The position numbers and the translations under genes were made by a program. A stretch of 12,712 nucleotides of DNA. It comes from a virus (taxonomy: Duplodnaviria > Heunggongvirae > Uroviricota > Caudoviricetes). This document shows, in pieces, positions 1-12,712 of the stretch; the first letter of the stretch is position 1; every line of letters begins with the position of its first letter. The DNA lies in the IMG/VR virus record IMGVR_UViG_2657245439_000011, positions 1 to 12,712 of that record. The stretch is one strand, 5' to 3'. Under the pieces are notes generated by a model. The model had not been told where the DNA came from, made no database searches, and saw nothing but the letters and a program-made list of their open reading frames with translations.

Positions 1-241
1 AATCAGAATGATAAAGATTCTCCAAAAAAATCTTCATGGTAACCGTCCCTCTCGAAGGATGTTTTTCAGTATCCGGCTAAAAGGGATGAGGCCATAAGAC
101 ATAACAATTACAGAAGGAGTAACTTTCATTTGTTCCATGTTAACCACTTTTTCAGGGGTCCTTTTATTAGATTATCCTGATTATAAACGAATAATCCATT
201 TACGGAATTTTTGTCTGTAAAATACTACTGTATTCAGGAGT

Positions 242-276
242 AAATGGACGGAGATGTATCATCGCCGTCCATTTTT
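242..276. terminator. Hairpin downstream of nlpC, possible bidirectional intrinsic terminator
   Basis: Stem 242-251 pairs with 265-274 (core atggacgg/ccgtccat), 13-nt loop, T-run on the plus side and A-rich on the other. Lies 8 nt downstream of the nlpC stop (284-286, minus strand). Confidence 0.45.
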
Positions 277-283
277 CGACATA

Positions 284-748
284 CTAGATTCGTCTCGCCT
301 GCCAGAAATTTTTCTGCCAATAAACATTATCGAGTGAGGAACGCATCACTCCCTTGCTGGTAGAGGCGTGGATAAATTGGTTGTTGGTATCATAAATACC
401 TACATGCAAACCATTTTGTCCGGAGCCCGTTTTGAAAAAGACCAGGTCACCAGGCAGCAACTCGTCTTTATCAATTTGCGTGCCGATAGAGGCTTGTTCT
501 TTGGTTTCTCGGGGCAGCTGCAAATCGAAACGATCGCGCATCGTCACAACCACAAACCCCGAACAGTCCACACCGCGCCGCGTCATGCCACCATAACGAT
601 ACGGCGTGCCATGCCAGCTCTGTAGCTGGTCGTTCAAACCGGCAATAACGGTAATCGAATCAGAAAGTCTGGCATTTGGCGGCGGTGCTTTATGGTGGCT
701 ACACCCGGCCAGAAACAGTGCTGTGATCAAAATAAGGCAGAAACGCAT
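284..748 (-). CDS. nlpC: NlpC/P60-family lipoprotein (cell-wall endopeptidase family)
   Basis: 154-aa ORF with ATG at 748. Signal peptide with lipobox LAGC, catalytic-Cys context DCSGFV and His context GLHVGIYD typical of NlpC/P60. Near-identical to my recollection of E. coli NlpC, and in the expected position next to btuD. Confidence 0.95.
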   Translation of the reverse strand: MRFCLILITALFLAGCSHHKAPPPNARLSDSITVIAGLNDQLQSWHGTPYRYGGMTRRGVDCSGFVVVTMRDRFDLQLPRETKEQASIGTQIDKDELLPGDLVFFKTGSGQNGLHVGIYDTNNQFIHASTSKGVMRSSLDNVYWQKNFWQARRI

Positions 749-825
749 TCCGTACGGTTCCTCTGTTTTTTATTCTTGCATTAATTTAGCGTCGTAATTA
801 CCCGATTTTCAAGATACTAATGAAA

Positions 826-1575
826 TCAGATGGTCGAAATCAGCATTCTGTGACCTTCGATATCCAGACGGCGAAAATTCATCCCATAGGCCTGCGCCAG
901 ATTTGGCGGCGTGAGCACCTCTTCCCTGCGTCCACTGGCCAGCATTTTTCCACCTTTTAGCAACCACGCCCGATGCGCATGACGCAATGTATGGTTGAGA
1001 TCGTGACTGCTCATCACAATCGCCAGTCCTTGCTGACACAGCGCGCTCAGAATTTTGTCTAATGCACTTTGTTGCGCAACATCAAGACTGTTCATAGGCT
1101 CATCAAGAAGTAGTAATTGGCCTGCGGGATTGGCTTGTGGTGTGATTTGCAGCACCACCGCAGCAAGACGTACGCGTTGCCATTCGCCGCCGGAAAGTTG
1201 ATTGGTGCTACGTCCGAGTTTGTCATCAAGAGCCAGCGCCCCTGCGACATCATTCAGTAGTTCGGTACGCGTTTTATCGTGCTGATGCAGTGTCAGGTAG
1301 TGCCAGACCGGCATTGCAAACGGCGGCGTCTGCTGTTGTGAAAGATAGGCGCGATGCAGCGCGAGTTTTGTTGCGGACCATGCTTCCAGTGGTTGCCCCG
1401 CGAACTGAATGCTTCCCTTACCGCTGGTCATTCCGGCCATTCGTGCAAGCAAGGTACTCTTACCCGCGCCGTTCGGCCCCACCAGGTGCAGGATCTCCCC
1501 AGCCCGAACCTCGCCAGAAAGCGGCCCCAGGCGGGTAGATTCCGCAACATCCTGTAACTGCATCACAATAGACAT
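826..1575 (-). CDS. btuD: Vitamin B12 ABC importer ATP-binding subunit
   Basis: 249 aa. Walker [13 protein letters not shown] signature LSGGEWQR, Walker B LLLLDEP. Start ATG shares one base with the btuE stop (TAATG), as in E. coli btuE-btuD. Confidence 0.97.
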
Positions 1576-2126
1576 TATTTTGCCAACGCCAGTTTAATGC
1601 TTTCCATCACAATGGGATCTTCCGGCGTCATATCCGGGGAAAAACGCTGGATGACCAATCCGTCCCTGCCAACTAAAAATTTCTCAAAATTCCATAAAAT
1701 ATCATCAGGGTACAGCGGTGCACGACCTTTGCTGACCATACGGGCATAGAATCCGCTCTCTTCCGGCGCGACTGCGGTCGGCGCTGCGGCAATCAATTTT
1801 TGATACAGCGGATGGCGTCCTTCGCCATTAACTTCAATCTTACTGAACATCGGGAACGTCACCCCCCATGTGGTGGTACAGTAAGTTTTAATCTCTTCAT
1901 CGCTGCCCGGTTCTTGTTCCAGAAACTGGTTGCACGGGAATCCCAGCACCACAAAACCACGATCGGCCCAGGCTTTCTGAATATTCTCCAACTGCTCATA
2001 TTGCGGCGTTAAGCCACACTTTGAGGCGACATTGACAATCAACAGCACATTACCGGCGTACTTCTCCAGCGTGGTCACTTCACCGTCGATATCTTTCACT
2101 ACGGTCGTCAGAATGGAATCTTGCAT
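1575..2126 (-). CDS. btuE: Glutathione peroxidase-family protein
   Basis: 183 aa. GPx motifs NVASKCG (peroxidatic Cys), [15 protein letters not shown]. Matches E. coli BtuE as recalled. Confidence 0.97.
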
Positions 2127-2188
2127 CGTTTCTCCTGGGTGTGGTCAGTAAAAATCTTAGCTTTTAATCATAGACCGTCTTTTTGCGG

Positions 2189-3169
2189 CTAACGTCCTGC
2201 TTTTAACAATAACCAGATAAACACCGGCGCACCCAACGTTGCGGTGACCACGCCAATAGGCAGCTCTGCGGCAGCTAATGCCAGGCGCGCTACAATATCG
2301 GCCAGCAGCAATGCGCTCGCCCCTGCCAGCGCGCAGCCGGGAAGTAATACGCGATGATCGGTTAAACCACACAGCCGGAGAATATGGGGGATCACCAGAC
2401 CAATAAAGCCGATAGCACCCGCCAGCGCCACACTGACGCCAACCATCCAGCCGGTCGCTGCCACCAACACATTGCGCCAGAACCACAGGGGTAAACCCAG
2501 TTGCCGCGCCGAGATCTCGCCAAGTGCTAACATATTCATTGGCCTGGACTGACAACAGATCCACAACAACACGGGGATCAATGCCAGCATCAGCCAGCTT
2601 TGCCGCCAGTCTACGCCGCCAAAACCGCCCATCATCCAGTACATCAGCTGACGTAAATCAACAGAGGTGGAAAAGTAGATAGCCCACGTCATTAGTGCGC
2701 TACAGATAATCCCTAATGCAACGCCAGCCAGCAATAACCGACTGGTCGAAAGATGACGACGGGCGAAACGTAAGAGTATTAAAGTGATGATAAGCGCGCC
2801 AGCAATCGCACACAGCCCCAGCGCCCAGTTGGGGAGTTGCCCTTGCCCAAGCAATACCGCGGCGATAAGCCCCACGCCTGCGCCATTAGAGACGCCAAGT
2901 AGTCCAGGTTCTGCCAGAGGATTTTCGAACAACGCCTGCATTACAGCGCCGGATATAGCCAGCGCCGCACCAACCAGCAATACAGCCAGCGTACGTGGCA
3001 GGCGAATTTGCCAGACGAACAGTTCGCCACGAGGAGTAAACCAGTCACCTGGCGAGATCCATTGTTCACCGGCGCAAAGGCTTAAGAGAAGCGCCAGCAG
3101 CATCAAAACTGACAGGCATAATAACCAGCGAATATTTTGTCGCTGTTGTTGGCGGGCAAGTGTCAGCAT
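2189..3169 (-). CDS. btuC: Vitamin B12 ABC importer permease
   Basis: 326 aa, highly hydrophobic polytopic protein, ATG at 3167-3169 (minus). Matches E. coli BtuC as recalled. Confidence 0.97.
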
Positions 3170-3232
3170 GGTATCCGTTCTGCTGAAGTGTCATGGCGTT
3201 GATTTTACGGTGACTCTTCGACAGTGAAAAGA

Positions 3233-3253
3233 AAAAAGGCCGCAGAGCGGCCA
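3233..3253 (-). terminator. Rho-independent terminator (minus-strand sense)
   Basis: Minus strand reads GGCCGC-tct-GCGGCC followed by TTTTTT (plus coordinates: stem 3239-3244 / 3248-3253, A-run 3233-3238). Sits between the element and the btuC start; may be the retained host terminator or the terminator of the int/orf131 transcript. Confidence 0.55.
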
Positions 3254-3358
3254 TAAACACAAACAAAAATCAATAAGTTAGATAATTATCAAAGACTTAC
3301 AGACACACAAAAACACAGCCAACCACAACAAATAACAGGGATGTGGTCACTTTGTGGA

Positions 3359-3754
3359 TCATTCGCTCCCCTCTTTTTCCTTATTTCGTTGAACGCCAAT
3401 TGCGACACACGTACTAAGCAAATCTTTACATTTCTCTACATCTTCAGACTTACGCAATTTGATGCTTTTTACAGACTGCGGGCTACTGTCCGTAGCACGA
3501 TACATCGTTATTTCAATATCATTTCGGTCTAAGAGTCCCATAATGGCTTTTGCAACCTCCACACCCTTCTTCGCGAAATCAAAGAACAGAGCAAGTTTAT
3601 ATGGATTTTCGACGGAAAAAACTTCAATTTTGCTAAAACCAACATCGTGTAGAGAAAAATATTGCTCAACCTCATCTCGAAGTTCTGGATCGCATACAAT
3701 GTCTATTCTCCAGTACTGACCTAAATGCAAATCGCTATTAACTGTTTTTTCCAC
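3359..3754 (-). CDS. Hypothetical protein, AT-rich accessory gene between int and the host junction
   Basis: ORF track gives 3359..3775 from TTG. I prefer the in-frame GTG at 3754-3752, preceded by AAGGAGG (minus strand, plus coordinates 3766-3760) at 5-nt spacing; this SD overlaps the int stop codon. Visibly more AT-rich than int. No recognisable motif and no TM segment. Confidence 0.55.
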   Translation of the reverse strand: MEKTVNSDLHLGQYWRIDIVCDPELRDEVEQYFSLHDVGFSKIEVFSVENPYKLALFFDFAKKGVEVAKAIMGLLDRNDIEITMYRATDSSPQSVKSIKLRKSEDVEKCKDLLSTCVAIGVQRNKEKEGSE

Positions 3755-3764
3755 AACATCCTCC

Positions 3765-4739
3765 TTACCCAGCAATAGGATTAAATCTCACCGCATCCTG
3801 CAAGTAATCCGGCGCAAGATGGGCATAAATCATCGTTGTCTGAATCTTTGCGTGCCCCAGAATTTTCTGGAGCGTCAGAATATTGCCGCCGTTCATCATG
3901 AAATGACTGGCGAAGGTGTGGCGCAGCGCATGAACAGCCTGGCCGTCAGGAACATCAGGTGCGACCGTTTTGATGACATCGCGAACCAATGGATAATCCA
4001 GCGTCGGAAACACCAGTTTCCCGCCCCGTTTTTTGATCTTTTCAAACAGGCTTTCAGAAATAGGAACGGTACGGTTTTTGCTGTTCTTCGTTTTTGAAAA
4101 AGTGATTCGACAATGAAGAACACGGCGCTGCTCCAGTGCCGCTACCTCGCCCCATCGCGCCCCGGTCGACAGAAGGATTTCGACAGCCAGCCGTTCATCG
4201 GGATTTTCAGCCAGTGCATCCAGCAACTGAACACATTCAGACTTACTCAGATATCCCATTTCGCGCTCGTTAACCTTCATTCCTTTAAGGCCTTGAACGG
4301 GGTTATCGTTAAGAAAATGGCCGGATGAGATGAGTGCGGTAAACATCGCGCTTAACGCCCCAATCTCTCGATTAATGGTGCTGGGCTGTATCCCCTGCTC
4401 TATCCTGGACACACGTAGCTCGGTGAGCATCGTTGTATTAAGTTTATGCACACACGGGTCATCCATTGCCTCACTCAAGCGCAGCAATTTAAGGCGCGTG
4501 TTATGCCCTGACTTCATTAGCTGGCCGTGGTATTTCCACCACAAGTCAATAAGCACCGACAGCGGACGGCGATCAATGGAGTTTCCTTTCCACTCATTGT
4601 TATGCTGTTGCGCCAGCACCCACCGCTCATATAAAACTGCATCCGATTTCGTTTTAAATTTTTTGCGAATGCGTTTGCCTTTACGCCCCTCAGGGCGCAT
4701 GTCAAGAAGATACCCTCCCGGAATTGATTTTATGCTCAT
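3765..4739 (-). CDS. int: Tyrosine recombinase, P2-type phage integrase
   Basis: Box I arginine TGARWGE, box II HALRHTFASHF, nucleophile Tyr in TTMIYAHL. N-terminus MSIKSIPGGY...GRKGKRIRKKF resembles P2 Int (recalled MAIKKL...GRNGKRIRRKF). The ORF track start (4889) is rejected in favour of ATG 4739-4737, which matches the family N-terminus and does not overlap the upstream gene. Confidence 0.93.
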   Translation of the reverse strand: MSIKSIPGGYLLDMRPEGRKGKRIRKKFKTKSDAVLYERWVLAQQHNNEWKGNSIDRRPLSVLIDLWWKYHGQLMKSGHNTRLKLLRLSEAMDDPCVHKLNTTMLTELRVSRIEQGIQPSTINREIGALSAMFTALISSGHFLNDNPVQGLKGMKVNEREMGYLSKSECVQLLDALAENPDERLAVEILLSTGARWGEVAALEQRRVLHCRITFSKTKNSKNRTVPISESLFEKIKKRGGKLVFPTLDYPLVRDVIKTVAPDVPDGQAVHALRHTFASHFMMNGGNILTLQKILGHAKIQTTMIYAHLAPDYLQDAVRFNPIAG

Positions 4740-4788
4740 TCGTGAAACCCCAGCGTTACAAGACCACCATGCCCCCAGCGTTCCATGA

Positions 4789-5100
4789 TTAACCGGGCTG
4801 TGTACCAGTCTTGCGGGATTTTTGAGAAGACGATGTGTTTTCTGGCCCATCAGGGGAGAGAGAGGGACTGATCTGCCCAGCAGCCTCATTTGTTTTTCCC
4901 GTCATAAGCCATATAGTGTATTTTTCGAAATCCTTAGAATTAATTACGCGATCAACAACGCTTAAACCAACCTCTCTTTTACCGCTCTCATAATTCTTTA
5001 TAGTTCCGAGATTTATCCCAGTAACATCTGCAAACTCAGCTTGAGTTAACCCTTCACTTTTCCGTATCTCTTTCAGTTTTTTTTCGTACCCACTTGACAT
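4789..5100 (-). CDS. XRE-family helix-turn-helix repressor, P2 C-like immunity repressor
   Basis: 103 aa, ATG 5100-5098 with GGAGA SD. HTH LTQAEFADVTGINLGTIKNYESGKR. C-terminal KYTIWLMTG...GQISPSL resembles P2 C as recalled. Placed upstream of int on the same strand and divergent from the early operon, as in P2. Confidence 0.85.
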   Translation of the reverse strand: MSSGYEKKLKEIRKSEGLTQAEFADVTGINLGTIKNYESGKREVGLSVVDRVINSKDFEKYTIWLMTGKTNEAAGQISPSLSPDGPENTSSSQKSRKTGTQPG

Positions 5101-5110
5101 GGTGGTCTCC

Positions 5111-5155
5111 AGACGACTAAATTAACCCTAAAAGTCGCCTAGAGACGACTTTTAG
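5111..5155. promoter_or_regulatory. Operator-like repeat cluster in the repressor / early-operon switch region
   Basis: Direct repeat AGACGACT at 5111-5118 and 5143-5150. Inverted repeat CTAAAAGTCG (5128-5137) / CGACTTTTAG (5146-5155) with 8-bp spacer. All within the 91-bp gap between the divergent starts at 5100 and 5192. Confidence 0.4.
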
Positions 5156-5191
5156 CAACAAATAACCACAGACTGAACAGGTTATCACATC

Positions 5192-5470
5192 ATGACAAAG
5201 CTCTTGAACACATACGAGCAAGCGGATTTTGAGCGTTTGGCGGCGTTCTACCCATACCGCGATGAGCATGGATTACCGGTACTCGAAGAAAGCCTGAAAG
5301 ATTACGCGAAGCGTACCAATCAAACTGTTAATGCAGTGAAAAGGCAGGCTGACAGAGCAGCCCTTCCCATCAACCAAGAAGAAAAAAACTCAAAACGTAC
5401 AGTAAATCTCTTCGCAATTTTCCTGAAAACCATCAGAAACGCAGAGAAATATGTGCAGATGACAAAATAA
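5192..5470 (+). CDS. Small early protein, possibly a Cox/Apl-like regulator
   Basis: 92 aa, first gene of the early operon, divergent from the repressor (the position of P2 cox / 186 apl). Segment YAKRTNQTVNAVKRQADRAALP loosely resembles the P2 Cox HTH region as recalled. Weak SD. Confidence 0.5.
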   Translation: MTKLLNTYEQADFERLAAFYPYRDEHGLPVLEESLKDYAKRTNQTVNAVKRQADRAALPINQEEKNSKRTVNLFAIFLKTIRNAEKYVQMTK

Positions 5471-5484
5471 CGAGGTGTCATTTT

Positions 5485-5823
5485 ATGCTGAAGCAACGCC
5501 GTAATTTTCGCACCGAAACGGAACGCCAAGCTAACCGTTTCGCTACCAGCGCATCACGCAGCAACATCCGCTACAGCCTGAGCGAGACGCACGCAACGCC
5601 AGATGGCCATACAGTAAAACAAATTGGCGAACACACCTGGCTGATTGAAAAAGCTGGAATCGTGGTTCACAGATGCCAACGCAACCCATTTACCGGAAAC
5701 CGCATTTTTGCTCTGAGCAACGGCGACACTCAGTTTGGACAGGATTTCACATTGTACGAAGCACTTCGCACGGTTGATCGTCTGCTTCGCGGGCAAAGTT
5801 TTATTAAACAGACTGATTTATAA
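5485..5823 (+). CDS. Hypothetical early protein (112 aa)
   Basis: ATG 5485 preceded by GAGGTG SD; begins 14 nt after the previous stop. No recognisable motif. Confidence 0.55.
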   Translation: MLKQRRNFRTETERQANRFATSASRSNIRYSLSETHATPDGHTVKQIGEHTWLIEKAGIVVHRCQRNPFTGNRIFALSNGDTQFGQDFTLYEALRTVDRLLRGQSFIKQTDL

Positions 5824-5833
5824 CAGGTGCGTT

Positions 5834-6112
5834 ATGACCAAAGAGCATGCACAAGGTGTATTTATCCGTTTTATTGATTTTCGCGGTGAACTGTTATTGC
5901 GCGCATCAGCTATTGATGGAGTTGTCCCATCAGAAAAAAATGCAGCTACTTACGTTTATCTGAACGGCACGCGCCTGACCGTAGAACTTCCGTACCAGAC
6001 TGTACACGGAATCATTAGCGAAGCTGAAAAAGCACGTAAGATTAATGGCGATGAACCCTATATCGAAATTATTTGTATGGATTCAGAAGCTGAAATTCAG
6101 AAAGCAGATTAA
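5834..6112 (+). CDS. Hypothetical early protein (92 aa)
   Basis: The ORF track starts at 5735 and overlaps the previous gene; the ATG at 5834 with AGGTG SD, 10 nt after the upstream stop, is the more plausible start. Confidence 0.55.
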   Translation: MTKEHAQGVFIRFIDFRGELLLRASAIDGVVPSEKNAATYVYLNGTRLTVELPYQTVHGIISEAEKARKINGDEPYIEIICMDSEAEIQKAD

Positions 6113-6123
6113 AGGGCGTTGCG

Positions 6124-6366
6124 ATGGGCAAAGAATATAAAACTCTCATTAACAAAGCACTTGAGCGTTTTTATTTTCGCTTAAGTGCATCAGGTGCTCA
6201 TGCTGAACGTGCAGCCCGTGACTCATTGACCAGGGCAATCCGGAGTCTGTATGACGTGGCTTTTTACGCTGATGATCTGGATGCACTTAACGAACTTTCC
6301 GAGCTGATCTGTGCCGCAGAATGCGGGGAGCATATTGAACCGTATAAGCTGGGGAATATTGCATGA
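6124..6366 (+). CDS. Hypothetical early protein (80 aa)
   Basis: ATG 6124; tightly packed in the operon; its stop overlaps the next start as ATGA. Confidence 0.5.
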   Translation: MGKEYKTLINKALERFYFRLSASGAHAERAARDSLTRAIRSLYDVAFYADDLDALNELSELICAAECGEHIEPYKLGNIA

Positions 6367-6476
6367 GTATATTTATCTCATGGCTTGTCCTGATTATTTC
6401 GGTGGTCTGCGCCATTGGGATTATGCAAATTATTCATTCAGTAAAAAAGATTGAACGCATTTTCACTGGCGAATAA
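6363..6476 (+). CDS. Small hydrophobic peptide (37 aa), predicted single-pass membrane peptide
   Basis: Not in the ORF track. ATG 6363 overlaps the stop of the upstream ORF (ATGA). Translation MSIFISWLVLIISVVCAIGIMQIIHSVKKIERIFTGE: a hydrophobic stretch of about 20 residues followed by a basic tail. Confidence 0.35.
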   Translation: MSIFISWLVLIISVVCAIGIMQIIHSVKKIERIFTGE

Positions 6477-6563
6477 CAGCGCAAATAAAAACCCTAGGTT
6501 AAATAAGAAAATGTAAAAACAATCCGCATTCGCGGAGGTATTCGCACACGCCCAGGAGGCGTA

Positions 6564-6767
6564 ATGGCAATTAAGCATTTTCCTGTCGTTCGTTTCACTT
6601 CCAGAGGACGTGAATACGAAGTCGACGAACGCCTGATTACCACAATCGACAAACACCGCTCAGAAAAGGATGCACACCACATCTATCTCACTGACGGTAC
6701 TTACTTCTGCGCCACTAATGTGGCGCGGGTGAATCTTATCCGACAGGTACAGGATCCTCGCAAATGA
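6564..6767 (+). CDS. Hypothetical early protein (67 aa)
   Basis: Strong RBS: AGGAGG at 6554-6559, 4 nt before ATG 6564. Stop overlaps the next start as ATGA. Confidence 0.55.
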   Translation: MAIKHFPVVRFTSRGREYEVDERLITTIDKHRSEKDAHHIYLTDGTYFCATNVARVNLIRQVQDPRK

Positions 6768-6982
6768 GCAGGAGAAGAATCACTCGCAGACATCACCGCA
6801 CACACCTGAATTCCTCAGCAACGCTAAAGGCACTTATTCAAAGCGAGATCGGTGATTTCTTCGCGGGAGTTGGCTCACTAGGTGAACCAGAAACACCAGA
6901 AGCGATGCAGCGTGAGCTCATGATACGCATAGATAACACTTTTGATTTCTTCTACAGCATGCACGGAATTAAACAGAAATGA
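6764..6982 (+). CDS. Hypothetical early protein (72 aa), basic N-terminus
   Basis: ATG 6764 overlaps the upstream TGA (translational coupling). Arg/His-rich N-terminus RRRITRRHHRTH. Confidence 0.45.
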   Translation: MSRRRITRRHHRTHLNSSATLKALIQSEIGDFFAGVGSLGEPETPEAMQRELMIRIDNTFDFFYSMHGIKQK

Positions 6983-7090
6983 ACCTCAAGCCAGCAATAA
7001 CTACTCGTAGAACGCCAATTTCTGTAACCGACCGCTTCTGAGTTTTTTGGCAGGAAGCCTTCGCACATCCTTAGTAGAGAGAATTGCAGC

Positions 7091-7480
7091 ATGATTGACG
7101 CTCATGACTTCACAAGATGGGTGCGCACACAGGACACCCGTCTGGCTCCCATTCTTCGGGGATTATTTGATCTCTACATTCGTGGTCGTGACAACAGAGC
7201 ACGCACCACAAAACCGGAGAATGTGGATACCCTTTATTTCACAGTAGACGACTGCTACCGCGTGGACTTCACACCACACGGACTGGCGTTGCACTGCCTG
7301 ACACCGCACGGCGAATCACTGCTGGCGTATTACGACTCCCCGGCCTCCGTATTTGCGGCAATGCTGGCGCATCGCACTGCTGGCGGGTGTGTCTCGCTGA
7401 GTGAATACACCGCTGAATTTAACCGCCTTTCCACCATCTTCTTGCAGGAGTGGCAGCGCGTGACGGGATACCAGCCATGA
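7091..7480 (+). CDS. Hypothetical early protein (129 aa) immediately upstream of the replication gene
   Basis: ATG 7091; stop TGA 7478-7480 overlaps the ATG (7477) of the replication initiator. Confidence 0.55.
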   Translation: MIDAHDFTRWVRTQDTRLAPILRGLFDLYIRGRDNRARTTKPENVDTLYFTVDDCYRVDFTPHGLALHCLTPHGESLLAYYDSPASVFAAMLAHRTAGGCVSLSEYTAEFNRLSTIFLQEWQRVTGYQP

Positions 7481-10296
7481 GTGAGTTTGCATGGAGCTGG
7501 AATGAACCACGACCAGCCATTGATCCGGCCAGATTTACGGAGCACAGGCAGGAAACTGAAACCGACCTGCAACGCGCCATCCGTTACTACCTTGAGGCAG
7601 ACAAAAAGGCCCTGGAAGAACAGGAAGCGAAGGAGGAAGCCTTTTTCGCACAATCCACCGTGGGTAAAAAACTCATGGCATCCCTTGAGGAAGCCGGACA
7701 GCGTGAAAAGCTGGCACAAAGCATCATCAGCAAGCGTCAGGCAACAGAACAAGACCCGGTGGCCCGTGCTTTTGCCACACTGAAAGTGCTTCCCGTTTAT
7801 CTGCGTGAACCTCTGAGCCGCCACCTCTCTTTCCTGCGCAAAAAACAGGAATCCGATCGTCAGAAAGGCAAAAAGAGCTGGCAGGCTGAACGCTACGCGC
7901 GCGGAAACCTGCGCAAAATATTCGAACGCCTGGAACGCACCGATCACCGCTGGCTGACACCGGGTTATCGCTCCCTTACCGGACGCGAACGCCTGGACGA
8001 TTTGCTTTACCTGCCGCAGCTCAACAAACACCAGATACAGACGCTGGCCACCATGACGGCGGCGATGTTCAGCAGCACCTTCGAAAAACTCTGCGATAGC
8101 TTTGGCGCGACTGATGGCGAGCTGACCATGGATGTAACGCTGAAGGCGTATCAGATGCTGGCCCGCATGGCGTTACACCTGCACGCCATGCCTCCACATT
8201 ATGACGCACTGACAACAGACAAAGACCGGAGGAACGAACCGGACACGGAGCTGCTGCCGGGCGCAATCCTTCGCCTGACCTGTGCGGAATGGTGGAAACG
8301 CAAACTGTGGCTGTTACGTTGCGAGTGGCGGGAAGAACAACTCCGCGCCGCCTGTCTGGTTTCCAGAAAAACATCGCCCTATCTGAGTCAGGACGCATTA
8401 AGCGAGTTTCGCGCGCAGCGCGAGAAAACACGCGATTTCCTGAAAAGTTTCATGCTGGAAAACGAAGACGGGTTCACGATTGATCTCGAGACAGTGTATT
8501 ACGCGGGAGTAAGTAACCCGGTTCACCGTAAGGCAGAAATGATGGCCACCATGAAGGGGCTGGAACTTCTGGCCGAAGCCCGTGGCGACAGAGCGGTGTT
8601 TCTGACTGTCACCTGCCCGTCAAAATACCACGCCACAACAGAGAACGGTCATCCGAATCCCAAATGGAACGGGGCCACCATGCGCGACTCCAGCGATTAC
8701 CTGGTTAACACGTTTTTTGCGGCAGTCCGCAAAAAACTGAACCGCGACGGTCTGCGCTGGTATGGCATCCGCACGGTGGAGCCTCACCATGACGGCACCG
8801 TGCACTGGCATATGATGGTCTTTGCTCATCCGGAAGAAATCGACAGCATCGTGGCCATCACCCGCGATATTGCCATTCAGGAAGACCGCCACGAGCTGGG
8901 CAATGATATTACTCCGCGCTTTAAGGTGGAGTATGTCGACGGCTCAAAAGGCACACCAACCAGCTATATCGCGACCTACATCGGAAAAAACCTGGACAGC
9001 CGCGCCGTGGATGGCATCGACCCGAAAACGGGCAAGCCACGCGTTGACCACGAAACCGGAAAATCAATGGCCGAGAGCGTGGAACGCGCCATCGGCTGGG
9101 CGCGCCTTCACCGGGTTCGCCAGTTCCAGTTCTTTGGTATCCCCTCCCGTCAGGTGTGGCGTGAACTGCGCCGCCTTGCCAGCCAGATGGCACGCAACCC
9201 GGAAGGCCCGCAACGGCTGAAGGATGACGCAATGGATGCGGTACTCGCTGCCGCTGATGCCGGATGTTTTGCCACCTACATTGAAAAACAGGGTGGCGTG
9301 CTTGTTCCACGCAAGGACTACCTGATTCGCACCGCCTACGACCTCGCAGATGAGCTGAACGATTACGGCGAACAGAGCGTACAGATTTACGGGATCTGGT
9401 CACCACTCATCGGGGAATCCTCCCGTGTGTGCACGCATCCGGATAACTGGAAGCTGGTAAGACGTAAACCAGAACCGGAAGACAACGCCCACGAAAATGG
9501 TTTTGACCTTCAGGGCGGCCCTGCCGCCTCTTGGACTCGTGGCAATAACTGTCCCCGTGTACAGGAAACGGACAACAACGGGACAGAACAGCCGGAAGAA
9601 CGGCCAGCACCGTGGCCGCAGCTCCCTGACGGCGTTGAAGTGAACGAATGGGTGCGCTCACTGAAACGGCACGAACGCCGGGCGCTGATGCGTTCGCTTC
9701 GTGACAAACAGGCAAAAAACAGCAGTGATGAAATGCAGAGCTGGACACAGAGCCGCAAACAGCAGCGGCCTTTGCCTGATAACCACGAATTACTCGCTAA
9801 AGAATGGCGGGAGTCTGCTGAATCTCTCGGCCTGCATATCGGTGAACAGCAGATGCAGCACCTGTTACGGGGCGGCAGCCTGTACGTTGACGGCAGCATC
9901 ATTGCACCGCAGGGATATGAAATTGTACGTAAACCGGATACCCGCCCGGACAGCCGAATCACGCAGCTCTGGCAACGCCTGAGCCGTAACCACGGCGTAA
10001 GCAGCACGGAGATCCGCCATAACCCGGTCGCCAGCTATCTGGAACAACTAGGGGCATCAGACCCTGAAGCCGCCGCACGCCTGGCATCCACACTTCAGCA
10101 AGACCAGAACACCATGAAAACACCCGTTACCGTACTTTCTGACATGCTGCGCGCCATCCGCGACGCAGAGCACGAACAGAGAATCAGTGAAACAACTGAA
10201 CGCGCCCGCCGCAAAGCAGACCTGCTGCGGGGTGGCCTGACCAGTGGAAACAAAAAACAGACAAAAACGGGATTTAAAAATCCTGTAACCGATTAA
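7477..10296 (+). CDS. Rolling-circle replication initiator (HUH endonuclease, phage P2 gene A / phiX174 gene A superfamily)
   Basis: HUH motif in GTVHWHMMVF; catalytic tyrosine pair in YIATYIGK (Y-x-x-x-Y-x-x-K). Start taken as ATG 7477 (ATGA overlap with the upstream stop) rather than the track's GTG 7450; 939 aa. Long low-complexity, charged C-terminal region after the catalytic core. Confidence 0.9.
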   Translation: MSEFAWSWNEPRPAIDPARFTEHRQETETDLQRAIRYYLEADKKALEEQEAKEEAFFAQSTVGKKLMASLEEAGQREKLAQSIISKRQATEQDPVARAFATLKVLPVYLREPLSRHLSFLRKKQESDRQKGKKSWQAERYARGNLRKIFERLERTDHRWLTPGYRSLTGRERLDDLLYLPQLNKHQIQTLATMTAAMFSSTFEKLCDSFGATDGELTMDVTLKAYQMLARMALHLHAMPPHYDALTTDKDRRNEPDTELLPGAILRLTCAEWWKRKLWLLRCEWREEQLRAACLVSRKTSPYLSQDALSEFRAQREKTRDFLKSFMLENEDGFTIDLETVYYAGVSNPVHRKAEMMATMKGLELLAEARGDRAVFLTVTCPSKYHATTENGHPNPKWNGATMRDSSDYLVNTFFAAVRKKLNRDGLRWYGIRTVEPHHDGTVHWHMMVFAHPEEIDSIVAITRDIAIQEDRHELGNDITPRFKVEYVDGSKGTPTSYIATYIGKNLDSRAVDGIDPKTGKPRVDHETGKSMAESVERAIGWARLHRVRQFQFFGIPSRQVWRELRRLASQMARNPEGPQRLKDDAMDAVLAAADAGCFATYIEKQGGVLVPRKDYLIRTAYDLADELNDYGEQSVQIYGIWSPLIGESSRVCTHPDNWKLVRRKPEPEDNAHENGFDLQGGPAASWTRGNNCPRVQETDNNGTEQPEERPAPWPQLPDGVEVNEWVRSLKRHERRALMRSLRDKQAKNSSDEMQSWTQSRKQQRPLPDNHELLAKEWRESAESLGLHIGEQQMQHLLRGGSLYVDGSIIAPQGYEIVRKPDTRPDSRITQLWQRLSRNHGVSSTEIRHNPVASYLEQLGASDPEAAARLASTLQQDQNTMKTPVTVLSDMLRAIRDAEHEQRISETTERARRKADLLRGGLTSGNKKQTKTGFKNPVTD

Positions 10297-10320
10297 TTAA
10301 TCAACATAAGGAAAAGCGAC

Positions 10321-11280
10321 ATGAAAATTTGTATCGACGACGGCTCCACCAACATCAAGCTGGCATGGACTGAGAACGGCGAACACCGCAACGCCATCAG
10401 CCCGAACAGCTTCAAGTCGGAATGGTCTGCGCCGTTCGGTGGCACGCAGCCCGCGAACTACATGCTTGATGGCGTGCGCTATGGTTTTGATCCGGTCAGC
10501 GATCGCTTTGTCCAGACGACCGACACGCAATACCAGTACAGCGATGTGAATGTCATTGCCATTCATCATGCGCTGGTCAAATCAGGCATCACGCCACAGG
10601 AGGTGGATGTGGTTGTCACCCTGCCACTGAGCGAGTATTTCGACACAAACGCACAGCCGGACATGGCCAACATCAACCGCAAAAAAGCGAACGTTATGCG
10701 CCCGGTGGAGTACCAAAACGGCGAGGCATTCACTATCCGTAACGTGCGGGTTATGCCTGAATCCATTCCGGCTGGCTTTAAAGCACTGGCTGACATGAGT
10801 CCGTTTGAATCCCTGCTGATTGTGGATTTGGGCGGAACCACGCTGGATGTGGCAAAGGTTCAGGGGCAACTGGCAGGTATCAGCCAGGTGTTTTGCGATC
10901 CACACGTAGGCGTTTCTCTGATGGCCGATGCCGTGCTGTCGGTGATGGCCACCAACGGTATGCGCACCAGTCACCACATCGCCAATACCATTATCGAACA
11001 TCGCCACGATGAAGCCTGGCTGCGCCAGCACATCCACAATGACGCGCATTACGCCAGCCTGATGGCAGTTATTCGTGAAAAGGAGGAAACACTGAAACAA
11101 CGCGTGATCCGCGCGCTGGCGGTTTTTTCGGGTTACGGGCGGGTGATGGTTGTCGGTGGAGGGGCGGAGATTGTGGCACCCGCTATCCGCGAAGCCTGCG
11201 GAGTTAATGCGACTTTCATCGCGGACGGGGTGCCACAGTTTGCTCTGGTTAATGGGCTGTACGCAATGGACAAGGAGTAA
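10321..11280 (+). CDS. parM: Actin-like segregation ATPase, ParM/StbA family
   Basis: 319 aa. N-terminus MKICIDDGSTNIKLAW (R1 ParM recalled as MLVFIDDGSTNIKLQW). Phosphate-2 motif IVDLGGTTLDV and adenosine motif VMVVGGGAEI. Similarity appears to run the full length. SD AAGGAA upstream. Confidence 0.9.
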   Translation: MKICIDDGSTNIKLAWTENGEHRNAISPNSFKSEWSAPFGGTQPANYMLDGVRYGFDPVSDRFVQTTDTQYQYSDVNVIAIHHALVKSGITPQEVDVVVTLPLSEYFDTNAQPDMANINRKKANVMRPVEYQNGEAFTIRNVRVMPESIPAGFKALADMSPFESLLIVDLGGTTLDVAKVQGQLAGISQVFCDPHVGVSLMADAVLSVMATNGMRTSHHIANTIIEHRHDEAWLRQHIHNDAHYASLMAVIREKEETLKQRVIRALAVFSGYGRVMVVGGGAEIVAPAIREACGVNATFIADGVPQFALVNGLYAMDKE

Positions 11281-11284
11281 ACCA

Positions 11285-11596
11285 ATGACGACTCCAACCA
11301 GACGGATAAGTTTCTATCTGAAGCCCACCGCCGTCAAGAACGAAGGAGAAGCATGCGCCTGGCTGGACAGCCTTACACCAGAAGCCCGCAAAAGCGGCCA
11401 ACGCGTGGCTTTTCTGGCCGGGCTGGCACTTCTGAAAATGAATCCGGCAGAGGCTTACCGACTGGCTGCATGGGCTGATGATGAGGTGTTATCAGTGACA
11501 CAAACCAAGACAGAACGCCCCGCGTCACAGCCAGTATCAACCGCACAGATAACCAGTCAGATGGCCGGAAATATCCGGGCGTTATTTCCTGAATAA
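11285..11596 (+). CDS. parR: ParR/StbB-like centromere-binding adaptor
   Basis: 103 aa from ATG 11285 (GGAG 10 nt upstream), directly after parM. Resembles R1 ParR as recalled: ISFYLKP vs IAFKLNP, LDSLTPEARKSGQRVAFLAGLAL vs LDSIPQGERSRLNRAALTAGLAL, C-terminal NIRALFPE vs ILRSLFPKE. Confidence 0.75.
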   Translation: MTTPTRRISFYLKPTAVKNEGEACAWLDSLTPEARKSGQRVAFLAGLALLKMNPAEAYRLAAWADDEVLSVTQTKTERPASQPVSTAQITSQMAGNIRALFPE

Positions 11597-11599
11597 CAT

Positions 11600-11670
11600 C
11601 AGGGCGTATTCGCCCTGCCACCAATCCCATAACATAAAGAACGGGGTGCAAATCACTATACACCCCGTTC
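11600..11670. other. Two GC-rich hairpins immediately downstream of parR
   Basis: Hairpin 1: CAGGGCG-tatt-CGCCCTG (11600-11617). Hairpin 2: GAACGGGGTG-12 nt loop-CACCCCGTTC (11639-11670). Neither is followed by a clear plus-strand U-tract; hairpin 2 has a modest T-rich tail on the minus strand. Confidence 0.45.
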
Positions 11671-11881
11671 CAATACAAACCATCAGAAGATCTACACATC
11701 TTTCTCAAATGGCCAAGTAATCGAGCTGGTTCAGGAATAAGCATGCTGCCAACACAAGTGAAGGAGATAAAACTGTAGAACTGATCAATCGTTGGAAACA
11801 AGTATTGACAGTATGTTCGAGTAACCCAACTGGATAGATTTTATGCTGATTATCCATACAGTAAAAAAGTAAGGATACTCT

Positions 11882-11910
11882 TTGAATTACGCCAGAAAGA
11901 GTGGTAACAT
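11882..11910 (+). promoter_or_regulatory. Candidate sigma70-type promoter for the downstream AAA ATPase gene
   Basis: TTGAAT (11882-11887), 17-nt spacer, TAACAT (11905-11910); about 65 nt upstream of ATG 11975. Hexamer match only. Confidence 0.3.
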
Positions 11911-11974
11911 TAGTCAATGATTTTCATTAATGTAGTTACCAGCTTACACAAGCTGATGTTTTATTGGGGGTTTT

Positions 11975-12712
11975 ATGGTAAACGTGAGGGAGGATGAACT
12001 TTTCAAACTCATCGAGCAAGGCATCAAAGGCAACGCAAATGCATTTACACTCCTATGCAGAAAGATGATTAACAACATCCGTAAAAATGATGAGGCTTTA
12101 GCTTCTAAGCTGGCTTCGTTAGTTGCTGAGGGAACAGTATTACGTGGGGCATCTAGTAAGGCTCCTATGCCTGTGGATGGAGACTCCAGACGAAACCTTT
12201 TGCAGGAAACATCTGTCAACGCAATTGTTGAAGAACCTGTATGGAATACGGATATCTCAAAGAAGCTGGAGTCAATTGTTAACGAAAGAGAGAATGCGGT
12301 TTCTTTGTTCAAAGCTGGTCTTGAACCTGTGAAGACGGTTTTACTTTCTGGCCCGCCAGGCGTAGGCAAAACAATGTCCGCACATTGGCTTGCTGCAAAG
12401 TTAAATTTACCTCTTTTAACATTGGATCTCTCATCTGTAATGAGTTCTCTTTTGGGAAAAACAGGTAATAATATTAAATCCGTTATGGATTATGCCAAAG
12501 AGAAACCATGTGTCCTTTTGCTTGATGAATTTGATGCTGTTGCAAAAAGACGTGATGATGACAGGGACGTTGGAGAATTAAAACGTTTAGTTACTGTACT
12601 CCTACAGACCATAGATGAGTGGCCAGCGACCTCGCTTCTTGTTGCTGCGACTAATCACCCTGATATCTTAGATCCGGCTGTTTGGCGTCGATTTGAGCAC
12701 ATCCTTAAATTT
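11975..12712 (+). CDS. Classical AAA ATPase, 3' end truncated by the window (first 246 codons seen)
   Basis: Absent from the ORF track because it has no stop inside the window. In-frame stop at 11954-11956, first ATG at 11975 with a GGGGG run 4 nt upstream. Walker A GPPGVGKT, Walker B VLLLDEFD, sensor-1 AATN, second-region-of-homology HPDILDPAVWRRF (arginine finger). About 120-aa N-terminal domain of unknown type. Gene and upstream spacer are visibly more AT-rich than the rep/parMR block. Confidence 0.8.
   Translation, partial: MVNVREDELFKLIEQGIKGNANAFTLLCRKMINNIRKNDEALASKLASLVAEGTVLRGASSKAPMPVDGDSRRNLLQETSVNAIVEEPVWNTDISKKLESIVNERENAVSLFKAGLEPVKTVLLSGPPGVGKTMSAHWLAAKLNLPLLTLDLSSVMSSLLGKTGNNIKSVMDYAKEKPCVLLLDEFDAVAKRRDDDRDVGELKRLVTVLLQTIDEWPATSLLVAATNHPDILDPAVWRRFEHILKF

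Follow-up and report, generated by a model that had tools for sequence, protein, structure and literature searches.

A conserved accessory gene in a variable cassette site between int and att in a P2-like prophage

What is a small, AT-rich gene doing between the integrase gene, int, and the att site in a P2-like prophage? In phage P2 itself the slot is empty: the annotated P2 record shows an overlap between the Int site of the P' arm and the 3' end of int, and about 80 bp separate the int stop from the core. Nine P2-type int loci of other genera have the double arm repeat starting 1-20 nt after the int stop, whereas in the prophage considered here it starts after 403 nt. An earlier note on this DNA had said that P2 int directly adjoins att, and the P2 record and the nine loci agree. 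The stretch of DNA analysed, 12,712 nucleotides and called the window below, is the left end of a P2-like prophage beside E. coli host genes. The host genes nlpC, btuD, btuE and btuC lie on the minus strand and reach 3169; identity with the complete E. coli genomes, 5,426 in all, breaks off at 3252, and the junction is at 3252/3253. Beyond it on the same strand come the gene in question, here called ORF131, then int and the gene for a C-type immunity repressor, while the plus strand carries a Cox-like excisionase gene, DUF4761, gene A and ParM/ParR genes (Table 1). No Rfam RNA family was found in the window at gathering thresholds.

Table 1. Features at the left end of the prophage, in window coordinates
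Feature	Position	Strand	Remarks
btuC (host)	2189..3169	minus	flanks attL
att core AAAGAAAAAAGGCCGCAGAGCGGCC, 25 bp	3228..3252		attL copy; identical 25 bp at attR beside ihfA (strain A1)
Intrinsic terminator, GGCCGCTCTGCGGCC then TTTTTTCTTT	3228..3252	minus	copy of ihfA terminator; stem 3252..3238 plus T tract
IHF consensus WATCAANNNNTTR, two matches	3268-3280, 3287-3299	plus	between core and arm repeats; putative sites
Int arm repeats, two direct, P2-type	TGTGGTCA 3342-3349; TGTGGATCA 3353-3361	plus	
ORF131 CDS	3359..3754	minus	GTG start 3752-3754, TGA stop 3359-3361; 131 aa
Shine-Dalgarno AAGGAGG	3760-3766	minus	5 nt before GTG; overlaps int stop TAA 3765-3767
int, P2-type tyrosine integrase, 324 aa	3765..4739	minus	Int_N and Phage_integrase domains
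C-type immunity repressor	4789..5100	minus	HTH_3, phrog_147; first gene of presumed C-int-ORF131 operon
Cox-like excisionase	5192-5470	plus	profile match

Is there a gene here at all, or simply attachment-site DNA? The phage inserts into the ihfA terminator, and a copy of the terminator remains at either end. The repeats TGTGGTCA and TGTGGATCA fit the P2-type Int arm consensus, tgTGGaCa (PMC3448106), and as a pair they are the sole match in the window, where 0.01 would be expected. They are kept in the orthologous loci of E. coli and Salmonella, and TGTGGACA and TAGTGGAACA are the arm repeats on the attR side. The IHF consensus has only three matches in the 12.7-kb window, two of which are in the att arm. 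The architecture is thus that of a P2-type attP, with a repeated core, tgTGGaCa repeats on both sides and putative IHF sites. As judged from these motifs, the int-proximal att arm is 109 bp long (3253-3361). The arm ends where ORF131 ends, the second repeat containing the ORF131 TGA stop, so the body of ORF131 is not the arm. The objection that the region might be only the int 3' arm of the att site, which the earlier note had raised against its own proposal, was looked at and fails.

The longest minus-strand ORF at this position begins with TTG (3359..3775, 138 aa). We favour the GTG start, because the alignment to the phage protein family PHROG 14142 begins there (profile positions 1-128 of 128 align to residues 8-135 of the TTG ORF; E = 8.6e-70), because PGAP calls an identical 131-aa protein, WP_000416304.1, in several complete genomes, and because the Salmonella orthologues have ATG at the codon position where the E. 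coli genes have GTG. The overlap of the Shine-Dalgarno sequence with the int stop suggests translational coupling of ORF131 to int. The GC content is 39.4% (GC3 34.8%), versus 49.4% (GC3 53.8%) for int. Coordinates and composition thus agree with the earlier description of a 131-aa, GTG-started frame, AT-richer than int and with a strong Shine-Dalgarno sequence over the int stop.

Orthologues of ORF131 in E. coli and Salmonella that are 60-78% identical give pairwise Nei-Gojobori dN/dS values of 0.19-0.32, and values for the adjacent int gene, by the same method, are 0.06-0.09. These orthologues keep the reading frame, with no stops even at 60% identity, and the exact protein is present on at least 1,000 contigs. 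ORF131 is a genuine, conserved protein-coding gene, as the check for coding conservation, including the Salmonella start codon position, bears out. One might still suppose that the region is non-functional, no more than the arm of att next to int or a gene in decay; it is AT-rich, as att arms are, and some database copies are truncated. The dN/dS values, the absence of stops, the conserved position of the start codon and the placing of the arm elements outside the ORF131 body argue against this supposition, to which we give almost no credence. Many 57-aa entries in the databases also suggested that ORF131 might be split by integration; this idea was rejected, as the entries are under-called GTG-start genes or true truncations. 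The dS values of ORF131 and int are about equal for each pair of loci (for example, 1.30 versus 1.19, and 0.66 versus 0.85), indicating that ORF131 has long co-diverged with this int lineage and is no recent arrival. The proposal that the gene was acquired needs qualifying accordingly.

How variable is the slot between int and att? int is present in 299 of the 5,426 complete E. coli genomes, and the full int-ORF131-btuC arrangement in 159. In E. coli and Salmonella, at least six unrelated cargo types, ORF131 included, lie between a near-identical int and the same arm repeats, which are kept behind every alternative cargo examined. Across cargo types int is 98-100% identical, compared as nucleotides in E. 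coli and as protein in loci L035 and L036. The comparison that the earlier note had proposed thus shows the slot to be variable. ORF131 itself is the cargo in this window, in E2348/69, in O26:H11 11368 and in O104:H4 2011C-3493. The alternatives are a 120-aa protein with one of 145 aa that has a coiled coil and a C-terminal hydrophobic tail (AST81; O145:H28); a 132-aa protein with a DUF1640-like protein of 145 aa (STEC388; 300709); a 233-aa protein with one of 140 aa that has a sub-threshold HEPN match (L035); a 166-aa protein with a DUF1640-like protein (O157:H7 FRIK944; Salmonella s1); and proteins of 127 and 99 aa (F344). O111 strains are also among the carriers, and E2348/69 is an EPEC strain. 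Of 60 genomes sampled across the 306 carriers, about 29 have ORF131 and about 15 have the pair of 120 and 145 aa, other cargoes or truncations making up the rest; no empty slot was found among the best 60 flank-joined matches. By hhalign, ORF131 has no homology to the alternative cargo proteins (probability <1%), and comparison of the latter with PADLOC gave nothing but coiled-coil noise.

In those variants that were aligned base by base, divergence starts in the last few int codons (after ...RFNP) and stops exactly at the arm repeats, ATGATCCACAAAGTGACCAC, and the alternative cargoes, too, begin at or within the int 3' end. The edges of the slot are the last few codons of int on the left and the int-proximal Int arm repeats of attP on the right. 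With int on one side and the att core on the other, ORF131 is part of the att-delimited element and therefore moves with the phage.

An accessory hotspot on the integrase side of P2-like phages is already known: the int-att hotspot holds 3% of P2 defence systems (PMC13586616), and a third P2 hotspot lies between a tail gene and CI (bioRxiv 10.1101/2024.10.15.618418). The slot described here shares with the int-att hotspot the position from int to att inside an att-delimited element, a content that varies among otherwise near-identical phages, and AT-rich cargo. It differs in two ways: recognised defence systems are what define the published hotspot, whereas ORF131 and its five alternatives match none of these, and the edges of the present slot can be placed at the last int codons and at the Int arm repeats. 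ORF131 was likewise known already, as an annotated hypothetical protein in PHROG 14142. What is added is the exact edges of the cassette, the repertoire of six cargoes at the ihfA/btuC site, the occurrence of the family on either side of attP, and its want of a recognisable fold relative; the last two are taken up below.

Is the gene expressed in the lysogen? The gap between int and ORF131 is 10 nt, in an order (C-int-10 nt-ORF-about 190 nt-btuC) that is identical in every E. coli and Salmonella locus reaching that far. Neither a terminator-like nor a promoter-like site was found on the minus strand from the C gene (end at 5100) as far as 3253, and the first terminator downstream of C-int-ORF131 is the ihfA-terminator copy in attL (3252-3238). 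The C-int order is presumed to be operonic by analogy with the annotated P2 record, and co-transcription of ORF131 with int is plausible from the sequence. ORF131 would probably be the third and last cistron of a C-int operon, driven in the lysogen from the maintenance promoter. Its message would be translated efficiently by way of its own strong Shine-Dalgarno sequence, coupled to int, and transcription would stop at the terminator copy in attL, before the btuC promoter region. A lysogen would then produce the protein for as long as it produces repressor. As regards the marks of a moron in Hendrix's sense, an autonomous insert with a promoter and a terminator of its own, the composition differs from that of the neighbouring gene (39% versus 49% GC), int holds no promoter-like site, and the one terminator, in attL, derives from the host. 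The anatomy of the locus and this logic of its expression, taken together, are in our judgement very probably right.

Who are the relatives of ORF131? It is a full-length member of PHROG 14142, a family without functional annotation, which is also matched by all 46 relatives that were aligned with it. A profile search of 1.84 billion representative proteins gave only 16 matches, and one of a 5.8-billion-sequence set gave 69 clusters, of which all those with a named organism are from Enterobacterales. The family is absent from the INPHARED phage records searched, which gave no match to ORF131 by blastn or tblastn, or to a more distant member by tblastn. No paper was found in the literature that mentions WP_000416304, WP_000416308 or O3K_11700. 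Truncated or frameshifted copies are frequent (P0002, P0004, P0006 and L031 are examples).

The more distant relatives, 126-138 aa long and 30-44% identical (clade B), are found at the prophage end opposite int. The order there is the 3' end of a host gene, the terminator and core, arm-like repeats, and then the ORF, which begins within about 60-200 nt of the repeats. The clade B genes converge with hok or ogr, or come before tail-fibre genes. Neighbours of the distant members are hok, PemK/PemIK and YafO toxin-antitoxin genes and a methyltransferase gene with Com, which are typical cargo of prophage ends. In the prophage of E. coli SC418, which was read as a whole, int is at one end and points outward, and the family member is at the other and points inward; in the circular phage, therefore, the family gene shares its strand with int and lies directly on the far side of attP. 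In both groups the family holds the same junction between int and the late genes, but in the window phage attP is downstream of the gene, whereas the other phages have it upstream. The clade B copies are bracketed by hairpin terminators and no consensus sigma-70 promoter was found for them, so that expression in the lysogen is not universal in the family.

The layout of clade B raises the question of whether the gene acts before integration. ORF131 might be an anti-defence or establishment factor of the phage's own, for which the C-int transcript would be the source early in infection, with the genome still in its circular form; it would neutralise a system of the host or of a resident prophage, or aid the establishment of lysogeny. 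Many anti-defence proteins are small, soluble and without an enzymatic motif, as ORF131 appears to be, and the clade B gene is colinear with int only in the circular form, integration severing it from the C-int promoter. The strong hairpin terminator between arm repeats and gene in clade B argues against read-through from int, however, the pI values of the family range from 5.0 to 8.8 and are not those of a consistently acidic DNA mimic, and the window phage keeps ORF131 attached to the lysogenic operon. An early role of this kind seems to us improbable.

A second possibility suggested by the neighbourhood is that ORF131 is an accessory of site-specific recombination, binding the arms, setting directionality or serving as an architectural protein. 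Such a role would account for the constant proximity of family members to Int arm repeats, whichever side of attP they occupy; the ORF131 stop codon falls within one such repeat, the clade B genes start close to others, and ORF131 resembles int in dS. Yet the same int and arms work with at least five unrelated cargoes in place of ORF131, and a Cox-like excisionase is already encoded nearby. In addition, neither an HTH nor any other signature of DNA binding was found, the protein does not have a basic pI, and a search within 4 kb of 80 further P2-type int loci, in other species, gave no family member. We consider the recombination role quite improbable, more so than the early role just discussed.

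What can be learned from the protein itself? The ORF131 product has a mass of 15.0 kDa, a pI of 5.15 and no transmembrane or hydrophobic segment. An AlphaFold2 model built with 46 sequences (pLDDT 81.8, pTM 0.75, with disordered termini) has the predicted element order b1-a1-b2-b3-a2-b4-b5-a3-b6, and ORF131 is predicted to be a small soluble alpha/beta protein. The best-conserved stretch, IMGLLNRND[IV]E[IV]E, is at the a2-b4 junction. No recognisable catalytic or DNA-binding motif was found. Pfam and NCBIfam gave no match to ORF131, and a scan of the 46 relatives gave no consistent weak family; PADLOC v2 gave no match at E <= 10. These searches are in line with the earlier remark that no motif was recognised. 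A sequence profile search of the PDB gave nothing, and Foldseek comparisons, with best E values of 0.03 against the PDB and 0.017 against BFVD, were uninformative. Structure prediction, the other check that had been proposed, thus yielded a good model but no informative structural neighbour. A metal site made up of conserved cysteines was considered and dropped, as the window protein has Val and Arg in place of two of the four cysteines that the family conserves.

Might ORF131 be a nuclease? One RefSeq record (NZ_CM143727.1) names the clade B protein WP_133252896.1 a "RuvC family protein", which would make ORF131 a nuclease of the RuvC family, with an RNase H-like fold. No model or fold comparison backs the label, and we do not place ORF131 in that family; the nuclease reading can hardly be right.

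What, then, might ORF131 do for the phage? The reading that we favour, tentatively and with the balance close to even but tipping against it, is that ORF131 is an accessory gene of the prophage in the ihfA terminator, expressed in the lysogen and most likely serving superinfection exclusion or defence. The exclusion role taken by itself, which is argued by analogy, is possible but rather doubtful. The protein would most likely work by binding another macromolecule rather than by catalysis, and exclusion or defence would benefit the lysogen. Exclusion or defence is our best guess because of the analogy with the published int-att hotspot and with two sets of well-known genes. The first is rexA and rexB of phage λ, exclusion genes that are co-transcribed with the cI repressor gene. 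By analogy, ORF131 would likewise be an accessory gene downstream in a maintenance operon and would be expressed constitutively in the lysogen. Unlike ORF131, a single small soluble protein, RexAB is a two-component membrane system, and the two have no similarity in sequence or fold. The second set is old, tin and Z/fun of P2, which are non-essential, AT-rich lysogenic-conversion genes, expressed by the prophage, that exclude other phages. They are AT-rich cargo of the same phage family, but their slots are elsewhere (A-portal and the tail region), they have promoters of their own and they are unrelated in sequence, whereas ORF131 appears to borrow the C-int promoter.

Several findings weigh against exclusion or defence, among them the terminators and the want of a consensus promoter in clade B. 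The long co-divergence of ORF131 with int is unlike the fast exchange that is usual for defence cargo, and ORF131 has no PADLOC, Pfam or NCBIfam match. The five alternative cargoes are also without a PADLOC match, so that defence systems are only a possible content of the slot at this att site. The company kept by the relatives of ORF131 brings up a further alternative, in which the gene has a host-directed function in conversion or addiction, as a modulator of physiology, a toxin-like protein or a stabilising element. Relatives adjoin hok/gef, PemIK and YafO modules at prophage ends, the type of prophage in the window has hok at its other end, and the frequent truncated or frameshifted copies could reflect counter-selection. 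On the other hand, ORF131 stands alone, without an antitoxin gene or antisense RNA as partner (Rfam gave nothing), purifying selection and a very wide occurrence argue against a costly toxin, and no toxin family was matched, so that ORF131 does not qualify as part of a type II toxin-antitoxin system. We would put a host-directed function at a small chance, on a par with that of the early anti-defence role.

It is also conceivable, though we think it unlikely, that the family as a whole has a broader meaning. PHROG 14142 may be a previously unrecognised single-protein effector, acting against phages or satellites or in counter-defence, that has no close solved fold relative and sits beside attP on either side. 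On the int side it would be hard-wired to the immunity operon. On the far side it would be disconnected from int by integration, and its expression could depend on the state of integration.

What does the locus mean for the P2-like phages? What has been reported as a minor P2 defence hotspot behaves here as a cassette site with precise edges, and its cargoes, all uncharacterised, are of at least six unrelated types. ORF131 is the commonest cargo in the carriers sampled, and reference pathogens are among the carriers. It is a sound candidate for experimental screening, and as a phage-exclusion factor it is a reasonable, though unproven, candidate; the finding itself is not surprising. ORF131 and its alternatives would offer a cheap screening route to new prophage-encoded functions in exclusion or counter-defence. 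If instead all of the cargoes prove inert, variable prophage slots would not always be sites of immunity genes.

The intrinsic terminator of ihfA serves as the att core of the prophage (window 3228-3252; 18118-18142 of L003, the attR locus of strain A1, which has an otherwise identical prophage), so that after integration a copy is kept on both sides, by ihfA at attR and by the phage unit of repressor C, integrase and ORF131 at attL. IHF is required for P2 integration itself, and because of this requirement the targeting of the ihfA terminator by a P2-like phage is a curious coincidence. At the other prophage end in strain A1, a DUF2971 gene and a Hok/Gef toxin gene lie one on each side of ogr, and cargo is therefore present on both sides of the attP-flanking region in this phage type.

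Features near gene A and at the other prophage end
Feature	Coordinates	Strand	Remarks
Replication gene A	7450-10296		Directly precedes the partition genes
ParM	window 10321-11280	+	Pfam StbA_N 3e-82, ParM_N 6e-69
Plasmid_stab_B/ParR-like protein	window 11150-11596	+	
DUF2971 gene	within L003 16282-17854		Strain A1, between gene D and ogr
Hok/Gef toxin gene	within L003 16282-17854		Strain A1, between ogr and attR

Some copies of the prophage are damaged. Among O111:H-/H8 strains (E. coli genome matches H62-H67 and H177-H184), a deletion fuses the 5' part of int to a DUF4761 gene, removing the repressor and cox while retaining ORF131 and attL; ORF131 is left there without its presumed promoter, in a defective prophage. 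The strain A1 copy is likewise defective, because its portal gene is split by the IS66-family element ISCro1 (32777-36530 of locus L001).

The distant relatives of ORF131 found at the ogr/hok end (clade B) have a hairpin terminator immediately 5' of the SD (L015 6880-6925, L024 1314-1341, and L032 upstream of 5788), and no consensus promoter was found ahead of these genes at the three loci. Among the family's records in databases are many 57-aa fragments, which begin at an internal MGLL motif (L031 5863-6171; proteins P0067, P0073 and P0075). Some are full-length genes with GTG starts, under-called by gene callers (L032), and others are true 5' truncations, fused to a REP-like hairpin (L031). 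RefSeq names one clade B member (L117 3010-3396, NZ_CM143727.1) a 'RuvC family protein', a name that neither HMM, PDB-profile nor fold comparison supports; it is probably an annotation artefact, and the label could spread to further records.

Between gene A and the portal gene, in the old/tin hotspot (window ~11700-12712), GC content drops to 37-43%, and the cargo varies among near-identical prophages, being an AAA ATPase with an S8 peptidase in strain A1 and a 135-aa hypothetical protein in O26:H11 11368. Directly 3' of gene A in the window is a plasmid-type partition pair, ParM and a Plasmid_stab_B/ParR-like protein, and the same pair is found in a prophage of E. coli SC418. The gene content hints that a plasmid-like maintenance option may be available to these P2-like phages.

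Follow-up and report, generated by a model that had tools for sequence, protein, structure and literature searches.

Seven conserved early-operon genes between the cox-like gene and rep of a P88-like, P2-family prophage of Escherichia coli

Seven same-strand open reading frames (ORFs) occupy positions 5485-7480 of the 12,712-nt stretch of DNA analyzed here (the window), between a Cox-like gene and a rep gene of the Phage_GPA family, and belong as genuine, conserved genes to the early operon of a P88-like prophage (P2 family) that is common in E. coli. The ORFs, named by the length of their products (o112, o92, o80, o37, o67, o72 and o129), fall, as sequence comparison resolves them, into three modules: a five-gene core (o112 to o67), a variable cargo slot, filled by o72, and a 129-aa gene that is coupled to rep (Table 1). 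These early genes are ordinary phage accessory content, and not a new kind of system. The comparison behind this division covered 78 loci, in which the core and the variable slots were located, and the contents of the slots were named by Pfam, PHROG and Rfam.

Table 1. Positions of the seven ORFs, the two gaps and the flanking features in the window.
Feature	Position	Strand	Evidence or remark
Promoter-like site TTGACA-18-TAAATT	5094..5123	+	10/12 matches; upstream of cox-like gene
Cox-like first early gene, 92 aa, outside the seven-ORF set	5192..5470	+	phrog_11533 E 1e-56; phrog_575 E 4e-5
o112, DUF4761, 112 aa, first core gene	5485-5823	+	Pfam 220.6 bits vs gathering cut-off 27
o92, phrog_3800, 92 aa from ATG	5834-6112	+	phrog_3800 E 5e-57
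o80, DUF4754, 80 aa	6124-6366	+	PF15946 E 3e-54, 181.7 bits vs gathering cut-off 27
o37, predicted single-pass membrane peptide, 37 aa	6363-6476	+	Hydropathy; ATGA-coupled to o80
Gap 1, conserved non-coding spacer	6477-6563	.	Insertion slot A at its 3' end (about 6550-6554), empty here
o67, phrog_3459, 67 aa, last core gene	6564-6767	+	phrog_3459 E 3e-45
o72, short allele of Ead/Ea22-like phrog_4144, 72 aa	6764-6982	+	phrog_4144 E 2.5e-21, positions 34-97
Gap 2	6983-7090	.	6983-7048 architecture-specific; 7049-7090 conserved leader of o129
o129, phrog_3237, 129 aa	7091-7480	+	phrog_3237 E 4e-58; ATGA-coupled to rep
Divergent N-terminal segment of rep, first ~107 codons	7477..7797	+	Co-varies with upstream gene type

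The number, sizes and location of the ORFs, as well as the ATGA stop-start overlaps at 6363, 6764 and 7477, had been noted in a preliminary description of this DNA and were all confirmed by inspection of the sequence, in which the two gaps are likewise present as described. The first four genes are separated by spacers of 10-14 nt and Shine-Dalgarno-like motifs precede most starts, with a strong AGGAGG ribosome-binding site before o67. An alternative TTG start at 5735 would extend o92 to 125 aa, and rep starts with the ATG at 7477 (Pfam Phage_GPA, E 3e-130). In codon-aware comparisons, homologues were found and the frames proved to be conserved as coding (dN/dS 0.01-0.24, stops kept), every frame and stop being retained across 86 related loci. 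The dN/dS values are 0.20 for o112, 0.22 for o92, 0.24 for o37, 0.13 for o67 and 0.19 for o129; the value of 0.009 for o80 is biased, since the loci were ranked by their identity to this very gene, and for o72 a pN/pS of 0.24 was obtained against the Salmonella allele. These substitution patterns indicate that each of the seven ORFs encodes a protein and is subject to purifying selection. The gene preceding them, which matches phrog_575, a family of Cox-like excisionases/repressors, has a dN/dS of 0.13. As the promoter-like site upstream of it corresponds in position to Pe of P2, between C and cox, it is probably the early promoter Pe that would drive cox, the seven ORFs and rep. Folding did not detect significant RNA structure around the coupled start codons, and scans for terminators and promoters yielded no enrichment over shuffled sequences.

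The window originates from an E. coli chromosome with an integrated P88-like prophage (genus Xuanwuvirus, family Peduoviridae). The complete P2-type prophage that contains the region adjoins btuC. Identity of the region is 100% with E. coli chromosomes and 88-93% with the isolated phages P88, Chuche and PhiR44_2. At least part of the stretch is matched by 1383 of 5426 complete E. coli genomes (about a quarter), O26:H11 EHEC included, so that the seven genes must be considered very widespread. A C-type repressor (a divergent C-like HTH protein with 38% identity to P2 C), a Cox-type first gene and a terminal A-type initiator on the same strand place the operon in the P2 family, and P2-type structural genes follow downstream in the same prophage. 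Within this family, the Xuanwuvirus core early cassette is represented by its five genes in unchanged order and with high identity. P88 (gp04-gp08, gp10, gp15, rep) presents DUF4761, phrog_3800, DUF4754, the 37-aa membrane protein, phrog_3459, the slot, phrog_3237 and rep in the order found here, with protein identities of 78-100%, and Chuche has an identical seven-gene arrangement. P88 itself carries additional cargo between its 67-aa gene and rep, namely a wHTH/MarR-like gene, a full-length Ead/Ea22-like gene, a membrane protein, an SPFH lipoprotein, isrK/C4 RNAs and a derepression protein. The early operon of P2 (cox, orf78, B, orf80-83, A) shares the divergent C/Cox switch, the small same-strand ORFs and the terminal A-type rolling-circle initiator, whereas homologues of orf78, B, orf80, orf81 and orf82 are absent here.

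Each of the two gaps marks the edge of a variable insertion slot. In relatives, slot A is occupied by genes of phrog_9338 or phrog_21900, and gap 2 is an empty site at which most relatives carry an isrK-like RNA, a C4 antisense RNA and a derepression protein. This arrangement resembles the immI-type module of P1/P7, in which a C4 antisense RNA controls an antirepressor, and Salmonella IsrK; the module is absent from the window and bears only on the interpretation of the gap. It also corrects an annotation, as the "205-aa hypothetical protein" of the relatives is actually an IsrK/C4 antisense-RNA locus. The earlier suggestion that the gaps could hold internal promoters or small RNAs was not borne out, as neither an Rfam RNA, nor significant structure, nor a promoter-like site was detected in them: no Rfam match with E <= 1 lies inside 5485-7480, and the fold z-scores are -0.8 (plus strand) and -1.8 (minus strand) for gap 1 and +0.65 and +0.82 for gap 2. 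The minus strand of gap 1 contains a terminator-like hairpin with a 5-bp stem and no partner promoter. Slot B contains o72 as its sole cargo in the window, which modifies the initial view of the interval: its genes are indeed tightly coupled early-operon genes, but o72 represents cargo of a variable slot and not part of the conserved core. The protein is a clear member of phrog_4144 that covers only the C-terminal two thirds of the family and has a differing, basic N-terminus. It does not match the corresponding Pfam family (PF13935, Ead/Ea22), and P88 gp10, which belongs to the same phage family, itself stays below the cut-off of this model (20.5 vs 27 bits). Judged by its sequence, o72 is probably a functional short Ead/Ea22-like allele outside the conserved set.

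The gene before rep, o129, is probably a remote homologue and positional counterpart of P2 Orf83 (DUF5405). An hhalign comparison of the o129 family with DUF5405 covers nearly the whole of the latter (probability 74%, E 2.7e-5) and represents the only strong pair among 112 profile-profile family comparisons. The native score of 35.5 compares with 7 for the reversed and at most 30 for the block-shuffled controls, one of which reached 30. Most of the signal is contributed by the subfamily of P88 gp15, a 121-aa protein of the same PHROG that can be aligned with o129 end to end, and the o129 subfamily alone yields an E of 0.011. Structure prediction with AF2, whose models reached a moderate mean pLDDT of 71-73 from shallow input alignments, suggests for o129 two N-terminal helices followed by a beta4-alpha-alpha domain (residues 48-129, pLDDT 80-91). 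Used as the Foldseek query, this model had a DUF5405 protein as its second-ranked match, with a TM of 0.68 on the target, a probability of 1.0 and an E of 0.04. The position agrees as well, since o129 lies directly upstream of rep and overlaps it by ATGA, and P2 Orf83 overlaps A; a two-helix N-terminal segment of about 45 aa distinguishes o129 from its P2 counterpart. A weaker match links o129 to P2 Orf81 (E 6.6e-4), and apart from these two pairs the tblastn searches and the 112 profile-profile comparisons with P2 and 186 early proteins were negative. The Pfam DUF5405 HMM does not match o129 at E <= 0.1, and the protein is therefore not filed as a Pfam member. The original statement that the sizes of the ORFs do not match P2 orf78-83 remains valid, but o129 probably does correspond to Orf83. 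In phage 186, the record marks the DUF5405 gene as "not essential". Homologues of o129 are named inositol monophosphatase at NCBI, an assignment that was rejected because o129 lacks a match to such a family in Pfam or NCBIfam, is 129 aa long compared to about 260 aa, and is predicted to adopt a beta4-alpha-alpha fold; the name looks like a propagated error. The "ORF83" anti-Avs protein of a preprint is unrelated to P2 Orf83. No paralogy within the cassette was found between the o129 family and the families of o112 or o72, and a species-level genome scan with o129 returned two loci only.

The variation of o129 is shared with rep. The phrog_3237 gene exists as two alleles that are about 25% identical, and between the two types the N-terminal segment of Rep has an identity of only 16-26%, compared with 96-100% for the remainder of Rep; from 7798 onwards, the DNA is again homologous to that of the other type. 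The type of the upstream gene and the type of the Rep N-terminus are fully linked (23/23 and 55/55), although complete linkage is expected for any contiguous divergent block of about 700 bp and alone is no proof of an interaction. On this comparative evidence, o129 and the first ~100 residues of Rep swap as one block, of which P88 carries the other allele. With 939 aa, Rep is also longer than P2 A (761 aa), and its N-terminal ~100 residues, variable among relatives, have no counterpart in P2 A. If the cassette reflects a physical partnership, it would hint at a role for the conserved gene before A in P2-family phages.

The five core genes are retained in nearly all relatives examined. The model of o112 comprises a basic N-terminus (residues ~1-27, low confidence) and a beta5-alpha core (~30-105). 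The o92 protein is acidic (pI 5.0), occurs in Xuanwuvirus-type phages only and has no match in Pfam, NCBIfam or PDB. The product of o80 is likely helical and 100% identical in eight of 14 phage records, one Citrobacter phage included, while the neighboring proteins vary (78-98%); 40 distinct DNA alleles of o80 encode almost only one protein (pS 0.109, pN 0.001, from the same biased set). Residues 3-21 of o37 have a mean Kyte-Doolittle hydropathy of 2.81, and the P88 record annotates its counterpart as a membrane protein. The o67 family is restricted to 16 representative clusters among 1.84 billion proteins, and phrog_19053 represents a fusion of the o67 domain with the wHTH gene that lies downstream in relatives. 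A 1016-aa repeat protein matches o67 in five stretches; its Pfam matches are all sub-threshold.

The seven proteins had been described as lacking any recognizable motif, and searches of all of them against Pfam, PHROGs, NCBIfam and PADLOC returned only DUF families or families of unknown function. The PADLOC defense profiles gave a single sub-significant match (E 0.012), PDB sequence searches with o112, o129, o92, o80, o67 and the DUF5405 profile returned nothing significant, and nothing functional was found in the literature on DUF4761, DUF4754, DUF5405 and Xuanwuvirus. The best functional analogy, for both the core genes and the coupling of o129 to rep, is provided by phage 186 (apl, cII, fil, dhr, non-essential ORFs, orf84, A), in which host-directed small early proteins are followed by several non-essential ORFs: Fil inhibits cell division, Dhr inhibits the replication of the host and, according to the 186 record, A appears to be translated only if translation proceeds to the end of orf84. 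Unlike in the present operon, orf84 is located between the DUF5405 gene and A, and neither sequence nor profile comparison linked the proteins of this interval to fil, dhr, cII, gp32-34 or orf84. We favor, with a probability of roughly 70%, the interpretation of the interval as the middle of the P88-like early lytic operon, including its three modules, translational coupling and accessory roles. By analogy with P2, the operon would start at Pe and be repressed by C in the lysogen. Its genes would be co-transcribed and translated in sequence via coupling, and o129 might either work together with the N-terminal extension of Rep or merely deliver ribosomes to a weak rep start. The core proteins would represent small accessory factors that act during lytic growth on the host or on the DNA metabolism of the phage, and neither virion nor lysis components.

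An alternative to these accessory roles, raised in the preliminary description, is that at least one of the small proteins is an anti-defense factor, such as one that inhibits restriction or an abortive-infection system, and is produced early to shield the phage DNA on entry or during replication. The position in an early operon, the small size of the proteins, the taxonomically narrow families and the fast turnover of the adjacent slots fit this idea, and the extreme conservation of o80 would fit the binding of a conserved host protein. It is nevertheless considered unlikely: known anti-defense genes are usually located at variable positions, whereas the five genes keep their place throughout the genus; the scans of Pfam, PHROGs, NCBIfam and PADLOC gave no match to a characterized family; and, with a lowest pI of 5.0, the proteins do not include a strongly acidic DNA mimic. 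Moreover, a large survey identified recognizable anti-defense genes in only 28 P2-like prophages (PMC13586616).

Another possibility is that one core protein takes the place of P2 B as an accessory factor in replication. P2 B is a DnaB-interacting protein that is needed for lagging-strand synthesis, and neither tblastn nor profile searches matched B in the window or the 88 related loci. A P2 B homologue is missing from P88-like loci, a 42.5-kb stretch of a close relative among them, and so is, in the same search, a homologue of any other P2/186 early protein; these loci use a P2 A-type Rep nevertheless, and genes present in nearly every relative fill the interval from cox to A that houses B in P2. 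However, B is not universal in the P2 family, being absent from 186 too, and 186 replicates without a B-type loader (its gene B is a late activator according to the 186 record), so that a loader is not obligatory for the A-type Rep family. The possibility that the ORFs match known replication accessory proteins was checked for P2 B and other helicase loaders, and no match emerged from sequence or profile-profile searches, nor from the comparison of the o112 and o129 models with loader or helicase-binding folds in the PDB. Rep, about 180 aa longer than P2 A, could itself carry an extra function, and a replacement of B is regarded as decidedly unlikely. It can also be speculated that the core forms a coordinated host-takeover module restricted to P88-like phages, whose nearly invariant DUF4754 protein, together with its coupled membrane peptide, would act on a highly conserved machinery of the host, and that the DUF5405-like protein would confer specificity as the partner of the variable Rep N-terminus, so that one genus would contain two incompatible types of replication initiation; this more elaborate scenario appears distinctly improbable.

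Finally, it is highly improbable that o37 and o72 are not genes and merely arose as frames by chance or through decay, even though RefSeq, which annotates the other six ORFs as CDS, lists the 72-aa ORF as a partial pseudogene (6845-6982, "incomplete; missing N-terminus"), o72 spans only part of phrog_4144 and its dN/dS within E. coli is 0.49 (from just four alleles): the frame and stop of o37 are kept in 77 loci, the start of o72 sits at the conserved ATGA junction with o67, and a Salmonella prophage has the same short form with the basic N-terminus (pS 0.49, pN 0.12, in both halves). For the annotation of these prophages, the 72-aa "pseudogene" would accordingly be recorded as a gene under selection and the 129-aa "inositol monophosphatase" as misnamed and probably the counterpart of P2 Orf83.

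The early region between the cox-like gene and rep, the gene of the Phage_GPA replication initiator, is modular in organisation, and all seven small ORFs in it (o112 to o129, named by their length in amino acids) are genes, including o72, which RefSeq labels a partial pseudogene. The coordinates and sizes of these ORFs, their three ATGA overlaps and the two gaps, as laid out in the preliminary description, were all exactly confirmed on the sequence. Conservation in related elements, which it had proposed as a check, was borne out as well: throughout the collected loci (80 from IMG/VR, two from genomes and three from phage records with the region), every frame is open and ends at the identical stop. 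Nei-Gojobori dN/dS values for distinct alleles lie well below 1, at 0.20 for o112, 0.22 for o92, 0.24 for o37, 0.13 for o67 and 0.19 for o129, with 0.13 for each of the reference genes cox and rep; the value for o80, 0.009, is biased because the loci had been ranked by identity to its protein. For o72, E. coli alleles are few, and comparison with the allele of a Salmonella prophage gave a pS of 0.49 and a pN of 0.12, with similar values in its basic N-terminal third and its conserved C-terminal part, which speaks against the pseudogene label. Open frames, shared stops, low dN/dS and the o72 comparison together establish all seven as genes.

Features of the window and of related loci (L numbers); window features are listed in their order on the sequence
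Sequence	Feature	Position	Strand	Assignment or remark
window	nlpC-btuD-btuE-btuC region	1-3300		E. coli
window	P2-family prophage	from ~3360 onward		
window	138-aa ORF	3359-3775	minus	prophage start
window	integrase		minus	prophage start
window	C-type HTH repressor		minus	prophage start
window	Cox-like gene		plus	
window	o112	5485-5823	plus	DUF4761
window	o92	5834-6112	plus	phrog_3800
window	o80	6124-6366	plus	DUF4754
window	o37	6363-6476	plus	37-aa membrane peptide
window	gap 1	6477-6563		
window	slot A	~6550-6554		empty
window	o67	6564-6767	plus	phrog_3459
window	o72	6764-6982	plus	
window	gap 2	6983-7090		
window	o129	7091-7480	plus	
window	rep	ATG at 7477	plus	939 aa, Phage_GPA
window	ParM	10321-11280	plus	
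L005	slot A gene	6446-6862		
L011	slot A gene	3328-3645		
L002	phrog_1130 + phrog_200 pair	3884-4914		slot B
L086	phrog_1130 + phrog_200 pair	4297-5327		slot B
L078	phrog_1130 + phrog_200 pair	4938-5768		slot B
L004	IsrK/C4/Derepression stretch	4357-4854		slot B
L002	IsrK/C4/Derepression stretch	5028-5512		slot B
L005	IsrK/C4/Derepression stretch	7717-7914		slot B
L010, L011, L012, L016, L036, L085, L086	IsrK/C4/Derepression stretch			slot B
L087	P2 Orf81	3247-3549		

Clustering of the ORFs from the DUF4761 gene to rep in 78 loci gave a fixed order: o112, o92, o80, o37, slot A, o67, slot B, the phrog_3237 gene (o129 in the window) and rep. Slot A directly precedes the o67 ribosome-binding site and holds, in relatives, a gene of phrog_9338 (122-155 aa) or phrog_21900 (105 aa). 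Slot B is very variable, its contents including a MarR-like wHTH, an Ead/Ea22-like protein (phrog_4144, 99-104 aa), a D5-like regulator, and a small membrane protein with an SPFH/Band-7 lipoprotein. The window, phage Chuche and eight other loci share a minimal architecture in which slot B contains o72 alone, a short phrog_4144 allele with a different, basic N-terminus. At the DNA level, 6401-6770 and 7049 onward form conserved blocks, and 6771-7048 is particular to the architecture of the window. Hotspot surveys published on P2-like phages deal with other variable loci rather than with these slots of the early operon. In slot B of several relatives, though not in the window, the genes of a 67-aa membrane protein (phrog_1130) and a 276-aa SPFH/Band-7 lipoprotein (phrog_200) are ATGA-coupled, and the two products could serve in lysogenic conversion or exclusion. 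A further family, phrog_19053 (246 positions), joins o67 (positions 84-135) to the downstream MarR-like wHTH (positions 162-243); it could stem from gene calls that read through or shift frame at the ATGA junction of the two genes, or be a real fusion hinting at a functional link.

Both gaps are edges of the variable slots. They had been proposed as possible sites of internal promoters or small RNAs. In the window sequence neither contains an Rfam family (E <= 1), a promoter-like site or an unusually stable RNA fold; the small-RNA proposal is wrong here, yet it marks the site of two sRNA genes in most relatives. In most loci, the '205-aa ORF' of slot B, in the stretch that leads up to the phrog_3237 gene, really consists of an isrK-like RNA (RF01394, 60-67 bits) and a C4 antisense RNA (RF01695, 76-87 bits); next comes a 76-aa protein of the Derepression family (PF25738). 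Both RNA scores exceed the Rfam gathering scores in P88-like relatives, and the '205-aa hypothetical protein' annotated in PhiR44_2 is almost certainly spurious. The set resembles the antisense-controlled antirepressor module of P1 immI, here placed inside a P2-type early operon; the window lacks it, and gap 2 is its empty site.

The last of the seven genes, o129, and P88 gp15 (121 aa) each hit phrog_3237 (E about 1e-55) and can be aligned with each other end to end at ~25% identity. In an AlphaFold2 model of o129 built from an alignment of 15 sequences, residues 48-129 form a C-terminal domain of four antiparallel strands and two helices (pLDDT 80-91), preceded by two helices of lower confidence. 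A Foldseek search of this model against predicted viral structures placed a DUF5405 protein second; the alignment covered all 99 residues of that protein, with TM 0.68 on the target, a probability of 1.0 and E 0.04. According to phage records, P2 Orf83, whose gene overlaps the start of P2 A, and 186 gp31 both belong to DUF5405. Profile-profile comparison of phrog_3237 with 14 diverse DUF5405 sequences gave a probability of 74% (E 2.7e-5), spanning o129 residues 50-127 and positions 5-89 of the 93 DUF5405 columns; the native score was 35.5, compared with 7 for the reversed profile, at most 30 for 25 block shuffles and 10-16 for unrelated families of the locus. When eight window families were compared with 14 early families of P2 and 186, no other pair fell below E 1e-4. 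Most of the signal is contributed by the gp15 subfamily; o129 by itself reaches E 0.011 in the same register, and it falls outside DUF5405 by Pfam's own criterion. Together, profile and model suggest, with a probability of roughly three in four, that o129 is related to P2 Orf83 but divergent from it and extended at the N-terminus. The earlier statement that the ORF sizes do not match P2 orf78-83 is true of size only and probably misses this relationship. The strand-helix-helix portion of the o129/gp15 family is also matched, weakly, by the profile of P2 Orf81 (E 6.6e-4), and the two share the pattern 'SVI(A/G)IYQ ... C'; by sequence, Orf81, Orf83 and phrog_3237 may be distant paralogues. The name 'inositol monophosphatase', carried by the o129 subfamily in NCBI and UniRef (proteins P0001-P0009), has no supporting Pfam or NCBIfam model, the predicted fold being a small beta4-alpha-alpha domain, and looks like a propagated annotation error.

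The phrog_3237 gene and the N-terminal extension of Rep are exchanged together as one unit. Beyond about residue 110, Rep shows 96-100% identity among loci, and its first ~100 residues occur as two types that share only 16-26% identity, DNA homology between them restarting at window position 7798. The o129 allele accompanies the window-type N-terminus in 23/23 loci and the gp15 allele the other type in 55/55, and in either group Rep residues 151-450 share ~97% identity with the window. Since the divergent block is contiguous, this linkage alone is no proof of an interaction between o129 and Rep. At the junction, the o129 allele overlaps rep by ATGA and the gp15 allele ends 6 nt before it; a strong Shine-Dalgarno sequence is missing from both rep starts. 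According to its record, phage 186 apparently cannot translate A unless orf84, the gene before it, has been translated to its end, and on this precedent we infer coupling between o129 and rep.

The other five conserved genes encode proteins that, as first described, carry no recognised motif: their families are DUFs or PHROGs of unknown function only, and o92, o80 and o67 match nothing beyond these, nor any PDB entry. Only 16 representative relatives of o67 were found among 1.84 billion proteins. By hydropathy, o37 is a single-pass membrane peptide. The core domain of o112 (68 aa) also follows cox in Salmonella phage SEN5, beside a Fil-like cell-division inhibitor. In an unbiased set of 14 phage records, the o80 protein is 100% identical in eight, including a Citrobacter phage, and flanking genes show 78-98% identity; it is likewise 100% identical in at least 80 IMG/VR contigs at ~11% synonymous diversity, its neighbours being much more variable. 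Such constraint on o80 is stronger than is usual for a small early phage protein. By analogy with Fil, Dhr and the non-essential early ORFs of phage 186, the core proteins would be accessory and directed at the host or at DNA metabolism. The early genes would be co-transcribed from Pe, a putative early promoter upstream of the cox-like gene, and translated sequentially by coupling, and o129 may act with Rep or in its translation. That one or more of these small proteins is an anti-defence factor, as might be expected of an early operon, is unlikely; none of the core proteins is a strongly acidic DNA mimic. Still less probable is a core protein that substitutes functionally for P2 B. Sequence and profile comparison revealed no resemblance of the five proteins to any P2 or 186 early protein, and no P88-like locus has a homologue of P2 B, orf78-82, fil, dhr or cII.

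The initial observation is correct but ordinary, as the genes are already catalogued (DUF4761, DUF4754, five PHROGs of unknown function and RefSeq CDS) and occur in a named phage genus, Xuanwuvirus, and in many E. coli genomes; a literature search on their function found nothing. The new points are modest: the probable Orf83 relationship and cassette behaviour of o129, the evidence that o72 is functional, and the nature of gap 2. At least a partial match to the region is present in 1383 of 5426 complete E. coli genomes. Several E. coli chromosomes are 100% identical over the 2.5 kb around the seven ORFs; in O26:H11 strain 11368 (99.9%) this stretch occupies one end of a P2-type prophage, which has a typical P2-type complement of head, tail and lysis genes. 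Among isolated phages, Chuche, PhiR44_2, P88 and further Xuanwuvirus members are the closest. The 138-aa ORF between integrase and btuC has a low GC content (~0.40) and matched nothing in NCBIfam or PADLOC; it sits at the int-att position, a reported cargo or defence hotspot in P2-like prophages. The prophage also encodes ParM, and the adjacent gene in close relatives is annotated as a plasmid partitioning/stability protein. An E. coli record deposited as a plasmid (NZ_CP148288.1; its 34.4 kb are close to the genome length of P88-like phages) matched 84% of a 2-kb query; from such sequences, integrase-carrying P88-like phages may also persist as plasmids, or an excised circle may have been assembled. 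Finally, a 226-kb contig labelled 'Vagococcus sp. WN89Y' (L085, NZ_JBQPOM010000071.1) contains this enterobacterial prophage region, its proteins sharing 82-98% identity with those of the window; contamination or a mislabelled assembly is the likely explanation.

Follow-up and report, generated by a model that had tools for sequence, protein, structure and literature searches.

What use would a temperate phage that integrates into the bacterial chromosome have for plasmid-type partition genes, and where is the centromere on which they would act? The question is raised by a 12,712-nucleotide stretch of viral DNA, here called the window (positions 1 to 12,712 of IMG/VR record IMGVR_UViG_2657245439_000011), in which genes for a ParM/ParR pair directly follow a replication gene, rep. 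An initial annotation, made from the letters alone, found neither a terminator nor room for a promoter-centromere region between rep and parM. It considered a relocated or replaced centromere, an orphan pair, a phage-plasmid-like lifestyle and another use of the actin-like filament. The features discussed below are listed in Table 1.

Table 1. Features of the rep-parM-parR region (window positions unless another genome is named)
Feature	Position	Strand	Basis or remark
rep, gpA-type rolling-circle replication endonuclease	7477..10296	+	Pfam Phage_GPA 2.8e-130
Hybrid 38-nt repeat, remnant of candidate parC	10251..10288		Alignment; BLAST to both relative copies
Imperfect 20-bp palindrome ACGGGATT-TAAA-AATCCTGT	10267..10286		Candidate site for a ParR ribbon-helix-helix dimer-of-dimers
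parM Shine-Dalgarno AAGGA	10308..10312	+	Read from sequence; invariant in alignment of relatives
parM, actin-like segregation ATPase, 319 aa	10321..11280	+	Pfam, PDB alignment
parR (StbB family) adaptor, 103 aa	11285..11596	+	Pfam PF10784 (Plasmid_stab_B) 6.7e-24
Stem-loop CAGGGCG-TATT-CGCCCTG (hairpin 1)	11600..11617		Just past parR stop
Hairpin 2, 10-bp perfect arms	11639..11670		Variable cargo
Stretch with both repeats, E2348/69 (NC_011601.1)	1873697-1873807

The partition genes belong to the replication module of P88-like phages

The window element is a P88-like prophage of the P2 family (Peduoviridae, genus Xuanwuvirus) that is integrated beside btuC. Phages P88, P884B11 and phiSM share 93–97% nucleotide identity with the window, where Pfam matches include Phage_GPA, Int_N, Phage_integrase and HTH_3. 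The gene order around the switch is int-C / cox...rep-parM-parR. The window stops short of the structural genes, which are present in the E2348/69 counterpart. The start of rep is uncertain (GTG 7450 or ATG 7477); its counterpart in E2348/69 is labeled a replication endonuclease in RefSeq, and the C-terminal ~130 residues of Rep are specific to the P88 clade.

The rep-parM-parR block is present and annotated in 1308 of 5426 complete E. coli genomes, so that the cassette resides inside an integrating prophage in about a quarter of them. All but two of the 1456 places in these genomes are chromosomal, and the remaining two are on plasmid records. A "plasmid segregation" annotation on a chromosome should not be taken as a sign of a plasmid. 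All 14 phage records with the P88-clade type of rep also have parM; among the other phage records, only the P1-like plasmid prophage D6 has a homologue. The order rep-parM-parR-cargo was seen in all ParR relatives inspected, the two most divergent of which are degraded copies. Downstream of parMR, the cargo slot is a variable defense hotspot, occupied by IetAS in the window. The parMR cassette is a fixed, annotated component of the replication module of P88-like temperate phages. A full-text literature search found no functional study of P88-like parMR, and the mention that it did find treats the genes only as "fitness" cargo.

ParM and ParR form an R1-type pair

ParM matches the Pfam StbA_N domain (2.7e-82) and the ParM C-terminal domain (6.3e-69), and it aligns end to end with the R1 ParM structures 1MWK/1MWM at 50% identity (E 8.6e-93). 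The ATP-binding motifs DDGSTNIK, MPESIPAG, DLGGTTLD and VGGGAE are intact, and the phosphate-1, phosphate-2 and adenosine motifs of an actin-fold ATPase are all accounted for. Judged by its sequence, ParM is a complete actin-fold ATPase. The ratio dN/dS for parM is 0.03–0.15 (0.048 at a dS of 0.60 against a Hafnia relative), and the gene is under strong purifying selection. Both genes of the pair are under purifying selection, and the suggestion of an orphan pair is not supported for the family as a whole, given these ratios and the constant company of parM and this rep in the phage records.

The parR open reading frame begins at 11285, not at 11150, and follows parM after a gap of 4 nt, in the same order as in R1/R100. 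ParR aligns with R100 StbB at 34% identity over an N-terminal stretch of 56 residues (6–61), and its best PDB profile match is pB171 ParR (2JD3, E 0.017). In the alignment, the N-terminal domain, of the ribbon-helix-helix type (residues 1–65), and the C-terminal tail NIRALFPE are conserved, and the linker that joins them varies. The C-terminal motif is common to the ParR proteins of R100 and IncL/M, the R100 tail KKNAMKLIN being similar to the phage tail AGNIRALFPE. In R1, the C-terminal tail of ParR contacts ParM. The phage protein is accordingly read as an adaptor encoded downstream of parM, with a predicted StbB DNA-binding domain and a tail like the ParM-contacting one of R1. An AlphaFold2 model of the monomer was poor (pLDDT 56.6, from a 13-sequence alignment), and the fold is a prediction from sequence. 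The N-terminal strand RRISFYLKP is invariant in all ParR alleles, which matches the invariance of the palindrome half-sites described below. The identification of a genuinely R1-type pair in an integrated P2-family prophage, with the gpA-type rep as its immediate upstream neighbor, is upheld, and the nucleotide-binding residues of ParM are retained in the alignment with R1.

The range of the ParR family is narrow (Escherichia, Salmonella, Citrobacter, Cronobacter and Hafnia), and its most divergent matches are degraded or noisy copies. No match on true plasmids was obtained by tblastn, and BLASTP of ParR against IncL/M ParR found nothing.

A pair of palindromic repeats precedes parM in relatives of the window

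Relatives have a 38-nt direct repeat on either side of the rep stop codon, the two copies being set 73 bp (about 7 helical turns) apart. Each holds a palindrome, GGGATT-N4-AATCC(C/T), at positions −127 and −54 from the parM ATG; a search with a 3-nt spacer found nothing, the true spacer being 4 nt. The two copies occupy fixed positions in all 80 informative IMG/VR relatives as well as in E2348/69, P88 and the Hafnia relative. In the 35.8-kb genome of P88, the palindrome occurs only in these two junction copies. Variants of the palindrome are common, with GGGACT in palindrome 1 at about a third of loci and AATCCTGT in palindrome 2.

When E. coli is compared with Hafnia, identity is 84–93% in the A-tract blocks and 86–100% in three palindrome arms, the fourth (the right arm of palindrome 2) matching at 5 of 7 positions; it is 50% in the preceding rep coding DNA and 38% in the central core between the repeats. 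The arms are kept in Hafnia while the loops vary. Because the rep stop codon has a different offset from the repeats in the two hosts, this conservation is not due to coding constraint.

The initial annotation had seen neither a centromere nor an iteron array upstream of parM. Comparison with relatives does not bear out either statement for the family: a conserved, genome-unique pair of repeats lies where parC would be expected, and one unit with one palindrome remains in the window. On the basis of position and conservation, we lean modestly toward the repeat pair being the ParR-binding centromere. Cis repeats immediately upstream of parM are also a feature of R1/R100, where parC reportedly comprises two sets of five 11-bp direct iterons flanking its own autoregulated promoter. 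The phage arrangement differs in having two 38-nt palindromic repeats (one in the window) and no recognizable promoter, in overlapping the end of the replication gene, and in being part of an integrating phage. With only two repeats (four half-sites), the phage has far fewer sites than R1 with its ten iterons, which counts against a centromere.

Local alignment of the phage upstream region with R100 or IncL/M parC gave scores within the shuffled range. A likeness of the phased A-tracts to R1 iterons was visual only, without statistical support, and was dropped as evidence. In P2 and 186, the replication origin lies inside gene A; the repeats are unlikely to be a P2-type origin, since single-copy variants occur beside an intact rep in prophages C11 and TK3046.

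The window carries a rare single-copy variant

Compared with E2348/69, P88 and all other relatives examined, the window is shorter by exactly one repeat period (73 bp). What remains is a hybrid whose left and right parts derive from copies 1 and 2 of the relatives, respectively, and the deletion junction lies inside AAAACGGGATT (10264–10274). By BLAST, the hybrid 38 nt match relative L001 at both 12052–12089 and 12125–12162. Recombination between the two repeats probably removed one period, leaving a single hybrid site and a gap of 24 nt between the rep stop (10294–10296) and the parM ATG; elsewhere (E2348/69, P88, the Hafnia relative and the 80 informative IMG/VR relatives) the gap is 76–113 bp. 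The 24-bp spacing noted at the outset is therefore true of the window and atypical of the family. The apparent absence of a centromere would be explained by a rare 73-bp deletion that collapsed two palindromic repeats into one.

The hybrid repeat encodes the last nine codons of rep, so that the C-terminal tail of Rep reads TGFKNPVTD* in the window and TGFTNPVNEQKTRRDI* in E2348/69. Half-sites of the window palindrome are 10 bp apart, center to center. A palindrome scan of the window returned one good copy (10269–10284, 1 mismatch) and a weaker one at 7159–7174 (2 mismatches).

The single-copy state was found in 5 of 1084 E. coli genomes with differing crossover points, which indicates at least two independent events. 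Among the three other single-copy prophages inspected, rep, parM and parR are intact in C11 and TK3046; in 2013C-3181, a deletion lies within parM-parR and rep has a frameshift. A deletion between short repeats can erase a cis site while the genes stay intact, and the cis element of the single-site prophage in the window is probably weakened.

Transcription signals and downstream hairpins

A consensus scan from rep to parM revealed no sigma-70-like promoter or terminator on the + strand in either the window or E2348/69. The scan was a simple consensus search that would miss weak or activator-dependent promoters, and within that scope no autoregulated promoter is embedded in the candidate parC. 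From these results, the poor conservation of the core between the repeats and the gene order around the switch, parMR appears to have no separate promoter and to be transcribed as part of the early replication operon. The earlier remark that the junction has no terminator and no space for a promoter-centromere region therefore stands in its first part; the want of space is a consequence of the deletion and peculiar to window-type prophages.

Two hairpins are present downstream of parR, as previously described (minimum free energy −30.6 kcal/mol, z −5.5). The hybrid repeat in the 3' end of rep had been overlooked. Hairpin 1 occurs in most relatives, where the stem is kept, the loops differ and some stems are extended and co-varying; it is probably an end-of-operon or insulator hairpin. 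Only 8 of the 67 relatives have hairpin 2, which accompanies the IetAS cargo. Read on the minus strand, it looks like a terminator preceded by a promoter-like site on that strand (11865–11838), and it belongs to the variable cargo, outside the parMR module. A relocated centromere at this position, as initially entertained, is contradicted by the character of both hairpins. Rfam had no family match within the window.

A possible role on extrachromosomal phage DNA

The most likely reading is that the filament is used on a transient extrachromosomal form of the phage. Read-through from the early lytic promoter would express parMR along with rep. Through this co-transcription, ParM and ParR would be made while the phage genome is a circle replicating by the rolling-circle mode, after infection or induction. 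ParR bound to the repeats would couple the circles to ParM filaments, which could push them apart or position them. We judge it somewhat more probable than otherwise that the genes form a bona fide type II DNA-partition cassette that acts on extrachromosomal phage circles through a centromere made of the repeat pair. The specific proposal that P88-like phages separate or position rolling-circle monomer circles by an R1-type actin spindle, with a minimal two-palindrome centromere in the 3' end of rep, is put forward tentatively, as a possibility that we hold with less than even confidence.

The logic would resemble that of two other systems rather than stable plasmid maintenance. SrpMRC of the SXT/R391 elements is expressed only on activation and stabilizes the excised form (Carraro et al. 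2015, PMC4489591). The system is of type II, and its host element, too, is normally integrated and turns to rolling-circle replication once excised; the phage cassette would share with it an operon expressed on activation with no centromere promoter. In the SrpMRC centromere there are only four short repeats, direct and inverted, within the 5' region of the ParM gene (PMC4489591), a number comparable to the two candidate repeats, with four half-sites, of the normally integrated P88-like phages. The systems differ in that SrpR has no recognizable ParR homology, whereas the phage ParR is a clear StbB protein, and in that the host element is an ICE and not a tailed phage. In the integrated prophage CGP3 of C. 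glutamicum, the actin-like protein AlpC and the DNA-binding adaptor AlpA are made on induction, the adaptor binds repeats (alpS) upstream of the operon, and AlpAC/alpS is required for efficient replication and full copy number of the phage DNA (Donovan et al. 2015, PMC4446434). AlpC, however, represents a distant family of actin-like proteins, its prophage is cryptic and has a Gram-positive host, and the adaptor gene comes first; the P88-type proteins are close to enterobacterial plasmid ParM/ParR and reside in a fully functional P2-family phage. D6 has a StbA-type protein as well, with 48% identity to ParM, but as a prophage D6 is a plasmid of 91 kb, whose maintenance in the lysogen depends on partition, whereas P88-like phages integrate.

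Several other explanations have to be weighed. The repeats could act on leftward transcription as tandem intrinsic terminators or insulators, or on the mRNA as a clamp around the rep stop codon that tunes rep and parM, with ParR binding elsewhere or nowhere. Minus-strand T-runs follow both palindromes and a central GC hairpin (palindrome 1 by scan, the other two read from sequence), the stems are conserved with variable loops, the + strand RNA fold pairs palindrome 1 with palindrome 2 (−30.6 kcal/mol, z −5.3), and known parC sequences show no significant similarity to the region. Against such a structural element, no leftward transcript through parMR is obvious, and parR is already followed by two terminator-like hairpins. 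The variants GGGACT and AATCCTGT disrupt pairing on one strand or the other, which fits a protein site better than a hairpin, and a site just 5' of parM that is unique in the genome is what would be expected of a type II centromere. We regard this explanation as unlikely, while granting it appreciable weight. It is less likely still that the cassette of the window is crippled, the lost repeat and the altered native Rep C terminus being a first step of decay that leaves an effective orphan. The rarity of the single-copy state and the damaged genes of 2013C-3181 would suit such decay; in the window itself, rep, parM and parR are intact, one palindrome is left and the Rep tail is altered by a few residues only, and C11 and TK3046 have likewise kept all three genes.

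Persistence of P88-like phages as segregating low-copy episomes served by ParMR, the phage-plasmid lifestyle suggested initially, is improbable to a high degree. PLSDB records one complete circular P88-like genome of 34,461 bp as plasmid pZ1323PEC0009-2, and there are the two places on plasmid records; the circular contig may just be DNA replicating after spontaneous induction. The other 1454 places are chromosomal, an integrase is present, and the window copy is itself integrated. The C-repressor/Cox switch lies upstream of the early operon that contains rep and parMR, so that by analogy with P2 and 186, replication should be off in a repressed prophage. We give hardly any credence to the idea that the filament serves another purpose, such as ParR/parC incompatibility or exclusion of related phages or plasmids. 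The cassette does adjoin the defense hotspot, at the edge of the anti-phage cargo slot, but PADLOC returned no defense-family match for ParM or ParR, the cassette is invariant across the clade, unlike cargo, and ParM retains all features of a polymerizing segregation ATPase.

If the repeats are a centromere, P88-like phages would offer a tractable E. coli model for asking why active DNA positioning is needed by a phage that integrates and replicates as a rolling circle, and what the minimum size of a type II centromere is. In that case the idea behind SrpMRC and AlpAC, known from ICEs and a cryptic prophage of an actinobacterium, would also extend to a phage that is both functional and widespread. 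Should the spindle proposal be true, a ParMRC system would for the first time have been shown to work for a tailed phage that integrates in Gram-negative bacteria, and natural one-site deletion variants such as that of the window would be ready-made cis mutants. Each repeat also resembles a minus-strand intrinsic terminator (a hairpin with a T-run), which speaks against a centromere, and the palindromes can pair with one another in + strand RNA, so that roles at the RNA level or as insulators are possible.

Identification of the partition genes

The left part of the window is E. coli chromosome (nlpC, btuD, btuE and btuC), and a P2-family prophage starts at about position 3360. The closest records are the same-site prophage of E. 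coli E2348/69 (NC_011601.1) and the induced phages P88, P884B11 and phiSM (Xuanwuvirus, Peduoviridae), with 93–99.8% nucleotide identity across the parMR locus. In these records the two genes are labelled "plasmid segregation protein ParM" and "plasmid partitioning/stability family protein", and PHROGs places both products in partition-protein families. The features of the window are collected in the table.

Features of the window
Feature	Position	Strand	Remarks
138-aa ORF	3359–3775	minus	between btuC and the integrase
Tyrosine integrase	3765–4889	minus
C-type HTH repressor	4789–5100	minus
rep, gpA-type rolling-circle replication endonuclease	stop 10294–10296		last gene of the rightward early operon; Pfam Phage_GPA 2.8e-130
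Rep C-terminal extension	~9895–10296		residues ~807–939
Hybrid 38-nt repeat	10251–10288
parM	10321–11280		319 aa
parR	11285–11596		103 aa
Hairpin 1	11600–11617		CAGGGCG-loop-CGCCCTG, directly 3' of the parR stop
Hairpin 2	11639–11670		in 8 of 67 relatives only
Sigma-70-like promoter	11838–11865	minus	TTTACT-16-TAAAAT
IetA (AAA ATPase)	11975–12712	plus	next gene past parR; cut by the window end

The parM ORF encodes a complete ParM, with matches to Pfam StbA_N (2.7e-82) and the ParM C-terminal domain (6.3e-69). Residues 2–316 align with the crystal structures of R1 ParM (E 8.6e-93), and in this alignment the phosphate-1 (DDGSTNIK), MPESIPAG, phosphate-2 (DLGGTTLD) and adenosine (VGGGAE) motifs are kept. 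The identity to ParM of an IncL/M plasmid is 52%. With dN/dS values of 0.034–0.146, parM is under strong purifying selection.

The parR ATG lies four bases past the parM stop. Its product matches Pfam Plasmid_stab_B (6.7e-24), and residues 6–61 share 34% identity with StbB/ParR of R100. When the family profile is compared with solved structures, the top match is pB171 ParR (2JD3), a weak hit (E 0.017) that spans the DNA-binding domain. Among 13 aligned alleles, the N-terminal strand RRISFYLKP is invariant and the domain is conserved to about residue 65, after which a freely varying linker leads to a conserved C-terminal NIRALFPE. This tail is similar to the C termini of R100 ParR (KKNAMKLIN) and IncL/M ParR (KNVQHLFPDDD); in R1, the C-terminal part of ParR is reportedly the part that binds ParM. 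Because of the variable linker, selection on parR (dN/dS 0.23–0.34) is more relaxed than on parM.

Both proteins belong to the R1-type ParM and ParR families, and the identity of the pair as ParMR is practically beyond doubt. The homologues that the initial annotation had placed behind rep, in the early operon of a P2-like prophage, are genuine, and their arrangement is confirmed.

Only a few enterobacterial genera have this ParR family, in which the most divergent members are degraded. A 90% identical ParR on a 226-kb contig assigned to "Vagococcus sp." of the Firmicutes (NZ_JBQPOM010000071.1) is most likely enterobacterial contamination of the assembly.

Loss of one repeat at the rep-parM junction

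In the window, 24 nt separate the rep stop from the parM ATG, as the initial annotation had it, and this spacing had been taken to leave no room for a promoter-centromere region. Alignment of the junction with E2348/69 and P88 reveals that the window lacks 73 bp. The rep-parM spacing in relatives is 76 bp, and 113 bp in a relative from Hafnia. These relatives contain two 38-nt direct repeats, CAAAAAACAGACAAAAACGGGATTCACAAATCCCGTAA and CACAAAACAGGCGAAAACGGGATTTAAAAATCCTGTAA, which are 84% identical and lie exactly 73 bp apart. The 3' end of each repeat is a 16–20-bp palindrome, GGGATT-N4-AATCC(C/T). In 80/80 IMG/VR relatives with upstream sequence, the two palindromes are found at −127 and −54 relative to the parM ATG. 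Across the 35.8-kb P88 genome there is no further copy of the palindrome.

The window has kept a single hybrid repeat, with a left half of the copy-1 type and a right half of the copy-2 type. The deletion therefore removed one repeat period, by recombination or slippage within AAAACGGGATT. Since exactly one period was lost, the Rep frame continues across the hybrid repeat, and Rep ends in TGFKNPVTD in the window and in TGFTNPVNEQKTRRDI in the two-copy version. A single-copy junction occurs in 5 of the 1084 complete E. coli genomes having this junction. The three single-copy prophages inspected differ in cargo, and their loop alleles show differing crossover points, so the deletion arose at least twice; one of these prophages is decaying: it carries a frameshift in rep and a deletion internal to parM-parR. 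The lack of room for a centromere is a trait of this strain and not of the system, and the missing-centromere puzzle dissolves into the rare loss of one of two conserved repeats.

Only the P88 clade has the C-terminal ~130 residues of Rep; other gpA proteins of the phage collection are less than 60% identical to this Rep, and their alignment with it stops at about residue 806 of 939. Since the extension finishes within the repeat region, the candidate centromere codes for the Rep tail. In the E2348/69 counterpart locus (L001), the core between the repeats contains a GC-rich inverted repeat, GCGCGC...GCGCGC (L001 12096–12124, absent from the window), which includes the rep stop codon and is followed by a T6 run on the minus strand. 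The Hafnia core has C to T in both copies in parallel (ACGTGC...GCGTGC), a more direct-repeat-like behavior.

Conservation and possible role of the repeats

The dS of parM against the Hafnia relative is 0.60, so heavy divergence is expected for neutral DNA. The rep coding DNA just 5' of the repeats is only 50% identical and the inter-repeat core 38%, compared with 84–93% for the A-tract blocks and 86–100% for three of the four palindrome arms (the fourth matches at 5/7, and the loops differ). The rep stop lies within palindrome 1 in Hafnia and in the central core in E. coli, and the repeat conservation is therefore not explicable by coding constraint. The repeats are probably functional cis elements.

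The repeat spacing corresponds to roughly seven turns of the helix, and half-site centers are 10 bp apart, a geometry that would suit ribbon-helix-helix dimers. The invariant β-strand of ParR across alleles parallels the invariant half-sites. Alternatively, the repeats could be minus-strand terminators or an RNA-pairing element around the rep stop: on the minus strand each is a hairpin followed by T-runs, as in a terminator, and in plus-strand RNA the two palindromes could pair with each other. Common palindrome variants, however, disrupt pairing on one of the two strands, which mildly favors a protein site. On balance, the sequence pattern tips slightly toward the repeats being a ParR-binding centromere. 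Similarity of the junction to parC of R100 or IncL/M plasmids is not significant, and an impression of R1-like phased A-tract iterons was statistically unsupported.

The two hairpins 3' of parR are real by folding, as initially reported, and neither is credible as the relocated centromere that had been suggested. Hairpin 1 is kept in most relatives with differing loops, and longer, co-varying stems are seen in Hafnia and some E. coli copies, which is the pattern expected of an end-of-operon stem-loop. No U-tract follows it on the plus strand, and it may be a 3' mRNA-stabilizing or bidirectional insulator hairpin. Homology to other phages stops at or before hairpin 2, which has a promoter-like site upstream of it on the minus strand and is part of a variable slot, holding the IetA/IetS defense system here.

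Expression, distribution, and related systems

Between rep and parM a consensus scan finds no sigma-70-like plus-strand promoter and, in agreement with the initial annotation, there is no plus-strand terminator, in the window or in the two-copy version. The central core, the position of the promoter in R1, is not conserved. In the simplest reading, parMR would be transcribed by read-through from the early lytic promoter, and ParMR would be produced along with Rep while the genome is an extrachromosomal circle. From P2/186 biology and the gene order, the early operon is presumably under C-repressor control. The chances are about even that the transient extrachromosomal form is the target of the cassette.

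Of 5426 complete E. coli genomes, 1308 contain the rep-parM-parR block, which occupies 1454 places on chromosomes and 2 on plasmids. parM is present in each of the 14 phage records whose rep is of this type (at least 80% identity), and the only other phage with ParM in the phage collection is the P1-like plasmid prophage D6; the cassette is therefore core to the replication module of the clade and not cargo. PLSDB holds a single complete circular P88-like genome (NZ_CP148288.1, 34,461 bp), filed as a non-mobilizable E. coli plasmid, with int, rep, parMR, and all structural genes. This circle could represent an episome, or simply DNA that was replicating after induction.

Compared with R1 parC, the P88-like site has few repeats, is palindromic, overlaps the replication gene, and lacks an embedded promoter. 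Functionally, the cassette comes closest to SrpMRC of the SXT/R391 ICEs, a type II system of a normally integrated, rolling-circle-replicating element (PMC4489591). AlpAC/alpS of prophage CGP3 offers a second parallel: after induction, phage DNA reaches its normal copy number only with this system (PMC4446434). In the literature searched we found no study of the P88-like parMR cassette; the phiSM paper merely names it under "fitness" genes (PMC6456863), and it goes unmentioned in the P88 paper. The cassette is an uncharacterized further case of a known system type.

Relative to E2348/69 the window is mosaic: 4911–5158, at the immunity-region junction, and 6767–7798, about 1 kb of early genes, are without a match, and identity is 90% in the remaining early region, 97% in rep and 99.8% in the parMR-IetA block. 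The 138-aa ORF, hypothetical in the E2348/69 annotation and without a match in PADLOC, could be a moron located at the end of the prophage. The sigma-70-like promoter upstream of IetA is divergent from it and points left to both hairpins and parR. In E2348/69, IetA is followed by IetS, an S8 peptidase, and the two (L001 13849–17132) constitute the IetAS anti-phage defense system (PADLOC 3.6e-89 and 6.6e-41). IetAS sits between parR and the portal gene, in a variable cargo slot whose content is different in every relative inspected.

Follow-up and report, generated by a model that had tools for sequence, protein, structure and literature searches.

Directly behind the genes for replication and partition in a P2-like prophage, the DNA analysed here (a stretch of 12,712 nucleotides, referred to as the window) drops in GC content and enters an open reading frame for an AAA ATPase, which is cut by the end of the window. 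This raises the question of what the gene belongs to: the regular gene complement of the phage, an accessory or defence system with further components past the window edge, or an AAA protein of yet another kind. The overall best explanation, to which we assign a probability of roughly 0.85, is an IetAS cargo cassette that most likely works as an abortive infection system of the toxin–antitoxin type. Taken by itself, the assignment of the edge-cut gene to ietA, which opens the two-gene IetAS cassette and is visible here for its 5′ two-thirds, can be regarded as nearly certain.

The window starts in the bacterial chromosome with nlpC-btuD-btuE-btuC on the minus strand (284-3169) and then crosses into a P2-like prophage, whose left arm carries an integrase, the repressor/cox region, gene A, parM, and a parR-like gene. 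This prophage has integrated beside btuC. Its backbone is a mosaic: in a megablast search with the whole window, 0 complete RefSeq genomes match end to end at 99% or more, and the backbone left of the cassette is nearer to O26:H11-type prophages than to the prophage of E. coli O127:H6 E2348/69, whose copy of the cassette extends past the window edge. The parM and parR-like genes are neighbours of IetAS in the hotspot between the phage genes gpA and gpQ and lie outside the IetAS system. The coordinates of all features are collected in Table 1.

Table 1. Features of the window from gene A to the window edge (nucleotide positions in the window; aa, residues of IetA)
Feature	Position	Strand	Basis or remark
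rep (replication endonuclease gene A)	7450-10296		GC 0.564
parM	10321-11280	+	GC 0.555; Pfam StbA_N 2.7e-82, ParM C-terminal domain 6.3e-69
parR-like plasmid-stability gene	11285-11596	+	GC 0.542; Pfam Plasmid_stab_B 6.7e-24
Conserved backbone tail	11597-11641	+	Sister-prophage alignments run to 11641-11646; megablast matches end at 11598-11638
GC-rich hairpin	11600-11617		Just 3′ of the parR stop codon, inside the backbone tail
Perfect hairpin with 10-bp arms	11639-11670		Inverted-repeat search
AT-rich start of the mobile cassette, 5′ of ietA	11642-11974	+	blastn junction mapping, inverted repeat, GC 0.394
ietA upstream region of 143 nt, moving with the cassette in three phage contexts	11832-11974	+	blastn
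Conserved block upstream of ietA	11845-11867		Alignment of three phage contexts
Candidate promoter: TTGAAT, 17-nt spacer, extended -10 TGgTAACAT	11882-11887 and 11902-11910	+	Conservation
ietA, codons 1-246 of 360, edge-cut	11975-12712	+	PADLOC IetA; DNA identity to the E2348/69 gene
IetA N-terminal domain (aa 1-121)	11975-12337	+	Without Pfam family; conserved across the IetA family
Classical-clade AAA module	12338-12712	+	Pfam AAA PF00004, aa 122-247, 9.6e-31
Walker A, GPPGVGKT (aa 126-133)	12350-12373		
Walker B, LLLDEFD (aa 181-187)	12515-12535		
Sensor 1, AATN (aa 224-227)	12644-12655		
Second region of homology with RR, HPDILDPAVWRRF (aa 228-240)	12656-12694		

Where does the foreign DNA begin? 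The spacer between the parR-like gene and ietA (11597-11974) has a GC content of 0.394, compared with 0.54-0.56 for the preceding rep, parM, and parR genes. The preliminary description of this DNA had spoken of an AT-rich spacer of 380 bp; the drop in GC content stands, but the length is 378 bp and the first 45-50 nt are still backbone. Since this first part (to ~11645) matches the backbones of sister prophages, the foreign cassette starts at ~11642-11646, and pairwise blastn against these prophages places the left junction at ~11641-11646. On the right side, homology returns 47-54 nt past the ietS stop codon in pairwise blastn. As the homology to the sisters thus stops at ~11617-11645 and returns ~50 nt past ietS, the DNA in between constitutes a swappable cassette of 3.66 kb. 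Its composition departs from that of its surroundings: the GC content is 0.39 in ietA and 0.43 in ietS, and the phage genes on either side have 0.53-0.56.

The DNA in front of ietA travels together with the gene. In the window, the blastn alignment starts at 11832 for the copy of a Plesiomonas lambdoid prophage (75.6% nucleotide identity) and at 11714 for that of phage phiT5282H (95.8%). Both hexamer blocks of the candidate promoter are kept in 3/3 contexts, and the spacer between them is variable. A consensus scanner reports no plus-strand promoter in the spacer and gives the candidate site a score of 8/12, below its threshold. Judged from the conservation, the site at 11882-11910 may be the cassette's own promoter, and the conserved block at 11845-11867 a possible operator for the helix-turn-helix (HTH) of IetA. 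On the RNA level, an Rfam scan of 11400-12200 at E<=1 returned no family, and folding of 11918-11990 gave z = 0.14, i.e., no more structure than in shuffled sequence. A hairpin at 11940-11955 had been considered as a structured 5′ UTR element on account of one compensatory change in phiT5282H; the fold z-score lends it no support, and this candidate was dropped.

The ietA reading frame begins with ATG at 11975, with GGGGG upstream at 11966-11970, and stays open for 246 codons through the last base of the window (GC 0.423); the same start is used by RefSeq in E2348/69. All 738 visible nucleotides are DNA-identical to the start of the gene for WP_000248600, a protein of 360 aa from this strain annotated as 'AAA family ATPase', and over the 1513 nt of 11200-12712 the sole difference between the two genomes is one spacer base at 11896, A in the window and C in E2348/69. 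The catalytic motifs of the AAA module—Walker A (GPPGVGKT), Walker B (LLLDEFD), sensor 1 (AATN), and the arginine fingers (WRRF)—are intact. For the part in front of this module, the Pfam search of IetA gives no match before aa 122. However, IetA aligns to its counterpart from the Ti plasmid pTiC58 with 32% identity over aa 8-253 (E 1e-45), and hence conservation within the IetA family extends to the N-terminal domain. What had been read from the letters of this gene in the preliminary description is thereby borne out: the frame is open from its ATG to the last base and cut by the window edge, the four AAA motifs including HPDILDPAVWRRF are all located in it, and the unassigned N-terminal domain of about 120 aa corresponds to ~121 aa without a Pfam match.

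The nearest solved relatives of IetA are the D2 module of p97/VCP, Cdc48, NVL, and PAN, with E-values from 1e-38 to 3e-21. From the alignment with solved AAA relatives, LLG (aa 159-161) is read at the position of pore loop 1. A search of solved structures found none for IetA or IetS; the matches are generic AAA proteins and, weakly (E 2e-4), subtilisin-like proteins. At the C terminus of the full-length protein, past the window edge, an HTH at aa 335-359 reaches 26.7 bits with HTH_50, narrowly missing the cut-off of 27, and 26.7 bits out of 30 with TIGR04381.

A name for the system is provided by profile searches with the complete E2348/69 proteins. The full-length ATPase matches the PADLOC profile IetA (PDLC02196) with an E-value of 3.6e-89 and 297.8 bits, whereby aa 7-356 cover profile positions 5-370 of 374, and the 246-aa fragment from the window reaches 1.1e-77 on its own. 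The protein encoded next to it matches PADLOC IetS with 6.6e-41 and 138.4 bits, aa 22-707 covering positions 24-718 of 749. As a positive control, the founding pair from a C58-type Ti plasmid was run against the identical library; its scores, 239 and 85.6 bits, stay below those of the E. coli pair. In NCBIfam, IteA_antiphage and IteS_antiphage are the top and only specific matches of the pair, with scores below equivalog level: 253.1 bits versus a cut-off of 510 for IteA and 115.7 versus 900 for IteS. Because these scores are so far under the cut-offs, PGAP gives the pair only generic labels, and the pair is best described as a divergent IetAS subfamily. They are no argument against family membership, since the E. 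coli pair lies just as far from the founding pTi pair.

These scores also bear on the idea that the AAA protein comes from another system, being either an FtsH-like protease or a TRIP13 remodeller of the CBASS type. GenBank record MG589387 (phiT5282H) names the homologue 'ftsH: ATP-dependent zinc metalloprotease', and PADLOC TRIP13 profiles match at 4e-13. Yet the TRIP13 match amounts to 47 bits against 298 bits for IetA, and FtsH_fam gives 66 of 600 bits. The 360-aa protein contains neither an M41 peptidase nor a membrane segment, and at the E2348/69 locus no HORMA or CD-NTase gene is adjacent, an S8 peptidase being the only neighbour. The resemblance to FtsH and TRIP13 is limited to the generic AAA core; both assignments were rejected, and such an origin is extremely improbable.

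The S8 peptidase leads to the second gene of the IetAS cassette. In E2348/69, the ietA stop overlaps by 4 nt (ATGA) the start of a co-directional gene for a 734-aa S8 family peptidase, WP_000970615; the gene order is rep, parM, parR, ietA, ietS, a 504-bp gap, the portal (Q) and terminase genes on the opposite strand, and the P2 late genes. This IetS protein matches Pfam Peptidase_S8 (4e-17) and carries the catalytic set D281 (AIFDGG), H311 (HGNEV), N414 (VGNDG), and S496 (GTSYASP) in subtilisin-like spacing, invariant among aligned homologues. These catalytic residues were assigned by motif; around the Asp, the automatic alignment with pTi IetS is unreliable. Linkage of ietA and ietS is seen in all 32 complete E. 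coli genomes that have the ATPase at ≥80% coverage, in phage phiT5282H, in the Plesiomonas prophage, and on pTi. In each of these 32 carriers the whole 3.66-kb unit is complete at an identity of at least 96.6%, and in 31 of them at 99% or more.

For the window copy, ietS would accordingly be expected just past the edge, as in these near-identical genomes. The cassette might instead have decayed in this particular genome, with ietS truncated or missing; the window stops inside ietA, and the mosaic backbone finds no complete RefSeq genome that matches it end to end at the 99% level. Against decay speak the identity of the visible gene part to an intact ietA, the single differing base in the 1513 nt compared, and the completeness of the cassette in 32/32 carrier genomes, so that we consider this quite improbable.

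The IetAS cassette is mobile, and its ATPase is present in only 32-34 of 5426 complete E. coli genomes. Enterobacter phage phiT5282H (Peduoviridae) bears ietAS directly after rep, at 95.8% identity and in the same hotspot layout, and a lambdoid prophage on a Plesiomonas megaplasmid bears it within the lysis module at 85% amino acid and 75.6% nucleotide identity. IetA homologues are furthermore found in 574 plasmid records, 378 of them conjugative.

In E2348/69 and phiT5282H, the cassette is located between gene A and the portal gene Q, next to cos. This gpA-gpQ region of P2-like phages—the site of tin/old in P2—has been described as a defence hotspot in a survey of 18,150 loci with 1,650 arrangements, and about one in four P2-like phages carries a plasmid partition system within it (Rousset et al. 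2022, Cell Host Microbe, PMC9122126). In Table S5B of the same study, rank 7 (400 loci in the P2 hotspot) bears the label 'ietAS (Gao et al., 2020)', and the representative IetA given for it agrees with the E2348/69 protein at every residue. Both proteins, in precisely this location, are hence already catalogued as ietAS; our identification is correct but not new.

The closest matches to the remainder of the window are prophages of O26:H11 and other strains inserted at this btuC-side site, 99.1% identical up to 11598-11638. In O26:H11 11368 and M21816, they match at 98-99% up to 11617-11645 and then continue with other cargo. The prophage of O26:H11 strain 11368 has a single gene for a hypothetical protein of 135 aa instead of ietAS, and that of M21816 an ead/Ea22 pseudogene and a frameshifted gene. 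This exchange weighs on the view that the AAA ATPase is a housekeeping phage protein of replication, morphogenesis, or packaging, for which one could invoke a position immediately 3′ of rep and parMR, with the packaging genes further downstream. A gene of this kind would not be expected to be missing where the insertion site is shared and the prophage backbone is 99% identical, and this absence was taken to exclude a housekeeping role. The scarcity of ietA among E. coli genomes, the foreign composition of the cassette, and the occurrence of the same pair outside P2-like phages, namely on Ti plasmids and in the unrelated lambdoid prophage, likewise make such a role barely credible. ietAS is non-essential cargo in the gpA-gpQ (tin/old) hotspot.

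What the preliminary description had proposed for the locus as a whole agrees with these results. The variable slot equivalent to tin/old in P2 is the published hotspot, from which ietA is absent in 99%-identical sister prophages. The AAA ATPase, suggested to open a defence or accessory cassette with partners past position 12712, is followed by an S8 peptidase gene that overlaps it by 4 nt in 32/32 complete E. coli genomes. HMM searches and PADLOC, applied to the full-length protein and its neighbour in E2348/69, name the system IetAS (3.6e-89 and 6.6e-41). Across prophages, the neighbourhood proves to be conserved in the ietS partner, and the content of the locus is swapped between near-identical P2-like prophages. 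The contrary outcomes that had been named included morphogenesis, replication, or housekeeping genes and an absence of conserved partner genes; what was found instead are matches to IetA and IetS profiles and a linked partner.

What does the cassette do for its carrier? According to later papers, IetAS was first found on pTiC58 as a stability and incompatibility system of the toxin–antitoxin kind, with a serine protease as toxin and an AAA ATPase as antitoxin. SgiAT of Salmonella Genomic Island 1 (SGI1) acts as a toxin–antitoxin system in E. coli and promotes maintenance of the island. For a three-gene variant, ietHAS, defence needs the protease activity, and ietA mutants could not be constructed (NAR 2026). 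The ietAS of B. cereus m1293 defends by abortive infection, for which expression of YosG from phage SPbeta is the trigger (Stokar-Avihail et al.), and the ietAS of E. coli ECOR52 gives limited protection alone and shows synergy with Zorya II (Wu et al.). The 3′ ends of the ECOR52 ietAS primers (Wu et al.) have no match in the cassette or its flanks at up to 3 mismatches. Our literature search found no experiment on this exact P2-hotspot variant, and literature of 2026 still states explicitly that the molecular mode of action of IetAS is unknown.

Transferred to the E. coli pair, these observations suggest the following picture. IetS would be the toxic effector, and IetA would use ATP to hold it harmless in uninfected cells, presumably acting on IetS through its AAA remodelling activity. 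A protein of a superinfecting phage might then upset this restraint; proteolysis by the freed IetS would stop the cell, and the competing phage would not spread. Such an abortive infection would protect the population of lysogens and, with it, the prophage. The same toxin–antitoxin logic could also stabilise the carrier element. Moreover, the C-terminal HTH of IetA might autoregulate the cassette promoter at ~11882-11910. Homologues alone are the source for four of these points: the pairing of toxin and antitoxin, the dependence on the protease active site, the abortive phenotype, and the triggering by a single phage protein. For the present variant, we consider an anti-phage function likely, and a toxin–antitoxin or abortive infection mechanism somewhat less so, albeit still the favoured option.

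Alternatively, ietAS might mainly be an addiction module, i.e., stabilise the prophage or a plasmid-like form of it by post-segregational killing together with ParMR, rather than provide anti-phage immunity. The discovery of IetAS as a stability/incompatibility system of pTiC58 and the promotion of SGI1 maintenance by its homologue SgiAT fit with this, as do the position of the cassette directly after parM and parR in the window and the frequency of IetA homologues on conjugative plasmids (378 of the 574 plasmid records). However, the two modules occur independently of each other: phiT5282H has ietAS but no parMR, the O26 and M21816 prophages carry parMR and lack ietAS, and the Plesiomonas copy of ietAS sits in a lysis module. 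In addition, the locus is a documented defence hotspot, and homologous ietAS systems protect against phages. Addiction as the main function is hence unlikely. The two roles are not mutually exclusive, and a contribution of addiction to prophage maintenance is plausible.

Less probable still, the phage-borne clade may follow a mechanism other than that of the systems validated on plasmids and in Bacillus. IetA could be a DNA-bound sensor or autoregulator that reads the replication of superinfecting phages, or ietAS and ParMR could together form a partition-plus-addiction kit for extrachromosomal persistence of the P2-like element. An IetAS cargo cassette that most likely acts by toxin–antitoxin-type abortive infection remains the reading that we prefer over both.

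As the pair has already been catalogued and standard defence finders detect ietAS, the locus is of little discovery value. It is rather useful as a calibration point: composition, position, and AAA motifs alone sufficed to recognise hotspot cargo. For experimental work, an E. coli-native variant of 3.3 kb, combined with natural isogenic prophages that do not contain the cassette, would be a convenient handle, and this compact variant could become a tractable model for the mechanism of IetAS. The general puzzle of these systems is by what means the AAA ATPase keeps a subtilase in check, and which substrates this protease cuts.

A comparison with known systems places the pair at several levels. 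On the level of the fold, IetA shares the AAA core with p97/VCP, Cdc48, PAN, and FtsH—Walker A, Walker B, sensor 1, and a second region of homology with two arginines. It differs from the classical AAA unfoldases by a single AAA module, an N-terminal domain of its own, and the C-terminal HTH, and the position of pore loop 1 reads Leu-Leu-Gly in place of their aromatic-hydrophobic-Gly. On the level of the locus, tin and old of P2 occupy the same slot between gene A and cos/Q and play the same role of non-essential exclusion cargo, whereas the proteins are unrelated.

Among two-gene systems, the founding pair IetA/IetS of Agrobacterium pTiC58 (Yamamoto et al. 2009) has the same gene order, ATPase and then S8 protease, and is likewise tightly coupled; both pairs match the PADLOC profiles. 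The pTi pair is hosted by a Ti plasmid, the E. coli pair by a phage. The alignment to pTi IetA (328 aa) stops at ~aa 253 and does not reach the HTH region at the C terminus of E. coli IetA, and pTi IetS (836 aa) and E. coli IetS (734 aa) are beyond pairwise BLAST similarity (E 0.33). This distance of IetS and the HTH of IetA may be pointers to a differing mechanism. SgiAT (S026/S025) also combines an AAA-ATPase antitoxin with a subtilisin-like toxin, a relation experimentally established in E. coli. It is nearer to the pTi pair (50% identity to IetA, 36% to IetS) and resides on an integrative mobilisable island; its likeness to the E. coli pair is drawn here by description.

The anti-phage ietAS systems (Gao et al. 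2020; B. cereus m1293; ECOR52) share the two-protein architecture and form the basis of the defence annotation in PADLOC, DefenseFinder, and NCBIfam. With respect to these, the E. coli pair is well under the NCBIfam equivalog cut-offs and is not the ECOR52 allele. From three-gene ietHAS (NAR 2026), the E. coli cassette is set apart by having no SNF2 helicase gene. Within E. coli, the P2-like prophage of E2348/69 differs in the visible part of the cassette at 11896 only, whereas the left backbone of the window is nearer to the O26:H11 type. The closest counterpart of all is the P2-hotspot ietAS (Rousset et al. 2022, system 7; WP_000248600 and WP_000970615), which is the same system, and of which the window encodes the first 246 IetA residues.

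By sequence comparison, the window is a mosaic that looks to have arisen from cassette exchange, via recombination at the hotspot—the variable cargo slot between gpA (rep) and gpQ of P2-like phages. The backbone, from position 1 to about 11617, shares 99.1% identity with prophages of O26:H11-type strains, whose cargo differs. For the window's cargo, the match is instead E. coli O127:H6 E2348/69, at 99.9% identity; the breakpoint between these two parts falls at about 11617-11645. Among complete RefSeq E. coli genomes, none reaches at least 99% identity across the whole window, and the best full-length match, SK1144, attains 97.7% in three pieces. The rep ORF encodes 948 aa in the window versus 940 aa in E2348/69, and its frame offset differs too.

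The cargo is ietAS, a cassette of an AAA ATPase gene (ietA) and an S8 peptidase gene (ietS), and further copies reside in an Enterobacter phage and on a Plesiomonas plasmid (table). On the latter, a 396 kb replicon, a lambdoid-type prophage has the cassette inserted into its lysis module, with an M15 endolysin on one side and a DUF2514 gene on the other—hence, this two-gene unit moves between unrelated phage types.

Features in the window and ietAS copies elsewhere
Feature	Location	Strand	Context
Hypothetical ORF, 131-138 aa	window 3359-3775	minus	between btuC and integrase, prophage left end
ParM/ParR plasmid-partition pair (parMR)	window 10321-11596		directly 3' of gene A in integrated P2-like prophage
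Conserved block GCTGATTATCCATACAGTAAAAA	window 11845-11867		5' of ietA; kept in 75%-identical Plesiomonas copy
TTGAAT / TGgTAACAT pair, 17-nt spacer of variable sequence	window 11882-11910		5' of ietA; kept in Plesiomonas copy
Hairpin CAGCTT-acac-AAGCTG, then T-rich run	window 11940-11955		20 nt 5' of ietA start codon
ietAS, Enterobacter phage phiT5282H	L004 5269-8552		directly after rep gene, without parMR
ietAS, Plesiomonas shigelloides plasmid pPS-MS-17-188-1	L006 4866-8284		85% aa identity

RefSeq goes no further than "AAA family ATPase" for IetA and "S8 family peptidase" for IetS because the equivalog cut-offs of the NCBIfam models (510 and 900 bits for IetA and IetS) exceed the scores of the P2-borne subfamily (253 and 116 bits) and are thus too high for it. 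The models themselves, NF042959 and NF042956, are named "IteA" and "IteS", with transposed letters. In GenBank MG589387 (phiT5282H), the IetA homologue is labeled "ftsH: ATP-dependent zinc metalloprotease", a misannotation caused by the AAA core that both proteins share.

Upstream of ietA, the conserved block and the hexamer-type pair are, judged by their retention, a candidate operator and promoter; the sole base that differs from E2348/69 (11896) is located within the spacer of this pair. In phiT5282H, a G-C pair in the stem of the hairpin is replaced by A-T, a compensatory change, but folding of the surrounding region does not outperform that of shuffled sequence (z 0.14), so the hairpin lacks support as a structured element.

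At the left end of the prophage, the small hypothetical ORF lies in an AT-rich stretch (about 3200-3800; GC 0.40 around the ORF), and its product has no match in Pfam or PADLOC. It could represent an additional small cargo or moron slot adjoining the attachment site.

Rousset et al. (PMC9122126) speculate that partition genes in P2-like prophages permit plasmid-like maintenance, and the ietAS-type toxin-antitoxin system was first described as a plasmid stabiliser. The combination of a partition pair with a system of such origin in one prophage is suggestive, but each of parMR and ietAS is found elsewhere without the other.
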